Of a stretch of DNA of 64,000 nucleotides, positions 1 through 64,000 are shown in pieces. The position numbers were made by a program, and so were the translations under genes. How positions within the stretch are numbered: the first letter of the stretch is position 1; every line of letters begins with the position of its first letter. The notes under the pieces were generated by a model, which worked only from the letters and a program-made list of their open reading frames with translations, did no database searches and was not told the DNA's origin. The DNA is from an uncultured Planctomycetia bacterium (GTDB taxonomy: Bacteria > Omnitrophota > Gorgyraeia > Tantalellales > Tantalellaceae), in the NCBI GenBank assembly GCA_964565425.1, contig CAZMEZ010000003.1, forward strand, positions 18,991-82,990, read 5' to 3'.

Positions 1-2
1 AT

Positions 3-155
3 TCGAATATTCCCGGAAAAGAGGTCATACAGCGCATAAAGGAAGAATTCAAGTCGGAGGAAGCGGCGCATCTTGCTTCGTTCATCGAGGACAGCAAGAG
101 AGGCATATGCAGGTACAGGTATAACAGGGAAGAGTATTTTGAGGAAGCGCAATAA
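3..155 (+). CDS. 3' end of an unidentified CDS (partial; ...SNIPGKEVIQRIKEEFKSEEAAHLASFIEDSKRGICRYRYNREEYFEEAQ*)
   Basis: Open frame 3 from the window edge to TAA at 153-155; no recognisable family. Confidence 0.3.
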   Translation, partial: SNIPGKEVIQRIKEEFKSEEAAHLASFIEDSKRGICRYRYNREEYFEEAQ

Positions 156-189
156 CTGAAAACCGGATCATGCAAAAAAGGAGGAGATA

Positions 190-540
190 ATGGCGAAGAA
201 AACGGGTCAAAAAGTGGACTTCAACAAATTGCTGAAGCAATACGAGCCGGCCATGAAAAAGGCGGGCGAACAGCTCTCTAAAGCCGTGAGGTCGGCTGAA
301 AAGGATATCGCCAAGATGTACAGGCTGGCAGAGACCCACGTGGAGATACAGATGGGTAACCTGAAGAAGGAAAAACTGTATTACGAGATAGGGAAAGACG
401 TCGCTTCCAGGATAGATAAAGGCGGCTTGACCGAGGTCGATCTTGATAAATACAGGAAGAGACTGGGCAAGATAGAATCCGAGGTCTCGAAAAAGAGGAA
501 ATCGTTGTCGAAAGCCGGGAAAACGGCGAAGAAAAAATAA
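190..540 (+). CDS. Lysine-rich coiled-coil hypothetical protein (116 aa, histone-H1-like K-rich C-tail)
   Basis: ORF with strong RBS AAAGGAGGAGATAatg; low-complexity K-rich C-terminus; no confident family assignment. Confidence 0.55.
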   Translation: MAKKTGQKVDFNKLLKQYEPAMKKAGEQLSKAVRSAEKDIAKMYRLAETHVEIQMGNLKKEKLYYEIGKDVASRIDKGGLTEVDLDKYRKRLGKIESEVSKKRKSLSKAGKTAKKK

Positions 541-566
541 AAACCCAAAAATCAAAGGGGTGCAGG

Positions 567-1619
567 ATGCTCAAAAAGATCATTATCGTTACGATCGCCA
601 TTATGATGGCGGGGATGCCGCAGGCGGTTCAAGCCGCGGACTTCTTCGGATTTAAAGGTTTCGAAAATCCCAAGGCGAGGGAATACAAGATCAAGCGGCT
701 GGTCTCTAAGCTATACGACAAGCGGACGGTCGTGGACGCCCAAAGGAACCTTACCAGCTACGGTAACGAGGTTACGCCGTATCTTTTGCCGGTTCTCGAG
801 GAAAGGGATAATGAAACGGCCAAGGTCGCGGCGCTTAACGTCATAGCCAATATCGGGGATGCTTCGGCGGAGGACGCGGTAGTGAAACTGCTCAGGGACA
901 GGGATGACAGGGTGAGGCAGCAAGCGGCGAGGACGCTTAGCGCCATGGGCGTGAAGAACGATTACGCGATCAAGGCGCTCAAGGAGCAGCTTGAAGACTA
1001 TAACCCGAATGTAAGGTATAACGCGATAAGAGCGCTCTCCAAGATGGCCCCCAAAGAGGATGCCAACCTGTTCATAGAGGCCCTTGGTGATTATGATTCC
1101 AGGATACGCATGTTCGCCGTGCTGGCGCTGGGAAGGCTCGAGGTAAGGGAAGCCGTGCCGTATTTGGCGCAGATGGTCCGTGATCCCGATCCCAACGTGC
1201 GCATGGCTGTCGTCATCGCGCTCTCGAAACTGGGGACGCAGGATTGTCTTGAACCGCTCGTTGCAATGATGAGGGATCCCGACCTGAACGTGAGGATGCT
1301 GGCGGTTGAAAAGATAGGCCACTCGACCCTGAGGGGAGCGGACGAGCCGCTCGTCCGCGTAGCCGGCAGCCGGGACCCGAGAGTGGCGAGCATGGCCCTG
1401 GTCGCGCTCAGCAACCGGAAAAGTCCCCTGGCCCTGGAAACGGCCAGGAAACATATCGATGACGAGCATCTGGACGTTAAGCTCACTTCCATTGAGGTCA
1501 TCGGCAAGATGGGCGACAGGAACGACCTGTCGCTTTTAAGGTCGCTCACGCAGGCGGAATCCAGCAAGGTCAGAAAAACGGCGAAGGAAGCTCTTGCGGA
1601 GGTAAAATCAAGGACATGA
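567..1619 (+). CDS. Secreted HEAT-repeat (PBS-lyase-like) protein
   Basis: N-terminal signal peptide (MLKKIIIVTIAIMMAGMPQAVQA); multiple ~30-aa repeats with D/N-P-x-V-R motifs (DPDPNVRMAVVIAL, DPDLNVRMLAV, NPNVRYNAIRAL) typical of HEAT/PBS-lyase repeats. Confidence 0.7.
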   Translation: MLKKIIIVTIAIMMAGMPQAVQAADFFGFKGFENPKAREYKIKRLVSKLYDKRTVVDAQRNLTSYGNEVTPYLLPVLEERDNETAKVAALNVIANIGDASAEDAVVKLLRDRDDRVRQQAARTLSAMGVKNDYAIKALKEQLEDYNPNVRYNAIRALSKMAPKEDANLFIEALGDYDSRIRMFAVLALGRLEVREAVPYLAQMVRDPDPNVRMAVVIALSKLGTQDCLEPLVAMMRDPDLNVRMLAVEKIGHSTLRGADEPLVRVAGSRDPRVASMALVALSNRKSPLALETARKHIDDEHLDVKLTSIEVIGKMGDRNDLSLLRSLTQAESSKVRKTAKEALAEVKSRT

Positions 1620-2743
1620 GCGCGGATGACGCTCATACGAGATCAAAAAGATACTCGGCGATAAAGACAGGGATCTTCGTGGCGGACCTTTTATTCTCAC
1701 TGGCCGCCCTCGTAGTTTTCCAGGCCTTCCTGTCACGTCCGGTTTCCGGGCTTGCCTTCGAAACTTACCGGAATTTTTACGCCGCGTGTTTTATCTACGC
1801 TTCTATTTTTCTCGCCTTCATGTATGCGGTATCTTTCCCGCTCAAGATCACCGGGTCGTTTTTTGTCGAACGCGCTTTCGGTCTTTCCAGGCAATCCTTT
1901 CTTGCGTGGCTCCGGGATGAGATGAAATCCATCCTGCTGTCGTTCCTGCTTTACATGTCCTGTATACAGGTCTTTTATCTGATCCTCAGGAACTTTCCCT
2001 CAACCTGGTGGCTTATTGCATCGGCCGGTTGGATCCTCTTTACGGTAGTGATGGCCAGGTTCCTGCCGATCTTGCTTATACCCCTCTTCTTTAAATATTC
2101 GCCGATACGGGACAGGGGGCTTAAGGAAAGGATAATGACGCTCGCGGAAAAGTCAGGAATAAAGCTGGTGGACGTCTGCCAGATAGATCTCAGCCGGAAG
2201 ACGGCGAAGGCCAACGCCGCTCTGGTCGGGCTTGGAGGGACCAGGAAAGTAATACTTGCCGACACATTGATCGAGAAGTTTGCTCCCGAAGAGATAGAAA
2301 GCGTTGTGGCGCACGAGTTCGCGCATTTCAAGTACCGGCATATATGGCAGCTTCTGTTTTTCTCCGCGGCTGTGACGCTGCTGGGATTTTTCGCGCTTTA
2401 TCGTGTTTCGGGAGCGATAGTATCCCTGACCGGTTCCGGGGGTTTGTCCGACCTTTACATTTTTCCCGCACTTATCCTTTCGGCGGCGGTCTTTGGCCTG
2501 GCGGTTTTACCCTTTCAGAACCTGTTTTCACGCGTTCTGGAACGGCAGTCCGACAGATTCGCTGTTGAGACCACGGGTTCTCCCCCGGCATTCATCGCGG
2601 TAATGAAAAAACTGGCTTCAATGAACCTGGCGGATACCGAACCGTCCGCGGTGAAAAAGATATTCCTGTACGATCATCCGCCCGTAGGAGAGAGGATACG
2701 GATGGGGGAGGAATACGAGAGAAGGATGAAGGTTGAAGGATAA
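1616..2743 (+). CDS. Integral-membrane M48-family Zn metalloprotease (Ste24/CAAX-protease-like)
   Basis: Multiple TM helices followed by the HExxH motif (VAHEFAHFKYRH) and a C-terminal soluble domain; ATGA overlap with the upstream HEAT-repeat gene. Confidence 0.7.
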   Translation: MSADDAHTRSKRYSAIKTGIFVADLLFSLAALVVFQAFLSRPVSGLAFETYRNFYAACFIYASIFLAFMYAVSFPLKITGSFFVERAFGLSRQSFLAWLRDEMKSILLSFLLYMSCIQVFYLILRNFPSTWWLIASAGWILFTVVMARFLPILLIPLFFKYSPIRDRGLKERIMTLAEKSGIKLVDVCQIDLSRKTAKANAALVGLGGTRKVILADTLIEKFAPEEIESVVAHEFAHFKYRHIWQLLFFSAAVTLLGFFALYRVSGAIVSLTGSGGLSDLYIFPALILSAAVFGLAVLPFQNLFSRVLERQSDRFAVETTGSPPAFIAVMKKLASMNLADTEPSAVKKIFLYDHPPVGERIRMGEEYERRMKVEG

Positions 2744-2745
2744 AG

Positions 2746-2836
2746 AAGTCACAAAGTCAAAAAGTCATAAAGTCGTAAGGCCTATGTTTATTTAAACGGT
2801 CCCTTTGTGACCTTGTGACTTTTGGACTTTATGACT
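2746..2836. repeat. Imperfect inverted repeat built from 8-nt words (GTCACAAA/GTCAAAAA/GTCATAAA ... TTTGTGAC/TTGTGACT/TTATGACT)
   Basis: Read directly from the sequence; sits between the M48 protease stop and the glycosylase start. Confidence 0.8.
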
Positions 2837-2866
2837 TATTCTAACTGGTTACTGCTAACTTTGGAC

Positions 2867-3532
2867 ATGGCGTCTAAACGGGAAAAGATAAAGAGGATCT
2901 ATGATCTCCTGAACGAACACTTCGGCGATCTCGGCTGGTGGCCGGCTGAATCTCCTTTCGAAGTAATAGTGGGCGCCGTGTTGACACAGAATACATCATG
3001 GGCGAACGTGGAGAAGGCCATAAAACGGCTCAAGGATGAAGGCTTGATGAGGCCTTCAAAAATGGCGGAAGCGGATACCGGCGTCTTGTCCCGCGCCATT
3101 CGGCCCGCGGGATATTTCCGGGTCAAGGCGCGCCGCCTTAAAGAGATGAGCCGTTTCATAATGAAAGAGTGCGGAGGAAAACTTGACAGGCTGGGGCGTG
3201 AAGACATATTATGTCTGAGGGAAAGGCTTCTCGGTGTAAATGGGGTGGGCCCCGAAACGGCGGATTCAATACTGGTCTACGCGCTGGGGAAACCTGTTTT
3301 CGTGGTCGATGCATACACGAAACGGGTCTTTTCCCGACACGGCATCACCGGGGAGGACGCGAGCTACGCGGATATCCAACGCATGGTGCATGATAATGTC
3401 CCGCTTAAAGTAAGAACGATGAACCAGTTCCATGCGCTCTTGGTGGAGACCGGCAAAAGGTATTGCAGGAAGAGATCGCCCAAATGCGGGGAATGCCCGC
3501 TCGGCGGCCTTAAGAGAAATAATTGCTTATAG
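2867..3532 (+). CDS. HhH-GPD superfamily base-excision DNA glycosylase (endonuclease III-like, C-terminal 4Cys Fe-S cluster)
   Basis: Helix-hairpin-helix plus Gly/Pro-rich loop with Asp (LLGVNGVGPETADSILVYALGKPVFVVDAYTKRV); C-terminal C-x6-C-x2-C-x9-C. The track ORF starts at a TTG at 2822 inside the upstream hairpin repeat, so in-frame ATG 2867 (MASKREK) is preferred. Confidence 0.7.
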   Translation: MASKREKIKRIYDLLNEHFGDLGWWPAESPFEVIVGAVLTQNTSWANVEKAIKRLKDEGLMRPSKMAEADTGVLSRAIRPAGYFRVKARRLKEMSRFIMKECGGKLDRLGREDILCLRERLLGVNGVGPETADSILVYALGKPVFVVDAYTKRVFSRHGITGEDASYADIQRMVHDNVPLKVRTMNQFHALLVETGKRYCRKRSPKCGECPLGGLKRNNCL

Positions 3533-3574
3533 CTTAAAGCTTACGGCTTAAAGCTGAAAAAAAGGGGGTGAAAC

Positions 3575-3865
3575 ATGATCTTTGGATTTTTCAGGAAGAA
3601 AAAGGAGCCGGAGGAAGGGGACCGTATCGGGAATGTAGTCCACTATTTTCCACATGTAAAAGCTGCCGTGATAGTTGTCGACAAGGGCAGTCTTGTCATC
3701 GGCGACCAGATACGGATCAAGGGACATACCACGGATTTTCAGCAGAAGATCGAGTCGATGCAGATAGAGCATGAATCCGTAGAAAAGGTCTCGAAGGGGC
3801 AGGAAGTGGCCATAAAGGTAAAAAAGAAAGCAAGAAAAACCGATAAGGTGTATCTTGTGAAATGA
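3575..3865 (+). CDS. Small translation-protein beta-barrel (EF-Tu domain-2-like) hypothetical protein
   Basis: 96 aa; pattern GxVxHYFPHVKAAVIVVDKGSLVIGDQIRIKG...QxIxSMQIEHESVEKVSKGQEVAIKV resembles the EF-Tu/IF2 domain II barrel; ATGA overlap with suhB. Confidence 0.45.
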   Translation: MIFGFFRKKKEPEEGDRIGNVVHYFPHVKAAVIVVDKGSLVIGDQIRIKGHTTDFQQKIESMQIEHESVEKVSKGQEVAIKVKKKARKTDKVYLVK

Positions 3866-4689
3866 GGTCGATGGAAGATATTCCGAGAATAAAGGAAGTA
3901 GCGGAGCAAATCGCCCGTGAGGCCGGGGATTACGTCCTGGGGCGCATGGGGCATCTCGAGGAGGTTGCCCGCAAAAGCGGCATGCATGACCTGGTGACGG
4001 ACGTGGACAAGACGTCCGAAAAGATGATCATAGACAGGATAAACCGGGAATTTCCCTCCCACTCGGTGCTGGCGGAGGAAAGCGGCGGACAGGCGCCGGG
4101 GGGAGTCATTAGCTGGATAGTCGACCCGCTTGACGGCACGACAAATTACACCCATTCATACCCCGTGTTTTGCGTTTCAATAGGGGTGCTTATCGACGGT
4201 CTCGTAAGGGTAGGCGTGATATATGATCCCTCGAGGGGAGAGACCTTCATCGCGGAAGAAGGGAAGGGCGCGCACCTCAACGGGCAAAAGATAAAAGTCG
4301 CCCCCTGTGGCGTTCTTTCCGACTCGCTTCTCGCGACAGGTTTCGCGTATGACCTCGAATGCAAGATAGCGAACCTTGAATATTTCAGGGTCATGCTTGA
4401 GAGCGCCCAGGCGGTTCGGCGCGCAGGGTCAGCGGCTCTGGACCTTTGTTACGTGGCCTGCGGAAGGTTTGACGGTTTCTGGGAGATGTGCCTGAACCCG
4501 TGGGATACCGCAGCCGGGCAACTCATGGTCCGGGAAGCGGGCGGAAGAGTGACCGGGCTTGACGGCGGTCCTTTCGATATCTTCAATAAAGGTATGATCG
4601 TTGCCACGAATGGAAATATTCATGACGAATTACTCGGTCGCTTAAATATCCGGCGATCCGAAGATAACCAAAAATACCCAACCGGATAA
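3862..4689 (+). CDS. suhB: Inositol monophosphatase family protein (SuhB-like)
   Basis: Canonical IMPase motifs WIVDPLDGTTNYTHSYPVFCVSIG and AGSAALDLCYVACGRFDGFWEMCLNPWDTAAG. Confidence 0.85.
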   Translation: MRSMEDIPRIKEVAEQIAREAGDYVLGRMGHLEEVARKSGMHDLVTDVDKTSEKMIIDRINREFPSHSVLAEESGGQAPGGVISWIVDPLDGTTNYTHSYPVFCVSIGVLIDGLVRVGVIYDPSRGETFIAEEGKGAHLNGQKIKVAPCGVLSDSLLATGFAYDLECKIANLEYFRVMLESAQAVRRAGSAALDLCYVACGRFDGFWEMCLNPWDTAAGQLMVREAGGRVTGLDGGPFDIFNKGMIVATNGNIHDELLGRLNIRRSEDNQKYPTG

Positions 4690-4812
4690 CCGCAATTAAA
4701 CGGCAACACCCCGCAAGTTAGTATATCAAAAGCCAGAAAATCACTTCAAAGCTTATTCAACTCAGCAGGAAAGACCACTTTTATACAAAAAATTAGTATT
4801 TAAAAAAGTTAG

Positions 4813-4841
4813 TTGACATTAGGCTTTATAGTGTGTAAAAT
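4813..4841 (+). promoter_or_regulatory. Near-consensus sigma70 promoter (TTGACA-17-TAAAAT)
   Basis: In the AT-rich spacer ~50 nt upstream of ORF 4892. Confidence 0.5.
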
Positions 4842-4891
4842 TGTAAATGTATTAAAAGCAAGATGAAATTACACAGCATGGGGGTTTAGGG

Positions 4892-5263
4892 ATGAAATAC
4901 AGGACCATTATCGAGTTGATCTGTGAGGCGTCCGACAAGGATGAGGCCTTCAATATCGCCGGAGAGTACCTGAAAGGCGAGGTGGATTTCGGCGTTGAAA
5001 TGGGCTGCAAAACGGCTTCATTGTGGGCACACCGGGCAAAGAAGTGCGTCGCTTACACCATAGCGGTCTTTTTCGTATTCTCCGCATTGATCGTAAGGGT
5101 AACACCGCTGGGAGGGGACGAGAAGATACGCGATTCGGTGCGTCCGGGGATCGGGAACACGTACACCATAATGCCCGAATTGAAGACCAAACACCGGTCG
5201 GATTTCCGGAAGGACTGGGAGAAGAAAAAACAGGAAGCGATCCTTGAATTTCTGAAGCATTAA
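4892..5263 (+). CDS. Hypothetical small membrane protein
   Basis: 123 aa with one central TM helix; near-consensus promoter upstream and hairpin terminator downstream. Confidence 0.45.
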   Translation: MKYRTIIELICEASDKDEAFNIAGEYLKGEVDFGVEMGCKTASLWAHRAKKCVAYTIAVFFVFSALIVRVTPLGGDEKIRDSVRPGIGNTYTIMPELKTKHRSDFRKDWEKKKQEAILEFLKH

Positions 5264-5293
5264 GATCTGACAAGATCCGGGTAGGGGATAAAA

Positions 5294-5328
5294 GGGGAGA
5301 GGCCGATAAGGTTTCTCCCCTTTATTTT
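5294..5328 (+). terminator. Intrinsic terminator after ORF 4892-5263
   Basis: GGGGAGA...UCUCCCC stem followed by UUUAUUUU. Confidence 0.6.
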
Positions 5329-5445
5329 GGGCCCAAGCGGCAGATAGAGTTGTCAATTACTAATATATTATGTATACTATCAACAGGTTATACAGTTAGG
5401 GGAAGTTCGGTATTTTCGTGGCATATTATATTTAAGGTTGGGTCC

Positions 5446-5874
5446 GTGGAAGAGAAAAGCGAAAAAAAACACAGGATACTCGTCGTTGATGATCAGGTCG
5501 GCATCGTGTCCTTTTTGTATGATTTCTTCATGATAAAAGGGTACGACGTGCTTCAGGCGACTAGCGCTAAAAAGGCGATCGGTCTTGTCGATAAAGAGAG
5601 ACCGGAGCTGGTACTGCTTGATATCAGGCTCGGTTGGGGCAAGAACGGCATAGAGACACTGAAGGATATAAAAGAGATAGCACCCGCCACGCGCGTAATA
5701 ATGATGACAAGCGTAGCCGACGAGGACGTGATAGAGGAAGCTTTCAGCCTTGGGGCCGATGATTACATAATAAAACCCTTCAGCCTAAAATATCTCGAGA
5801 AAGTCGTAATGCTGAAGGTCCTTAACCTGGAGATCGAACGGCTTGGAGAAGGCAAAGGTGAAGGTTCACAGTAA
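5446..5874 (+). CDS. Stand-alone response-regulator receiver domain (CheY-like)
   Basis: HRILVVDDQ...LLDIRLGWGKNGIETL...IMMTSVADEDVIEEAFSLGADDYIIKPFSL shows the phospho-acceptor Asp and receiver fold; start placed at in-frame GTG 5446 (uncertain). Confidence 0.65.
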   Translation: MEEKSEKKHRILVVDDQVGIVSFLYDFFMIKGYDVLQATSAKKAIGLVDKERPELVLLDIRLGWGKNGIETLKDIKEIAPATRVIMMTSVADEDVIEEAFSLGADDYIIKPFSLKYLEKVVMLKVLNLEIERLGEGKGEGSQ

Positions 5875-5875
5875 G

Positions 5876-6367
5876 ATGGTGTTCAAGGGACGCCTTCTCA
5901 AGGTATTCAAATCACGAAAGACCCTGCCTAACGGAAGAAAAGCCGACATCGAAGAGGTCGAACATCCGGGAGCCGCGCTTATCATTCCCTTTTTAAGAGG
6001 AAAGATCGTCTTCATACGACAGTACCGCCCGGTAATCGGCAAGTATATCTGGGAGTTGCCTGCGGGAACGCTTGATGAGGGGGAAACCCCGTACGCTTGC
6101 GCGAAGAGGGAAGTCGTCGAGGAAACGGGTTACGGGGTCAGGAATCTGCGAAAGCTGGGATATATATACACGACACCGGGTTTTTGCAACGAAAAGATAC
6201 ACATATTCAGGGCTGATTGCGAGACGAAAAATTCGACGAACCGGGAATGTGACGAGATAATGGATGTGGCGGTCCTGGATAGGCGGAGGATAAGGCAACT
6301 TTTCGCGTCCGGCAAGATAAACGATTCAAAGACGATCGCCGCGCTTAGTTTTGCGGGCATTATATAA
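5876..6367 (+). CDS. NUDIX hydrolase (ADP-ribose pyrophosphatase-like)
   Basis: Nudix box GTLDEGETPYACAKREVVEETGY; ATG 2 nt after the receiver gene stop. Confidence 0.8.
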   Translation: MVFKGRLLKVFKSRKTLPNGRKADIEEVEHPGAALIIPFLRGKIVFIRQYRPVIGKYIWELPAGTLDEGETPYACAKREVVEETGYGVRNLRKLGYIYTTPGFCNEKIHIFRADCETKNSTNRECDEIMDVAVLDRRRIRQLFASGKINDSKTIAALSFAGII

Positions 6368-6456
6368 GCACATGCACGCTATGCCGGTATCCTAATTTGC
6401 TTGACATTCGTATTTATATCGGATATACTTCAGGGCAAAGGTCAAAGGGGGTGGAA

Positions 6457-6774
6457 ATGAAACGATTTTTAATATTCTTATTTATATTCGCGTTGTTGTT
6501 TAATGTGAACGCTTTTGCATCGACGAACAAACCGCTTAAAAACCTCGGGCAAGGGCTTGATGACATGTTCTACGGAAGCGTTGAGGTCCCCGACAGCATA
6601 GATGAAACAGGCACCAAAGGTTCCCCCGCTTATGCTAGCTGTACCGGGAAGACCAATGACGATATGGGCAGAGGGATAGCCAGGTTCGTAGGAGGCCTCT
6701 GGCGCGTAGCCACTTTCTGGTATCCGGAAGAAGACGCTTCCGCGTCGGTTCCGGTGTCCAGATCGGCCAAGTAA
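6457..6774 (+). CDS. Small secreted hypothetical protein
   Basis: RBS AAAGGGGGTGG before ATG 6457; signal peptide MKRFLIFLFIFALLFNVNAFA; followed by a strong intrinsic terminator. Confidence 0.5.
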   Translation: MKRFLIFLFIFALLFNVNAFASTNKPLKNLGQGLDDMFYGSVEVPDSIDETGTKGSPAYASCTGKTNDDMGRGIARFVGGLWRVATFWYPEEDASASVPVSRSAK

Positions 6775-6796
6775 GAGCGCTTTTAACTCTCAAAAA

Positions 6797-6829
6797 ACCC
6801 CGTTCAATAAAACTGAACGGGGTTTTTTT
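6797..6829. terminator. Bidirectional intrinsic terminator
   Basis: AAAAAA-CCCCGUUCA-AUAAAAC-UGAACGGGG-UUUUUUU between convergent genes. Confidence 0.85.
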
Positions 6830-6898
6830 GTTTAATGATTTGGTTATTGATTGGTTCGGCGGTTAGTGAGGACATTCTAAATAACCAGGAACCAGTAA

Positions 6899-7441
6899 TC
6901 AATAACTATTCCAACTCAGCACTTCGCTCCTGTCCTTGAGGGTCTTTTCCTGCGGGTCTTTTCCCCCCGGATACCCCATGGCGATAACGAGCTCGATCTT
7001 TTTGCCTCGCGGGACGGAGAGTATCTTACGCAACCTGTTTTCGCCGAACCATCCCAGTATACAGGTGCCGATTCCGAGTTCCTCGGCCCTCAGGACGAGA
7101 TGGGCGCAGGCGATACCTATGTCGATCTTCCGAAAGTCGGTTTTCCGGAGTTTGCCGCCCGCCCAGGCGGGGAACTTCATGTTTTCCGCGATCACTATGA
7201 TGAAAGCGGCGGCACCGAGCGCGAACGAATTCATTCTATATGTCCCGGAAAGAAAGCCTTCCGACAGTTCTTTTTTTTGTTCGGGGCCATCGACGATGAT
7301 GAATTTCCATGGCTGGGAATTGCAGGCGGAAGGGGCGTAAAGCGCGGCTTCTACGCATGACTCGAGGTCTTTACGGCTTATCGTCCGCTCGTCGTAAAAG
7401 CGGATGCTCCTTCTTTTTTTCGCGAGGTCCAGCAGCGACAT
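6899..7441 (-). CDS. Nitroreductase family protein
   Basis: N-terminal RRSIRFYDERTISRKDLESCVEAALYAPSACNSQPWKFIIVD is typical of FMN nitroreductases. Confidence 0.8.
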   Translation of the reverse strand: MSLLDLAKKRRSIRFYDERTISRKDLESCVEAALYAPSACNSQPWKFIIVDGPEQKKELSEGFLSGTYRMNSFALGAAAFIIVIAENMKFPAWAGGKLRKTDFRKIDIGIACAHLVLRAEELGIGTCILGWFGENRLRKILSVPRGKKIELVIAMGYPGGKDPQEKTLKDRSEVLSWNSY

Positions 7442-7492
7442 GACGTTCTCCTGTGCTTGTTAACATCGGTCGATTCGATTATAATATAACAC

Positions 7493-8365
7493 ATGAAAGA
7501 CACCCGCGCTATAAGCATTTCTCTTATACTTCTTCTTATCGGGTTGCAAGGCTGCGCGAATACCGGCACAGTGAAACGGATGCGTCCCTCCGCCGGTATC
7601 TCGGAAGAAAAAGCCGTGAAAGAGATATCCGCAAAGGGCCGTTTTCACAGGAACAAGAGGCTGGTTTACCTGATAGCGTGGAACAACATCCCGGTCGGAC
7701 GTATAATTACCGAGGTCGGCGACGTAGAGAGATACGGCGAGTATGACGTTTTCGTTATCAGGTTGGTGACCGAATCGAATAAATTTCTGTCCAAAATATA
7801 CCGGGTCGAGGACACCTATACATCTTACGTGGACGCTGACGCCATCACGAGCAGGCGCTACGAAGCGGACAGGAAAGAGGGGAACTACAGAAAACATGTT
7901 ATAGTTGAGTACGACTTTGGCAAGCAGGAGGCGACGTACACCAATCTGACGGACGGGTCGGTAAAAAAATGCGTGATCAAAAAAGACGTCCAGGACCCGT
8001 TGAGCGCTATGTGCTATTTCATGACCCTGCCCATAAGGATCGGAGAGAAACTGGGCTTAACGATCAATCTGAACGAGAAGAATTACGATCTCTTCGCCAG
8101 GGTGGAGGATATAGAAGTTGTAACATTGGCGGGTATCGGGACTTTTCCGGCGTTCAGGATACGGCCGTACGCGGAATTGAAAGGCGCGCGCGTAAAAAAA
8201 GGAAGAGGGTGGATGTATTTTTCGGCGGATGCGGACCGGTATCCCCTGTACGGGGTGGTCCGCATACCTTTCGGCCGGGTTACCGCCACGTTGAGGTCGA
8301 TAGAAGATATTCAAGGCGCAAGGCGGTGTCCGTCATCAGATAGGCGCAAGGCTCAAGGAGAGTGA
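7493..8365 (+). CDS. Lipoprotein, DUF3108-like
   Basis: Lipobox LLIGLQGC after a signal peptide; the last ~17 codons lie inside a dispersed repeat element, so the true C-terminus/stop is uncertain. Confidence 0.55.
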   Translation: MKDTRAISISLILLLIGLQGCANTGTVKRMRPSAGISEEKAVKEISAKGRFHRNKRLVYLIAWNNIPVGRIITEVGDVERYGEYDVFVIRLVTESNKFLSKIYRVEDTYTSYVDADAITSRRYEADRKEGNYRKHVIVEYDFGKQEATYTNLTDGSVKKCVIKKDVQDPLSAMCYFMTLPIRIGEKLGLTINLNEKNYDLFARVEDIEVVTLAGIGTFPAFRIRPYAELKGARVKKGRGWMYFSADADRYPLYGVVRIPFGRVTATLRSIEDIQGARRCPSSDRRKAQGE

Positions 8366-8790
8366 TAACTAATACGTAATAGGTTAAGGCTAGAGGCTCG
8401 AGGCGAGAGGCTAGAGGACGGGGGAAGCAATTTCGATGTTGGTAAGTGCGTAAGTTACCAGTTACCAGAAACCAGTTGCCGGAAGAGTGGTTCGAGGTTC
8501 GCGGAGTGTTCGCATAGCGCATAGCGTGCGGGGCGGTTTCTTCTGTCATTGCGAGGATGCCCTGAAAGGGCAGACGCGGCAATCCCTGATTTCAGCTGTA
8601 CGCTGTAAGTTTTAAGCTATAAGATCGTTATAACCCTTTCCAGCTTTAGCGGGCATCTTAAAGCTGATTTTGAATTTTTAATTATATTTTTAAATTTTAT
8701 CTTTTAACTTTTAAATTTTAACCGGCGTCCCGACCGCCCTGGTAACTGGTAACTGCTAACTTACCCAAAACCCACAGGGCACGGAATAAA
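8313..8790. repeat. Composite intergenic repeat element made of drifting 7-nt words (copy A)
   Basis: Shares the modules GCGCAAGGCGGTGTCnGTCATCAGA, TAATACGTAATA, GAGTGTTCGCATAGCGCAT and AGCTTAAAGCT with the element at 41186-41447. Also contains TAACTGGTAACTGCTAAC, which is shared with 2841-2860. Confidence 0.75.
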
Positions 8791-9597
8791 ATGCTCAAAA
8801 GAAAGAAACTTATATTCACGGCGTTCATAATGCTGGCTCCTTTCCTGTCGGGATGGATCTTCACCGTCAACCAGGCCACGGACGAGGAAGAAATGATCTT
8901 TATCCCCCCGGCCAAAGAAAGGAGCATGGGAAGAAAACTGCATAAGAAGATCCTCGATAAGTTCGACCTGCCGGTGGACCCGCTAATGCAGGAAAGGGTC
9001 TCGCGTATAGGTGAAAAACTTGCCCGGGCCGGCGACAGGAAAGACATAGTATACCGTTTTACCGTGCTTGATAATGAAAAGGACAATTGCTTTAACGCTT
9101 TCGCCGCGCCGGGTGGTTATATTTATATATTTGACGATCTGGCGGAAGCCGTAGAGACCGACGATAACATCGCCGCGGTCCTCGCCCATGAGATGGGCCA
9201 CATTGAAGCAAAGCACGCCGTCAAGAGGATGCAGGGTAACGTCGCTATCGCGGCTCTTATGCTGGTAAGCGCGCAGATGAAAAGCGAGAAGGGCACGCGC
9301 GGGAAGGCGGCATGCGCCATCACCGAGCTCATGGGCGCTTATTCGCGTCAGGATGAGAAGCAGGCGGATGAGCTCTCGGTAAAATATCTCAAGGACGCCG
9401 GGTACGACCCGCGGGCCGCCGTGAAAGTGATAGAAAAGCTTAAAGCGCTGCGTAAGAAAGCGCCCCGCGCGCGGTATTCCTATTACAGGAGCCATCCTTA
9501 TCTTTCGGAGAGGGCGTCATATCTTGAAAAATACGCGAGGGGACATGCGAGCTTCGATTCATATATCAATCTTGTGACGGATAAGGGCGGGATGTGA
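8791..9597 (+). CDS. Secreted M48-family metallopeptidase
   Basis: Signal peptide; HExxH (AVLAHEMGHIEAKHAVKRM). Confidence 0.75.
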   Translation: MLKRKKLIFTAFIMLAPFLSGWIFTVNQATDEEEMIFIPPAKERSMGRKLHKKILDKFDLPVDPLMQERVSRIGEKLARAGDRKDIVYRFTVLDNEKDNCFNAFAAPGGYIYIFDDLAEAVETDDNIAAVLAHEMGHIEAKHAVKRMQGNVAIAALMLVSAQMKSEKGTRGKAACAITELMGAYSRQDEKQADELSVKYLKDAGYDPRAAVKVIEKLKALRKKAPRARYSYYRSHPYLSERASYLEKYARGHASFDSYINLVTDKGGM

Positions 9598-9672
9598 GGC
9601 GGTCTTTACGTTTGGGTCTTTTTCATTTATAATACAACAAACCATTTGTTTCCGGGGAAGAGGAGGTGCGGG

Positions 9673-10149
9673 GTGAAAAAAATAGCGATAGTATATTATT
9701 CCAGGACCGGGAATACCGAGGCCATGGCCCGCCTGGTGGAGGAAGGGGCGAAGACCGAGCCGGACGTGCAGGCAGATACAGTGAACGTCGATTCGTTCCC
9801 GGCAAAGAAGGCGCTGGAATACGACGGCTTGATAGTCGGCTCTCCGACGTATTACGGTTCAATGGCATATCAGGTAAAGAAATTTTTCGACGATTCCGTG
9901 GCTTTTCACGGCAAACTTTCGGGCAAGGTGGGAGCCGCTTTTTCTTCGGCGGCGAATATCGGCGGCGGCAACGAAACGACGATAGCGGGCATATTGAACG
10001 CGATGCTGGTACACGGGATGATAATCCGCGGCGACCACAACGGTGATCATTACGGCCCCGTGTCGATAGGGGCCCCCGATGAACGTGTCGAGAAGCAATG
10101 CCGTTTACTCGGCAAAAAAGTGGCAGCGATGGCGAAGAAACTGACGTAA
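9673..10149 (+). CDS. Flavodoxin-like fold FMN reductase/flavodoxin family protein
   Basis: KKIAIVYYSRTGNTEAMA...GSPTYYGSMA flavodoxin signature; RBS AGGAGG 7 nt before GTG 9673. Confidence 0.75.
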   Translation: MKKIAIVYYSRTGNTEAMARLVEEGAKTEPDVQADTVNVDSFPAKKALEYDGLIVGSPTYYGSMAYQVKKFFDDSVAFHGKLSGKVGAAFSSAANIGGGNETTIAGILNAMLVHGMIIRGDHNGDHYGPVSIGAPDERVEKQCRLLGKKVAAMAKKLT

Positions 10150-10203
10150 CATATCCGCGGGCCGCAGATCACAGGCATCGGATTTCAACGGAAAGGAAGA
10201 ACA

Positions 10204-11526
10204 TTGAGCAAGACATTTGTTCTTGATACCAACGTTATATTGCATAACCCCAATTCGATAATCTCGTTCAGCGACAACACCGTTCTTCTCCCGATAGAGG
10301 TGCTCGAAGAGCTGGACAGGTTCAAGAGGGACCACGACGAAAAGGGGCGTAACGCCAGGATCGCCATAAGGATGCTTGACGAGATGCGCAAGAGAGGCGA
10401 ACCCGGCGAAGGTTACCCCATGGATAACGGCGGGGTGTTGAAGATCTCGACGGGCCTGGATTACGATATCCTGGCCGAAGTGGGGTTATCAAAAGACCTG
10501 ACGGATAACAGGATCCTGCTTACTGCCCATATGTTGAAAGCCAAAGGCGAGAACGTTATTTTCGTTTCCAAGGACATCAACGCGAGGATCAAGGCCGACG
10601 CGCTGGGCGTACCGAGCGTGGATTTTGAGAAACACAAGGTTGATTTCGAGCATCTCTACGGCGGATGGCACGCGGTAGAAGTGGCGAGGAGCGAAATAGA
10701 CGCCTTTTACAAGGAAAAGAAGTTCCCGGTCAAGAAGGACGAGTTTTATCCGAACGAGTTCGCTCTTCTGGTGGACAAGGAAGACCCCAAACATACGGCT
10801 ATAGGGCGGTATAAGGAGGAATTCGGGATACTGATGCCGCTCATATTCAACAAAACCCATGTAATGTCCATACGGCCGCGTAACAAAGAACAGGCGATGG
10901 CTATTGAGCTTCTTTTGAATAACGATATAAGTCTTGTGACCCTGATGGGGCCCGCCGGAACGGGGAAGACGCTTTTGGCGATCGCGGCCGGTCTTCAGAA
11001 GGCGGTCAAGGATAAATCCTATACCGGGCTTCTTATATCGAGGCCGGTCATGCCGCTGGGCAGGGATATCGGATATCTTCCGGGGACCAAGGAGGAAAAG
11101 CTCGAGAGCTGGATGGGGCCGATATACGACAACCTTGAGTACATATTCAACGCCGAAAAAAAAGACAAGGACTCGAAGGTTAATGTCAAGACGCAGATCG
11201 AGAAATACATAAAAGAGGAGATAATAGAGCTTGAAGCCATGACTTTCATGAGAGGGCGAAGTATACCCAGTCGCTTCATAATAATCGACGAAGCGCAAAA
11301 CCTCACTCCGCATGAGGTAAAAACGGTCATAAGCCGCGCGGGCAATTACACAAAAATGGTCCTTACGGGTGATCCTTACCAGATAGACAACCCGTATCTC
11401 GATTCGTCCAGCAACGGTTTGGCGTATTGCGTCGATAAAATGAAAGGGCAGAAGGCTTTCGGCCATGTGACTTTCGCTAAGAGCGAGAGGAGTTCTCTGG
11501 CTTCGCTGGCCGCTGAACTGTTATAG
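10204..11526 (+). CDS. PhoH-like ATPase with N-terminal PIN domain (YlaK-type)
   Basis: N-terminal PIN (FVLDTNVILHNP); Walker A LMGPAGTGKTLLAIAAG; PhoH C-terminal region; TTG start with RBS GGAAAGGAAG. Confidence 0.85.
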   Translation: MSKTFVLDTNVILHNPNSIISFSDNTVLLPIEVLEELDRFKRDHDEKGRNARIAIRMLDEMRKRGEPGEGYPMDNGGVLKISTGLDYDILAEVGLSKDLTDNRILLTAHMLKAKGENVIFVSKDINARIKADALGVPSVDFEKHKVDFEHLYGGWHAVEVARSEIDAFYKEKKFPVKKDEFYPNEFALLVDKEDPKHTAIGRYKEEFGILMPLIFNKTHVMSIRPRNKEQAMAIELLLNNDISLVTLMGPAGTGKTLLAIAAGLQKAVKDKSYTGLLISRPVMPLGRDIGYLPGTKEEKLESWMGPIYDNLEYIFNAEKKDKDSKVNVKTQIEKYIKEEIIELEAMTFMRGRSIPSRFIIIDEAQNLTPHEVKTVISRAGNYTKMVLTGDPYQIDNPYLDSSSNGLAYCVDKMKGQKAFGHVTFAKSERSSLASLAAELL

Positions 11527-11534
11527 ATGACGGT

Positions 11535-11701
11535 ATGAACATAAACATACGCTACATAAAAGAGACCGATGTTTTCGAGGTACAGGCCGTCGAAAAAAAA
11601 CTGCGATCACATTTTCTGCTGTCGCGAGCGGAGCTGAACAAGCTGAGGACGATGCTCGAAAAGGCCCTGCTCGACAGCAAGAGCCCCAAAGGTAAAAAAT
11701 A
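11535..11701 (+). CDS. Possible 55-aa ORF (MNINIRYIKETDVFEVQAVEKKLRSHFLLSRAELNKLRTMLEKALLDSKSPKGKK)
   Basis: Unannotated short ORF in the spacer after the PhoH-PIN gene; no RBS; speculative. Confidence 0.2.
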
Positions 11702-11739
11702 AGGATGAACGAACGGGGCAGGCCGGGTTTTTAGAGGGG

Positions 11740-12234
11740 ATGCTTATGTGTAAAATACGTAACATCAAAAAAAAATTGATCGCTCTGTTATGTTTCCTTA
11801 TTCCGGGCCTTTTTTTGGCGGGGCCGGGTTTTGCCGCCGGGAAGGACCGGGGCACCCGCACCCGCGAGAAAAAAGTCAAATGGGTCAAAACAAAAACAGG
11901 GCTTAACAGCCTTATCCAGCTCTCCAAGGACCGCAATACGATGGAGAAAGAATACGCGCAGGAGACCCGGAACTATGAGAAGCTCAGGGATGCCGTCGAA
12001 GGGGAGTATCTGAAGGAAGGCATGCCGGTCGCCGCGGTCGAAAGAAAGTTCGGGAAGCCCGTAGTAGCGTTTCCCGGAGAGGGCGGCGGCACGACAAATC
12101 GGGTTTATAAGCCCGGGGACGAGTCTTTCCTGGACGGAGGCAAAAAGATATACCTTATCTTTGATGACAATGGCAGCCTGGTCAAATGGCAGAACATAGA
12201 TAAGGCAGGGGCGGAACCGGGAGCCGGGGAATAG
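11740..12234 (+). CDS. Secreted hypothetical protein
   Basis: Signal peptide (LIALLCFLIPGLFLAGPGFAAG); no recognisable domain. Confidence 0.5.
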   Translation: MLMCKIRNIKKKLIALLCFLIPGLFLAGPGFAAGKDRGTRTREKKVKWVKTKTGLNSLIQLSKDRNTMEKEYAQETRNYEKLRDAVEGEYLKEGMPVAAVERKFGKPVVAFPGEGGGTTNRVYKPGDESFLDGGKKIYLIFDDNGSLVKWQNIDKAGAEPGAGE

Positions 12235-12242
12235 CATGGCGG

Positions 12243-13334
12243 TTATTCCGCCATTGCGTAGGTATGGCCTTTATCGTATCCCTTATAATGCGCTTCCAGT
12301 ATCTCCTGGGCCGGCTTGTTCTGCGGCGTGAACTGACGATTATAAGTTCCTCCCGCGTAGACGTTAGTATCCCATTTCCACCAATAGACGCCCGCGAGCC
12401 AGCGTTCACCCCAGACCGTTTCGAAAAAAGCCCTGTAGCATTTGGCCTGCATTTCGGGGTCGGCGTTGCCTTCCAGTCCGTTCTGCCAGGGCATGTAAGG
12501 GGCGTGGGAAGCGCTCGGATATCCTATTTCGGTGAAGATTATAGGCTTATTTATTTTCTTTTGCCATATTTCCAGGTCTGACTTCCATTTTTCCCAGCCT
12601 TTTTTAAGGTCGTCAACGGTCGGGTCGGATTTGTAGGTCAGAGGGAAATAGGCATCGATCCCGACGTAGTCAAGCTCGTCCCAGAATCTTATGTTCTTGA
12701 AGTTGTCCCAGTTCGCCGCGTAAACGAGCTTTCCCGGATATATTTTACGGACCTTGGCTATCAGTTCTCTCCATTCGGCTTCCTTTTGCGTGGTAAAGGA
12801 GAGTTCGGTACCGATGCAAAAAAGTTCAACGTCGAGATCTCTGGCCAAACGCGCATATTTCAATATGAATTTGCCGTACGCGTCGAACCATTTCTTCCAG
12901 TCGTTTTCGCATGCGAAACCTATGTCCGCGCGCCAATATGTGCCGTCATATTTGTCAATGAGGTCGATATGCGGTTTCAGCGCGACTTTAATGCCGAGTT
13001 TATGGGCCGTTATGATGACGTGACGCAGGCTTCTCGAGCTTGGGCTCTTGTCCGTGGCTTTTATTTCTGTCGAATTATATTTTTCCTGATAATGGGTCGC
13101 GCATACCGAGATATATTCAACGCCGAGGGAGGCGAGTTTTTTAAGGGATTCATCGGAAAATTCAGAGGCAAAACGGTCCTTGTCCCAGGTAACGTAGCAT
13201 ACCCCCTTTTGCAACGGCAAAAATGCGGTTTCGGAATGAAGATCGCAGGGGGGGAATAGGAGCGACATAATTAAAACCGTTGCCAACAAGACGCTCGATA
13301 TACCGTTCTGTTCCTTATCACGGCGCATTGACAT
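12243..13334 (-). CDS. Secreted TIM-barrel glycoside hydrolase (GH5/GH113-like)
   Basis: Signal peptide after MSMRRDKEQ; candidate catalytic glutamates in CIGTELS (acid/base) and IIFTEIGYPS (nucleophile). Start placed at ATG 13334 with RBS GGAGG 6 nt upstream, because the longer track start at 13433 runs into the leader terminator. Confidence 0.65.
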   Translation of the reverse strand: MSMRRDKEQNGISSVLLATVLIMSLLFPPCDLHSETAFLPLQKGVCYVTWDKDRFASEFSDESLKKLASLGVEYISVCATHYQEKYNSTEIKATDKSPSSRSLRHVIITAHKLGIKVALKPHIDLIDKYDGTYWRADIGFACENDWKKWFDAYGKFILKYARLARDLDVELFCIGTELSFTTQKEAEWRELIAKVRKIYPGKLVYAANWDNFKNIRFWDELDYVGIDAYFPLTYKSDPTVDDLKKGWEKWKSDLEIWQKKINKPIIFTEIGYPSASHAPYMPWQNGLEGNADPEMQAKCYRAFFETVWGERWLAGVYWWKWDTNVYAGGTYNRQFTPQNKPAQEILEAHYKGYDKGHTYAMAE

Positions 13335-13345
13335 TTTATCCTCCG

Positions 13346-13394
13346 GAAAAATAAAAAACCCTATTCGATAAAGGTCGCTCCATATCGAATAGGG
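13346..13394 (-). terminator. Intrinsic terminator 13 nt upstream of the hydrolase RBS (putative riboswitch expression platform)
   Basis: On the minus strand, an 11-bp perfect stem CCCUAUUCGAU...AUCGAAUAGGG is followed by UUUUUUAUUUUU. Confidence 0.6.
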
Positions 13395-13435
13395 CTGCAA
13401 GAATCCGGCAATAAATGCCAACATACATTGCATAA

Positions 13436-13532
13436 ATTCGGCGGTCCGACTGCCATGCCCATCGTGAACGAAGAGGGGTTAGGCTCGTGACTTTGCAGTC
13501 CTATTCTTTCGAATAGTTTGCCCCGTTAGAGA
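13436..13532 (-). ncRNA. c-di-GMP-I (GEMM) riboswitch-like aptamer in the 5' leader of the glycoside hydrolase gene
   Basis: The minus-strand RNA reads ...CUAACGGGGCAAACUAUUCGAAAGAAUAGGACUGCAAAGUCACGAGCCUAACCCCUCUUCGUUCACG... This matches the Vibrio Vc2 GEMM core (GGGCAAACCAUUCGAAAGAGUGGGACGCAAAGCCUCCGGCCUAAACC): a GAAA-capped hairpin, the GGAC(U)GCAAAG junction, and a second hairpin with a CCUAA receptor-like loop. Confidence 0.6.
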
Positions 13533-13759
13533 TAGTGTCCCTAACGTGGCAAGCCCCATTGTCCTTAACCCCGATAGAAAAGATTTTCTAACGGGGTATA
13601 ACGGGGTTTGCCTTTATCGATCATGCGAAAATCAGGGTTTAAAAGAACTTTCTCGCCTACAATATCGATTTTAATGATAGAAAAATAAAAAGCAAGATAC
13701 TAACATTTAACTTTTTTATATTTAACGCCTAAATATATATAAACAATATGATATTTTGT

Positions 13760-13788
13760 TTGTCTTGGCTCCCCAATTTCATTATAAT
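13760..13788 (+). promoter_or_regulatory. Candidate sigma70 promoter for greA (TTGTCT-17-TATAAT)
   Basis: Hexamers with 17-nt spacing, ~70 nt upstream of the greA start, in an AT-rich divergent region. Confidence 0.4.
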
Positions 13789-13856
13789 TAGTAGGAAATT
13801 AATTTGCATCTGGTATGGAAATGCCTTGATATTTAACGCTTGGAGGGGAAGGCAGA

Positions 13857-14333
13857 ATGGCGAAGGGAAAGATATCATTGACGCGGGCGGGCCGCGATAA
13901 GATCGTTAAGGAATTGGAAGAGTTGAAAGGCGAAAAAAGGCGCGAGATCGCGAAACAGCTGGCCGAGGCCAGGGCGCATGGTGATCTCAGCGAGAACGCC
14001 GAATACGACGCCGCTAAAGAGGCGCAGGCAATGAATGAAAAGCGTATCGCAGAATTGGAAGAGACACTGATGCGCGCGCGGATAATAGATGAAGACTCCG
14101 TCCCCAAGGACCAGGCTCTGCTTGGCGCGACCGTCCGGGTAAAGGACCTCAGAGGAGGGCAGGAATTCGATTATATCCTCGTGTCGGAGGAGGAGGCGGA
14201 TTTTGAAAATGATAAGATATCCATAACGTCTCCGGTGGGGGGCGCTCTCTTAGGCCACAAGGTTGGAGATGTTGTCGAGATAGCGGTTCCGGCGGGGGCG
14301 CTGGAGTATGAGATAGTTAAGATAAGCAGGTGA
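13857..14333 (+). CDS. greA: Transcription elongation factor GreA
   Basis: N-terminal coiled-coil with conserved acidic tip (AHGDLSENAEYDAAKEAQ) and C-terminal FKBP-like domain. Confidence 0.9.
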   Translation: MAKGKISLTRAGRDKIVKELEELKGEKRREIAKQLAEARAHGDLSENAEYDAAKEAQAMNEKRIAELEETLMRARIIDEDSVPKDQALLGATVRVKDLRGGQEFDYILVSEEEADFENDKISITSPVGGALLGHKVGDVVEIAVPAGALEYEIVKISR

Positions 14334-14357
14334 CGGGTGACGAGTGACGGGAGAGGC

Positions 14358-14921
14358 ATGAGGAGAGAGATAGATCTGGCCTTGGCGACGAGGATTATAA
14401 ATCATGGGCCGGTAGTTATGGTTACCTCGCAGTTCGACGGGAAAACGGATATCACGCCTGTAGCGTGGACCATGCCCGTTCAAAAGAAGCCCCCCGTAAT
14501 AGTCCTGGAGATAAGCGAGGGGCATTTTATCTTTGAGTGTATCATTAAAACGGGGGATTTCGCCGTGAACGTTCCCCCTAAATCCCTTGCGGGGGATATA
14601 GTTAAATGCGGGAGCGTTTCCGGAAGGGACGCGGATAAATTCAGCACGTCCGGGTTTAACGCGGAGCCGTCCAAGAAAATAGCGTCGCCTTCGATAAAAG
14701 AAGCGATGGCGGTACTTGAGTGCGAATTGATAAGGGACGAGCATCTTCTTAAGGAATATAACATGGTCCTGGGCGAGGTAAAGTACGCCGAAGCCGATGG
14801 GGAAGCTTTTAGCGAACACTGGCTTTTCGAACGGGAGGATCTCATGACCGTCCATCATCTGGGAGACAGGACATTCGCCTTTCCGGGCGGCGTGATAGAC
14901 CTCAGAAAAGATAAAATTTAA
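14358..14921 (+). CDS. Flavin reductase-like (FMN-binding split-barrel) domain protein
   Basis: GPVVMVTSQFDGKTDITPVAWTMPV...GDFAVNVP motif; start taken at ATG 14358 (the track GTG 14337 lies in a gtgacgg stutter). Confidence 0.7.
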   Translation: MRREIDLALATRIINHGPVVMVTSQFDGKTDITPVAWTMPVQKKPPVIVLEISEGHFIFECIIKTGDFAVNVPPKSLAGDIVKCGSVSGRDADKFSTSGFNAEPSKKIASPSIKEAMAVLECELIRDEHLLKEYNMVLGEVKYAEADGEAFSEHWLFEREDLMTVHHLGDRTFAFPGGVIDLRKDKI

Positions 14922-14961
14922 AATATAAAAGTAAAAAAAGAATTAAAATCCGGGAATTGTT

Positions 14962-15987
14962 ATGTGGAAGAAACTGATAATCGCGGTATTGCTGGTCATG
15001 GTCGTGTGGTCGTTCCTTCCGCTCATACCGTTCTGGTTCATGGAGGGGGCGGGTCTGGATGAAAATAACAGGGCCGGTGTAGAAAAGCTGACAAATAATA
15101 AAGGCTCGTATTTTTCCTTCATAGTGTTCGGGGACAACCATTCGGGCTTGATATTCAACGACGCCGCGACCCTCAAGGAGATATGGCACATGAACAGGGA
15201 GGACCGGTTCAGGAAGGTGCCGATAGATTTCGTGCTTAGCGTGGGCGACATAACTCTTGACGGGAAAAGATCGCATTTTGTAGCCTTCAAGAAGATGCAG
15301 GAATTGATCAAATTCCCGCTGATAACCGCTATAGGCAACCACGATGACAGGAAGCTTTTTGAGGAGTTTTGCGGCGATAAGGAATTTTCTTTCGTCAACA
15401 GGAATTCCTATTTCATCATTGTTGATAACGAGGAAGGCGCGCTGAGCGAATCACAGTTCAATTGGCTGGAGGAAAAGCTCAAGGAGGGGGAGGGATACGA
15501 CCACATTTTCATAGCCCTGCATAAACCGCCGTTCGATCCTTGCCAGCAGGAGTGGTATAACGAAGATAACAGCCCCTGGGCTTACAGGTTCCGGAAGCTT
15601 TGCGGCGAATACGGCGTCGACATGGTATTTTCCGGACATAAACACATGTTCAAGCGGGAAGAGTTTGACGGTGTCGAGAATATAGTGACCGGTGGCGGTG
15701 GAATGCTTATAGAGATACCGGAAGCGGATGGCGGTTATCTTCATTACGTGAGGGTGATGGTCAACAACGATTACGTTACTTACGAGGTAAGGAGGATATC
15801 ACCGCCTTTTTGGGAATATCTGACTTATTATTTCTGGAAAGAGGCGATATATTGGGTTCGTAACTTTTACGGTTCGGGATATGTTTTCGGACGGAACACC
15901 AGAATAGAGCCGCTTAGGGTGTCGGACCTTAACGACCGGGAATATTGGATCTGGCCGGCTAAAAGGGGAGCGGGCAAAGGACAATAG
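14962..15987 (+). CDS. Membrane-anchored calcineurin-like metallophosphoesterase
   Basis: N-terminal TM; phosphoesterase motifs GDNH, GDITLDG, GNHD, GHKH. Confidence 0.8.
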   Translation: MWKKLIIAVLLVMVVWSFLPLIPFWFMEGAGLDENNRAGVEKLTNNKGSYFSFIVFGDNHSGLIFNDAATLKEIWHMNREDRFRKVPIDFVLSVGDITLDGKRSHFVAFKKMQELIKFPLITAIGNHDDRKLFEEFCGDKEFSFVNRNSYFIIVDNEEGALSESQFNWLEEKLKEGEGYDHIFIALHKPPFDPCQQEWYNEDNSPWAYRFRKLCGEYGVDMVFSGHKHMFKREEFDGVENIVTGGGGMLIEIPEADGGYLHYVRVMVNNDYVTYEVRRISPPFWEYLTYYFWKEAIYWVRNFYGSGYVFGRNTRIEPLRVSDLNDREYWIWPAKRGAGKGQ

Positions 15988-16020
15988 ACGAATTCGACAG
16001 CGGACAAAGCCAGAAAAAAT

Positions 16021-16050
16021 AGCCCGGGACGCAAGCCCGGGCTATTTTTT
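16021..16050 (+). terminator. Rho-independent terminator
   Basis: AGCCCGGG-ACGCAA-CCCGGGCU followed by a T-run. Confidence 0.8.
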
Positions 16051-16059
16051 ACAAAAATA

Positions 16060-16088
16060 TTGACAATGCGAACAAATTATGGTATTCT
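16060..16088 (+). promoter_or_regulatory. Candidate sigma70 promoter for the Rrf2/met-cys operon (TTGACA-17-TATTCT)
   Basis: Consensus -35 and a good -10 with 17-nt spacing, ~30 nt upstream of the Rrf2 start. Confidence 0.5.
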
Positions 16089-16118
16089 ACTATTTGTCTA
16101 TAGGGAAATAGGAGAATT

Positions 16119-17880
<1,762 letters not shown>

Positions 17881-17883
<3 letters not shown>

Positions 17884-17960
17884 ATTGTGAATAGTGAATT
17901 GTGAATAGTGAGTTGTGGGCCGAACAATGCGATTAACGACTTACGATTCACCATTCACGT
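17881..17960. repeat. GTGAATT/GTGAATA heptamer-stutter inverted repeat (family F1)
   Basis: gtgaattgtgaatagtgaattgtgaatagtgagttgtgg ... cgacttacgattcaccattcacg; homologous to 49091-49161. Confidence 0.8.
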
Positions 17961-17973
17961 TTTTGAAGGAGGC

Positions 17974-18906
17974 ATGATGATATACGATGACATTACTCAG
18001 ACGGTAGGGAATACCCCGCTGATCCGTTTGTCTAAGATAGATAGCGGCCTTCCGGGCAACATATTCGCCAAAGCGGAGTTCTTCAACCCCCTGGGGAGCG
18101 TCAAGGACAGGATAGGCCTCGCCATGATAGAGGCAGCCGAAAAGGAAGGCAAGCTGAAAAAAGGTTCCATCATCATTGAGCCCACCAGCGGCAATACCGG
18201 CATAGCGCTTGCTTTTATCTCGGCAGCCAAGGGGTACAAACTCGTGCTTACCATGCCTGATACCATGAGCGCGGAGAGACGTGCGCTCCTGAGGATATTC
18301 GGCGCCGAGGTAGTGCTTACTCCCGGGGAAAAAGGCATGAAAGGGGCTGTTGATAAAGCCGAAGAGATGGTATCGAAAACGCCGGGCGCGTTCATGCCGC
18401 AGCAGTTCGAGAACCCCGCTAATCCCGGGATCCACCAAAAGACCACGGCGCAGGAGATATGGAACGATACCGACGGGAAAGTCGGCGTATTTGTTGCCGG
18501 CATAGGGACGGGCGGCACCATAACGGGTGTCGGCGAGGTCCTTAAAGGCAGAAAACCCGGTGTCAAGATCATCGGTGTGGAACCCAGGGATTCGGCGATC
18601 CTTTCCGGCGGCCAGCCCGGGCCGCATAAGATACAGGGGATCGGCGCGGGTTTCATTCCTAAGGTCTTGAAAAAAGAACTGTTAGATGAGATAATAACGA
18701 TTCATGACGACGTTGCCGGGGAGATGTCGCGGCGGCTGGCGAAGGAAGAAGGCCTGCTTGTCGGCATATCGGCCGGCGCCAACGTTGCCGCGAGCGTAAA
18801 GGTGGCGTCCAGGGAAGAGAACAAGAATAAGAATATCGTGACCGTGTTATGTGATACCGGTGAAAGATATTTAAGCACTTGGCTTTTCGAGGAATTCCTG
18901 GATTGA
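17974..18906 (+). CDS. cysK: Cysteine synthase A (O-acetylserine sulfhydrylase)
   Basis: GNTPLIRL...SVKDRIGL...[12 protein letters not shown] motifs; RBS GAAGGAGG before ATG 17974 (the track start at 17908 lies in a hairpin repeat). Confidence 0.9.
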
Positions 18907-18931
18907 CCGGGGTAAGCAAGCCAGAGGGAAT

Positions 18932-20086
18932 ATGACCGAAAAAACCAGAAAAAGCAAAAAACAGTACGTGGAGACGAAATACTATAACATGCCCGAGGGC
19001 GAGAAGTTTGTCCTGGAAAGCGGCGTAAAACTCGGTGAGCTTAAGGTAGCGTATGAGGCGTACGGCGAGCTGAACAAGCAAAAAGACAACGCGGTCCTTA
19101 TATGTCACGCCCTTTCCGGTGACGCGCACGCGGCGGGTTATCACCACGGTGATACTAAACCCGGCTGGTGGGATGAGATGATAGGCCCCGGTAAGGCTTT
19201 TGACACGGAAAAGTATTTCGTGATCTGCTCGAACGTGATCGGCGGATGCAAGGGGTCGAGCGGACCCAATTCGATCAACCCTCTTACGGGCGAACCGTAT
19301 GGGCTCAGTTTCCCGATAGTGTCCGTAAGGGACATGGTGAACGCACAGAAAAAGCTTTTGGACCACCTCGGCATAGAAAGGATTCTTTCCGTATGCGGCG
19401 GTTCGATGGGCGGCATGCAGGCCCTTCAGTGGGTCGTTACGCATCCTGAAAGCGTAGTATCCTGCATGCCGATCGCCACGGCCTATAAGCATTCAGCCCA
19501 GCAGATAGCCTTCGACGAAGTCGGCAGGCAGGCCATAATGGCCGACCCCGCATGGAACGGCGGCGACTATTATGATAAGGGGCATCCATCCGCGGGTCTC
19601 GCGGTAGCCAGGATGATAGGCCATATTACGTACATGAGCGATAAGTCCATGGAGGACAAGTTCGGCCGGGTGCTGAAGAAGGAGAAGCTTGGTTTTGAAT
19701 TCACTACGGAATTTGAGGTCGAAGGTTACCTGAGGTACAGGGGGGACAGTTTCGTAAAGAGATTTGACGCCAACTCGTATCTCTATATCACCAAGGCTAT
19801 GGATTATTTCGACCTCCTGAAAGACCAGAAACCGCACCAGATCTTCAAGGGCGTAAAAGCGCGTTTTCTTGTTATAGCGTTCAGCTCAGACTGGCTTTAT
19901 CCGTCTTACCAGTCCAAGGAGATAGTCAAGGCGCTGAAGATGAACGGGATCGACGTTACGTACTGTGAGATAAGCTCGGATTGCGGCCATGATGCCTTCC
20001 TTCTCGAGCTGGAAGAGGAATCGAAACTGATAAGGCATTTTCTGGATAACACGCACAAGAAACTGGAGAGAAAAGGTGACAAGTAA
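18932..20086 (+). CDS. metX: Homoserine O-acetyltransferase
   Basis: Alpha/beta hydrolase motifs [15 protein letters not shown] and [12 protein letters not shown]. Confidence 0.9.
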
Positions 20087-20681
20087 AAGAAAAGAGGATC
20101 TCAGGCTGGATCACAAGGTCATCGGCGATATGGTCGAGACCGGTTCGATGGTGCTTGATATGGGTTGCGGCGACGGGGATCTCCTGGAATATCTCGTGCT
20201 CCAAAAGGACGTAAAAGGCAACGGCGTGGAGATTAGCGAGGAAGCCATATATAAGTGCGTGGAAAAGGGCCTGAGCGTTTCCCAGGGGGATATAGATTCC
20301 GGACTCAAGGAGTACCCTGATAACCTGTTCGATTACATAATATTCAACCAGACGATGCAGCAGGTGCACAGGCCCAAGGAAGCCATAATAGAGGCCTTAA
20401 GGATAGGTAAAAAGGTCATAATAGGGTTCCCGAATTTCTGTTACTGGACGGCCAGGCTGCAGATATTTTTCACGGGCCATGTGCCCGTAACCCCGTCCCT
20501 GCCGTATTCCTGGTACGATACCCCGAACCTTCATTTTCTCAGCATCACGGATTTCAAGGATTTTTGCAGGGATTCGGATGTGGTGGTGGAGAAAAGCGTG
20601 TTTCTTTCCGACAATGGCATGGTGAAGATCATGCCTAACCTTTTTGCCCTTAACGCTGTTTTTCAGATATCGAAGAAATAG
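20076..20681 (+). CDS. metW: Methionine biosynthesis protein MetW
   Basis: ~200 aa SAM-MTase-like protein ([12 protein letters not shown]) overlapping metX by 11 nt, as in typical metXW pairs. Confidence 0.85.
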
Positions 20682-20773
20682 TGATGTGTGATGGGTAATG
20701 TGTGATGAGTCGCAGGTTGTGTGCGCATAACGCCATAGAATAACCCATCACCCCTCACTCGTCACCCATCACT
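20682..20773. repeat. GTGATGG/CCATCAC heptamer-stutter inverted repeat
   Basis: gtgatgtgtgatgggtaatgtgtgatgagtcg ... acccatcacccctcactcgtcacccatcac, directly after the metW stop. Confidence 0.8.
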
Positions 20774-20784
20774 TAAATATTATC

Positions 20785-23700
20785 ATGGACACCTTTCAGG
20801 AACATTACGATCGCTTGAACGACGAACAGCTGGAAGCCGTCGATATTATCGATGGCCCGCTTCTGGTCCTTGCCGGCCCCGGAACGGGCAAGACACAACT
20901 TCTTTCCGTGCGGGCCGCGAACATGATAAATAAAGGAAAAGCGGAACCCGAGAACATACTCATACTTACTTTCACCAATGCGGCGGCAAGGGCAATGAGG
21001 GAGCGCCTCGCCCGGATAATAGGCCACGAAGGCTATAATATTGAAGTGGAGACATTTCACAGCTTTGCCAATTCCATCATCCTGGAGTCGGAAAGCGCGA
21101 TAAAGTACGTAAAGGACAAGATAGATATAACCGACCTGGAAAAGGTCAGGTCGCTGCAGTATATCCTCGATAACGTGAAGGGCATGGAGCCCCTTAAGCC
21201 CTTCGGTGCGCCTTACATGCATCTGGTGGAGATCGGCAACAGGATAAGCGAGCTCAAGAACGAAGGCATTTCCCCGGGTGAATTGAAAAATCATTTGAAA
21301 GACCTCGTCCCCGACGGCATTAATATCGAGGAAAAGCACATCCCGCGCCTGAAAGCGCTTTCGCTGGCCTATGAAAAATACGAGAGACTTAAAAACGAGG
21401 AGTCTTCGGTGCTTTTCGACGAAAGGGGCCGCAAAGATTTCGACGACATGATACTTATAGCTCTTGACGCCCTGCGCAAGGATGCCGACCTGCGCGTTTC
21501 CATGAGAGAACAGTATAAGTACGTAATGGTGGACGAGTACCAGGACACTAACGGAGCGCAGCTCCAGCTGTTATTCTCGATACTCGATCCGGAACGCCCG
21601 AACCTGTGCTGCGTGGGGGACGATGATCAGTCTATCTACCGTTTTCAGGGGGCCACGCTCTCGAACTTCCGCGTTCTTAAAGAGACATTTCCCGGCCTTA
21701 AAACGGTTCTCCTGAAAGATAATTACCGGTCAACGGACGGGATAATAGATCTTTCAAAACAGATCATATCCCAGCTTCCCAATGAGGAAAGGGTCGCGGA
21801 AAAGATCCTCGATCCCCGCCGCGATTACAAGGAAAAGAAGATACAGTTCCTGGAGTTCATGACGGAGGAAGAAGAGCTGGCATTCATGATCGCAGAGATA
21901 AGGAAACAGGCCGGAACTATAAAGAAAGACAGTTCGCTTGATGAGGGCACGAGAGATAAACCCTACAATAGCATGGCGGTTCTTGTCAGAAAACGGGACC
22001 AAAGGCAGAAGGTGATAGAGGCGTTCCTCAAGGCGGGCATACCGTACGCGTCCGACGGGAAAGAAGATATACGCATGGAGAAGCGCGTTCGCCAGATGTT
22101 GGACGTCCTGGAACTGGCTCATGTCGACCTGGAGAACAATGAAAGGAAATCCCTGGCCTTGTACAAGTTGCTGACCTCGGATTATACCGGGGCATCCCAG
22201 AGCGACGTGCTGAAACTCATAGGCCGGGTAAACGCAAAAAAGAGAGTTTTCAGGGGCAAGGATCTGGAAAAGTTCAGATCCGTGAATCTTTTCAGCGAGT
22301 TTTTTGCCGTCTTCCCCGTAAGCGGTGAAACTCCGCCTTCGGAAGAGGGGTCGAGGAAGCTCAGGGCGACAAAGGATATGGCGCTTGATGACCCGCTTGC
22401 CCTGCACAGGGCTGCCTGGGCCTTGAACAGGGTCCTTAAAGACGCCCGCGCGAATCCCATACACGATATACTGATGCGTTACATCGAGGATACCGGGCTT
22501 TACAGGTTCATACTTGAAAGCTACGAGGACAATCAGGTCGTCAGGGTGAGGGATCTAAGGGCCCTGGTCTCTTTTATCAACATGATAAAAGAGTCCAGCC
22601 TTTCCAGTCCGTCCCTTAGGCTGGATGATCTGATGCAAGAGCTGGAACTGAGGGAGGTCCACGGTATGCCCATAAACGGTGAACTGGCGACGCTTAGCCA
22701 GGACGGCGTGAGGATATATACGGCGCACAGCGCGAAAGGCCTCGAGTTCCATACGGTCTTTTTGCCTTTTTGTCTCGAGCAGAAGAGTTGGCCGGTCCGC
22801 AGCAAAGGCGACGTGGTGCCGTTGCCGCCGGATATATACAAGAGCAAGGAAAAGGTCGATGAAAAAAAGAAGCTTAAGCTGCTGAATCTTTACGATGAAT
22901 TGCGGCTTTTTTACGTTGCTTCCACCCGCGCGAAAGCGAACCTGATCTATACCGCTACACCCGGAGAAAAGGTCATAATCAGCCGTTTCCTGAGCCACGT
23001 TGATCTGAACCCGGGATCCGGCTCGCCTTCATCGGAGGAAGATTTTCTTTCGGGTCTATTGAGGGATACCCGCGAGAGGGACGCTTTGCAGGAAGTTTCC
23101 GGCATACTGAAGGATATTGTAAAGGATCTTACCCTGAACCCGACAAGCCTCAACAACTACATAACCTGCAGGAGGAAATTCCTGTACGATAATGTGCTGA
23201 TGCTGCCGGGCAGAAAGAACCAGAACCTGGTGTTCGGGAACTGCGCCCACAAGGCCTTGGAGGAGGTTTACAAGTATTTCATGGATAAAAAGAAATTCCC
23301 GCATTTTTCCTTTTTCAAAAAAGCCTTCCTGTCCGAGCTGGAATACCAGGGGGTGAGTGATAACATCAAGAAAGGTTGCGCGGTAAAACTGGATGACCTC
23401 GATGGCTGGTACACGAAAATGTCCAGATCTCCCGTGATGCCTCTGGACCTCGAGAACAAACTTGAAATATCCATACCCTGCGGACCGGTTTTCAGGGGCA
23501 CTTTCGATAAGATAGAGAGGGAGGAAGAAGGGGCGATAAAGGTCATAGATTATAAAACCGGGAAGCCCGATAAGCACGTCAAAGCGATATTCAACTGTAA
23601 GGATCTGTCGAGATACGAGTGCGACGATTATTACCGGCAACTCATAGCCTACAAGATGCTGTACGAAAAAGCCTTGCAGGGGAGAAGGAAGGAGAGGGTG

Positions 23701-23940
23701 ACAAAAGGCGTGCTGCAGTTCCTTGAACCTGTGGCCGAAACGGTCAAAAAATACGGATTGGAAAAAGGCACTTACAGGGAAGAGACGGTAGAACTTACCG
23801 AGGACATGGTGGGTGAGCTGGAAAGAGTCATCATAAAGTGCTGGAAAGATATACAGGGGCTGAAGTTTGACAAGTTGTCCGAGAGGGACGATAGGGAGAG
23901 ATGCAGGATCTGCCAGTATGATTCTATTTGCTGGGGGTGA
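20785..23940 (+). CDS. UvrD/PcrA-like SF1 helicase fused to a C-terminal PD-(D/E)xK Cas4/AddB-type nuclease with a Cys4 Fe-S motif
   Basis: N-terminus EQLEAVDIIDGPLLVLAGPGTGKTQLL (UvrD Q/Walker A motifs). C-terminus carries the nuclease motifs VIDYKTGKP...YRQLIAYKML, one upstream Cys, and CRICQYDSICWG (C-x2-C-x5-C). Confidence 0.8.
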   Translation: MDTFQEHYDRLNDEQLEAVDIIDGPLLVLAGPGTGKTQLLSVRAANMINKGKAEPENILILTFTNAAARAMRERLARIIGHEGYNIEVETFHSFANSIILESESAIKYVKDKIDITDLEKVRSLQYILDNVKGMEPLKPFGAPYMHLVEIGNRISELKNEGISPGELKNHLKDLVPDGINIEEKHIPRLKALSLAYEKYERLKNEESSVLFDERGRKDFDDMILIALDALRKDADLRVSMREQYKYVMVDEYQDTNGAQLQLLFSILDPERPNLCCVGDDDQSIYRFQGATLSNFRVLKETFPGLKTVLLKDNYRSTDGIIDLSKQIISQLPNEERVAEKILDPRRDYKEKKIQFLEFMTEEEELAFMIAEIRKQAGTIKKDSSLDEGTRDKPYNSMAVLVRKRDQRQKVIEAFLKAGIPYASDGKEDIRMEKRVRQMLDVLELAHVDLENNERKSLALYKLLTSDYTGASQSDVLKLIGRVNAKKRVFRGKDLEKFRSVNLFSEFFAVFPVSGETPPSEEGSRKLRATKDMALDDPLALHRAAWALNRVLKDARANPIHDILMRYIEDTGLYRFILESYEDNQVVRVRDLRALVSFINMIKESSLSSPSLRLDDLMQELELREVHGMPINGELATLSQDGVRIYTAHSAKGLEFHTVFLPFCLEQKSWPVRSKGDVVPLPPDIYKSKEKVDEKKKLKLLNLYDELRLFYVASTRAKANLIYTATPGEKVIISRFLSHVDLNPGSGSPSSEEDFLSGLLRDTRERDALQEVSGILKDIVKDLTLNPTSLNNYITCRRKFLYDNVLMLPGRKNQNLVFGNCAHKALEEVYKYFMDKKKFPHFSFFKKAFLSELEYQGVSDNIKKGCAVKLDDLDGWYTKMSRSPVMPLDLENKLEISIPCGPVFRGTFDKIEREEEGAIKVIDYKTGKPDKHVKAIFNCKDLSRYECDDYYRQLIAYKMLYEKALQGRRKERVTKGVLQFLEPVAETVKKYGLEKGTYREETVELTEDMVGELERVIIKCWKDIQGLKFDKLSERDDRERCRICQYDSICWG

Positions 23941-24175
23941 TGTTCAAGGCTAAAGGCGAAAGAGAGCGCCAGCGCGCCAGGTAAAATATCAAAAATCAAA
24001 AAGCAAAGTTCAAATATATAGATCAAAATCCAAGATACTTATTTTTGCTTTTTGATATGAATTGTTGAATTTTAACCCGCATTACTATCACGTAATCTGC
24101 GATCATCTGTGTTTAACGAACAACGATAAACGAATAACGCACAACGCACTGCGATAATACGATAAAAAGGAGCCA
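23941..24175. repeat. Spacer with an ATCAAAA stutter inverted repeat and a CGAACAACGATAAACGAATAACGCACAACG stutter
   Basis: atcaaaaatcaaaaagcaaag...tttgctttttgat followed by cgaacaacgataaacgaataacgcacaacgcac. Confidence 0.7.
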
Positions 24176-24180
24176 TAGCC

Positions 24181-25200
24181 ATGGATAAAAAATTCGTAAA
24201 GGAGCTGAAGGTCAACGAGCTGGTTGATTCGGCGTTCAAGCTGGAGAAAAAGGAGCTGAAACTGACGAAATACGACAAGCCGTATCTCCATCTCGGTCTA
24301 TCCGATAAGACGGGAAAGATAGAAGCCCGCCTGTGGGACGACGCCGAAAAGTTCAATGAAGCGGTGGAATCCGGCGATGTTGTGAGGGTGAAGGGGACCG
24401 TCGATAAGTACCGTGAAGAAAAGCAGCTCAAGATAGATTTCATCGAAAAAGCCGACGATCGCTCTTACAGGTACGAGGATATGGTGCGTGTCGCGGAGAA
24501 CAGGGATAAGCTGTTAAGCGATGCCCTGGGGTATCTGAACAGCATAAAGAACCCGTGGCTCAAGACCCTGAAAGACGGTCTGGCCGGGGATGAAAGTTTC
24601 ATGGAGAGGTTCAAGGACGGCCTGGGGGGCAAGATGTGGCATAACGCGTATATCGGCGGACTTCTTGAGCACACGTACGAGGTAATGTATATCGTGGACA
24701 GGATGTGCGTTATCTATCCCGAGGCGGACAGGGACATGACCCTGTTCGGGGCTTTTATACACGATATCGGAAAGGTATATGAGCTTGACCCGGTCAAGGT
24801 TGAATATACCGTCGAAGGCGGGCTTGTAGGGCATATCGTGATAGGGCATAAGATGCTCATGGAGAAGATAGCCGGTATCGCCGACTTTCCCGAGGATCTC
24901 CGTATCCGTCTTGAACACATCATACTCAGCCACCACGGTGAATACGAGCAGCAGTCGCCGGTGCTGCCCAAGACTCTGGAAGCCACGATCATATATCACT
25001 CGGATGAGCTGGTATCGCAGGCGAACGCGATAAAGGAGATACAGAAGAGCCAGGCGGAGGAAGGCAGGGTATGGAGCCATTTCGTAGGGATCAAGAACAG
25101 GAAGTACTACATAAGGGACTCCAGCGAAGAGGACTGGACCCGTCCGCGGAAGAATACGGAAAAACGGGATAAAGCCAAAGATGATCTTTTTGGGTCGTAA
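24181..25200 (+). CDS. yhaM: YhaM-like 3'-5' exoribonuclease (OB-fold + HD domain)
   Basis: N-terminal OB-fold; HD motif LEHTYEVMYIV...GAFIHDIGKV...LSHHGEYE. Confidence 0.75.
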   Translation: MDKKFVKELKVNELVDSAFKLEKKELKLTKYDKPYLHLGLSDKTGKIEARLWDDAEKFNEAVESGDVVRVKGTVDKYREEKQLKIDFIEKADDRSYRYEDMVRVAENRDKLLSDALGYLNSIKNPWLKTLKDGLAGDESFMERFKDGLGGKMWHNAYIGGLLEHTYEVMYIVDRMCVIYPEADRDMTLFGAFIHDIGKVYELDPVKVEYTVEGGLVGHIVIGHKMLMEKIAGIADFPEDLRIRLEHIILSHHGEYEQQSPVLPKTLEATIIYHSDELVSQANAIKEIQKSQAEEGRVWSHFVGIKNRKYYIRDSSEEDWTRPRKNTEKRDKAKDDLFGS

Positions 25201-25213
25201 GCGGGAGTGAACG

Positions 25214-25612
25214 GTGAGAGATGACAAGCGGGCGGCGATGGGCATGAACGCGAAAGATTTCGAGAAGCTGGTGATAAGAGCGCTTGAAAATTTACCCGGA
25301 AAATTCAAAGATAGCCTGGAAAATGTAGATGTCGTGATCGAGGACGAGCCCGCCCCGGAGCAGGCGAAGGCCGTTGATGTCTCACACAGACGAATGGTCC
25401 TGGGGCTATATCAAGGGGTGCCCTTGTTGCGCCGCAGCCATTATTACGGTCTCGTGATGCCCGATAAGATATCGATCTTCAGGAAGAACATCGAGAGGGT
25501 CTGTAATACGGAAGAGGAAATAGTGCGTCTGGTGACCCACACCGTCCAGCACGAGCTTGCACATCACTTCGGCATATCCGACCGGAGGCTCAAGGATCTC
25601 GGTATATATTGA
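25214..25612 (+). CDS. Zincin-like minimal metallopeptidase (COG3824 family)
   Basis: C-terminal HExxHH (VQHELAHHFG) in a ~130 aa protein. Confidence 0.7.
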   Translation: MRDDKRAAMGMNAKDFEKLVIRALENLPGKFKDSLENVDVVIEDEPAPEQAKAVDVSHRRMVLGLYQGVPLLRRSHYYGLVMPDKISIFRKNIERVCNTEEEIVRLVTHTVQHELAHHFGISDRRLKDLGIY

Positions 25613-25647
25613 AACAGCGTTCAGCGGTCAGCGGACAGGATAAAAAA

Positions 25648-25676
25648 AGACGGCCTGTACAGGCCGTCTTTTTTTA
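25648..25676. terminator. Bidirectional intrinsic terminator between convergent genes
   Basis: A-run, then AGACGGCCU-GUAC-AGGCCGUCU, then T-run. Confidence 0.85.
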
Positions 25677-25696
25677 TCTGCGCCAAGCGTTTGGCT

Positions 25697-26686
25697 CTAT
25701 TCTTTACTCGGGTAGATCCTGACGTTATCTATATATATCGGTCCCGAGTAGGCAGGTTTATTCGATTCCACCCTTACCGCTATTTTGCGGATGTCCGCCT
25801 TGAATTCCTTGCTTACCGTGGTTCTCCTCCAGGTGGCGCTGTCGCCCTCGGATATATCGGCGGATATCGTGGTCCATTCGCCGGGTTTCATACGCGCGGT
25901 CCGCGTCATTTCCGTCCAGCGCCAATCTTCGCCGATGGTCAATATGATCTTTGCCCGCAACCCTACCGGGGCTTCCGGGGGCAGATAAATATCCACGGAG
26001 ATCGTGTCATAGCCCGTGAGGTTCAGGAAATGCTGTATCTCGACAATAGCCGCGGACCATTTGTCACCGGGAAATTCGGCGTAGATCCCCAGGCTTCCCG
26101 AACCGTTACTTGAGGCGCCTTCCACGGGTTCCATGGTACGGGCCACGTGGTCGGCCTTATCGTAAGTCCAGGAGGGTATTTCCCAGCCATTATCGTTGGT
26201 CTCAAAGTCGTAAAGCAGTTTTCCTCCTGACGCGGCGTTGGTGGCTACCGGGACATCGTACTTGTTCCAGTCATTAAAGAGCTTTTCCCGCACTTCTGGT
26301 TCCTTCTGGGGTGTCCTTGCTTCACGGATCTCGGGCTTTTTCGCCGAAACTAAATTTTCAGCGGGTAATGTAAATATTTTTTTTGCGGGTTTCGGGTCGA
26401 GAGAAATAGCGTATTTTTGCGACAGGAAATATCCCGCGGACAGAATTGCGCCCACCAAGACGACAGAAACCGCAAGCAGAACCTTGCGACCTACCGGTCG
26501 GGAAGGGCGCTTTTCCGGTTTTTTCCCCGCCGGTTTCTTTTGTCCCTCTTGGGGTTTGGCGCTCTTTTTAGCCTTTTCCTCCGGCTGTTCTTTCTTATCG
26601 CCGGTTTCAGGCTTTTCCGCCACGTTTCCGAAATATGCCCTGGAAAGCTCCAGATCTATTTTGTCCTGGATTTGCCGGTTGTTCAT
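25697..26686 (-). CDS. Type-II membrane-anchored protein with an extracytoplasmic beta-sandwich (CBM-like) domain
   Basis: K/P/E-rich N-terminal tail, a single TM (VLLAVSVVLVGAILSAGYFL), then a ~180 aa domain ending ...GPIYIDNVRIYP, typical of carbohydrate-binding beta-sandwich modules. Confidence 0.6.
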   Translation of the reverse strand: MNNRQIQDKIDLELSRAYFGNVAEKPETGDKKEQPEEKAKKSAKPQEGQKKPAGKKPEKRPSRPVGRKVLLAVSVVLVGAILSAGYFLSQKYAISLDPKPAKKIFTLPAENLVSAKKPEIREARTPQKEPEVREKLFNDWNKYDVPVATNAASGGKLLYDFETNDNGWEIPSWTYDKADHVARTMEPVEGASSNGSGSLGIYAEFPGDKWSAAIVEIQHFLNLTGYDTISVDIYLPPEAPVGLRAKIILTIGEDWRWTEMTRTARMKPGEWTTISADISEGDSATWRRTTVSKEFKADIRKIAVRVESNKPAYSGPIYIDNVRIYPSKE

Positions 26687-26965
26687 ATTTATTATTCTAA
26701 CACATTTGCTGTAAAATGGCTACAATAATCTACTTTTGAGGGTTTGTATCAATATTTTTTTAGAAATATCTTATTTTCCCCAAAAATATCTCCCCCCCTC
26801 AAGGGTATGACCATTTTGACATATGGCGGCAAGGGGGAACATTATATTTATTTTTTATTACCGCCTATTTACAACATAATAATAATATGTTATACTTTAT
26901 GCCAAATAGCACAAAATATAAGGCAATACGACCTTTAATACCACAAAATATATGGGGGGCGGGAT

Positions 26966-28012
26966 ATGAAAATAATCTCTGTAGCTAATCAAAAAGGCGG
27001 TTGTGGTAAGACAACGCTTGCAGTTAATGTGGCGGCCGCTCTCGCACGGATGGGCAATAAGACTCTCTTGATCGACCTGGACCCGCAGGCGCACGCGACT
27101 TTCGCTCTTGGTTACCTGAAAAAACATTCTGAAAGGAAGACTTCTTATGATATTTTCCGCGCCCGTTTCGACAATGTTGACGCTCCGCTGGAAGAGATAG
27201 TCATAACGGACAGGGAAAGACTGTCTTTTATCCCGGCGAACATGATGCTGAGCGCCGCTGAAATAAACCTCGGCAGCGTTAACGGGGCAGCAGCCATACT
27301 GCATAAGACCCTGCAGGACCCGTTTTTCGCCGAATATGACTACGTGATCGTGGACTCGCCGCCGAGTTTCGGTTTTCTTACGCTCAATTCCATGTATGCG
27401 GCTGACATGATAATAGTGCCGGTGGACCTGAGTTATTTTTCCTTCAACGGCATAAACAGTATTTACAGGGTGACCGGTCTGCTCAATAAGGAAACCGCAA
27501 GGACCCCTTCGGTGTTCTTCGTGATCAACATATATGACAAGCGTTCCAAATTCGCAAAGCAATTCGATAACGATGCGGGTAAAAAGCTCGGCCCGTATCT
27601 TCTCCCGACGAAGATACGCGCGAGTGTACGCCTCAGGGAAACGGCCAGGGAGGGGAAGACGATATTCGAGTATGATCCGAAGAGCCCCGTGGCCCTTGAT
27701 TTTTATAACCTGACAAGCGATATCCTGGCAGCCAATAACAGGGAGATAAAAGAGGTCGTAAAAGAGTTCGCGCTCTATGCGCCGGATGCGGGATCCGTGT
27801 ATGTTCTGGGTGATTTCAACAGCTGGCAGAAGGCCGACAGCAGCAGGCTGAGCAAGCTCGAGAACGGCCACTGGTCGGCCCACTTCACGCTGCCCAGCGG
27901 ACGCACCTATCGCTATAAGTTCCTGGTGGATGAAGAATGGACGCACGACCCGGAAAATTCCGCGCTGGAAAGGAACGCTTTCGGCACCGCCGATTCTATT
28001 CTGAAGCTGTAA
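26966..28012 (+). CDS. ParA/Soj-type P-loop ATPase fused to a C-terminal CBM48 (AMPK-beta glycogen-binding-like) domain
   Basis: Deviant Walker A KGGCGKT in MKIISVANQKGGCGKTTLAVNVAAALA...LLIDLDPQ. The C-terminal ~85 aa (VYVLGDFNSWQKADSS...GHWSAHFTLPSGRTYRYKFLVDEEWTHDPENSALERNAFGTADSILKL) follows the CBM48/AMPK1_CBM consensus almost residue-for-residue. Confidence 0.85.
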   Translation: MKIISVANQKGGCGKTTLAVNVAAALARMGNKTLLIDLDPQAHATFALGYLKKHSERKTSYDIFRARFDNVDAPLEEIVITDRERLSFIPANMMLSAAEINLGSVNGAAAILHKTLQDPFFAEYDYVIVDSPPSFGFLTLNSMYAADMIIVPVDLSYFSFNGINSIYRVTGLLNKETARTPSVFFVINIYDKRSKFAKQFDNDAGKKLGPYLLPTKIRASVRLRETAREGKTIFEYDPKSPVALDFYNLTSDILAANNREIKEVVKEFALYAPDAGSVYVLGDFNSWQKADSSRLSKLENGHWSAHFTLPSGRTYRYKFLVDEEWTHDPENSALERNAFGTADSILKL

Positions 28013-28030
28013 TCCGTATTTTGTGACGCA

Positions 28031-28072
28031 GAGAGCAACGGGGAGGGAGTCCTTGCCGTTGCTCTCTTTTTT
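28031..28072 (+). terminator. Intrinsic terminator after the ParA-CBM48 gene
   Basis: GAGAGCAACGG...CCGUUGCUCUC followed by UUUUUU. It lies inside the over-extended N-terminus of the arfB track ORF. Confidence 0.7.
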
Positions 28073-28121
28073 ATCGGGTCCGCACAAAAGATCCTCGAAG
28101 GGGGCTTTAAAATACCGTTTG

Positions 28122-28559
28122 ATGAGTGGTAAAAATATGACAGGTTACAGAATAACCCCGAAAAAAGAAGAGGCCCTGAAGGAAAAGATGCGGCTTTACG
28201 GGGTGAGGGAAAGGGACCTCGCGGAGACCTTCATAAGAGCGGGTGGCCGTGGAGGTCAACACGTCAATAAGGTATCCACCTGTGTTTATCTGAAGCATAT
28301 ACCCAGCGGCATTGAGGTAAAGTGCGCCAGGGAACGTTCACAGAAGGCCAACCGTTTTATTGCCCGGAAAATACTTATAGAAAAGATCGAGAAGATGGCG
28401 CGTGAAAAGGCCGCCGCGGAAAAGCACCGGAGGGAAAAGCTGCGCAGGCAAAAACGCGGAAGGTCCAGAAAAGGCAAGGAAAAGATGCTTGTGGAAAAAA
28501 GGAAGCGGTCCAAAAAAAAGGCCCTTCGCGGAAAGGTCCGTCACGGGGCGGAGGACTGA
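28122..28559 (+). CDS. arfB: Peptidyl-tRNA hydrolase ArfB (alternative ribosome-rescue factor, RF-1 GGQ domain)
   Basis: GGRGGQHVNKVSTCVYLKH GGQ motif plus a basic C-terminal tail; start at in-frame ATG 28122 or 28137 downstream of the terminator. Confidence 0.8.
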   Translation: MSGKNMTGYRITPKKEEALKEKMRLYGVRERDLAETFIRAGGRGGQHVNKVSTCVYLKHIPSGIEVKCARERSQKANRFIARKILIEKIEKMAREKAAAEKHRREKLRRQKRGRSRKGKEKMLVEKRKRSKKKALRGKVRHGAED

Positions 28560-28804
28560 TGAAGAAATTGAAGCTCGACCTTCACGATATTTGGAACAAG
28601 CATGGCCAGATAGAAAAAGCCCTTAACGATATTCTGCGGGAAGCCAGGGATAAGAAGGTAAAGATGGTCGAGATAATACCGGGTAAAGGTTCGGGGCAGC
28701 TCAAAAAACGCGTCCTTAAATTCCTCGAGAGGCACAGGGAACTGTACGACAGGGTGGAGAAAGATTCCAAGAACTGGGGAAGATTGTTCGTAAGGCTGAA
28801 ATGA
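28559..28804 (+). CDS. Smr-domain protein (SmrB-like small nuclease)
   Basis: LDLHD...IIPGKGSG...LKKRVLKFL matches the Smr consensus (DLHG...HGKG); ATGA coupled to arfB. Confidence 0.75.
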   Translation: MKKLKLDLHDIWNKHGQIEKALNDILREARDKKVKMVEIIPGKGSGQLKKRVLKFLERHRELYDRVEKDSKNWGRLFVRLK

Positions 28805-28945
28805 CAAGACCCAAATGTCAAAATAAAACGCAAATCCAAAATACGGGTAAAAGATCCCCGTTTATCGTTTGGGATTTGCCATTTGAGATTGATTTGTCAT
28901 TCGGATCTTGAAATTCGGGATTAAACGCATCGATAATATGGCTAT
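28805..28945. repeat. CCAAAT/ATTTGG word-stutter inverted repeat
   Basis: cccaaatgtcaaaataaaacgcaaatccaaa ... tttgggatttgccatttgagattgatttgtcatt. Confidence 0.7.
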
Positions 28946-28948
28946 GAT

Positions 28949-30511
28949 ATGGCTAAAAGAATAAGGGATTCATGGGGCTCAAGGATAGGCGTCATAATGG
29001 CCGTTGCCGGTTCGGCGGTAGGCCTGGGAAATTTCCTTCGTTTTCCGGTGCAGGCGGCCAGGAACGGCGGCGGTGCGTTCATGATACCCTATTTCATAGC
29101 GCTTCTTCTGGTCGGTATACCTCTCATGCTTGTCGAGTGGGCTATCGGGCGTTACGGCGGCGGATTCGAGCATTCCACCGCACCCGGGGTATTCCACAGT
29201 TTATGGGAGAAGAACCGATTCATCAAGTATTTCGGCGTGATCGGCATATTCGGACCCCTCGTTATAATGATCTACTACACGTACATAGAATCATGGACTC
29301 TTGCTTATAGCTTTTTCGCGCTTGTCCAGAAATACGCCGGGATAACGGACCAGATATCGATGGAGGCGTTCCTTAGGGGTTTCCAGGGGCTGGAGAGAAA
29401 CCAGTATTTTTCGAGTATCGGCACGGCTTATGTGTTCTTCCTGATAACTTTCATCATAAATATGATAGTGCTGGGACACGGAATAAAGGGCGGCATCGAG
29501 CGTTTTTGCAAATTCGCCATGCCCACTCTTTTTATTTTCGGTATAATACTCACGATCCGCGTGCTTACGCTCGGAAGCCCGGACGCGGCCAGGCCCGACT
29601 GGAACATTGTTAATGGTCTCGGCTACCTGTGGAACCCCGACCTGTCGCAGCTCAAGAGCGCCAGGATATGGCTGGCGGCAACGGGACAGATATTCTTCAC
29701 CCTGAGCGTGGGAATGGGAGTTATATTGACATACGCCAGTTACCTGAAAAAAGGTGACGATGTTGCCCTGTCGGGGCTTACGGCGGTAAGCATGAACGAA
29801 TCGGCGGAAGTGCTGCTTGGTGGCAGCATAATAATACCGGCGGCATTTGCCTTCTTCGGGCCGATGGCAATAAGCTCGATAGCCGGTTCAGGGGCCTTCA
29901 ACCTGGGTTTTGTGACAATGCCGCTCATACTGCAGAAAATGCCTTTCCCGGAAGTGTTCGGTTTCCTGTGGTTCGGCCTTCTTTTTCTTGCGGGAGTTAC
30001 TTCCTCGGTCTCCATGGCACAGCCGGCGATCGCCTTTCTTGAAGACGAATTCGACATAGACAGGCGAAAAGCCGTTTTGAGCTTCGGGGCGATCACTTTT
30101 CTTCTCTGCAACTGCGCTATATTTTTTCTCGGCAGGGGCGTTGTCGATGAGCTTGATTTCTGGGGAGGCACGTTCTGTCTTGTGCTCTTCGCCACCGTAG
30201 AGGTCATACTTTTCGGGTGGATATTCGGCATAAATAAGGCGTGGGAAGAGGTGCATCACGGAGCCGACCTCAGGATTCCGGGCATATACAAGCACATCAT
30301 AAAGTACGTGACCCCGCTCTTTCTTATCATCGTGTTATGTGCCTGGTTCTTCCAGGAATGGCTGCCGATAATACGGATGGACGGTGTGCCCGACGCCAAC
30401 AGGAATTACATAATGGGCACGCGTGTCGGGCTATGGCTGATCTTCCTGACCCTGGCCGTCATGGTCAAGATAGCATGGAGGAAGAGGCGGGCGAAGAGGG
30501 GGAGGGCATGA
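28949..30511 (+). CDS. Neurotransmitter:sodium symporter (NSS/SNF) family transporter
   Basis: GSAVGLGNFLRFP...GGGAFMIPYFI N-terminal signature; ~12 TM segments. Confidence 0.9.
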   Translation: MAKRIRDSWGSRIGVIMAVAGSAVGLGNFLRFPVQAARNGGGAFMIPYFIALLLVGIPLMLVEWAIGRYGGGFEHSTAPGVFHSLWEKNRFIKYFGVIGIFGPLVIMIYYTYIESWTLAYSFFALVQKYAGITDQISMEAFLRGFQGLERNQYFSSIGTAYVFFLITFIINMIVLGHGIKGGIERFCKFAMPTLFIFGIILTIRVLTLGSPDAARPDWNIVNGLGYLWNPDLSQLKSARIWLAATGQIFFTLSVGMGVILTYASYLKKGDDVALSGLTAVSMNESAEVLLGGSIIIPAAFAFFGPMAISSIAGSGAFNLGFVTMPLILQKMPFPEVFGFLWFGLLFLAGVTSSVSMAQPAIAFLEDEFDIDRRKAVLSFGAITFLLCNCAIFFLGRGVVDELDFWGGTFCLVLFATVEVILFGWIFGINKAWEEVHHGADLRIPGIYKHIIKYVTPLFLIIVLCAWFFQEWLPIIRMDGVPDANRNYIMGTRVGLWLIFLTLAVMVKIAWRKRRAKRGRA

Positions 30512-30612
30512 GCTTTTACGGCTGGTTTTTCATGATGGTATCCTGGTCATTGATCGGCGCCCTTGTCGTTTTTTGTTTCGTTAAGATATTCCGGAAAAAA
30601 ACCGTAGATTAA
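30508..30612 (+). CDS. Possible 34-aa single-TM companion protein of the NSS transporter (MSFYGWFFMMVSWSLIGALVVFCFVKIFRKKTVD)
   Basis: ATGA overlap with the transporter stop; hydrophobic helix plus basic tail; followed by a hairpin terminator. Confidence 0.35.
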   Translation: MSFYGWFFMMVSWSLIGALVVFCFVKIFRKKTVD

Positions 30613-30616
30613 GTCT

Positions 30617-30667
30617 GTCCCGGGGAAATTGGTTTTTACGTTTTTCACCGGGGACTGCCGTTTTTTC
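30617..30667 (+). terminator. Hairpin terminator after the NSS operon
   Basis: GUCCCGGGG...CCGGGGAC stem with a long loop, followed by UGCCGUUUUUU. Confidence 0.45.
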
Positions 30668-30802
30668 TCAAAAGATCGCCCTCGCCAGTTAATATTAAGA
30701 TTGTTTTTGCTTTTTACGGGATAATGATATATTATTGTTACAGAGGTATTACAATAATAATAATATATTCTTGTTCATTTGCGCAAAAACAAGGAGGCGC
30801 TA

Positions 30803-31036
30803 ATGGAAAAAGATGTATTTGTATTCGAGAAGAACAAATACCAGGATGTAAAGGTTCGCATATCCGAGTATCAGGGCAATGACGTCATTGATATGCGGAT
30901 ATGGACACAGCCTCCTCAGGGCGAAGAAAAGGTTCCCACGGGAAAAGGGATAAACATAAATGTGAGACTTTTCCCGAAGCTCAAGGAAGCCGTCGAAAAA
31001 CTCGAAAAAGAGCTTAAAGATAGTAACATGATCTGA
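30803..31036 (+). CDS. PC4/YdbC-like ssDNA-binding protein
   Basis: 77 aa; KNKYQDVKVRISEYQGNDVIDMRIW...PTGKGININ pattern of bacterial PC4-like proteins; RBS AAGGAGG. Confidence 0.55.
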   Translation: MEKDVFVFEKNKYQDVKVRISEYQGNDVIDMRIWTQPPQGEEKVPTGKGININVRLFPKLKEAVEKLEKELKDSNMI

Positions 31037-31101
31037 CATCCCCGCGGGACATCAGATCGTTCCTCCCCGGAAAATAGGCGACCCGAAGGATCGGGTCGCG
31101 C

Positions 31102-31566
31102 GTGGCAGGCGATGCTGATATGACTGGAGAGATCCCCAAAGAAAAAAGGCGATACATCAGGCACCTTCTCGTGAATCCCCTTGAATTCAAGGTCGAAGAG
31201 GGGGGTCAATACGAAAAGACAAGAACGGTCGACGTGAGCGAGGGCGGACTCATGTTCCTCGCGAAAACCAAAGTGGAGAACGGCGCGTTCATACAGCTCC
31301 AGATGCCGCTGTATGACAAGGTTTTCAAGATAAAGGCGAAGGTCGTGCATACCGAGAAAGACGAGGGCTCCGGACTTTTAAGAGTGGGTGTCGCTTTTGT
31401 CAATTATGCCGACGCATTCAAGGTAAAACTCATCGAACAGATCTATCTTATTGAGGAATACCGCGTCCTCAGGTCGCTCCAGACCGGGAAAGAAATGACC
31501 CTCCAGGACGCTTCCAAGGAATGGATCAAGCGTTATTCCGAACGCTTCGAAAAACTCTACTGGTAG
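31102..31566 (+). CDS. PilZ-domain protein (putative c-di-GMP receptor)
   Basis: RRYIRH (RxxxR) followed by DVSEGG (D-x-S-x-GG) PilZ signature. Confidence 0.65.
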   Translation: MAGDADMTGEIPKEKRRYIRHLLVNPLEFKVEEGGQYEKTRTVDVSEGGLMFLAKTKVENGAFIQLQMPLYDKVFKIKAKVVHTEKDEGSGLLRVGVAFVNYADAFKVKLIEQIYLIEEYRVLRSLQTGKEMTLQDASKEWIKRYSERFEKLYW

Positions 31567-31636
31567 TTCTTCCAAATATCAGACTCCAGACAGACTCAAG
31601 GATTAAAACACAAGGTCTTTGTTCGGATTTTGTGTC

Positions 31637-31690
31637 ATGTTTTATGATTGCATCACATAACACGTGACGCATAACACAATACTTCATCAC
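31637..31690. repeat. GTGTCAT/ATAACAC stutter (family F2 copy)
   Basis: tgtgtcatgttttatgattgcatcacataacacgtgacgcataacacaatac. Confidence 0.6.
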
Positions 31691-31809
31691 TCATCGCTGG
31701 ACTAATCATTTCACGCTTCTGAATTTCCCCCAATATCCGGTATATTTTTTAAAAACAGGGGGTATATGCTGTGGACTTTCTAAAATTATTTAAAAAGTGA
31801 ATTTGACCG

Positions 31810-31838
31810 TTGACAATATATGTGGAGTGGGGTATACT
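31810..31838 (+). promoter_or_regulatory. Near-consensus sigma70 promoter of the dcw cluster (TTGACA-17-TATACT)
   Basis: Consensus -35 and -10 with 17-nt spacing, 35 nt upstream of the mraZ start. Confidence 0.6.
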
Positions 31839-31847
31839 TTGATTCAA

Positions 31848-31872
31848 GTGGAATGAAGTGGAGGGAAGTGGA
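31848..31872 (+). promoter_or_regulatory. Three GTGGA direct repeats at exactly 10-bp spacing (candidate MraZ operator)
   Basis: GTGGAatgaaGTGGAgggaaGTGGA ends 1 nt before the mraZ GTG start, and a fourth GTGGA lies in the promoter spacer. MraZ proteins bind spaced direct repeats of G-rich pentamers. Confidence 0.45.
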
Positions 31873-32313
31873 GTGTTTTACGGAGAATATTCACATAGGC
31901 TCGATAAAAAGAACCGCCTGATCATCCCGGCGGATTTCCGCGGGATCATCACGGACAAGGGGATCGAAGCGTTTTATCTGAACCGCGGACTGGACGAATG
32001 TCTTTTCATGTTCCCCGAGAGCGAATGGAAGACGCAGGAAGCCAAGTTCAAGGAGATGTCGTTCACAAAAAGAGAAGTAAGAAAGTTCAGCCGCATGTTC
32101 TTTGCCGGTGCCGTTGAGGTAGCGCCCGACAAGCAATGGAGGATACTGATACCCGATTATCTGAAGGAATACGCTAAGCTGAAAAGGAACATAATCATAA
32201 TAGGTGTTTCCAGTCGCATCGAGATCTGGGACAAGGACAAATGGGAAGAGTTCTACAGGTCCTCGAAAGAAAATTATGAGGAGATAGCCGAAAGGCTTAT
32301 AACCGACATATAA
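31873..32313 (+). CDS. mraZ: Transcriptional regulator MraZ
   Basis: Two SpoVT/AbrB-like halves with the DxxxR motifs (LDKKNRLIIPADFR; KQWRILIPDYLK); GTG 31873 with RBS GGAGG gives the N-terminus MFYGEY. Confidence 0.9.
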   Translation: MFYGEYSHRLDKKNRLIIPADFRGIITDKGIEAFYLNRGLDECLFMFPESEWKTQEAKFKEMSFTKREVRKFSRMFFAGAVEVAPDKQWRILIPDYLKEYAKLKRNIIIIGVSSRIEIWDKDKWEEFYRSSKENYEEIAERLITDI

Positions 32314-32335
32314 CGGTTGAAACCGGGGGGTCAAT

Positions 32336-32527
32336 ATGTATAGGAGATACGCGCTGAAGTTCAACAAGAAACAGGTAGAGTTCATAAATTGCATCAATAT
32401 GGTCGAAAGGATCAGGAAGGCAAGAGCCCTTCCTGAGGGGATCGCGCATCTCGGCGTCAAGCAATATGCCGTCTCTTCGACGGGTCTGGGAAAAAAGACC
32501 TATTTTACGGTAAGGGATTGTGAATAA
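32336..32527 (+). CDS. Hypothetical 63-aa ORF in the mraZ-rsmH spacer
   Basis: ORF only; RBS-like GGGGGG upstream; no family. Confidence 0.25.
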   Translation: MYRRYALKFNKKQVEFINCINMVERIRKARALPEGIAHLGVKQYAVSSTGLGKKTYFTVRDCE

Positions 32528-32797
32528 GAACGTGATGGCGGGTATAGCGCGCCGGAGCGGGCGCGGCATTCAAATTTAAAGGGTGGAGGTCCGCCATGAG
32601 GAAATACCTGCAGGCATGTGAGATCGGCGGTTCGATATACGGGAAACACCGTGAGATCCCCCAAAAAAGGGTTTCCGGAACGCGCCGGAATAGCAGAGAA
32701 GGAGCCGTAGCGTCTTATCACGCGTTTTATAAAAGCCAAGTCGACGCCTTGTACAAGGTTTTCAGGCGCGACGGCTGAATGAGGAAAGGATATCCCC

Positions 32798-33682
32798 TTG
32801 CATCTTCCGGTTCTTTTGAACGAGGTGATAGAGAACCTTAAACTTGAGGCGGGAGATGTGATCCTCGACGGGACTTTGGGTGGCGGAGGACATTCGTTCG
32901 AGATCCTCCGGCGGATAGTTCCGGGAGGAAGGTTGATCGGGGTAGACAGGGACCCGGAAGCGGTCGAGAGGGCGCGAAAGGCCCTCGAAAGCTATGCCGG
33001 GAACACAGAACTGATCAATGATAATTTCCGCGCCATCGATCTGATATTGAAAAAGGCAGGGGAAGAAAGGATCGACGGCGCGCTATTCGACCTGGGGATA
33101 TCCTCTTTTCAGATCGACGAAGGCGAAAGGGGTTTCAGTTTTTTGCGGGACGGCCCTTTGGATATGAGATTCGATGCCGGCGGGGAGATCTCGGCAAGGG
33201 ATGTCGTGAACGGTTTCGGGGAAGAAGAGATAGCCGATATTATAAGGGACTACGGAGAGGAAAGACACGCCAAACTTGTGGCCAGAGCCATTTGCTCCGA
33301 GAGGAAGCGAAAAAGGATAGATACCACCGGCGACCTTGTTGATGTTATACACAGGGCGGTAGGCAGGAAATATACCCGGCAGCGCATACATCCGGCGGCC
33401 AGAACGTTCCAGGCGCTGAGGATCTTTGTCAACGACGAGCTTGGGTCGGTAGAGAATGGTATAAGGAAAACGATAACATATCTAAATCCGGGGGCCAGGA
33501 TATGCGTTATCTCTTTCCATTCTCTTGAGGACAGGATCGTAAAGAATATTTACAGGGCAGAGGCGGGAGCAGGCACCCTGGCGATAATAAATAAAAAGCC
33601 GATACGCCCCGGCGGGGATGAAGTGCGGAAGAACCCGAGATCGAGAAGCGCAAAGCTTCGGGTGGCAGAAAGGGTAAAATGA
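32798..33682 (+). CDS. rsmH: 16S rRNA (cytosine1402-N4)-methyltransferase RsmH (MraW)
   Basis: HLPVLLNEV...ILDGTLGGGGHS and the FQIDE/SFHSLEDR motifs; TTG start with RBS. Confidence 0.9.
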   Translation: MHLPVLLNEVIENLKLEAGDVILDGTLGGGGHSFEILRRIVPGGRLIGVDRDPEAVERARKALESYAGNTELINDNFRAIDLILKKAGEERIDGALFDLGISSFQIDEGERGFSFLRDGPLDMRFDAGGEISARDVVNGFGEEEIADIIRDYGEERHAKLVARAICSERKRKRIDTTGDLVDVIHRAVGRKYTRQRIHPAARTFQALRIFVNDELGSVENGIRKTITYLNPGARICVISFHSLEDRIVKNIYRAEAGAGTLAIINKKPIRPGGDEVRKNPRSRSAKLRVAERVK

Positions 33683-34041
33683 TATTGTACAGGTGGATAT
33701 TAACGGGGATATTGATAACGGTAATGGCGGGCGGCTATGTCCACCAAAAGGTCGAGATCGTGAAGGCGGGATATGCCATTCAGAAAAGCAGGAAGCACCT
33801 CTCGTATCTCGTTGACCAGAATTCCAAGTTGACGTATAATCTATCCAAGCTCGAATCTCCCAGAAATCTGCTTACCTCGATGGACGGAGAGCAAGTGAAA
33901 TTCGCCAACCACAGGGTGAAACGTCCGGAAAGCTTCCAGATCGCCCAGGCCGATCTTGATGATGGCGGTGCCAACAGTGGTTTTGTCGGCAGGATCCTAG
34001 ATCTCTTTACCGTGAGCGCCGAAGCAAGACCCCGTAAATAA
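33679..34041 (+). CDS. ftsL: Cell division protein FtsL
   Basis: Small bitopic protein (TM plus coiled coil) between rsmH and ftsI; ATGA overlap. Confidence 0.7.
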   Translation: MILYRWILTGILITVMAGGYVHQKVEIVKAGYAIQKSRKHLSYLVDQNSKLTYNLSKLESPRNLLTSMDGEQVKFANHRVKRPESFQIAQADLDDGGANSGFVGRILDLFTVSAEARPRK

Positions 34042-34053
34042 CGCGTGTAACTT

Positions 34054-35763
34054 TTGAGAGGCACAATGTCAAGAGCGCGCCAGTATTCGGTGTTTTTCTT
34101 TTTTATCATTCTCCTTGTGCTCCTTTTCTACCGGCTTTTCTACCTCCAGGTCCTGAATTACGAGAGATTTTCCTCAATAGCGTCGGGCCAGCATAACAAG
34201 GTGCTCAAGATAGAGCCCCGAAGAGGCACTATTTACGACAGGTACATGGAGCCGCTTGCGATCAACCTTGACGTCCCCAGCGTTTACTGTGACCCCAGGA
34301 GCGTCAGGGACAAAGAACGTACCGCGGACACATTGGCCGGGATCCTCGGCATTGACAGGGACGGTCTTCTGGAGAAGCTTAACAAGGATAAGGCTTTCGT
34401 CTGGGCAAAGCGCAAAATAGACGCGGACACTGCCGGGAAGATCAAGAAAGCCGACCTGGAGGGCGTGTTCTTCATGACCGAAAGCAGAAGGAACTATCCC
34501 AGTGACAACCTGGCGGCACACGTCATAGGTTTTGTGGGCGTGGATAACGTCGGCCTTGAGGGGATAGAGACCGAATATGACGAGAAGCTGAAAGGCAAGT
34601 TCGGCTGGAGGCATCTTGTCAGGGACGCGAAACGAAGAACGGTTCTTTATAATGATAAAGATTCGATCCCGGCACAGAACGGATATAATATCGTACTCAC
34701 TATCGACGGGGTGATACAGTGCATAGTTGAGGAAGAGATCCGTGAAATGGCCAGAAGGCATAACGCCGCGAGCGCTTCGATCATCGTCATGGACCCCGGT
34801 ACGGGGGAGATCCTGGCTATGGCGAACTACCCGGATTACGATCTCAATTCATTTTCGGAGGCGCCGAGAGAGGTAATGAAGAACACGTCGATCTCAAACG
34901 TGTATGAGCCCGGGAGCGTATTCAAGATAGTAACCGCCTGCGCCGCTCTGAACGAAAGGGTGGTGGGGCTGGAAGACATGTTCGATTGCGAAAAAGGTGA
35001 ATATAGCGTGGGAGGCAGGGTTCTGCATGATTTTCACAGGTACGGGAACCTGCCCTTCGCCGATATTATCGCAAAGTCCAGTAATATAGGGGTCGTAAAG
35101 GTGGCCCAGATGCTCGGGGAGGAAAGGCTGTTCGCTTACATGCAGATGTTCGGTTTCGGAGAGAAGACGGGGATCGATCTTCCGGGGGAAGTGAACGGCA
35201 TAACAAGACCGCCGACCGAGTGGTCGCGCAGCGATATTTCCACGATACCCATAGGGCAAGGAGTCGCCGTAACGCCGCTTCAGATGATATGCGCCGTCAA
35301 TGTGATCGCGAACGGCGGATATCTCATGAAACCGCATGTTGTCGACAGAATAACCACCTGGGAAGGGGAGACATGCAAGGAATTCAGGCCAGGCCTGAAG
35401 CGCCGCGTGCTGAACAAGGAAACATCCGAAAGGATGAAGGAGGCGATGGCCCGCGTGGTTACGGACGGGACGGGAAAGCGCGCGGAATCGAAGCTTTACG
35501 AAGTATGCGGTAAAACCGGAACCGCGCAGATGGTGAAGCCGGGAGGCGGGTATTATGACGATAAATATTACGCGACCTTTGTAGGTTTCGCGCCGAGAGA
35601 GCGACCCGTTATAAGTGTTATAGTGGCCGCCAGGGATCCCCATCCCGTTCATTTCGGCGGGACCGTGGCCGGCCCTGTTTTCAAAAAGATAACGGAAAGG
35701 GCTCTGCAATATCTGGGATCCAATAGCAAAAAAGCCAAAAGAGCGGAAACTTTTTATGAGTGA
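34054..35763 (+). CDS. ftsI: Peptidoglycan D,D-transpeptidase FtsI (class B PBP3)
   Basis: N-terminal TM, PBP dimerisation domain, and transpeptidase motifs SVFK, SSN and KTGTA. Confidence 0.85.
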   Translation: MRGTMSRARQYSVFFFFIILLVLLFYRLFYLQVLNYERFSSIASGQHNKVLKIEPRRGTIYDRYMEPLAINLDVPSVYCDPRSVRDKERTADTLAGILGIDRDGLLEKLNKDKAFVWAKRKIDADTAGKIKKADLEGVFFMTESRRNYPSDNLAAHVIGFVGVDNVGLEGIETEYDEKLKGKFGWRHLVRDAKRRTVLYNDKDSIPAQNGYNIVLTIDGVIQCIVEEEIREMARRHNAASASIIVMDPGTGEILAMANYPDYDLNSFSEAPREVMKNTSISNVYEPGSVFKIVTACAALNERVVGLEDMFDCEKGEYSVGGRVLHDFHRYGNLPFADIIAKSSNIGVVKVAQMLGEERLFAYMQMFGFGEKTGIDLPGEVNGITRPPTEWSRSDISTIPIGQGVAVTPLQMICAVNVIANGGYLMKPHVVDRITTWEGETCKEFRPGLKRRVLNKETSERMKEAMARVVTDGTGKRAESKLYEVCGKTGTAQMVKPGGGYYDDKYYATFVGFAPRERPVISVIVAARDPHPVHFGGTVAGPVFKKITERALQYLGSNSKKAKRAETFYE

Positions 35764-37213
35764 AACGCTTGATCGTTTAATGGAAAAGGGCTTGTTGAGC
35801 GGGGCAAACGTCAGGACCGATTCCCGCCAGGTAAGACGTGGTGATGTTTTCGTGGCCGTGAAAGGGGCTGAACAGGACGGACATGGATACATAAAGGAGG
35901 CGTTCGGCAAGGGGGCGTCTTACGTTTTGTGTCAGAGACGGGTGGATGGATTAGCGGGAGACGAGGTCGAAAGGACCGTGGTGGTGCCGGATACCCGGGA
36001 AGCGATCGCAAAAATAGCGAAAAAGGTATTCGATGATCCTTCGGGTTCGCTCATGGTTTACGGCGTGACCGGCACGAACGGTAAAACGACCACGGTTTTC
36101 TTGATAGACGGTATCCTGAATAACGCCGGCAGGCCGAGCGGCCTGGTCAGCACCGTTTTTGCCAAGACCTCCGGAAAAGACCTGGTACGCTCGACAATGA
36201 CAACCCCTGACGCGATCAGTTTGAACCGCATGCTTGCGGAGATGGTCAAAAACGGCAAAAAGGCCGCGGTCATAGAGATGTCCAGCCACGCCCTCGACCA
36301 GAAAAGGACATGGGGGATAATGCTCGAGAGCGCGGTTTTTACCAATATCACCCCGGAACACCTCGATTATCACGGTGATATGGCGACCTATCTGATCGAT
36401 AAATCAAAGATATTCAATAACCTTAAACCCGGAGGCGCTCCGGTGCTTAACGCCGACGACCCTATGGTCGCGGGGATCATGGAAACCATGAAGTTCTCCA
36501 GGGTCGTTACTTTCGGGATAAAGGAGAAAGATGCCGATGTGAGGGCGGAGGGCGTAGAATTGTCCTCCGAAGGAACGGGGTTCGATCTCGTTGTAAGCGG
36601 GGAGGGCTCCGTTCATATCCGGACAGTGTTCATAGGCGAGCACAATATTTACAACATGCTGGCGGCTTCGGCGGCCCTTTTGAACGACGGGATCGGGTTG
36701 GATGGGATCAAGCTGGGGTTGGAGGCCGCCAGGCCCGTGCCGGGACGTTTGGACGCGGTGGCATCAGCGGCACCTTTCCGTGTGTTCGTGGATTACGCGC
36801 ATACGCCCAATGCCCTGGAGAACGTTCTTCGCTGCACGCGTTTTCTAGCGAAGAACCGCCTGATATGCGTCTTCGGCTGCGGAGGCGACAGGGACAGGAC
36901 GAAAAGGCCGGTCATGGGGAAGATAGCTGCCGATATATGCGACAGGGTGATATTGACAAGCGACAACCCAAGGACGGAGGATCCGGGTAGCATACTTCGA
37001 CAGATCGAAAAGGGTGTGCTTAATAAGAGCAACTATAGTATAATACCACAAAGACGCGAAGCCATAAGAGAGGCCCTGAAAGCCGCTAAAGACGGGGATA
37101 TCGTGGTGATAGCCGGCAAAGGGCACGAGGATTATCAGATAGTCGGGGACAAGGTCCTTCATTTTGACGACAAGGAAGTAGCCGGAGAAATACTCAGGGA
37201 CATGGGATATTAA
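35756..37213 (+). CDS. murE: UDP-N-acetylmuramoyl-L-alanyl-D-glutamate--2,6-diaminopimelate ligase
   Basis: Mur ligase P-loop GVTGTNGKTTT; DNPR motif; position in the cluster. Confidence 0.9.
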   Translation: MSETLDRLMEKGLLSGANVRTDSRQVRRGDVFVAVKGAEQDGHGYIKEAFGKGASYVLCQRRVDGLAGDEVERTVVVPDTREAIAKIAKKVFDDPSGSLMVYGVTGTNGKTTTVFLIDGILNNAGRPSGLVSTVFAKTSGKDLVRSTMTTPDAISLNRMLAEMVKNGKKAAVIEMSSHALDQKRTWGIMLESAVFTNITPEHLDYHGDMATYLIDKSKIFNNLKPGGAPVLNADDPMVAGIMETMKFSRVVTFGIKEKDADVRAEGVELSSEGTGFDLVVSGEGSVHIRTVFIGEHNIYNMLAASAALLNDGIGLDGIKLGLEAARPVPGRLDAVASAAPFRVFVDYAHTPNALENVLRCTRFLAKNRLICVFGCGGDRDRTKRPVMGKIAADICDRVILTSDNPRTEDPGSILRQIEKGVLNKSNYSIIPQRREAIREALKAAKDGDIVVIAGKGHEDYQIVGDKVLHFDDKEVAGEILRDMGY

Positions 37214-38640
37214 TGCAAGCGGCAGGCCGGGAACTTGAGGCTGCAGATCAAAATATAAGTAAGATGGTACATATAACACCGAAAGATATCGCGAAGATAA
37301 CCGGAGGAAGACTGGTCTCAGGAAAGGAAGGCGTCCCCGTAACCGGGTTCTCGATAGATTCGAGAACGATATCTCCGGGGGATATATTTATAGCCGTAAA
37401 GGGAAGGCATTTCGACGGGCATGATTTTATCGGGGAAGCCCTGAGAAAGGGCGCGTCCGGTTTGCTTTTGCGGAAGGATCCGGGAAAAAGTATCCGGGGG
37501 AAAGCGTCGCATGTCATATCGGTGGACGATACCCGGGAAGCGATGGGCGCTATAGCGTCCTGGATAAGAAAGCGGGTGGATATACCCGTTGTTTGCATAA
37601 CGGGGACGAATGGTAAAACAACGGTCAAAGACCTGCTCTCGCACGCGCTTGCTTCCCGTTACAAGGTGCTGAGCAGCAGAAGATCTTACAACAACATCAT
37701 CGGCCTCAGTCTTACGCTTTTCGATCTTGACCCCTCGCATGAAGTGGCGGTACTTGAATTGGGGACCAACCACCCGGGAGAGATACCGAAACTCGCCGGT
37801 ATAGCCGGACCGAATATCGCCGTAATAACAAATATCGGAGACGGTCATCTGGAGGCGTTCGAGGACAGGAAGGGGGTCTTCGTGGAAAAGATCAGTTTGT
37901 TGGAATTCCTGCCCGAGGAGGGCATGGTCTTTCTCAATAAGGACGACAGCTTGTTGTCAAGGTCATCGGTCAGGGGCGTTACCCGGAAATTTTACGGTAT
38001 TTCGCGCGGATCGGATTTTCTTATCTCGCATATCTCCAGGAAGGAGAACGGATATGAGTTTAGCCTCAACGGCGAAAGGTATTTTACTCCCCTGGAGGGG
38101 GAGCATAATGTACATAACGCGGCGGTATCGGCGGCGGTAGCGGGATATTTCGGGATGTCTCCGGAGGAGATACGGGTAAGCTTTAAGACCGTTTCCCCGC
38201 CCGCGATGCGGGTGGAGAAGGTCAAGGTCGAAGAGATAACGTTCATAAATGATTCATACAACGCCAATCCGGATTCGTTCGAGCGCGCTCTTGATGTGCT
38301 CGAGTCGGTTTCCGGGAGTTGTGTTAAGGGGGTTGTTGCCGGGGACATGATGGAGCTCGGCGGAAGATCCGACGAGTTTCACAGGATGATCGGCAGAAGT
38401 ATCCGGGAAAGGGGCATCGATTTCCTGATAACACTGGGCGATAGGGCATGGCACATGGCCGAAGGGGCTCTTGATTCAGGCATGGTTGCGTCGAAAGTGA
38501 TGCGCGCCCATACCCATGAGGATGCCGCGGAAATTGTCCGGAAAATGGCCGGGCCCGGGACAGTGGTGTTGCTGAAAGGCTCAAGAGAAGCAAGAATGGA
38601 GGAAGTGCTCAAGTGTTTTACCATCTTTTGTACCCATTAA
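37213..38640 (+). CDS. murF: UDP-MurNAc-tripeptide--D-alanyl-D-alanine ligase
   Basis: ITGTNGKTTVKDL Mur ligase motif; position in the cluster. Confidence 0.9.
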   Translation: MQAAGRELEAADQNISKMVHITPKDIAKITGGRLVSGKEGVPVTGFSIDSRTISPGDIFIAVKGRHFDGHDFIGEALRKGASGLLLRKDPGKSIRGKASHVISVDDTREAMGAIASWIRKRVDIPVVCITGTNGKTTVKDLLSHALASRYKVLSSRRSYNNIIGLSLTLFDLDPSHEVAVLELGTNHPGEIPKLAGIAGPNIAVITNIGDGHLEAFEDRKGVFVEKISLLEFLPEEGMVFLNKDDSLLSRSSVRGVTRKFYGISRGSDFLISHISRKENGYEFSLNGERYFTPLEGEHNVHNAAVSAAVAGYFGMSPEEIRVSFKTVSPPAMRVEKVKVEEITFINDSYNANPDSFERALDVLESVSGSCVKGVVAGDMMELGGRSDEFHRMIGRSIRERGIDFLITLGDRAWHMAEGALDSGMVASKVMRAHTHEDAAEIVRKMAGPGTVVLLKGSREARMEEVLKCFTIFCTH

Positions 38641-39701
38641 AGGAGTACTGGTTCGGGTTTAACGTTTTTCGTTACATAACGTTCAGGGCCAGCATGGCGG
38701 CCGTGATGTCGTTCGTTGTCTGTCTGATATTGGGGCCGTTCATCGTAAAGTTGCTGAAGAGCCTGGACGCCGGCCTGTACGTGTGGAAAAAGCACGCCGA
38801 CAGCCTGTATGACATCCATAAGCACAAAGAGGGAACGCCTACAATGGGGGGGCTTTTGATAATCGTGGCGGTTCTCGTTTCGTCGCTTTTATGGTGCCGC
38901 CTGGATAACGACTACGTGTTATTGGCGCTGGGCGGTATGGTATGGCTCGGCGTGATCGGCTTCATGGACGACATTATCAAAATACGGACCAAGAGCGCCA
39001 TGGGGATACGGGCCATGACAAAGCTTGGCGGACAGGTGCTGCTTGCTCTGATAGTGGGCCTTTTCGTGATAAACAATAAAGCCATAGGGGCTGACCTGTA
39101 TCTTCCGTTCGTAAAGAACGCGGTTGTCAACCTCGGTGTTTTTTATGTGCTTTTTGTGCTGCTCGTGATAGTGGGGACAAGTAACGCCGTAAATCTCACC
39201 GATGGTCTTGACGGGCTGGCTATAGGTTGTGTGGTGTTCATTACGCTTACATACGCGGTCATTAGCTACGTTACGGGCAATGCGGTGATAAGCCGCTATC
39301 TCCAGGTTTTTTATCTTCCCGGTTCGGGCGAACTTACCGTTTTTTGCGCGGCGCTTACCGGGGCCGCGCTCGGTTTCCTTTGGTTCAATAGCCATCCCGC
39401 CACCATCTTCATGGGGGATACCGGGTCTTTGGCGCTGGGTGGAGCGATCGCTATCGTAAGCGTGCTTATCAAGAAAGAAATACTTCTTTTGCTGGCCGGG
39501 GGAGTGCTCGTGGTCGAAGCGCTTTCGGTGATACTCCAGGTAGCGTCGTTCAAGTTAAGAAAAAAGCGCCTTTTTCTTATGTCGCCCATACATCATCATT
39601 TCCAGATCAAAGGGATGTACGAGTCGAAGATCACGGTGCGTTTTTGGATAATCGCGGCGATCCTCGCGCTCCTCAGTATGACCACGTTGAAGGTGAGGTA
39701 A
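38613..39701 (+). CDS. mraY: Phospho-N-acetylmuramoyl-pentapeptide transferase
   Basis: N-terminus YWFGFNVFRYITFRA; NAVNLTDGLDGLA and DTGSLALGG motifs. Confidence 0.9.
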   Translation: MFYHLLYPLKEYWFGFNVFRYITFRASMAAVMSFVVCLILGPFIVKLLKSLDAGLYVWKKHADSLYDIHKHKEGTPTMGGLLIIVAVLVSSLLWCRLDNDYVLLALGGMVWLGVIGFMDDIIKIRTKSAMGIRAMTKLGGQVLLALIVGLFVINNKAIGADLYLPFVKNAVVNLGVFYVLFVLLVIVGTSNAVNLTDGLDGLAIGCVVFITLTYAVISYVTGNAVISRYLQVFYLPGSGELTVFCAALTGAALGFLWFNSHPATIFMGDTGSLALGGAIAIVSVLIKKEILLLLAGGVLVVEALSVILQVASFKLRKKRLFLMSPIHHHFQIKGMYESKITVRFWIIAAILALLSMTTLKVR

Positions 39702-39847
39702 GCCCGGGGATTGATGGGTGGGTTTCGTCGATCGTCGTTCGAATCTCGGGCCATCGATTAAGTAATATAAAGTGTACACGAAATCCGGACCCCGGACAAC
39801 GAACGACGGTTTACGGTTCACGAACATGTATCCAAATTCAGTTCACT
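39702..39847. repeat. CGTCGAT/CGAACGA stutter spacer between mraY and murD (family F3)
   Basis: gtttcgtcgatcgtcgttcgaatctcgg ... gacaacgaacgacggtttacggttcacgaac. Confidence 0.7.
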
Positions 39848-41185
39848 ATGTTTAACGTCAAAGACAAAAAAGTCCTCGTTGTCGGTCTTGGCGCGAGCGG
39901 ATACGCGGCTGCGGAACTGTCGGCCCGCAAGGGAGCGGTTGTCGGGATAACCGAAAGTTCCGACAACAAGGAAGTTCGAGAAAGGCTCAGCAGGTTGTCG
40001 CGCTATCACCCGCGATACGAGATAGGGCGCCATACCGAGGAATTTTGCGGCTCTGCCGATCTTGTCGTTACGAGTCCGGGTATCGACCCCGGGGTTCTGC
40101 CGCTGAAGGTCGCGCGGAAAGAGGGGAAAGAGATAATAGGGGAACTGGAATTGGCTTACAGGTTCTGTGAGGCCCCGATAATAGCAGTTACGGGTACGAA
40201 CGGTAAAAGCACCACCACGGAGCTTATCGGGAATATAATATCCCGTTCCGGCAGACATGTCGTGGTTTGCGGCAATATAGGGAACCCTTTGAGCGGGGAA
40301 GTCAATCGCCTCAAGAAAGACAGTATTGCGGTGGTAGAGGTGAGTTCGTTTCAGATGGAGACCGTGAAGGAGTTCAGGCCGCATATCGGCGTGCTTCTGA
40401 ACGTCGCGGAGGATCATTACGAGCGACATGGCGACTTTGAAACGTACAAAGCCGAGAAGTTCAGGATGTTCGGCAACCAGTCCGAAAGTGATTGGGCCGT
40501 GCTGCATTCGGATCTCAAGGGCGATCCGATAGCGCGCCGGATAAGGGCACAGAAGATCTTCTTCGGAGGTCCGGGCTCGGAGGCATCCGTTGAAGGCGGA
40601 CGTGTCATCATGGATATAGGAGGCGCGGGCAGGGTAGTGATAGAGGAAAAAGATATACCGATCAGGGGTGTCCATAACATGGAGAATGTCGCGTGCGCCA
40701 TCCTTGTTTCGAGGATCATGGGAGTCGAAGACCGGCACGCGCATGAAGGCGTTGCGAACTTCAAGGGCCTGAGTCACAGGTTCGAAAGGGTGACCGAACT
40801 GGGCGGGGTCGAATTCATTGACGATTCAAAAGCGACCAACATTGACGCGACAAGACGCGCGCTTGAGTCGATCGACAGAAAGGTGGTCTTAATAGCCGGC
40901 GGGAGAGATAAGGGCGGAGACTATGAGGCAATATTCGACCTGGTAAAAGAGAAGGTGAAGGCCATGGTCGTAATAGGCGAAGCGAGCGAAAAGATAAAGA
41001 GCGCTTTTTCCGGAGCCGTAACCGTTGTATCCGCCGGGGACATGTCTGAAGCGGTGAAGATGTCGATGCGGGAGGCAAGCGAAGGAGAAGCGGTCCTTCT
41101 TTCTCCGATGTGCTCAAGTTTCGATATGTTCACGGATTACAAGCACCGGGGCAGGGTGTTCAGGGAAGAAGTAGAGAGGCTGTAG
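39848..41185 (+). CDS. murD: UDP-N-acetylmuramoylalanine--D-glutamate ligase
   Basis: KKVLVVGLGASG Rossmann motif and AVTGTNGKSTT; start at ATG 39848 (the track ORF is extended upstream through a repeat region). Confidence 0.9.
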   Translation: MFNVKDKKVLVVGLGASGYAAAELSARKGAVVGITESSDNKEVRERLSRLSRYHPRYEIGRHTEEFCGSADLVVTSPGIDPGVLPLKVARKEGKEIIGELELAYRFCEAPIIAVTGTNGKSTTTELIGNIISRSGRHVVVCGNIGNPLSGEVNRLKKDSIAVVEVSSFQMETVKEFRPHIGVLLNVAEDHYERHGDFETYKAEKFRMFGNQSESDWAVLHSDLKGDPIARRIRAQKIFFGGPGSEASVEGGRVIMDIGGAGRVVIEEKDIPIRGVHNMENVACAILVSRIMGVEDRHAHEGVANFKGLSHRFERVTELGGVEFIDDSKATNIDATRRALESIDRKVVLIAGGRDKGGDYEAIFDLVKEKVKAMVVIGEASEKIKSAFSGAVTVVSAGDMSEAVKMSMREASEGEAVLLSPMCSSFDMFTDYKHRGRVFREEVERL

Positions 41186-41447
41186 GCGCAAGGCGGTGTC
41201 AGTCATCAGACATCAGCGTGGAGCTGGGCGAGGAGTGTTCGCATAGCGCATGGCGCAAAGGGCATAGCGGGTTAAGTGATAAGTAATACGTAATATGTGA
41301 TACGTGGTGTAGGGGGCGCGGGAGCTGTATCTTGTATCTAGTATCTGGTTGACGTGTTTCTTGACGAACAACGAAAAACGAGCGACGAACAACGACTTTG
41401 CCCGATCTATCGGGCACTTATAGCTTAAAGCTTACATCTGACGAAAA
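41186..41447. repeat. Composite intergenic repeat element (copy B), homologous in a mosaic way to 8313-8790
   Basis: Begins GCGCAAGGCGGTGTCAGTCATCAGA right after the murD stop. Contains GAGTGTTCGCATAGCGCATGGCG, GTGATAAGTAATACGTAATATGTGATACG, GACGAACAACGAAAAACGAGCGACGAACAACGAC and CTTATAGCTTAAAGCTTA. Confidence 0.75.
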
Positions 41448-42557
41448 ATGAGCAAAGACGCAAAGATCGTTTTTATAGTGACGTGCGTGCTATTGATGCT
41501 GGGGACCGTCATGATATATTCTTCCAGCGGCGTTTACGCGCATGGGAACTACGGGGACAGTCTGTATTTTGCAAAAAGACACCTCGCTTATCTGGCGGCG
41601 GGGCTGATCGCCGCCGTGGTATGCATGGCCGCGCCTATAAGAGGCATAAATGATTCCGCCAGGATAATAATGATCATTTCCGTTGTCATTCTCGTGGCGG
41701 TCCTGGTGCCCGGCATAGGCAAACAGGTAGCCGGAGCGCGCAGGTGGATGCGTTTTTTCGGCGCGGGTTTTCAGCCTTCCGAGATCGCGAAGCTTGGTCT
41801 TATAATCTACCTGGCGGATCTGACCTCTCGCAAGAGGTATCTGGTCCAGGATTTCAGGCGAGGATTCCTGCCGCCGCTGGTGGTCACCGGATTTGTCAGC
41901 GGCCTTATTCTTGTTGAACCCGATATGGGGACATCGGTTGCCGTGCTGTTCATCGGACTTGCGATGATGTTCATATCCGGCTCCAGGATCTCTCACCTGG
42001 CTCTTATTACGGGAGGAACACTGCCCGTCCTGGCCATTGCCGCGATCTGCGAGCCATACCGGATGAAACGCCTGTTGACGTTCTCCGATCCCTGGAAAGA
42101 CGCCAGGGGGGCCGGATTCCAGCTGGTCCAGTCTTTCATAGCGCTGGGGTCTGGCGGACTCCTGGGCGTGGGCCTGGGCGCGTCAAAACAGAAACTTTTT
42201 TATCTGCCCGAATCGCATACGGATTTTATTTTTTCGATAATTGGAGAAGAGCTGGGATTCCTTGGGGCGGCGTCGGTCCTTATGCTCTTTGCCGCCATTA
42301 TATGGTTTTCCCTCAGGATATCTTTCAAGGTGAAGGACCTTTTTGCCTCACGCCTTGTTTTCGGCATAACCGTCATGATAGCTTTCGAGGTTCTTGTTAA
42401 TATAGGGGTTTCCACCGGGGTGCTGCCCACAAAGGGTTTGCCTTTACCGTTCATAAGTTATGGGGGGACCTCGCTTGTCTGTCACATGGCGGCGATGGGG
42501 CTGGTGTTCAATATGTCGAGGGAAGTTGAGGATGAGACCGTGAACCGTAATCCGTAA
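41448..42557 (+). CDS. ftsW: SEDS-family peptidoglycan glycosyltransferase FtsW
   Basis: 10-TM FtsW/RodA family (PSEIAKLGLIIYLA; GGTSLV); position between murD and murG. Confidence 0.85.
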   Translation: MSKDAKIVFIVTCVLLMLGTVMIYSSSGVYAHGNYGDSLYFAKRHLAYLAAGLIAAVVCMAAPIRGINDSARIIMIISVVILVAVLVPGIGKQVAGARRWMRFFGAGFQPSEIAKLGLIIYLADLTSRKRYLVQDFRRGFLPPLVVTGFVSGLILVEPDMGTSVAVLFIGLAMMFISGSRISHLALITGGTLPVLAIAAICEPYRMKRLLTFSDPWKDARGAGFQLVQSFIALGSGGLLGVGLGASKQKLFYLPESHTDFIFSIIGEELGFLGAASVLMLFAAIIWFSLRISFKVKDLFASRLVFGITVMIAFEVLVNIGVSTGVLPTKGLPLPFISYGGTSLVCHMAAMGLVFNMSREVEDETVNRNP

Positions 42558-42609
42558 ACCGTGACCCGTTGGTTGGATCACTATTCACGGATCACGGTAT
42601 AAAAATACT
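42558..42609. repeat. CCGTGAA/CCGTAAT/CCGTAAA/CCGTGAC heptamer stutter with an inverted partner (ftsW-murG spacer)
   Basis: aaccgtgaaccgtaatccgtaaaccgtgacccg ... cacggatcacgg. Confidence 0.7.
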
Positions 42610-43713
42610 ATGAATATAAAAGTTATCCTAGCTGCAGGCGGTTCGGGAGGGCATATCTTCCCGTCGGTTGCCCTGGCCGCGGAGCTCGAAAAAGCGGGTA
42701 TTCGCGAAATAACTTTTATTTCCAGCAAAAGAAAGCTGGACAGGAATCTGCTCAAAGGCGCAAGGCACAGATGTTTTTTTCTTTCCGTGAATCCTATGCC
42801 CCTGAGGTTCCATCCCTTACGTTACCTGGTTTTCGTCTGGAATCTTTTTGTCGACGCGTTGGCTTCAGTGTATCTGATGATAAAGCTGAAACCGGATGTC
42901 GTTGTGGGTTTCGGGGGATATTCATCGGGGACTATAGTCGCTGTCGCGAAAACTTTTAGAGTGCCGGTACTTATCCATGAACAGAACCTGGTGCCCGGTC
43001 GCGCTAACAAGATGTTAAGCCTGATGGCCGACCGGATCGCGGTGAGTTTCAGGGATTCCTTGAAGTATTTTCCCGGGGCGGAGGGCAAGGTCGTCTATTC
43101 AGGGAATCCGCTCAGGACCGAAATCCTTTCGAATGACAGGGGGGGGGGCGCGAACCGCATAGGCATATCACCGGAAAAGAAGACCATCCTGGTGATGGGA
43201 GGGAGCCAGGGGTCTTCTTTTTTGAACGGGACGGCCTCGGAAGCCGCTAAAAGGATAAGCATGAAAATGGGGGGCGCGGTCCAGTTCATTCACCTTACCG
43301 GCAGGAAGGACTTCGATCGGGTGCGGGAGTTTTACAGGACCAACGGCATTCCCGGAAAGGTGTTTTCCTTCCTTGAAAGGATAGACGACGCGTATGCCGC
43401 CAGCGATATCGCAATAAGCAGGGCAGGCGCGGCGGCTGTTTTCGAGCTGGCGTATTACTCCAAGCCTATGATATTGGTGCCGTATCCCAGCATTAAGAAC
43501 AACCAAAGGTTTAACGCCGAGTTCTTTTCGAAAGCCGGAGCCGCGATATGCCGTGAAGAAAAGGATCTTGTGCCCGATTCTCTCGCTCTGGAGATCATGA
43601 GGATATTGAACGACGCCGAGGTCCGCGGACGCATGTCAAAAGCCGCGGGGATATTAAGCGAGCCCGGGGCCGGTAGAAAACTGGCCGAAGAAGTGATAAA
43701 ATTAGCTTTATAA
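42610..43713 (+). CDS. murG: Undecaprenyldiphospho-MurNAc-pentapeptide beta-N-acetylglucosaminyltransferase
   Basis: ILAAGGSGGHIFPSVALAAEL N-terminal motif; GT28 fold. Confidence 0.9.
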   Translation: MNIKVILAAGGSGGHIFPSVALAAELEKAGIREITFISSKRKLDRNLLKGARHRCFFLSVNPMPLRFHPLRYLVFVWNLFVDALASVYLMIKLKPDVVVGFGGYSSGTIVAVAKTFRVPVLIHEQNLVPGRANKMLSLMADRIAVSFRDSLKYFPGAEGKVVYSGNPLRTEILSNDRGGGANRIGISPEKKTILVMGGSQGSSFLNGTASEAAKRISMKMGGAVQFIHLTGRKDFDRVREFYRTNGIPGKVFSFLERIDDAYAASDIAISRAGAAAVFELAYYSKPMILVPYPSIKNNQRFNAEFFSKAGAAICREEKDLVPDSLALEIMRILNDAEVRGRMSKAAGILSEPGAGRKLAEEVIKLAL

Positions 43714-43772
43714 GTCGTGGCAACACGCGGGCCTTTACAGCTTATAACTTAAAACTTACAACTTACAGCTTG
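43714..43772. repeat. AGCTTAT/AACTTAA/AACTTAC stutter (family F4, murG-murC spacer)
   Basis: cagcttataacttaaaacttacaacttacagcttg. Confidence 0.7.
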
Positions 43773-45149
43773 ATGATGAACAAGATACACTTTATAGGAA
43801 TAGGCGGTATCGGGATGAGCGGCTTGGCCGACATATTGCTCTCCAGGGGGCAGGAAGTGTCGGGGTCGGATCTCAGGCTGAACTATCTTACGGAACGTCT
43901 AAGTAAAAAGGGGGCGACCATATGCGGTGGGCACTGCGGTGATAATGTTCCCGCAGGAGCGGATTGCGTGGTAAGAACGGCCTGCATAAAGGACGATAAC
44001 CCGGAACTGTTGAGGGCCGGGGAACTGGGTATAAAGGTTATAACGAGGAGCGAGCTGCTGAAAATTTTGATAGACGAATCCCGCGTATCGGTTTCTGTTA
44101 CAGGCACGCACGGCAAGACCACGACGAGCGGCCTTGTCGCACACATAGCTGAAAAATGCGGCAAGTCACCCACCTCTGTCATAGGCGGCGAGCTCGAGAG
44201 TATCGGCGGTAACGCCAAATACGGCCAAAGCGGGGTTATGATAGCCGAGCTTGACGAAAGCGACGGGTTCTTCAGGAACGTGGGTTGCAGCTATGGTATC
44301 GTTACCAATATCGAGAGGGAACACATGGAATATTACGGTTCCATGGAGAGCCTGCTGGAAGCTTACGGCGAGTTCATCTCACGTATCTCTCCGGACGGGA
44401 TCTTTTTTTACAATGGTGAAGACAGATCGCTCGTCTCGCTGGCGGGCAGGACGAAAGCCAGAAAATCGGATTTCGGTATCGATGGACATTTCAGGGTTAC
44501 CTGCTCCAACTATGTCTGCAGAAAGTCTATAGAGTTCGATCTGGCCGTGCGGGGCAGGATATACGGCAGGGTAAAGAGCCCGCTCATAGGGCGTCATAAC
44601 CTGATGAATATCCTGGCGGCCATCAGCGTGTGCCTGGAACTCGGGATAGATTTCAAAGATATTGCCTCTGCCTTGGAAACGTTCCATGGCGCAGGGAGAC
44701 GGTTCGACAGGATAGCGAGGATAGGCGATATTGAGGTCGTAGAGGATTATGCCCATCACCCGACAGAGCTCATGGCGGTGATACGCGCCGCTAAGAATTA
44801 CGGCGAAGGAAGGGTGATCTCCATATTCCAGCCTCACCGCTATTCGAGGACGAACGATCTTGCCGATGGTTTTGTCCGGTGCTTTAACGATTCCGATGTG
44901 CTGATATTGACGGATGTGTATTCCGCGGACGAGAAGCCGGTCGAGGGCGTGAAGATAAGGGATATATACGACAGGATCGATCGCAGCAAGTTCGAAATGC
45001 TCGATTTCGTAAAGAAAGAAGAGATACCCGATCTCGTGTCCAGGATCGTGCGGGATAAGGACCTGGTGCTGGTGCTGGGCGCGGGCGATATCCGGGAGAT
45101 ATCGGCGCCCCTTATCGAGATGATAGAAAAGAGACAAGGGCATGGATGA
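43773..45149 (+). CDS. murC: UDP-N-acetylmuramate--L-alanine ligase
   Basis: IHFIGIGGIGMSGLA and GTHGKTTT motifs. Confidence 0.9.
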   Translation: MMNKIHFIGIGGIGMSGLADILLSRGQEVSGSDLRLNYLTERLSKKGATICGGHCGDNVPAGADCVVRTACIKDDNPELLRAGELGIKVITRSELLKILIDESRVSVSVTGTHGKTTTSGLVAHIAEKCGKSPTSVIGGELESIGGNAKYGQSGVMIAELDESDGFFRNVGCSYGIVTNIEREHMEYYGSMESLLEAYGEFISRISPDGIFFYNGEDRSLVSLAGRTKARKSDFGIDGHFRVTCSNYVCRKSIEFDLAVRGRIYGRVKSPLIGRHNLMNILAAISVCLELGIDFKDIASALETFHGAGRRFDRIARIGDIEVVEDYAHHPTELMAVIRAAKNYGEGRVISIFQPHRYSRTNDLADGFVRCFNDSDVLILTDVYSADEKPVEGVKIRDIYDRIDRSKFEMLDFVKKEEIPDLVSRIVRDKDLVLVLGAGDIREISAPLIEMIEKRQGHG

Positions 45150-46056
45150 AAAGGCGACACGCGATAAATTAGCGGAAATATGCCGGGAAGACGGATGCCG
45201 CCTTTTTTTAGGGGAATCTCTTTCCGGGCGCAGCGCTATACGCATCGGAGGGCAGGCGCTGGCATGGGTGGAGATCCCTTCGGTCGATAAATTTCTGAAC
45301 GCAAGGAAGATCCTTGAAAGAGACGGGGATCGCCATATCGTGGTCGGTAATTGCAGCAACATGCTTTTCCCGGACGGGTACCTGACGGCGGTGCTGATAA
45401 AATTGCGGGGAGGTATTTTTTCGGGGATCCGTTTTGAAGACAACAGGGTGGTCGCCGGCGCAGGGGTCGCGCTCGGTAGTTTGGTGTACGAATCCTGCGC
45501 GAAGGGGCTTGCCGGCCTTGAAGGGCTTGTGGGGATACCCGCCAGTGTCGGCGGGGCCGTTGTGAACAATGCTTCGTACCTCTCGGGGATAAGCGATCGC
45601 CTCGTGAGGGTTCGTATTGTTGACGAGAATTTCAGGGATATTTGGATAAAGAAAGAGAATATCAGTTTCGCCTACCGGGGTTCTTCCCTGAGGGGTAAGA
45701 CCGTTATAGAGGCCATGTTCGAGCTCGAAAAGGCCGACATCGATGGCCTGAAAAGGGATCTAAGGAGCAATTTTATCGAAAAGATGAAGAAACAGCCGCT
45801 TGAAAAGAAGACCCTGGGATGCGTTTTCAAAAATGCCCCCGACGGTTGCTCCGCTGGAGAGGTGATCGACAAAGCGGGGATGAAAGGCGCTCGCGTTGGC
45901 GGGGCCAGGGTTTCCGGGAAACATGCGAATTTTATAATCAACGACGGCGGCGCGAGATCCTCAGACGTAACAGCCCTGATAGATGTGGTAAAGCGTAAGG
46001 TCTTCGAGAAGTTCTCGATAACGCTGGAGCCGGAGATAGAGATAATAAAAGATTAA
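45142..46056 (+). CDS. murB: UDP-N-acetylenolpyruvoylglucosamine reductase
   Basis: FAD-binding PCMH domain plus MurB C-terminal domain; position in the cluster. Confidence 0.85.
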   Translation: MDEKATRDKLAEICREDGCRLFLGESLSGRSAIRIGGQALAWVEIPSVDKFLNARKILERDGDRHIVVGNCSNMLFPDGYLTAVLIKLRGGIFSGIRFEDNRVVAGAGVALGSLVYESCAKGLAGLEGLVGIPASVGGAVVNNASYLSGISDRLVRVRIVDENFRDIWIKKENISFAYRGSSLRGKTVIEAMFELEKADIDGLKRDLRSNFIEKMKKQPLEKKTLGCVFKNAPDGCSAGEVIDKAGMKGARVGGARVSGKHANFIINDGGARSSDVTALIDVVKRKVFEKFSITLEPEIEIIKD

Positions 46057-46059
46057 AGG

Positions 46060-46152
46060 TCAAAAAGCAAAGAGCAAAGATCGGAGATCGAAGATCGAAG
46101 ATCGAAGATCAAAGAGCAAAGAGCAAAGATCGAAGAGCGAGGATCAAAGATA
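46060..46152. repeat. Tandem 8-mer array AGCAAAGA x2, GATCGAAG x3 perfect, then variants (murB-ddl spacer)
   Basis: aagcaaagagcaaagatcggagatcgaagatcgaagatcgaagatcaaagagcaaagagcaaagatcgaagagcgaggatcaaagataagg; contains seven GATC sites in ~90 nt. Confidence 0.85.
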
Positions 46153-46159
46153 AGGTTAC

Positions 46160-47098
46160 ATGGATAAGCTGATAGAAGTATTGCGTAAATTCAGGATCGG
46201 CGTGCTCGCGGGGGGCGAATCCAGCGAAAGGGAGATCAGCCTCAAGAGCGGCAAAGCGGTCTTTGAGGCCCTGCGGAAGGCCGGACTGGATCCCTTATTC
46301 CTGGATGTGAACGAAAAAGACTTTTCTTCCGTTATCGAAAAGTCCGGGATAGACGCGGCCTTTATCGCTCTTCACGGCAGGTTCGGAGAAGACGGAACCG
46401 TCCAGAGGATGCTCCAAAAACGGAACATACCTTATACGGGCTCCGGCCCGGATGCCTCGGCTCTCGCTCTGGATAAAATGGCCTCCAAAGAACAGTTTAT
46501 CGCTCGCGGCCTTAACGTGCCCGAGTACATCGTAGTATACCGGGGCGAGGATATATCGGAACTTGACGTGTGGTTCCCTTGCGTGGTCAAACCAAGATTC
46601 GAGGGGTCGAGTATCGGGCTCTCCGTTGTGTCTTCGGAAACGAAGCTCCATCAGGCGATAGATAATGCGTTCATGTTCGGGGAAGAGGTGATAGTGGAGA
46701 GGTTCGTTCCCGGGAGGGAAATAACCGTAGGCATACTGGACGAAAAAGCCTTACCCGTTGTCGAAATAGTGGCGCATGAAGGTGTATACGATTTTGACGC
46801 GAAATATCGATCGGACTCCACCGAGTATGTCGTTCCCGCAAAGCTTGACGAGAGCGATAGCCGGTTCGCGCAGGAAACGGCCCTGGAGGCGCATAAGGCG
46901 CTCGGGTGTAAAGGCTTTTCAAGGGTGGACATGAGGCTGTCGGATAACCATGAAATATTCGTGCTGGAGGTGAACACGATACCCGGGCTTACCGAGAGGA
47001 GTCTCCTGCCGATGGCGGCAAAGGCCGCGGGGCTGGACTTTCCGGGATTATGTGTTAAGATGCTTCTCGTGGCTTTCGAGAAAAGAAAGACAAAATAG
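46160..47098 (+). CDS. ddl: D-alanine--D-alanine ligase
   Basis: ATP-grasp fold with Ddl motifs (IALHGRFGEDGTVQ; EVNTIPG). Confidence 0.9.
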   Translation: MDKLIEVLRKFRIGVLAGGESSEREISLKSGKAVFEALRKAGLDPLFLDVNEKDFSSVIEKSGIDAAFIALHGRFGEDGTVQRMLQKRNIPYTGSGPDASALALDKMASKEQFIARGLNVPEYIVVYRGEDISELDVWFPCVVKPRFEGSSIGLSVVSSETKLHQAIDNAFMFGEEVIVERFVPGREITVGILDEKALPVVEIVAHEGVYDFDAKYRSDSTEYVVPAKLDESDSRFAQETALEAHKALGCKGFSRVDMRLSDNHEIFVLEVNTIPGLTERSLLPMAAKAAGLDFPGLCVKMLLVAFEKRKTK

Positions 47099-47144
47099 TG
47101 TTTTACGGGAACGTTGATGTGTTCTATTTTTTGAGGAGGGACAG

Positions 47145-47942
47145 GTGGCGAGAAAAAGAAGCTCCAGAAAAAAAGGGAAAAAACCCGCGAGGACCGCGCC
47201 GTCATACGGCAGGTCTTTTTTGGGGAAACCCGTTCTCGGGATCCTGATAATCGTTGCTTTGCTGGGAGGGGCTGTTTACGGGATGCGGTATTTTTTTCTA
47301 AATAGCGATTTTTTTACCATAAGGGAGATATCGGTCAACAAGGACCGGGATTATTCCTTTCGCAAAGGAGAAAAGAAACTGGAGAACATATATCTCGGGC
47401 GCAATATATTCTCAGTTGACCCCAGGCAGGTGCGGACGATAGTGCAGGATGATTACCCGCAGTTGAAGAAAGTCGAGGTGCGGAGGAATTTTCCCGGTGT
47501 GCTGGAAGTAGACATAGTTTCGAGGAGGCCGGCAGCGGTCATAGATTCCGGGGGCGGCATCATAATAGATTCCGAGGCGGTCGTTCTTGCTGTCGGGGAG
47601 AGGTCCGATGATCTGGTAAAGATCAAGGGAATAAGCTTTTTCCTCAATGCCCCCTCCCGGGGCGAGAAGATAGACAACCGCGCACTTGAAACAGCCATGC
47701 TTCTTTTGGACGCGTTTCGCGAGCGGATGGGGCCGTATATGGAAAAAATTGAGTATCTTGACATCTCCGACAGGAACAATATCGTGGTCAACATCTACGG
47801 GGCCGAGGTCAAGATGGGGCAGGAAGATTTTGCGCGGAAAATATACCAGCTGAAGAACATCATGAACGATTCGAATATAAACATGAAAGACATAAAGTAC
47901 ATCGATCTTCGTTTCGAAGACGCGATAATAGCTCCGAAGTGA
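47145..47942 (+). CDS. ftsQ: Cell division protein FtsQ (POTRA domain)
   Basis: Basic N-terminal tail, single TM, then POTRA-like domain; position between ddl and ftsA. Confidence 0.75.
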   Translation: MARKRSSRKKGKKPARTAPSYGRSFLGKPVLGILIIVALLGGAVYGMRYFFLNSDFFTIREISVNKDRDYSFRKGEKKLENIYLGRNIFSVDPRQVRTIVQDDYPQLKKVEVRRNFPGVLEVDIVSRRPAAVIDSGGGIIIDSEAVVLAVGERSDDLVKIKGISFFLNAPSRGEKIDNRALETAMLLLDAFRERMGPYMEKIEYLDISDRNNIVVNIYGAEVKMGQEDFARKIYQLKNIMNDSNINMKDIKYIDLRFEDAIIAPK

Positions 47943-47951
47943 TAAAGTAAA

Positions 47952-48021
47952 GTGTTATGTGTCACGTGTCATGTGTCGTGTCACGTGATCATAACACATG
48001 ACGCTTAACACATAACACACC
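47952..48021. repeat. GTGTTAT/GTGTCAC ... ATAACAC inverted repeat (family F2, ftsQ-ftsA spacer)
   Basis: gtgttatgtgtcacgtgtcatgtgtcgtgtcacgtgatcataacacatgacgcttaacacataacacacc. Confidence 0.8.
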
Positions 48022-48028
48022 TGAAAAC

Positions 48029-49081
48029 ATGAGCAGATACTTTGCCGCTCTGGATGCGGGCAGCAGTGAAATAACGGCGGTAGCCGCAAAATGGAACAAA
48101 AACGGTGATTATTCGATCGAGGGTTTTTGCCGCTCGTCCTCCAGGGGGTTCAGCAAAGGTCTGGTCACGGATACCGCCCTGGCGATCGATTCGGTGGCCG
48201 GGGTGATGGACAAGCTTAAGGAAAAGACCGGCAAAAAAGTGCATGAACTGTACGCCGGCGTAAGCTCTACCTCTGTAGGCATCACCCCTTCCTCCGGGGT
48301 GCTTCTTCTTTCCAGGTACGGCAGGGAGGTAACCGAAACGGATATAAAAAAGTGCCTGGGGGCGGCTTCGATAATAAAGACCCCGATCGACAAGGAGCCC
48401 CTGCACAGTATAGTCCAGCGATTTTCCGTGGACGGGGAGAAAGAGATAAGGAATCCGCTTAACCTCGAAGGCGTGAAGCTGGAAGCGGAGGTCAACATAT
48501 TGACCATAAATTCCTCCGCTTTGAACAATATGGCAAAGTGTATTTCGCAAGCGGGATATTTTCCCGAGGGTTTCATTTTTTCGGGACTTGCGTCTTCTTG
48601 CCGGGTCCTGACCGATGACGACAAGAAGATCAATACATGCCTCTTGGACATAAACAGGGACCTGACGGAAGGCATGATCTTTTGTCGCGGACATTTAGCA
48701 TGGTGCAAGGTCTTTCCCGTCGGGACTGCCGACCTCGTTGAAGGAAGCGGTTCGGTCAACATGGACAACCTGGAAAAACTGGCTTCCCGCGTTATATCCC
48801 TCCAGGGGTGGAACAACGTGCGTTCCATGGTCGTGATAGGCGAAGGAGGACTTACGCACGACCTTGTTGAGTCGCTCGAGAGGTCCTTTCCTGTTCCGGT
48901 AAGGGCGGGGACCTGTATAGCCCGGCCTTTTGAAGACCTTCCTCCCGAAAGGATAGGGTACATAGGGAGCCTTGGTATACTTGACTACCTTCAGGAAGAG
49001 AATAAAGGACGGATGCGGTCCGGGAACGTCCTGAAGAGGGGTTTCCATCGCGTTCTGAGTTTTATGGATCGGTACTTCTAG
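48029..49081 (+). CDS. ftsA: Cell division protein FtsA (actin-like ATPase)
   Basis: YFAALDAGSSEITAV phosphate-1 motif and an actin-like fold; C-terminal amphipathic helix (LKRGFHRVLSFMDRYF); shorter than typical FtsA at 350 aa. Confidence 0.8.
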   Translation: MSRYFAALDAGSSEITAVAAKWNKNGDYSIEGFCRSSSRGFSKGLVTDTALAIDSVAGVMDKLKEKTGKKVHELYAGVSSTSVGITPSSGVLLLSRYGREVTETDIKKCLGAASIIKTPIDKEPLHSIVQRFSVDGEKEIRNPLNLEGVKLEAEVNILTINSSALNNMAKCISQAGYFPEGFIFSGLASSCRVLTDDDKKINTCLLDINRDLTEGMIFCRGHLAWCKVFPVGTADLVEGSGSVNMDNLEKLASRVISLQGWNNVRSMVVIGEGGLTHDLVESLERSFPVPVRAGTCIARPFEDLPPERIGYIGSLGILDYLQEENKGRMRSGNVLKRGFHRVLSFMDRYF

Positions 49082-49090
49082 ACATAAAAC

Positions 49091-49161
49091 CGTGAATTGT
49101 GAGTTGTGAATCGTAAATCGTGGTTTGATAACGACTCACGACTTACGATTCACGATTCACG
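49091..49161. repeat. GTGAATT stutter inverted repeat (family F1 copy, after ftsA)
   Basis: gtgaattgtgagttgtgaatcgtaaatcgtgg ... cgactcacgacttacgattcacgattcacg. Confidence 0.8.
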
Positions 49162-49242
49162 TATCATACCACCCCCAGCCTGTCACACTTCCATTGACAT
49201 ACCAGCTAAATTATGATAATTTTAACCATTACAATGACAGGT

Positions 49243-49323
49243 TTTAGGTGTTAGGTTCTAGGTTTTGGGCGTTATTCGCACAGTTGAGACCTAGAACCTG
49301 AAACCTAGAACCTTGAACCTAAA
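49243..49323. repeat. GGTTCTAGG/CCTAGAACC inverted repeat upstream of proC
   Basis: aggtgttaggttctaggttttgggcgtt...gagacctagaacctgaaacctagaaccttgaacct. Confidence 0.8.
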
Positions 49324-49334
49324 AAGGGATCATT

Positions 49335-50132
49335 ATGGGTAACTTCACCGTAGGCATAATAGGGTGCGGTAACATGGGAAGCGCCATAGTCAGGGGAATG
49401 GTCGAGAAGAAGGTTCTCGGCGGCGATTCTATCTTCTTATACGACAAAGATATACAAAAGTCTGAGACACTGGCGGGAAAGACCGGCTGCGCCCTTGGGG
49501 AGCTCTCCCGTATGGTGAGGGGCTCGGATCTTCTCATAATAGCCGTTAAACCGCAGGATTCGGAGGCGCTTTTTCGGGAGATAGCTTCCGACATCGCAGA
49601 TCAGACGGTAGTTTCCGTCATGGCAGGGGTAAGCATAGAGGTCATTACCGGAAGGCTGGGGAAAGTCCCCGTGGTAAGGGCAATGCCCAACATGGCGGCC
49701 GTTGTTTCCGAAGGGGTCACGTGCATAGCGCGTAATGACCTGGTAAAGAGAATGGAAGAGGTGAAAAACATTTTCACCGGCATCGGCAGTGTCGTTGAAA
49801 TAGAGGAAAAATTCATGGATGCCGTAACGGCCCTTTCGGGAAGCGGTCCGGCCTATCTGTTCTACCTGGCCGGATCCATGATCGAAGCCGCCGTTGAGAT
49901 GGGGATCGATGAGCGAAAGGCGGAGATGCTGGTAAAGCAGACACTTTACGGCGCGTCATGCCTTTTGCGCGGGGCGGACGAGAATCCGGAAAAGCTTATC
50001 GAGAAAGTAGCGTCAAGGGGCGGTACCACGGAAGCGGCGCTCGGGGTTTTCAAGGAAGACGATCTTAAGGGGATAATCAAGACGGCCATCAAAAAGGCCA
50101 GAGAACGTTCAGGGGAACTGTCGAAGGGGTGA
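49335..50132 (+). CDS. proC: Pyrroline-5-carboxylate reductase
   Basis: VGIIGCGNMGSAI Rossmann motif and ProC C-terminal dimerisation domain. Confidence 0.9.
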   Translation: MGNFTVGIIGCGNMGSAIVRGMVEKKVLGGDSIFLYDKDIQKSETLAGKTGCALGELSRMVRGSDLLIIAVKPQDSEALFREIASDIADQTVVSVMAGVSIEVITGRLGKVPVVRAMPNMAAVVSEGVTCIARNDLVKRMEEVKNIFTGIGSVVEIEEKFMDAVTALSGSGPAYLFYLAGSMIEAAVEMGIDERKAEMLVKQTLYGASCLLRGADENPEKLIEKVASRGGTTEAALGVFKEDDLKGIIKTAIKKARERSGELSKG

Positions 50133-50431
50133 TCATGTTCATTTTCGCCGAATTTTTGCGAAGTCTCGCTTTGCTCGTTTCGCTTGTGTTCAATGTCGTG
50201 TTCTTTCTTCTTGTCATCCGGATAATTCTTTCCTGGGTCAACCCCGATCCATATAACGAGATAGTGCAGATCATTTACAGGGTGACGGAGCCGATACTGG
50301 CGCCGTTCCGCAGGTTGCCACTGCAGGCGGGCGGGATAGATTTTTCGCCGATAATCGCGTTTATCCTCTTGAGTGTCCTGCGTAATTTGATGGTGAACAT
50401 ACTTTATCAGATAGCTTATCGTCTGGGATAA
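50129..50431 (+). CDS. yggT: YggT/YlmG-family membrane protein
   Basis: ~100 aa, 2-TM YggT family signature (LVIRIILSWVNPDPYN); ATGA overlap with proC. Confidence 0.8.
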   Translation: MIMFIFAEFLRSLALLVSLVFNVVFFLLVIRIILSWVNPDPYNEIVQIIYRVTEPILAPFRRLPLQAGGIDFSPIIAFILLSVLRNLMVNILYQIAYRLG

Positions 50432-50494
50432 AAGTGGTGAACGGGTAACGCCCAAGACATGTCACGCGTCACCCGTCACCCGTCACTTTTTTAT
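50432..50494. repeat. GTCACCC stutter hairpin plus T-run (yggT-yggU spacer)
   Basis: ggtgaacgggtaacgcccaagacatgtcacgcgtcacccgtcacccgtcactttttt. Confidence 0.7.
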
Positions 50495-50728
50495 ATGAGA
50501 ATAGAGATCAAGGTCTTTCCCAAATCTTCGAGAGAGCAGTTCGTTGAAAAGGACGGGAAGTTGAAGGCTTACGTGAAGGCCCCGCCGGATAAGGGCAAGG
50601 CCAATAAGGCCCTGATAGAGCTTATAGCAAAGGCATATAAGGTAAAAAAGAGCGAGGTGAAGATAATCGCGGGAGAGACGGGCAGGAACAAGGTGGTAGA
50701 GGTATCCGGGACGCGGGGGAAGCGATAA
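50495..50728 (+). CDS. yggU: DUF167/YggU-family protein
   Basis: IKVFPKSSREQF...GKANKALIELIAKAYKVKKSEVKIIAGETGRNKVVEV matches the UPF0235 family; start at ATG 50495 (the track start lies in a repeat). Confidence 0.7.
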   Translation: MRIEIKVFPKSSREQFVEKDGKLKAYVKAPPDKGKANKALIELIAKAYKVKKSEVKIIAGETGRNKVVEVSGTRGKR

Positions 50729-50875
50729 GTGATAGGTGATACTTCCGTTGTTCGTCGATCGTCGTTCGAAATTCGGCACTACCGGCACTCATTACAAAGC
50801 ACAACGCGATATTCGAACCCCGAACTACGGACGACGAACTTGTGCCTTAAGCACGGATAACAAAAGGACAAAATC
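50729..50875. repeat. GTTCGTCG/CGAACTACGGACGACGAAC inverted stutter (family F3)
   Basis: gttgttcgtcgatcgtcgttcgaaattcgg ... cgaaccccgaactacggacgacgaacttgtgcc. Confidence 0.7.
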
Positions 50876-51739
50876 ATGGGAAGGATAGGCATAATAGGCG
50901 GAAGCGCTCTTTATCAAATCGAGGGGCTGGATGTTACGGAGACAAAGGAGGTCTCTACGCCTTTCGGCGAGCCTTCGGACGAACTGGTCATCGGGAAATT
51001 GGCGGGAAAAGAAGTAGCGTTTCTCCCCAGGCACCAGAGGACCCATAGCCTGCTCCCCACGGAAATAAACTACAGGGCGAACATATTCGCCATGAAACTT
51101 ATGGGTGTCGACAGGATAATATCCATTTCGGCCGTCGGCAGTCTTAAGGAAGAAGTAAAGCCGCTGGATGTGCTCCTTGTGGACCAGTTCATAGACAGGA
51201 CCAACCAGGGCCGGTCCACGACCTTTTTCGGCGATGGTTTCGTGGCGCACGTGGCTTTCGCTCAGCCGGTATGTTCCGAGATGAAGGATATTATCTATAA
51301 AAGCAACCGCGCGCTTGATATCAAGATACACGACGGAGGGACGTATATCAACATGGAAGGCCCCGCTTTTTCCACGAAGGCCGAGTCATATCTTTACAAG
51401 AGCTGGGGCGCCGATGTGATAGGAATGACAAACATACAGGAAGCGCGCCTTTCAAGGGAAGCCGGTATTTGCTATTCCACGATCGCTATGATAACGGATT
51501 ACGATTGCTGGCATCTAAGCCCGGAAGTCGAGACGGTATCGGTCGATGTTGTCCTGGAGAATCTCAACAAAAATGCCGATATGGCCAAAAAGATGCTGGT
51601 GAATACGATAAAGAGCCTTCCGGAGAAAAGGTCATGTGGTTGCGGCGAAGCGCTTCGCAACGCTATCGTTACCAGGAGGGAAGCCGTTCCGAAGGAGACG
51701 CTTGAGAGATTAAAGCCGATAATAGAGGGGTTTATTTGA
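50876..51739 (+). CDS. mtnP: S-methyl-5'-thioadenosine phosphorylase
   Basis: PNP/MTAP family (IGIIGGSALY; FLPRHQRTHSLLPTEINYRANI; GMTN). Confidence 0.85.
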   Translation: MGRIGIIGGSALYQIEGLDVTETKEVSTPFGEPSDELVIGKLAGKEVAFLPRHQRTHSLLPTEINYRANIFAMKLMGVDRIISISAVGSLKEEVKPLDVLLVDQFIDRTNQGRSTTFFGDGFVAHVAFAQPVCSEMKDIIYKSNRALDIKIHDGGTYINMEGPAFSTKAESYLYKSWGADVIGMTNIQEARLSREAGICYSTIAMITDYDCWHLSPEVETVSVDVVLENLNKNADMAKKMLVNTIKSLPEKRSCGCGEALRNAIVTRREAVPKETLERLKPIIEGFI

Positions 51740-51792
51740 TCGGCGTTCGTCGTTAGTCGTTCGCAGTTCGCAGTTCGCAGAACGGGAATGAT
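51740..51792. repeat. GTTCGTC/GTTCGCA stutter (mtnP-ileS spacer, family F3)
   Basis: ggcgttcgtcgttagtcgttcgcagttcgcagttcgcagaacgg. Confidence 0.75.
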
Positions 51793-54624
51793 ATGAGTAA
51801 AGAGAAGACTAAAAATTATAAGGATACTTTGAACCTGCCGAAGACCGCTTTCCCCATGAAGGCCAGTCTTCCCCGGAAGGAACCCGAGGTCCTCAAAAGA
51901 TGGCAGCAGGAAGACATCTACGGGAAAATAATGGACGGGCGCAAAGACGCCGACAAAACCTTCATACTGCATGACGGGCCTCCATATGCCAACGGTCACA
52001 TACACATGGGCCATGTCCTTAACAAAATGCTCAAGGACATCTGCGTCAAGTACTTTACCATGAAAGGTTTCAGGTCCCCGTTCATACCGGGATGGGACTG
52101 CCACGGCCTTCCGGTCGAGCATCAGCTTTTCAAGGAGCTGGAAATATCGAAGCACGATATCGATCAGGTCAAGTTCCGCAAGAAGGCGTACGATTATGCC
52201 ATGAAGTTCGTGGGCATACAGGCGGCGGAGTTCCAGCGGCTGGGTATTTTCGGTGACTGGGAGAAGCCTTATCTGACGCTTGCCAGGGATTACGAAGCCG
52301 ATATACTTTCCGCACTTGCCGATCTTTACAAGAAGGGTTATATATACAAGGACCTGAAGCCGGTCAACTGGTGTAAGGATTGCGAGACCGCCCTGGCGGA
52401 AGCCGAGGTGGAATACGAAGAAAGGACGTCCCCCTCGATATACGTAAAGTTCAGGTCCGGGCAAAAGATAGACGATAAACCGGCATTTTTCGTGATATGG
52501 ACCACTACGCCATGGACACTTCTGGCGAATGCGGCCGTGGCGCTTCATCCTTCGTTTAATTACGCGCAGGTAAAAACAGGCGGCGAGATCTGGATAATGG
52601 ACGAGGACAGGGTTGGAGCCGTGATGAAAGAATCCGGTGTCGAGGGCTATGAGATACAGGGCAGGAAGACCGGCGAAGAAATGATAGATGAGCACAAGGC
52701 GGTAAGGCATCCCTTCATCGACCGCGAATCGGTGCTGGTCCCGGCCGAATATGTTACAAAAGAGGACGGAACGGGGTGTGTCCATACCGCGCCGGGGCAC
52801 GGACAGGAAGATTACGTAACGGGCAAGAAATTCAACCTGCCCGTTATAATGCCGGTCGATGACAGAGGCAGGTTCACCAAAGAAGCAGGCGAGTTCGCCG
52901 GTCTTGATGTCATGAAGGCAAATAAGGAGATAATCGGCAAAATGCGCGCGGATGGGACACTCATATGGGCGGGGGAGGTCACTCATTCGTATCCGCATTG
53001 CTGGCGCTGCAGGCAGCCGATCATATTTCGCGCGACGGAACAATGGTTCATGGATATAGATCATGACGGGCTGCGGGAAAAAATGACCGGGACGATCGCG
53101 AACGAAGTCGAATGGATCCCGGCAATGGGAATGGAACGCATAGGGGCGATGGTGAAGATGCGTCCCGATTGGTGCCTTTCGCGTCAGAGGTACTGGGGGG
53201 TTCCCATACCCTCTTTCAGGTGCGCGTCATGCGGCGAATCCGTTACGAGCGCGGAAACAATAAAGAAAATCGCGGAACTGACCAGGCGGGAAGGCTCCGA
53301 TGTCTGGTTCGAAAAAAGCGCCGAGGACCTTATGGGCTCCGACCTTTCCTGCAAATGCGGTAAGAAGGAATTTCGGAAGGAGAGCGACATACTCGATGTG
53401 TGGTTCGACTCCGGGGTAAGTCATAAGGCCGTTCTCGAAGCGAGGGAGGAGCTTGGATTCCCGGCGGATCTGTATCTCGAGGGGTCCGACCAGCACAGGG
53501 GGTGGTTTCAGGCGGCGCTGATAACCGCGATGGCCATAAAAGGGGAATCTCCTTACCGAAAGGTTCTTACTCACGGGTTCGTGGTGGACGGCGAGGGCAA
53601 AAAGATGTCGAAGTCCGTGGGCAACGTAATAAGCCCCGAGGATGTGATGAAAAAGTATGGCGCCGACATACTAAGGTTATGGGTGGCATCAAGCGATTAC
53701 GTCGGGGACATAAAACTTTCGACGGAAATACTGGAGCGCCTGGCCGACGGCTACAGGAAGATACGCAATACTTTCCGTTTTTTTCTCAGCAATCTTTACG
53801 ATTTTGATCCGGCGGGCGACGCGGTCGATCCCGCGGCAATGTCCGAAACGGACAGGTGGATGCTTTCCGCGCTGCACGGCCTGGTCAGAGATGTCACCGG
53901 ATATTACGATAACTGGGAGTTCCACAAGGTCTACAGGGCGGTATATAATTTCTGCGTGTACGAGGTCAGCGCTTTTTATCTTGACGTCATGAAAGACTTG
54001 TTGTATATACTCTCTCCGGGCGATCCCGCCAGGAGGTCGGCGCAGACCGTCATGTTCAGGATGCTGCACGCGCTTGTCCGCATGGTGGCGCCGATACTTT
54101 CATTTACCGCCGAAGAAGTATGGGGATACATGGAATTCGACGGTAAAGAGGACAGTGTCCACATGTCGAACTGGCCCGATGCCGATAAAGAGATGCGAGG
54201 GTGGGGGGATCCCGCCCTGGATGCGAAATGGAAGAAGATACTCGGGATGCGGGACGGGGTAATGAAGGTCCTCGAGAGGAGGCGGGAAGAGGGGGTTATA
54301 GGCAGCTCCCTCGAGGCAGCCGTGACCCTGTGTTCCGATAACGTTGACCTGCTGGATTTCATAAACGAGAACATCGAACTCTTGCCGGCGCTTTTCAAGA
54401 TATCAAAGGCCACGGCATCGGGGGAACCCGTTAAGGACGCGGAAGAGATACCGGGCTTTCCGGTCAAGGTGGCCGTGACCCGCGCAAGCGGCGCCAAGTG
54501 CCAGAGATGCTGGAATTACAGCGAGACCGTGGGTGAGCGGAAAGATTCCCCCGATCTTTGCGAACGATGTTATAATATAACCTCGGAAAGGAGCAATAAT
54601 GGTAAAAAAGAAGACAACGGGTAA
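51793..54624 (+). CDS. ileS: Isoleucine--tRNA ligase
   Basis: Class I HMGH and KMSKS motifs, editing domain, and C-terminal Zn-finger cysteines. Confidence 0.95.
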   Translation: MSKEKTKNYKDTLNLPKTAFPMKASLPRKEPEVLKRWQQEDIYGKIMDGRKDADKTFILHDGPPYANGHIHMGHVLNKMLKDICVKYFTMKGFRSPFIPGWDCHGLPVEHQLFKELEISKHDIDQVKFRKKAYDYAMKFVGIQAAEFQRLGIFGDWEKPYLTLARDYEADILSALADLYKKGYIYKDLKPVNWCKDCETALAEAEVEYEERTSPSIYVKFRSGQKIDDKPAFFVIWTTTPWTLLANAAVALHPSFNYAQVKTGGEIWIMDEDRVGAVMKESGVEGYEIQGRKTGEEMIDEHKAVRHPFIDRESVLVPAEYVTKEDGTGCVHTAPGHGQEDYVTGKKFNLPVIMPVDDRGRFTKEAGEFAGLDVMKANKEIIGKMRADGTLIWAGEVTHSYPHCWRCRQPIIFRATEQWFMDIDHDGLREKMTGTIANEVEWIPAMGMERIGAMVKMRPDWCLSRQRYWGVPIPSFRCASCGESVTSAETIKKIAELTRREGSDVWFEKSAEDLMGSDLSCKCGKKEFRKESDILDVWFDSGVSHKAVLEAREELGFPADLYLEGSDQHRGWFQAALITAMAIKGESPYRKVLTHGFVVDGEGKKMSKSVGNVISPEDVMKKYGADILRLWVASSDYVGDIKLSTEILERLADGYRKIRNTFRFFLSNLYDFDPAGDAVDPAAMSETDRWMLSALHGLVRDVTGYYDNWEFHKVYRAVYNFCVYEVSAFYLDVMKDLLYILSPGDPARRSAQTVMFRMLHALVRMVAPILSFTAEEVWGYMEFDGKEDSVHMSNWPDADKEMRGWGDPALDAKWKKILGMRDGVMKVLERRREEGVIGSSLEAAVTLCSDNVDLLDFINENIELLPALFKISKATASGEPVKDAEEIPGFPVKVAVTRASGAKCQRCWNYSETVGERKDSPDLCERCYNITSERSNNGKKEDNG

Positions 54625-55012
54625 AAAGTCTTTTGTAAAAAAGGACTTGGAATCCATAAGAAAACAACTGGTAAAGGAAAAAGCCAAGATACTCGAGGAC
54701 ATAATAAGCCTCCAGGGCGATTCGGTTAAGAAGTCACTTAAGGACGCTTCCGGCGATCTTTCAGGTTATACTTTCCATATGGCTGACATGGCCACGGACC
54801 TCTACGACCGCGAATTTTCGCTGGAGCTGTCGGAAGGCGAAAGGGAGAGGTTGTTCGCCCTCGATGAAGCCATAAGACGTATAGATGAAGGAACGTATGG
54901 GAAGTGTTCCAGCTGCGGTCGCGCCATCTCAAAACAGCGCCTTAAAGTCATGCCGCAGGCGGAACTCTGTATCAAATGCCAGGAAAAGAAAGAAAGATCC
55001 GGGGGGAGATAG
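54599..55012 (+). CDS. DksA/TraR-family C4-type zinc-finger protein
   Basis: C-terminal CSSCGRAISKQRLKVMPQAELCIKCQ four-Cys finger after a coiled coil. Confidence 0.75.
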   Translation: MVKKKTTGKKSFVKKDLESIRKQLVKEKAKILEDIISLQGDSVKKSLKDASGDLSGYTFHMADMATDLYDREFSLELSEGERERLFALDEAIRRIDEGTYGKCSSCGRAISKQRLKVMPQAELCIKCQEKKERSGGR

Positions 55013-55461
55013 TTCTTATCTACTCCGTTTCCGCTCTTGTGTTCCTGCTGGACCAGGTATCGAAACATTTCGTAAGAACGATGTTCCAGCAGGGCAGCAG
55101 CATCCCCGTCATCGATGATCTGTTCCACATCACTTTAGTGTACAACACCGGAGCCGCTTTCGGCATGCTCAAAGCCTGGCCATATCTTTTCGTTGCCGTT
55201 TCCGTTCTGGCGGTGGCGATCATAAACTACATGTTTCTCAAAAAACGGCACGTCCTTAAACCGGGAGAAAAAGCCGCTCTCTGCTTTATAATGGCGGGGA
55301 CGCTGGGCAACCTTGCGGACAGGATCCGATTGGGATGCGTTGTGGATTTCATCGACCTGAGGGTGTGGCCGGTCTTTAATGTCGCGGATAGCTTCATCAC
55401 GATAGGCGCCGTGATGCTGGGCTGGTCCATCTTCATGGGGATCAGGAGGCGTAATGCATAG
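54976..55461 (+). CDS. lspA: Lipoprotein signal peptidase II
   Basis: LLDQVSKHFV, NTGAAFG and FNVADS motifs of peptidase A8. Confidence 0.85.
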   Translation: MPGKERKIRGEIVLIYSVSALVFLLDQVSKHFVRTMFQQGSSIPVIDDLFHITLVYNTGAAFGMLKAWPYLFVAVSVLAVAIINYMFLKKRHVLKPGEKAALCFIMAGTLGNLADRIRLGCVVDFIDLRVWPVFNVADSFITIGAVMLGWSIFMGIRRRNA

Positions 55462-56215
55462 AATAATCGGGCAGATAGGGCCCTTTACGTTGTATTCCTA
55501 CGGCTTGATGGTCGCCATCGGTTTTCTTTTGTCTACCGTTCTTATTCTCAGGGATTCCGGCAAGTTCAATCTTTCGAGGGATGATGTTTTTGACTGCCTT
55601 ATAGCGGTTTTGGCGGGCGGTATCGCCGGCGGGCGCCTTTTGTTCGTTTTCATAAATTACAGGTACTATCTGGAAAATCCCTTGAGGATCTTCGCTATTT
55701 ACGAGGGCGGGCTGGCCATACAGGGAGCCCTGGCAGGCGCGGTCCTGAGCGGTGCCATAGTTGCCCTGGTCAAGGGGATGCCATTCTGGAGGACCAGCGA
55801 TCTCATCGCGCCTTACGCGGCGCTCGGACAGGCGGTGGGACGGATAGGGTGTTTCTTGAACGGGTGCTGTTATGGCACGGTGACGGAAAACGGGATAGGG
55901 GTCACATTCCCCGGTGAATCCTTTATGAGGGTGCCGATCCAGGTGTATTCCAGCCTTTTTCTCGTTCTCGTCTTTATTACCCTGATATCTCTGAGAGAGA
56001 AGCGCCCTTTTGACGGAGCCCTGTTCTCCATTTATCTTGTCCTGTATTCGTTCTTCAGATTTTTCGCCGATTATTTTCGCGGGGACGACTTGACCGCTTT
56101 CGGGGGCGGGTTAACGCTTTCACAGGTCATCAGCGCATTCACGTTCGCCTCCGGCGTTATCATTTTCCTGACGCTGGCGGTCCTCAAGGGAATGGGCGAA
56201 ACCGCAAAAAGGTGA
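55454..56215 (+). CDS. lgt: Prolipoprotein diacylglyceryl transferase
   Basis: Lgt signature GRIGCFLNGCCYG; multi-TM. Confidence 0.9.
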   Translation: MHRIIGQIGPFTLYSYGLMVAIGFLLSTVLILRDSGKFNLSRDDVFDCLIAVLAGGIAGGRLLFVFINYRYYLENPLRIFAIYEGGLAIQGALAGAVLSGAIVALVKGMPFWRTSDLIAPYAALGQAVGRIGCFLNGCCYGTVTENGIGVTFPGESFMRVPIQVYSSLFLVLVFITLISLREKRPFDGALFSIYLVLYSFFRFFADYFRGDDLTAFGGGLTLSQVISAFTFASGVIIFLTLAVLKGMGETAKR

Positions 56216-56221
56216 TCCGCT

Positions 56222-57139
56222 ATGGAGGAGATCAAGCTCAAGATAGATCCGGAAGAGGCCGGCGCCAGAATAGACAAGTGTGTCGCGGATAAGCTCGGGG
56301 AAGATTACTCCCGGACATACGTGAGATTCCTTATAGACCGGGGGTTTCTTCTCGTTAACGGGAAGAAGGAAAAGCCCAGGTATATCGCCAGGGCCGGCGA
56401 CGAGGTTGTTCTTTCTCTGGCGCCGCTCCCCAGGGACGAAGCATTGAAACCGGAAGACATGCCTCTGGACGTAGTTTACGAGGACGAACACATCGCGGTC
56501 ATTAACAAGCCCGCGGGCATGGTGGTCCATCCGGCCGCGGGCAACTGGAGCGGAACCCTTGTTAACGCGCTTCTTTTCCATTGCGGCAAGCTCGCGGACA
56601 GCGACGATGAGACGCGTCCGGGGGTCGTGCACCGCCTTGATAAGGATACCTCCGGCATTATCGTTGTCGCCAAGAACAGCAGGGCCATGCGGTCGCTTGG
56701 CAAGCAGTTCCAGAACAGGAAGGTGAAGAAAAAATACGTTGCTCTTGTCAAAGGACGCGTTGAAATGGATAATGGTGTTATAGACGCCCCTGTAGGCAGA
56801 CACCCCGCGAACAGACAAAAAATGGCCGTGAACACGGAGGGCGCCAGAGAAGCCAGGACCGTCTATCATGTAATAAAGAGATACGGGAACTTTACGCATC
56901 TCGAGGTCTATCCGGAAACGGGCAGGATGCATCAGATAAGGGTGCATCTGGATCACATCGGTTATCCGGTCCTGGGCGACAGTGTATACGGCAGGGATGC
57001 CAGGTTTGGCCGCCAGGCGCTGCACGCCGAGATGATAGGTTTTACGCATCCGGATTCCGGCAAGTACATGGAATTCCGCGCGCCCCTGCCGGAGGATATG
57101 CGGAAGTTCTTAGCGGAAGCGGAGAAGGGCAAGAAATAG
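56222..57139 (+). CDS. rluD: RluA-family 23S rRNA pseudouridine synthase (RluD-like)
   Basis: S4-like N-terminus plus catalytic HRLDKDTSG motif. Confidence 0.85.
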   Translation: MEEIKLKIDPEEAGARIDKCVADKLGEDYSRTYVRFLIDRGFLLVNGKKEKPRYIARAGDEVVLSLAPLPRDEALKPEDMPLDVVYEDEHIAVINKPAGMVVHPAAGNWSGTLVNALLFHCGKLADSDDETRPGVVHRLDKDTSGIIVVAKNSRAMRSLGKQFQNRKVKKKYVALVKGRVEMDNGVIDAPVGRHPANRQKMAVNTEGAREARTVYHVIKRYGNFTHLEVYPETGRMHQIRVHLDHIGYPVLGDSVYGRDARFGRQALHAEMIGFTHPDSGKYMEFRAPLPEDMRKFLAEAEKGKK

Positions 57140-57141
57140 GA

Positions 57142-57216
57142 TGTCGTGTTATGTGTAAAGTGTCATGTGTCATGAAGGGTGCCGACACATTACACATTAC
57201 ACGTGACACATAACAC
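57142..57216. repeat. GTGTTAT/GTGTCAT ... ACATTAC/ATAACAC inverted repeat (family F2, rluD-aroA spacer)
   Basis: tgtcgtgttatgtgtaaagtgtcatgtgtcatg...gacacattacacattacacgtgacacataacac. Confidence 0.8.
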
Positions 57217-57226
57217 AGGGAAAAAC

Positions 57227-58519
57227 ATGGACTGGAAGATAAGCAAAGCCGATTCGGGACTCAGGGGCGTATTGGAAGTGCCGCCCGACAAGAGTATTTC
57301 GCACAGGGCCGTGATGTTCGCTTCCATATCCACCGGGGAATGCAGCATAGCGAATTTTCTTTTCGGCGAGGACTGCGTGAGTACACTCAACGCCTTTCGG
57401 GCAATGGGAGTGGAAATAGCGAAAGAAGGTAAGGGCCTGGCGGTAAAGGGAAGAGGCCTTAAGGGTTTACGCGAGCCGCAGTCCGAGCTTTATCTCGGGA
57501 ATTCCGGGACGACGATGCGTATTATATCCGGGATACTCGCCGGACAGGATTTTACGGCGGTTCTTACCGGCGATGAGTCCCTTTCAAAGCGTCCGATGCG
57601 GCGTATCATGGATCCGCTCAGGATGATGGGGGCAAGCGTAGAATCCATTAATGGAGGGGACCACGCCCCGTTAAAAATAACGGGAGCAAGAGGCTCTCTA
57701 AAGGCTATCGATTGTGTCCTGCCCATGGCCAGTGCCCAGGTGAAGTCGTGTGTGCTGGCAGCCGGTCTTTACGCCGACGGTACGACAAAGGTCACCGAGC
57801 CATTTCAGTCGAGGGACCATACCGAACGTATGCTTGAACTCTTCTCGGCGGATATCAAAAAAGGGGGTCTTGGCACGGAGATCAGTGGGCTGAAGGAACT
57901 TGTTCCCAGGGACATCGTAGTTCCCGGTGATATTTCCAGTGCCGCGTTCTTTATTGTCGCAGCCCTGGTAGTAAAAGGGTCTAAGCTGGTTTTGCGCAAC
58001 GTCGGGCTGAACCCGACGCGGACGGGAATGATCGACGTACTTAAGAGGATGGGGGCGAAAATAAACATTCTTGACCGCTGCAACGGTGTCGAGCCCAAAG
58101 GAGACATAGAGGTCAGGTATTCCGATCTCAGGGGCACGGTCGTGGAAGAAAAAGAGATCCCTCTTTTGATAGACGAGATCCCGGTCCTCGCGGTAGCCGC
58201 GTCCGTAGCCGAAGGGGAGACGGTCATGAGGGGCATAAAAGAGCTTAAGGTCAAAGAGACGGACCGTGTAAAGGCCGTTAAAGACAACCTTTCCCTGATG
58301 GGTGTGAAAACGGGGGAAGAAGGCGACAGTCTTAAGATCAAGGGAACGGCCGCTGCCTTGAGCGCCTCGGAAGTGAATAGCTACGGTGACCACCGAATCG
58401 CCATGAGCATGGCGATAGCCGCGCTGGTGTCCGACGGAACGTGTCTTGTCCGGGATACAAGTTGCGCGGAAACATCCTACCCCGCTTTTTTGCGAGATAT
58501 GGGGAAAATATCGAAGTAA
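57227..58519 (+). CDS. aroA: 3-phosphoshikimate 1-carboxyvinyltransferase (EPSP synthase)
   Basis: SKSISHRAVMFASI and LGNSGTTMR motifs; start at ATG 57227 (the track ORF is extended through an upstream hairpin repeat). Confidence 0.9.
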   Translation: MDWKISKADSGLRGVLEVPPDKSISHRAVMFASISTGECSIANFLFGEDCVSTLNAFRAMGVEIAKEGKGLAVKGRGLKGLREPQSELYLGNSGTTMRIISGILAGQDFTAVLTGDESLSKRPMRRIMDPLRMMGASVESINGGDHAPLKITGARGSLKAIDCVLPMASAQVKSCVLAAGLYADGTTKVTEPFQSRDHTERMLELFSADIKKGGLGTEISGLKELVPRDIVVPGDISSAAFFIVAALVVKGSKLVLRNVGLNPTRTGMIDVLKRMGAKINILDRCNGVEPKGDIEVRYSDLRGTVVEEKEIPLLIDEIPVLAVAASVAEGETVMRGIKELKVKETDRVKAVKDNLSLMGVKTGEEGDSLKIKGTAAALSASEVNSYGDHRIAMSMAIAALVSDGTCLVRDTSCAETSYPAFLRDMGKISK

Positions 58520-58624
58520 ACCGTTTCGAACGGCGGTCTTGCGACATTTTTAGTATATACTCAAAACCTGCGCGGTCTCTCCCTGTAAGCCCCGCCATCC
58601 AGATTATATAACACATAAAAAAAT

Positions 58625-58653
58625 TTGACTTTGCATAAGTTATCTGGTAGTAT
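58625..58653 (+). promoter_or_regulatory. Candidate sigma70 promoter for the mre operon (TTGACT-17-TAGTAT)
   Basis: Hexamers at 17-nt spacing in the AT-rich spacer, ~70 nt upstream of mreB. Confidence 0.5.
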
Positions 58654-58724
58654 TTTTACAAACCATAAAAAGTTGGCTCATAACCCGTTATCAGCAAATG
58701 TATTACAGGGGGTAGAAATATATT

Positions 58725-59783
58725 ATGCAACATTACCTGCAAAGATTCTTCGATAATGTCGTAGGCCTATTCTCCAGTGACATGGGGATAGATCTCGGGA
58801 CCGCCTCCACTCTTGTCTATCTCAAGAATGAGGGCATAGTACTTTGTGAGCCGTCCGTTGTAGCTATCGAGGCCGGGACATCCAATGTTCTTGCCGTAGG
58901 GGAAGAGGCCAAGCGGATGCTCGGAAGGACCCCGGGCAACATCGTGGCTATAAGGCCCATGAGGGATGGTGTTATAGCCGACTTTGAGATAACCGAAGCC
59001 ATGCTAAGATATTTCATCAAAAAGGTGCACAACTCCCGCAGGCTTGTCCGGCCCCGGATCGTGATAGCCGTTCCTTCCGGCATAACCGAAGTGGAAAAAC
59101 GCGCGGTAAAGGATTCCGCCCTTCACGCCGGAGCGCGGGAAGTGTATATGATCGAGGAACCGGTAGCCGCTTCGATAGGTGTCGGCTTGCCCATACAGGA
59201 GCCGTCGGGGAACATGATAATAGACATAGGCGGAGGCACGACAGAGATGGCCGTTATCTCGCTGGCAGGGGTCGTATTTTCCAAGTCCATCAGGATCGGT
59301 GGGGATGAAATGGACGAGGCGATAATAAACTATCTCAAGAGGACCTATAATCTCATGATCGGCGAAAGGACCGCCGAAGAGATCAAGATAAGGATCGGTT
59401 CCGGCTACCCCATGGAAGAAGAGATGACGATGGATGTGAGAGGGCGCGATCTCGTGGCCGGTCTTCCGAAAATGATAACCATAACGAGCGAAGAGATACG
59501 CGAGGCTCTTTCAGAACCTATCGCGCAAATAGTCGAAGCCGTGAGGATCACGCTTGAAAGGACCCCCCCGGAGCTTTCCGCCGACCTCATAGAGAAGGGT
59601 CTGATACTGGCGGGCGGAGGAGCTCTCTTGAGGGGCTTGGATAAACTTATCTCCGAAGAGACGAGTCTTCCGGTCCATCTGGCGGATGACCCGCTGACGG
59701 CCGTAGCTCTGGGTACGGGAAAAGTGCTGAGCGAGATGAGGTATCTCAAGCGGCTCACGGTGGCTCCGAAACTCCATAAATAA
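58725..59783 (+). CDS. mreB: Rod shape-determining protein MreB
   Basis: Actin-like motifs [23 protein letters not shown] and [12 protein letters not shown]. Confidence 0.9.
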
Positions 59784-59791
59784 GTCTCGAT

Positions 59792-60568
59792 GTGCTTACG
59801 TTTTTCAAAAACCAAAAGACCTGGATATCGCTGCTATCCATCCTTATCGCGGCGTTTCTTCTTTTATTCTTACCATCGTTTTCCGCGGGCGTAAAACGCC
59901 TTTCTTCCAATATCCTGCTGGTCCCCGTGAAAGTGTCGAACGGCATCGGCGACCATTTCCGTTCGAAGAGAGAACTCCTTAACGAGAATGAATCCCTCAA
60001 AAAGCGCGGGGGAGAACTCTCGCTTGAGATGCAAAGGTTCGGGGAATTGAAGGGGGAGAATCAGCGTCTTCGCGATCTCCTGCACTTTAAAAGGTCAGTA
60101 GGGGTCGATACCATTTCGGCCGAGGTCATAGCGAGAGATCCCAACGACTGGGCCGGCTCTTTCGTGATAGACAAAGGGGTCGATGACGGGTTGAAGAAGG
60201 ACATGGCGGTATGTTCATCGAAAGGGTTGTTGGGGAAGGTCGTCGATCCACATAAGAGCACGAGTCTGGTGATGCTCATAACCCATCCGGGGTTCAAGAC
60301 GGGCGGCATGCTCAGAGATTCTCGCATCAACGGTATCGTTGTGGGAGAAGGGAAGGGTACCGTGAAGATGCTTTATATTCCCGTGGACGCCGAAGTTAAA
60401 GCGGGAGAAACGGTCATAACATCCGGATTCAGCCGTATATTCCCGAAAGGAATAGTTATCGGTGAAGTGGTTTCCGTGGATCGGAGCAAGACCGGATTAT
60501 ATAAGTATGCGACCATAAAACCTTCGGCGGATTCGTTCACTCAGGAAGAAGTGCTTTGCATTAAGTAA
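59792..60568 (+). CDS. mreC: Rod shape-determining protein MreC
   Basis: N-terminal TM, coiled coil (LKKRGGELSLEMQRFGELKGENQRLRDLL), C-terminal beta domain; position after mreB. Confidence 0.8.
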   Translation: MLTFFKNQKTWISLLSILIAAFLLLFLPSFSAGVKRLSSNILLVPVKVSNGIGDHFRSKRELLNENESLKKRGGELSLEMQRFGELKGENQRLRDLLHFKRSVGVDTISAEVIARDPNDWAGSFVIDKGVDDGLKKDMAVCSSKGLLGKVVDPHKSTSLVMLITHPGFKTGGMLRDSRINGIVVGEGKGTVKMLYIPVDAEVKAGETVITSGFSRIFPKGIVIGEVVSVDRSKTGLYKYATIKPSADSFTQEEVLCIK

Positions 60569-60654
60569 AAGAGCGCGAAACAAGATATCGGGTTCCGCAG
60601 TGCGGACAAATCACAATAAACGGATCCGGCGATCAGCGCCCGCACCCCACACAT

Positions 60655-60704
60655 GTTTGTAATTTGTGATTTGTTCGTAATTTGTGATTTGTGATTTGTG
60701 ATTT
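60655..60704. repeat. Tandem ATTTGTG heptamer array (mreC-mreD spacer)
   Basis: gtaatttgtgatttgttcgtaatttgtgatttgtgatttgtgatttc. Confidence 0.85.
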
Positions 60705-60719
60705 CAAATAAGGTCCCTC

Positions 60720-61202
60720 ATGAAACAACGCGCGATCCTCTATATTCTTCTGTTCGCTTTTTTCTTCCTGCAGGTTTCTTTCATGGGAAGGGTGAATTGG
60801 TTCCCCGACCTGGTCCTTCTGATCGTGATCTTTACGGGCATGTTCCGCGGAAGCGCTGAAGGCGGGCTCATGGGTCTTGCGGCGGGATTTCTCAGGGGAT
60901 GTTTTTCTGTTAACACCTTTGTCCTGGACCTGTTCTTATTTCCGGTGGTCGGCCTGGTCTCGTCCGTTATGCCACGGTTATTTTACCGTCAGAACGCGGC
61001 TGCGCAGGTCTTTGTCGTCCTGCTGGCGTTACTCGCGGTCGTAAATGCCCACGCACTCTACATGAACTCCGTGTGGGGGAATGATGTCAGCCTTCCCGCT
61101 GTTATATTCAACAGCAGGGGAGTATTCGCCGGGACGCTGATCGCCGCCCCCTTGCTTTTTGCTTTTCTTAAAAGGATATTGCATGTGGAGGACGAGGTAT
61201 AG
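60720..61202 (+). CDS. mreD: Rod shape-determining protein MreD
   Basis: ~160 aa polytopic membrane protein between mreC and the PBP2 gene. Confidence 0.6.
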   Translation: MKQRAILYILLFAFFFLQVSFMGRVNWFPDLVLLIVIFTGMFRGSAEGGLMGLAAGFLRGCFSVNTFVLDLFLFPVVGLVSSVMPRLFYRQNAAAQVFVVLLALLAVVNAHALYMNSVWGNDVSLPAVIFNSRGVFAGTLIAAPLLFAFLKRILHVEDEV

Positions 61203-61276
61203 GTGCGCGGTTCGTGGTATACGGTTAGCGGTTTACGGTATTCGAACGACGAACGACGAGCGACGAACGACGAAAA
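61203..61276. repeat. GGTTTACGG / CGAACGA tandem stutter (mreD-mrdA spacer, family F3)
   Basis: ggttcgtggtatacggttagcggtttacggtattcgaacgacgaacgacgagcgacgaacgacg. Confidence 0.8.
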
Positions 61277-62998
61277 ATGAGAACACGGGTATACGCATCG
61301 ATCTTAACCGTTTTTCTGGCGATCCTGCTGGCCGGGCTGGCCTTTATCCAGATATGCATGCACCAGGAATACAAGGTCATGTCGGAGGAGAACAGGCTGA
61401 AGGTAGTTCCCCTGATGGCGCCGAGAGGGACGATACTCGACAGGAACGGGAACGCCATGGTAAAGGATGTCCTGAGCTTCGATGTTTCCGTGATCTACAG
61501 CCAGGTCAAGGAGGTAGATTCTCTTTCCGGGATACTTAGCTCGGTCCTTGCCGTCCCGAAAGATAAGATAGTCGAATACATTAAAGGCTGCCGTTACAGG
61601 CCTTATTCTCCGACGGTTATCCTTACTGATATCGGGACCGAGAATGCCATCCAGCTGGAGGAGCTGGCGATGGACAATCCGGGGCTCTTGATAGAAGTGT
61701 CAGCGAGGCGGGAGTATCTTTACGACGGGACAGCGTCCAATCTTGTGGGATACCTGGGGCTGATAAACCGTTCGGAATTCGAGAGACTCAAGCATTACGG
61801 GTACAGGGTGGACGACCTGGTCGGAAGAGACGGCGTTGAAAAATACTATGACGATTACCTCAGGGGAAAGCACGGCGGTAAACAGGTTGAGGTCGATCAC
61901 AGGGGAAGGGAGGTAAAGGTCCTGGGTTTTCGCGAACCGTTGCCCGGGAAGGACCTCTATCTTAACATCGACCTGGAACTGCAGCGATATTGCGATAGTC
62001 TTCTGGAAGGAAAAAAGGGCGCCATCGTTGTCATGGACCCGCGAAGCGGCGAAGTTCTGGCCATGGCTTCTTCACCGGGATATGATCCTGAGATATTCAT
62101 AGACAGAAAAAAGAGATCCGAGATAGCCGCGATCCTTAAGGATGAACGGTATCCGCTTTTGAACAGGGCCATTACGGGAGCGTATCCGCCGGGGTCGGTA
62201 TTCAAGCTGGTGGTCGCCACCGCGGGGCTCGAGACCAGGACGATAACTCCCCATACCATGTTCGGCTGCGACGGCAGTCTGAGCCTGGGAAGAAGGACCT
62301 TTCATTGCTGGAAAAAGGATGGTCACGGCCTCCAGGATCTCGCGGAAGGTATAAAGAATTCCTGCAATGTGTATTTTTGGAGACTCGGGGGACTTCTGGG
62401 GGTGGATAATATCGCCGAATACGGGGAAGTGTTCGGTATCGGAGAACGAACCGGCATAGATCTTCCCGGGGAGAACCGGGGGCTTTTGCCGACACGCGAA
62501 TGGAAAAAGAAATACCTCAAGGAATCCTGGTACAAAGGCGAGACGCTGAACTATTCCGTAGGGCAGGGTTATATTTTGTGTTCCCCGCTGCAGGTCGCCC
62601 GCATGGTGAGTGTATTTGCCAGCGGGGGGTATCTCGTAAGACCTTACGTGGCGGGTAAAGTTGAAGGCGTGTCCCTTAACGCCCCCCAGCGGGAGAGGGT
62701 GGATGTCTCGGAAGAATCCCTGGAGGTGGTCAGGGAGGGGATGAAAAAGGTCGTGAACGATAGCGACGGTACGGGAAGGAAAGCGAGATTGGATGAAGTG
62801 GTAGTTGCGGGCAAGACGGGAACGGCTCAGACGTCCAGGGGCATGAGCCACGGGTGGTTCGGGGGGTTTGCGCCGTACGAGGACGCCAGGCTTACGGTAG
62901 TGGTATTTGATGAATACGGCGGCAAGGGCGGCTATTACGCGGCGGGTACCGCGGGAAAGATCTTCAAAAAAGCTCATGAAATGGGACTTCTGGGATAA
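61277..62998 (+). CDS. mrdA: Peptidoglycan D,D-transpeptidase MrdA (PBP2)
   Basis: Class B PBP with SVFK, SCN and KTGTAQ motifs, adjacent to the mre genes and rodA. Confidence 0.85.
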   Translation: MRTRVYASILTVFLAILLAGLAFIQICMHQEYKVMSEENRLKVVPLMAPRGTILDRNGNAMVKDVLSFDVSVIYSQVKEVDSLSGILSSVLAVPKDKIVEYIKGCRYRPYSPTVILTDIGTENAIQLEELAMDNPGLLIEVSARREYLYDGTASNLVGYLGLINRSEFERLKHYGYRVDDLVGRDGVEKYYDDYLRGKHGGKQVEVDHRGREVKVLGFREPLPGKDLYLNIDLELQRYCDSLLEGKKGAIVVMDPRSGEVLAMASSPGYDPEIFIDRKKRSEIAAILKDERYPLLNRAITGAYPPGSVFKLVVATAGLETRTITPHTMFGCDGSLSLGRRTFHCWKKDGHGLQDLAEGIKNSCNVYFWRLGGLLGVDNIAEYGEVFGIGERTGIDLPGENRGLLPTREWKKKYLKESWYKGETLNYSVGQGYILCSPLQVARMVSVFASGGYLVRPYVAGKVEGVSLNAPQRERVDVSEESLEVVREGMKKVVNDSDGTGRKARLDEVVVAGKTGTAQTSRGMSHGWFGGFAPYEDARLTVVVFDEYGGKGGYYAAGTAGKIFKKAHEMGLLG

Positions 62999-63016
62999 AA
63001 AGGGAAGACGGATATC

Positions 63017-64000
63017 ATGTTAACTTCCGGCAGAGGCAGGACTGACAGGGTTTTATTCCTGGTCACGCTGCTTATATCTTTTTTCGGGATCATTTTCGTT
63101 TATAGCGCGACCCGGGATTGGCAGAGTGCGGGCGGGGAGTTGAACGCGTACGTGATAAAGCAGGGAGTATGGATGATAGTCGGACTAATCACCGCTATTA
63201 TGCTGGCCGACATGGATTATCTCAGGGCGATGGATTTTTCTTATCTGGTATACGGCCTGAATCTCGCGGCTCTCGTGTTCCTTCTCATGTTCGGCGGCGA
63301 ACGGTTCGGGGCTAGAAGATGGATCGACCTGGGACCCGTATCGATACAACCCTCTGAGTTCGTGAAGATCACCGTGATCATAGCGCTGGCGACTTTCCTG
63401 GGAGAGAGGCGCGAGAAAACCGGGAGTCTGGGCAACTTTGCCGGCGCTGTTATACTTATTTTGCCGGCCGCTTTACTTATATTCCTGCAGCCGGATCTCG
63501 GCACGGCGTTCGTGCTCGTTCCCATACTTTTTTCAATGCTTTTCATTTGCGGCGAAAACCTGAGATACATAATCGGCAGCATGGTTTTGGGGCTGTTGAG
63601 TATGCCTTTGTTCTGGGGATTGCTCAAGGATTACCAAAAAGAAAGACTGCTCGTTTTCATAAATCCCGATATCGACCCCCTGGGCGCGGGATACACGATA
63701 ATACAGTCGAGGATCGCCATAGGATCGGGCGGACTTTTCGGCAAGGGCTGGTTGCACGGCACGCAAAGCCATCTTAAATTTCTGCCTGAAAAACATACCG
63801 ATTTCATCTTTTCGGTGATAGGTGAAGAATGGGGCTTTATGGGAGCCCTGGTGCTGGTGGCGCTTTACCTTATCATGATAGCCAGGGGCATAAGGATAAT
63901 GGCGAACGCGGACGATGTTTACGGCAGGGCCATAGCGGCGGGGATCGTAACTCTTCTGGCTTTCCAGGTGTTCGTGAACATATCTATGACCATAGGGATG
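63017..64000 (+). CDS. rodA: SEDS-family peptidoglycan glycosyltransferase RodA (3'-partial, runs off the window)
   Basis: FtsW/RodA family motifs (QPSEFVKI; EKHTDFIFSVIGEEWGF); ATG 63017 after the mrdA stop. Confidence 0.85.
   Translation, partial: MLTSGRGRTDRVLFLVTLLISFFGIIFVYSATRDWQSAGGELNAYVIKQGVWMIVGLITAIMLADMDYLRAMDFSYLVYGLNLAALVFLLMFGGERFGARRWIDLGPVSIQPSEFVKITVIIALATFLGERREKTGSLGNFAGAVILILPAALLIFLQPDLGTAFVLVPILFSMLFICGENLRYIIGSMVLGLLSMPLFWGLLKDYQKERLLVFINPDIDPLGAGYTIIQSRIAIGSGGLFGKGWLHGTQSHLKFLPEKHTDFIFSVIGEEWGFMGALVLVALYLIMIARGIRIMANADDVYGRAIAAGIVTLLAFQVFVNISMTIGM

What the first reader, a model, noticed from the sequence alone, without database searches (positions are those of the whole stretch)
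26966..28012. ParA/Soj-type partition ATPase fused to a CBM48 / AMPK-beta glycogen-binding domain
Residues 1-~255 form a canonical deviant-Walker-A ParA (KGGCGKT; LIDLDPQ). The last ~85 residues match the CBM48/AMPK-beta GBD consensus closely: V-Y-V-L-GDFNSW..., LPSG-YRYKF-VD-EWTHDP, ...GT-DSIL. ParA-like ATPases position large cytoplasmic cargos such as plasmids, carboxysomes via McdA, chemoreceptor arrays and PHA granules. I am not aware of a characterised ParA that carries its own carbohydrate-binding module. The fusion would suggest a ParA that attaches directly to glycogen or another alpha-glucan storage granule and spaces or segregates it over the nucleoid. The gene is monocistronic: its own promoter region, a terminator at 28031-28072, and no ParB-like partner nearby.
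Basis: partly seen in the sequence, partly recalled or inferred. Interest (0 to 1): 0.75.

Follow-up and report, generated by a model that had tools for sequence, protein, structure and literature searches.

The report
Glycogen-binding ParA ATPase with membrane partner
A bacterial ATPase of the type that positions chromosomes and organelles carries its own glycogen-binding domain and is nearly always encoded next to a membrane-anchored sugar-binding protein, which points to an undescribed system for organising stored glycogen in the uncultured phylum Omnitrophota.

Summary
ORF 26966-28012 (+) encodes a 348-aa protein. Residues 1-256 are a Soj-type ParA with an intact KGGCGKT P-loop. Residues 263-348 are a CBM48/AMPK-beta glycogen-binding domain scoring above Pfam's thresholds. 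It is not an assembly chimera: more than 100 protein clusters from independent assemblies share the architecture, mostly from Omnitrophota, plus one Syntrophorhabdales and one Latescibacterota MAG. The ATPase motifs, two Soj DNA-binding arginines and the AMPK-beta1 sugar-contact residues are invariant or nearly so across 107 sequences.

The interpretation needs one correction. There is indeed no ParB, and the gene has its own conserved promoter and terminator. But it is not a lone gene. In 29 of 34 non-redundant loci the next gene upstream encodes a bitopic membrane protein (window 25697-26686, minus strand). This protein has a conserved cytoplasmic N-terminal helix (DxIDxELSRTYFG), one transmembrane helix and an extracytoplasmic CBM27/28-like beta-sandwich.

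My best reading is a two-protein module that ties cytoplasmic alpha-glucan to the nucleoid and/or envelope in an ATP-dependent way. Glycogen binding and positioning are inferred, not shown. Glycogen genes lie near the fusion in only 7 of 35 loci. I found no paper describing this. It is a new variant of a known kind.

The parts
26966..28012 (+). Gene for the 348-aa ParA-CBM48 fusion protein, including the stop codon
   Evidence: ORF; Pfam; 107 full-length homologues; AF2 model pLDDT 91
26966..27733 (+). Soj-type ParA ATPase domain (residues 1-256). It contains the P-loop KGGCGKT (residues 10-16, nt 26993-27013), Walker A' D37/D39, Walker B D130, and the arginines R193 and R222
   Evidence: AAA_31 E=2e-47. 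Foldseek to Soj 1wcv/2bek/9a6n gives TMt 0.90-0.94. K10, G11, G12, C13, G14, K15, T16 and D37 are invariant in 107 sequences; D39, D130 and R193 are 106/107; R222 is R88/K17
27734..27751 (+). Short linker (residues 257-262) between the last ParA helix and the first CBM strand. It is up to about 70 residues long and of low complexity in other subfamilies
   Evidence: DSSP of the model; long linkers in L019, L021, L031 and P0093
27752..28009 (+). CBM48 / AMPK-beta-type glycogen-binding domain (residues 263-348). Predicted sugar contacts are W287, K318, W325, F339 and D343
   Evidence: AMPK1_CBM 42.6 bits and CBM_48 30.3 bits, both above cut-off. Alignment to AMPK beta1 CBM 1z0n/4yef. W287, K318, W325, D328, G340 and S344 are invariant; N331 is 106/107; position 339 is F96/Y8/L3; position 343 is D98/N9
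25697..26686 (-). Divergently transcribed partner gene ('anchor'), a 329-aa bitopic membrane protein. The N-terminal cytoplasmic helix motif DKIDLELSRAYFG is residues 8-20 (nt 26627-26665). A Lys/Pro-rich disordered tail follows. The TM helix is residues 68-89 (nt 26420-26485). The extracytoplasmic beta-sandwich is residues 156-325 (nt 25712-26221)
   Evidence: Pfam gives CBM27 (32.8 bits, above its cut-off of 20), Mann_GBD_bact (30.3 bits, above 27) and a sub-threshold SGBP_B_XBD hit. AF2 pLDDT 82.6, above 95 in the sandwich. Foldseek best hits are the mannanase CBM 1wky, CBM28 and CBM27. The N-motif is conserved in 60 homologues. About 195-aa paralogues of the sandwich carry signal peptides. 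It is adjacent to the fusion in 29 of 34 loci
26868..26896 (+). Promoter of the ParA-CBM48 gene: TTTACA, 17 nt, TG-n-TATACT
   Evidence: Consensus scan. The same -35 / extended -10 arrangement is conserved about 70 nt upstream of the start codon in L003/L010, L008, L009, L011, L012 and L013, with a TTGCAA -35 variant in L001
26905..26955 (+). Two direct repeats, AATA[GC]CACAAAATATA[AT]GG, in the 5' leader at 26905-26923 and 26937-26955
   Evidence: the repeat finder. One copy matching ACCACAAAATATA within two mismatches recurs at the same distance from the start codon in L003/L010, L007, L008 and L012, and two copies in L013. No Rfam family matches
28029..28074 (+). Intrinsic terminator after the ParA-CBM48 gene
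   Evidence: RNA fold: dG -33.4 kcal/mol, z -4.88, 0 of 200 shuffles fold as well, followed by a U-run

Best explanation
This is a two-gene module.

**Gene 1** encodes a Soj-like ParA ATPase with an alpha-glucan-binding CBM48 module on its C-terminus.

**Gene 2** encodes a bitopic membrane protein. Its only conserved cytoplasmic element is a short N-terminal helix followed by a basic tail. Its C-terminal beta-glycan-type CBM faces outward.

**Proposed mechanism:**
1. ATP drives the ParA domain into a sandwich dimer through the signature lysine K10.
2. The dimer binds nucleoid DNA non-specifically through R193 and R222.
3. The dimer displays two CBM48 modules, which hold glycogen or another alpha-1,4-glucan particle through W287, K318, W325, F339 and D343.
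4. The particle is thereby tied to the nucleoid for as long as ATP is bound.
5. The N-terminal helix of the membrane protein acts as the ParA partner peptide. It could stimulate ATP hydrolysis, causing release at the envelope, or it could recruit the ATPase-glucan complex to the membrane.

The result would be that storage polysaccharide is distributed or anchored rather than left to diffuse.

**What is shown:** the domain identities, conservation of all catalytic, DNA-contact and sugar-contact residues, the family's spread, and the conserved pairing of the two genes.

**What is inferred:** glucan binding, DNA binding, the partner contact, and the cellular outcome.
For: - Domain identity.
- Invariance in 107 sequences of K10-T16, D37, D39, D130, R193 and R222, and of W287, K318, W325, D343 and S344. 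These align with AMPK beta1 W100, K126, W133 and N150 (residue roles are from my own knowledge of Polekhina et al. 2005). R193 and R222 align with the two arginines of Thermus Soj in the ydgRt and nvRlaea motifs (the role of Soj R189/R218 in DNA binding is from my own knowledge of Hester and Lutkenhaus 2007).
- Linker length varies from 6 to about 70 residues between subfamilies, as expected for an independent tethered module.
- The partner gene is adjacent in 29 of 34 non-redundant loci, across subfamilies whose fusion proteins are only 33-45% identical to the window's protein. The orientation changes from head-to-head to operon with overlapping stop and start.
- Partner topology: the N-tail carries a net positive charge and paralogues of the beta-sandwich have signal peptides. 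The AF2 model agrees.
- Links to alpha-glucan metabolism:
  - GH57 lies directly upstream of the partner in L023, L025 and L029, and 8 kb away in L005.
  - Phosphoglucomutase lies in L028, L029 and L090.
  - An AdpP/NudE-like NUDIX lies downstream in L018, L020, L026 and L027.
- Omnitrophota MAGs generally encode glycogen synthesis (PMC8542988).
Against: - There is no biochemical or imaging evidence at all.
- Most loci, including the window, have no glycogen gene within reach.
- Aadella gelida carries the fusion (P0053) but was reported without glycogen synthesis. That MAG is 91% complete.
- The partner's outward-facing beta-glycan CBM has no obvious role in a purely cytoplasmic glycogen-positioning model.
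- The partner's N-motif contains no conserved arginine or lysine finger like those of ParB, MinE or ParG.
- Five loci lack an adjacent partner: L005, L019, L031, L032 and L090.
- Homology between the partner proteins of different subfamilies rests on shared architecture plus weak profile matches (hhalign probability 47-83%). Pfam finds nothing in the subfamily B, C and D partners.
- pTM 0.87 suggests the CBM may be docked on the ATPase in this clade, which would fit a sensor role as well as a tether.
Confidence: 0.45

Rival explanations
1. Glycogen-sensing ParA. The CBM48 domain would work as it is thought to in AMPK, as a sensor of storage status docked on the enzyme. Glucan binding would change ATPase activity or dimerisation. 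The cargo actually positioned or regulated would be the membrane partner protein, or a process such as division or segregation.
For: The model has high pTM (0.87) with only a 6-residue linker, which suggests a fixed CBM-ATPase contact in the window's clade. The conserved membrane partner is the natural candidate cargo. In the main clade the gene sits 2-5 kb upstream of mraZ and the dcw cluster. That AMPK beta CBM acts as a glycogen sensor is from my own knowledge (McBride et al. 2009).
Against: Other subfamilies have long disordered linkers, which argues against an obligatory docked sensor. The dcw synteny is not kept outside the main clade, so it may simply be inherited gene order.
Confidence: 0.2
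2. A self-sufficient, partner-less ParA attaches directly to glycogen granules and spaces or segregates them over the nucleoid. The neighbouring membrane protein would be functionally unrelated.
For: Sugar-contact, DNA-contact and ATPase residues are all conserved. The fusion exists without the adjacent membrane gene in L005, L019, L031, L032 and L090. In the window the gene has its own promoter and terminator.
Against: The pairing in 29 of 34 loci, kept through a change of orientation and in fusion proteins only 33-45% identical to the window's, is hard to explain without a functional link. Known ParA gradient systems need a cargo-bound activator of ATP hydrolysis (family-level knowledge). 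A fused cargo binder alone would give static tethering, not spacing.
Confidence: 0.15
3. It is the organism's chromosomal Soj orthologue, acting in chromosome segregation or replication control with an accessory domain and a ParB encoded elsewhere.
For: The closest solved structures and sequences are chromosomal Soj proteins at 30-35% identity. mnmG/gidA lies within 1-3 kb of the fusion in L016 and L021, as it does for classical soj. No other ParA is present in the 64-kb window.
Against: No ParB box lies within +-6-8 kb in any of 35 loci. The NCBIfam ParA_partition score of 112.8 is below the cut-off of 180. This model does not explain why the CBM48 sugar-contact residues stay invariant. Whether a canonical soj-spo0J pair exists elsewhere in these genomes could not be checked.
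Confidence: 0.1
4. The C-terminal domain has the CBM48 fold but does not bind glycogen. It would serve as a protein-protein interface, for instance for the partner's N-terminal aromatic motif, or bind another ligand.
For: The partner motif is rich in aromatics (YFG, YF, YL). The AMPK beta CBM also makes protein contacts (own knowledge). Linkage to glycogen genes is weak.
Against: The residues kept invariant are exactly those that contact sugar in AMPK beta1. The domain also scores against GlgB N-terminal CBM48 models and against CBM20/CBM53 starch-binding models.
Confidence: 0.1

Closest known systems
Chromosomal Soj / type Ib ParA (Thermus thermophilus Soj 1WCV/2BEK, Bacillus subtilis Soj 9A6N, Helicobacter pylori Soj 6IUB)
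   Same: The fold matches (TM-score 0.87-0.94 normalised to the target). Sequence identity is 30-35%. It has the deviant Walker A with the signature lysine, Walker A' and B aspartates, and both surface arginines at the Soj DNA-binding positions.
   Different: It carries about 90 extra C-terminal residues forming a CBM48. The P-loop has an invariant Cys (KGGCGKT) where Soj has Val. No parB is adjacent. The adjacent partner is a membrane protein. It scores below the NCBIfam ParA_partition cut-off.
AMPK beta-subunit carbohydrate-binding module (CBM48; rat beta1 1Z0N/1Z0M, 4YEF)
   Same: Phmmer E = 5e-9 over 72 residues. W100, K126, W133 and N150 are matched by W287, K318, W325 and D/N343, and L146 by F339. 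All are invariant or nearly so in the family.
   Different: The domain is attached to a P-loop ATPase rather than a kinase scaffold subunit, and the context is bacterial. N150 is usually Asp here. Binding has not been tested.
McdA/McdB carboxysome positioning system
   Same: It is a ParA-family ATPase, presumably nucleoid-bound, dedicated to a large cytoplasmic non-DNA cargo. McdA structures are among the fold matches (6NON/6NOP, E~1e-17).
   Different: McdA reaches its cargo through a separate adaptor, McdB. Here the cargo-binding module is fused to the ATPase. The signature lysine is present here, whereas cyanobacterial McdA lacks it in the P-loop (own knowledge). Identity is only about 25%.
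MinD and FlhG (ParA/MinD ATPases with a built-in C-terminal targeting element)
   Same: The design principle is shared: a short C-terminal addition to the ATPase core determines which surface the ATP-bound dimer sticks to. A partner peptide such as MinE controls hydrolysis.
   Different: The addition here is a folded carbohydrate-binding domain, not an amphipathic membrane helix. No MinC or MinE is present. MinD models score far below their cut-offs (48.7 bits against 212.9).
PhaF / PhaM tethering of polyhydroxyalkanoate granules to the nucleoid
   Same: It is a functional analogy: one protein binds both a carbon-storage granule and DNA, so that granules are shared between daughter cells (own knowledge).
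   Different: There is no homology. PhaF and PhaM are not ATPases and use histone-like tails, so tethering is passive rather than nucleotide-switched.
PpfA-TlpT and ParC-ParP chemoreceptor-array positioning
   Same: A ParA-like ATPase pairs with a partner whose N-terminal segment contacts the ATPase and which belongs to, or sits at, a membrane-associated assembly (own knowledge).
   Different: The partner here is a bitopic protein with an outward-facing CBM, not a chemoreceptor or CheW-like protein. Those ATPases carry no CBM.

Membership tests
ParA/MinD (deviant Walker A) ATPase superfamily | Deviant Walker A KGGxGK[ST] with the N-terminal signature lysine | tested here: met
   KGGCGKT at residues 10-16. 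It is invariant in 107 homologues and in all 35 related loci.
ParA/MinD (deviant Walker A) ATPase superfamily | Walker A' and Walker B aspartates, and the Soj/MinD fold | tested here: met
   D37 is invariant; D39 and D130 are 106/107. Foldseek TMt is 0.90-0.94 to Soj, with probability 1.00.
Chromosomal Soj / ParA partition ATPase | Surface arginines for non-specific DNA binding (B. subtilis Soj R189 and R218) | tested here: met
   R193 (106/107) and R222 (R88/K17) align with the corresponding arginines of Thermus Soj. Actual DNA binding cannot be tested here.
Chromosomal Soj / ParA partition ATPase | Adjacent parB (spo0J) gene | tested here: not met
   No GERRxRA ParB box in the window or within +-6-8 kb in 35 loci totalling 388 kb. 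Neighbour Pfam tables show no ParBc.
Chromosomal Soj / ParA partition ATPase | Score above the NCBIfam equivalog cut-off (NF041546 ParA_partition) | tested here: not met
   112.8 bits against a cut-off of 180.
CBM48 / AMPK-beta glycogen-binding domain | Profile match above the curated thresholds | tested here: met
   AMPK1_CBM 42.6 bits against 26.8, and CBM_48 30.3 bits against 22.4. The precomputed Pfam hits agree in nearly all homologues.
CBM48 / AMPK-beta glycogen-binding domain | The two tryptophans, the lysine and the Asn/Asp that contact the glucan | tested here: met
   W287, K318 and W325 are invariant. Position 343 is D98/N9 and position 339 is F96/Y8/L3. The alignment to 1z0n/4yef is and the counts are.
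CBM48 / AMPK-beta glycogen-binding domain | Measured binding to glycogen, amylose or cyclodextrin | not testable with these tools
   This needs purified protein.
MinD | C-terminal amphipathic membrane-targeting helix and MinC/MinE partners | tested here: not met
   The C-terminus is a beta-sandwich domain. minD_bact scores 48.7 bits against a cut-off of 212.9. No minC or minE lies among the neighbours.
McdA (carboxysome positioning) | P-loop without the signature lysine, and an adjacent mcdB with carboxysome genes | tested here: not met
   The signature lysine K10 is present. No carboxysome genes lie in the window. The McdA feature itself is from my own knowledge.
Partner protein: CBM27/28-type beta-sandwich glycan-binding domain | Beta-sandwich fold matching type B CBMs, in an extracytoplasmic location | tested here: met
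   Pfam gives CBM27 E=1e-7 and Mann_GBD_bact E=6e-7. Foldseek matches 1wky, 1uww, 3acf and 1of3 at E 1e-9 to 1e-7. Paralogues carry signal peptides. The ligand is unknown.

The most novel reading that the evidence does not exclude
This would be the first dedicated, nucleotide-switched positioning system for a storage polysaccharide. A ParA ATPase would grip glycogen directly through a fused CBM48, with no adaptor protein. It would be controlled by a membrane protein whose outward-facing CBM binds an external glycan. The module would then physically or regulatorily couple what the cell binds outside to where it keeps its carbon store inside.
Probability: 0.25. Interest if true: 0.85.

Novelty: new variant of a known kind. 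Interest (0 to 1): 0.65.

Why it matters
ParA/MinD ATPases are the general solution bacteria use to place large objects such as chromosomes, plasmids, carboxysomes, chemoreceptor arrays, flagella and division sites. No such system is known for glycogen, the most widespread bacterial carbon store. No characterised ParA binds its cargo through a fused carbohydrate-binding module.

This family offers a compact, testable case, since both the surface binder and the cargo binder sit in one 348-aa protein. It also identifies a new, strongly linked partner class: a bitopic protein with a conserved cytoplasmic N-terminal helix.

The family marks a conserved feature of cell organisation in Omnitrophota, an abundant phylum of ultrasmall, largely uncultured bacteria. 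It is recognisable by an invariant P-loop cysteine (KGGCGKT), which allows easy annotation. Public records currently call these proteins only 'AAA family ATPase' or 'chromosome partitioning protein', and the partner 'hypothetical protein'.

Tried and rejected
**Explanations rejected**
1. Assembly chimera. More than 100 clusters from independent NCBI, ENA, JGI and Logan assemblies share the full architecture.
2. Membership of MinD, McdA, BcsQ, RepA or SopA. Defining features or curated cut-offs are not met (and the membership table).
3. A dcw or cell-division role inferred from synteny. The synteny holds only in the window's clade and not in the others. I kept this only as part of a rival explanation.
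4. The 396-aa antisense ORF at 26897-28087 (minus strand) is longer than the real gene but has no support. My own crude greedy ORF picker chose it over the real gene.
5. L087 first looked like a locus without the partner. The public gene caller had called an antisense ORF. The partner is present on the + strand.

**Searches that led nowhere**
6. A word-indexed search with the C-terminal domain alone returned only 2 proteins, so a search was wasted.
7. The 1.84-billion-representative profile search with the C-terminal half was dominated by proteins carrying 3-20 tandem CBM48 copies. Only about 15 single-stretch fusion representatives were visible in the top 150.
8. The afdb50 fold library was unavailable.
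9. Rfam found nothing credible in the leader or the gene.
10. Literature searches for ParA with CBM48, glycogen, glycogen granules or carbohydrate-binding terms found nothing relevant.
11. The window holds no second ParA, no ParB, no FtsZ and no glycogen genes.

**Not possible**
12. I could not inspect model coordinates. Whether the CBM sugar site is exposed, or whether the CBM occludes the dimer or DNA face, is therefore unknown.
Full report
**1. The observation**

The ORF at 26966-28012 (+) exists, starts with ATG and encodes 348 residues. A longer antisense ORF at 26897-28087 overlaps it but has no support.

Pfam assigns residues 1-177 to AAA_31 (E=2e-47), with weaker CbiA, MipZ and ParA hits. 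It assigns residues 275-335 to AMPK1_CBM (E=7e-11, 42.6 bits, cut-off 26.8) and residues 267-325 to CBM_48 (30.3 bits, cut-off 22.4). NCBIfam gives only sub-threshold hits: ParA_partition scores 112.8 against a cut-off of 180, and the GlgB N-terminal region matches residues 252-322.

Against PDB sequences the N-terminal 255 residues match ParA/Soj (8ray, 1wcv, 6iub; E 1e-32 to 1e-34). The last 72 residues match the AMPK beta1 and beta2 carbohydrate-binding modules (E 5e-9 to 1e-6).

An AlphaFold2 model built on 107 homologues is confident (pLDDT 91, pTM 0.87). It shows a Soj-like alpha/beta domain ending in a helix at residues 241-256, six linker residues, and an all-beta domain at 263-347. 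Foldseek ranks Soj structures first, with TM-score 0.90-0.94 normalised to the target.

**2. Not a chimera, and under selection**

The word-indexed protein search returned more than 100 clusters of 347-348 aa at 60-78% identity with the same domain set. They come from NCBI, ENA, JGI and Logan assemblies. Those that are named are all Omnitrophota or Omnitrophica, including Ca. Omnitrophus magneticus, Tantalella remota and Aadella gelida. A second tier lies at 40-45% identity.

The following residues are conserved in the 107-sequence alignment:

| Role | Residue(s) | Conservation |
|---|---|---|
| P-loop | Q9, K10, G11, G12, C13, G14, K15, T16 | invariant |
| Walker A' | D37 | invariant |
| Walker A' | D39 | 106/107 |
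| Walker B | D130 | 106/107 |
| Soj DNA-binding position | R193 | 106/107 |
| Soj DNA-binding position | R222 | R88/K17 |
| CBM | W287, K318, W325, D328, G340, S344 | invariant |
| CBM | N331 | 106/107 |
| CBM | position 339 | F96/Y8/L3 |
| CBM | position 343 | D98/N9 |

The HMMER alignment to rat AMPK beta1 puts W287 on W100, K318 on K126, W325 on W133, F339 on L146 and D343 on N150. That these are the cyclodextrin-contacting residues is my own knowledge of the 1Z0N work. The alignment to Thermus Soj puts R193 and R222 on the two arginines that correspond to B. subtilis Soj R189 and R218. The role of those residues in DNA binding is also from my own knowledge.

**3. Spread of the family**

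A scan of one genome per GTDB species, using the C-terminal half as query, recovered full-length fusions in many further Omnitrophota MAGs. Several are labelled 'uncultured Planctomycetia'. It also recovered one Syntrophorhabdales MAG (L019) and one Latescibacterota MAG (L032).

By identity and neighbourhood these fall into at least five groups:
- the window's main clade;
- subfamily B: L015, L018, L020, L021, L022, L026, L027, L031;
- subfamily C: L017, L023, L024, L025, L028, L029;
- subfamily D: L016, L087;
- a 42% tier: L005, L088, L089.

Full-length identity to the window protein falls to 33-38% in subfamilies B, C and D and in the two non-Omnitrophota fusions. Linker length grows from 6 to about 70 low-complexity residues in some members. 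All 35 loci nevertheless keep the unusual P-loop KGGCGKT. This is therefore a distinct ParA clade with an ancestral CBM48 fusion.

**4. Surroundings in the window**

- Upstream on the + strand lie an AddA-like helicase-nuclease, an OB/HD protein and a zincin.
- On the minus strand, head-to-head with the ParA gene, lies a 329-aa protein with CBM27 and Mann_GBD_bact hits.
- Downstream lie an ArfB-like RF-1 domain protein, Smr, an SNF transporter, PC4, PilZ, and then mraW and the dcw cluster.
- The rest of the window holds housekeeping genes, a GH113, and mreB-mreC-PBP2.
- The window contains no glycogen gene, no ParB box, no second deviant-Walker-A protein and no FtsZ signature.

The ParA gene has a sigma70-type promoter (TTTACA, 17 nt, TG-n-TATACT; 26868-26896). 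Its -35 and extended -10 elements are conserved about 70 nt upstream of the start codon in eight related loci. A strong terminator follows the gene. The leader holds two 19-nt direct repeats. One or two copies recur in six related loci, and they match no Rfam family.

**5. The unexpected part: a conserved partner gene**

I clustered the neighbours of the fusion across loci. The gene immediately upstream is the same kind of protein almost everywhere.
- In the main clade it is divergent (12 non-redundant loci, including two reached from the partner side). In L001 a 2082-aa gene has been inserted between the two.
- In subfamilies B (7 loci), C (6 loci) and D (2 loci), and in two loci of the 42% tier, it is co-directional. 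The gap is 0-25 bp, or the stop and start overlap.
- The overall tally is 29 of 34 non-redundant loci. The exceptions are L005, L019, L031, L032 and L090.

The architecture is constant:
- a short N-terminal helix. In the main clade it is DxIDxELS[RK]TYFG, with F19 invariant and D8, I10, D11, E13, L14 and Y18 at 90% or more in 60 sequences. Elsewhere it reads LADIYF, LAKVYL, LEEVFF, IEEAFF or IAQVYL;
- a basic, Pro/Lys-rich disordered stretch with a net positive charge in nearly all members;
- one transmembrane helix;
- a linker;
- a beta-sandwich of about 170 residues.

The AF2 model of the window protein agrees: a helix at 9-19, a transmembrane helix at 68-89, and a sandwich at 156-325 with pLDDT above 95. 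The sandwich is closest to the CBM of an alkaline mannanase and to CBM28, CBM27, CBM11 and CBM22. Paralogues of about 195 aa consisting of the sandwich alone carry signal peptides, and NCBI names some of them 'glycan-binding surface protein'. The sandwich therefore faces outward, and the conserved N-helix is the only conserved cytoplasmic element.

Sequence similarity between the partner clusters is weak (hhalign probability 47-83%, E 1e-4 to 1e-5), and Pfam sees nothing in the subfamily B, C and D partners. Their homology is thus an inference from architecture, position and these weak matches.

**6. Links to alpha-glucan metabolism are present but sparse**

- GH57 (516-521 aa) sits directly upstream of the partner in L023, L025 and L029. 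It lies 8 kb from the fusion in L005. It scores only weakly against branching-enzyme equivalogs.
- Phosphoglucomutase occurs in L028, L029 and L090.
- An AdpP/NudE-like NUDIX follows the fusion in L018, L020, L026 and L027.
- GH130 follows the fusion in six main-clade loci. With the CBM27-like partner and the GH113 in the window, this hints at a beta-mannan theme outside the cell.
- Williams et al. 2021 (PMC8542988) report glycogen synthesis genes in most Omnitrophota MAGs. For Aadella gelida, which carries the fusion, they report only trehalose synthesis.

**7. Mechanism**

Shown:
- a Soj-type ATPase core with all catalytic and dimerisation residues;
- both Soj-type DNA-contact arginines;
- a tethered CBM48 with an intact sugar site;
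- a strongly linked bitopic partner with a conserved cytoplasmic N-helix.

Inferred:
- the ATP-bound dimer sits on the nucleoid and uses its two CBM48 modules to hold glycogen;
- the partner's N-helix contacts the ATPase, as MinE, ParB, ParG, McdB and TlpT N-termini do in their systems, and either triggers hydrolysis or recruits the complex to the envelope.

I put 0.45 on this composite. The main rival (0.2) is that the CBM is a glycogen sensor, as in AMPK, and that the thing being positioned is the membrane protein. A Soj orthologue with an accessory domain gets 0.1. A non-glucan role for the CBM gets 0.1.

**8. Comparison and novelty**

The protein is a member of the ParA/MinD superfamily and is closest to Soj. 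It fails the tests for the Soj partition equivalog (no ParB, sub-threshold score), for MinD and for McdA. In concept it works like MinD, where a C-terminal add-on selects the surface, combined with McdA or PhaF, which place or tether a storage or metabolic body on the nucleoid.

I found no paper describing a ParA with a carbohydrate-binding module or any glycogen-positioning ATPase in the searchable library. Public records name these proteins only generically. I classify it as a new variant of a known kind, with interest 0.65. The fusion and its partner are solid. The function is untested, and the organisms are uncultured.

Noticed in passing
window 46160-50132: The dcw cluster runs ddl, ftsQ, ftsA-like (350 aa, with only the SHS2_FTSA hit) and then proC. 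No ftsZ follows ftsA, and no GGGTG[ST]G tubulin signature occurs anywhere in the 64-kb window. A published survey reports dcw genes as well conserved in Omnitrophota (PMC12283558), so ftsZ is presumably elsewhere in the genome.
   Followed up: partly
window 12243-13433 (-); L001 9255-10202; L090 7140-8087; L091 3870-4817: There is a beta-mannan theme around the module. The window has a GH113. A GH130 (mannoside phosphorylase family) lies directly downstream of the fusion in six main-clade loci. The partner's outward-facing domain is closest to mannanase CBMs and CBM27.
   Followed up: partly
L017 6875-7297; L024 4375-4734; L025 6563-6967; L028 1830-2216; L029 6580-6948; also L087: In subfamily C, and also in L087, a small protein of 119-140 aa lies near the fusion, just downstream of it in the subfamily C loci. 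It has a very Lys-rich N-terminal tail and an EF-Tu-domain-2-like barrel. This could be a second, soluble partner or a DNA-binding factor.
   Followed up: partly
window 30779-31566; L003 11909-12611; L020 and L022 directly upstream of the partner gene: A PC4-like (p15) gene and a PilZ gene form a conserved pair just upstream of mraZ in the main clade. PC4 also sits immediately upstream of the partner gene in two subfamily B loci, so it is a recurrent neighbour across subfamilies.
   Followed up: no
proteins P0123-P0271: Hundreds of bacterial proteins consist of 3-20 tandem copies of a CBM48 closely related to this one. The commonest form is about 480 aa with four copies. One is named 'glycogen-binding domain-containing protein' (Hydrogenedentota) and another comes from Elusimicrobia. 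Their function appears uncharacterised.
   Followed up: partly
window 26905-26955: Two 19-nt direct repeats, AATA[GC]CACAAAATATA[AT]GG, lie 32 nt apart in the 5' leader of the ParA gene. One copy within two mismatches of ACCACAAAATATA recurs at the same position in L003/L010, L007, L008 and L012, and two copies in L013. This may be an operator or an RNA-level regulatory site. There is no Rfam match.
   Followed up: partly
L007, L008, L009, L010, L012, L013, L016, L018, L020, L026, L030: MAGs deposited as 'uncultured Planctomycetia' (binchicken and co-assembly series) carry loci with the gene order and protein sequences of Omnitrophota. The NCBI taxon label is probably imprecise.
   Followed up: no
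L087 7312-8000: The public gene call for this contig has a 138-aa antisense ORF where the + strand encodes a clear partner-type protein (N-motif, TM helix, beta domain) ending just before the fusion gene. Automated annotation therefore under-reports the partner family.
   Followed up: yes
L001 1561-7809; L088 1-7166; L090 8286-13044: Very large genes (976 to more than 2400 aa, no Pfam hits) lie next to the module in several Omnitrophota loci. One is inserted between the partner gene and the fusion in L001. They are reminiscent of the giant Omnitrophota proteins described in bioRxiv 10.1101/2023.11.21.568195.
   Followed up: no
L016 1677-3524 (-); L021 5233-7032: mnmG/gidA lies within 1-3 kb of the fusion in two subfamilies. 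This is the classical neighbourhood of chromosomal soj, and may be a trace of the family's origin from the chromosomal partition ATPase.
   Followed up: no
window 26897-28087 (-): A 396-aa antisense ORF fully overlaps the ParA-CBM48 gene and is longer than it. It has no homologue support and is an artefact that simple longest-ORF gene calling would pick.
   Followed up: yes
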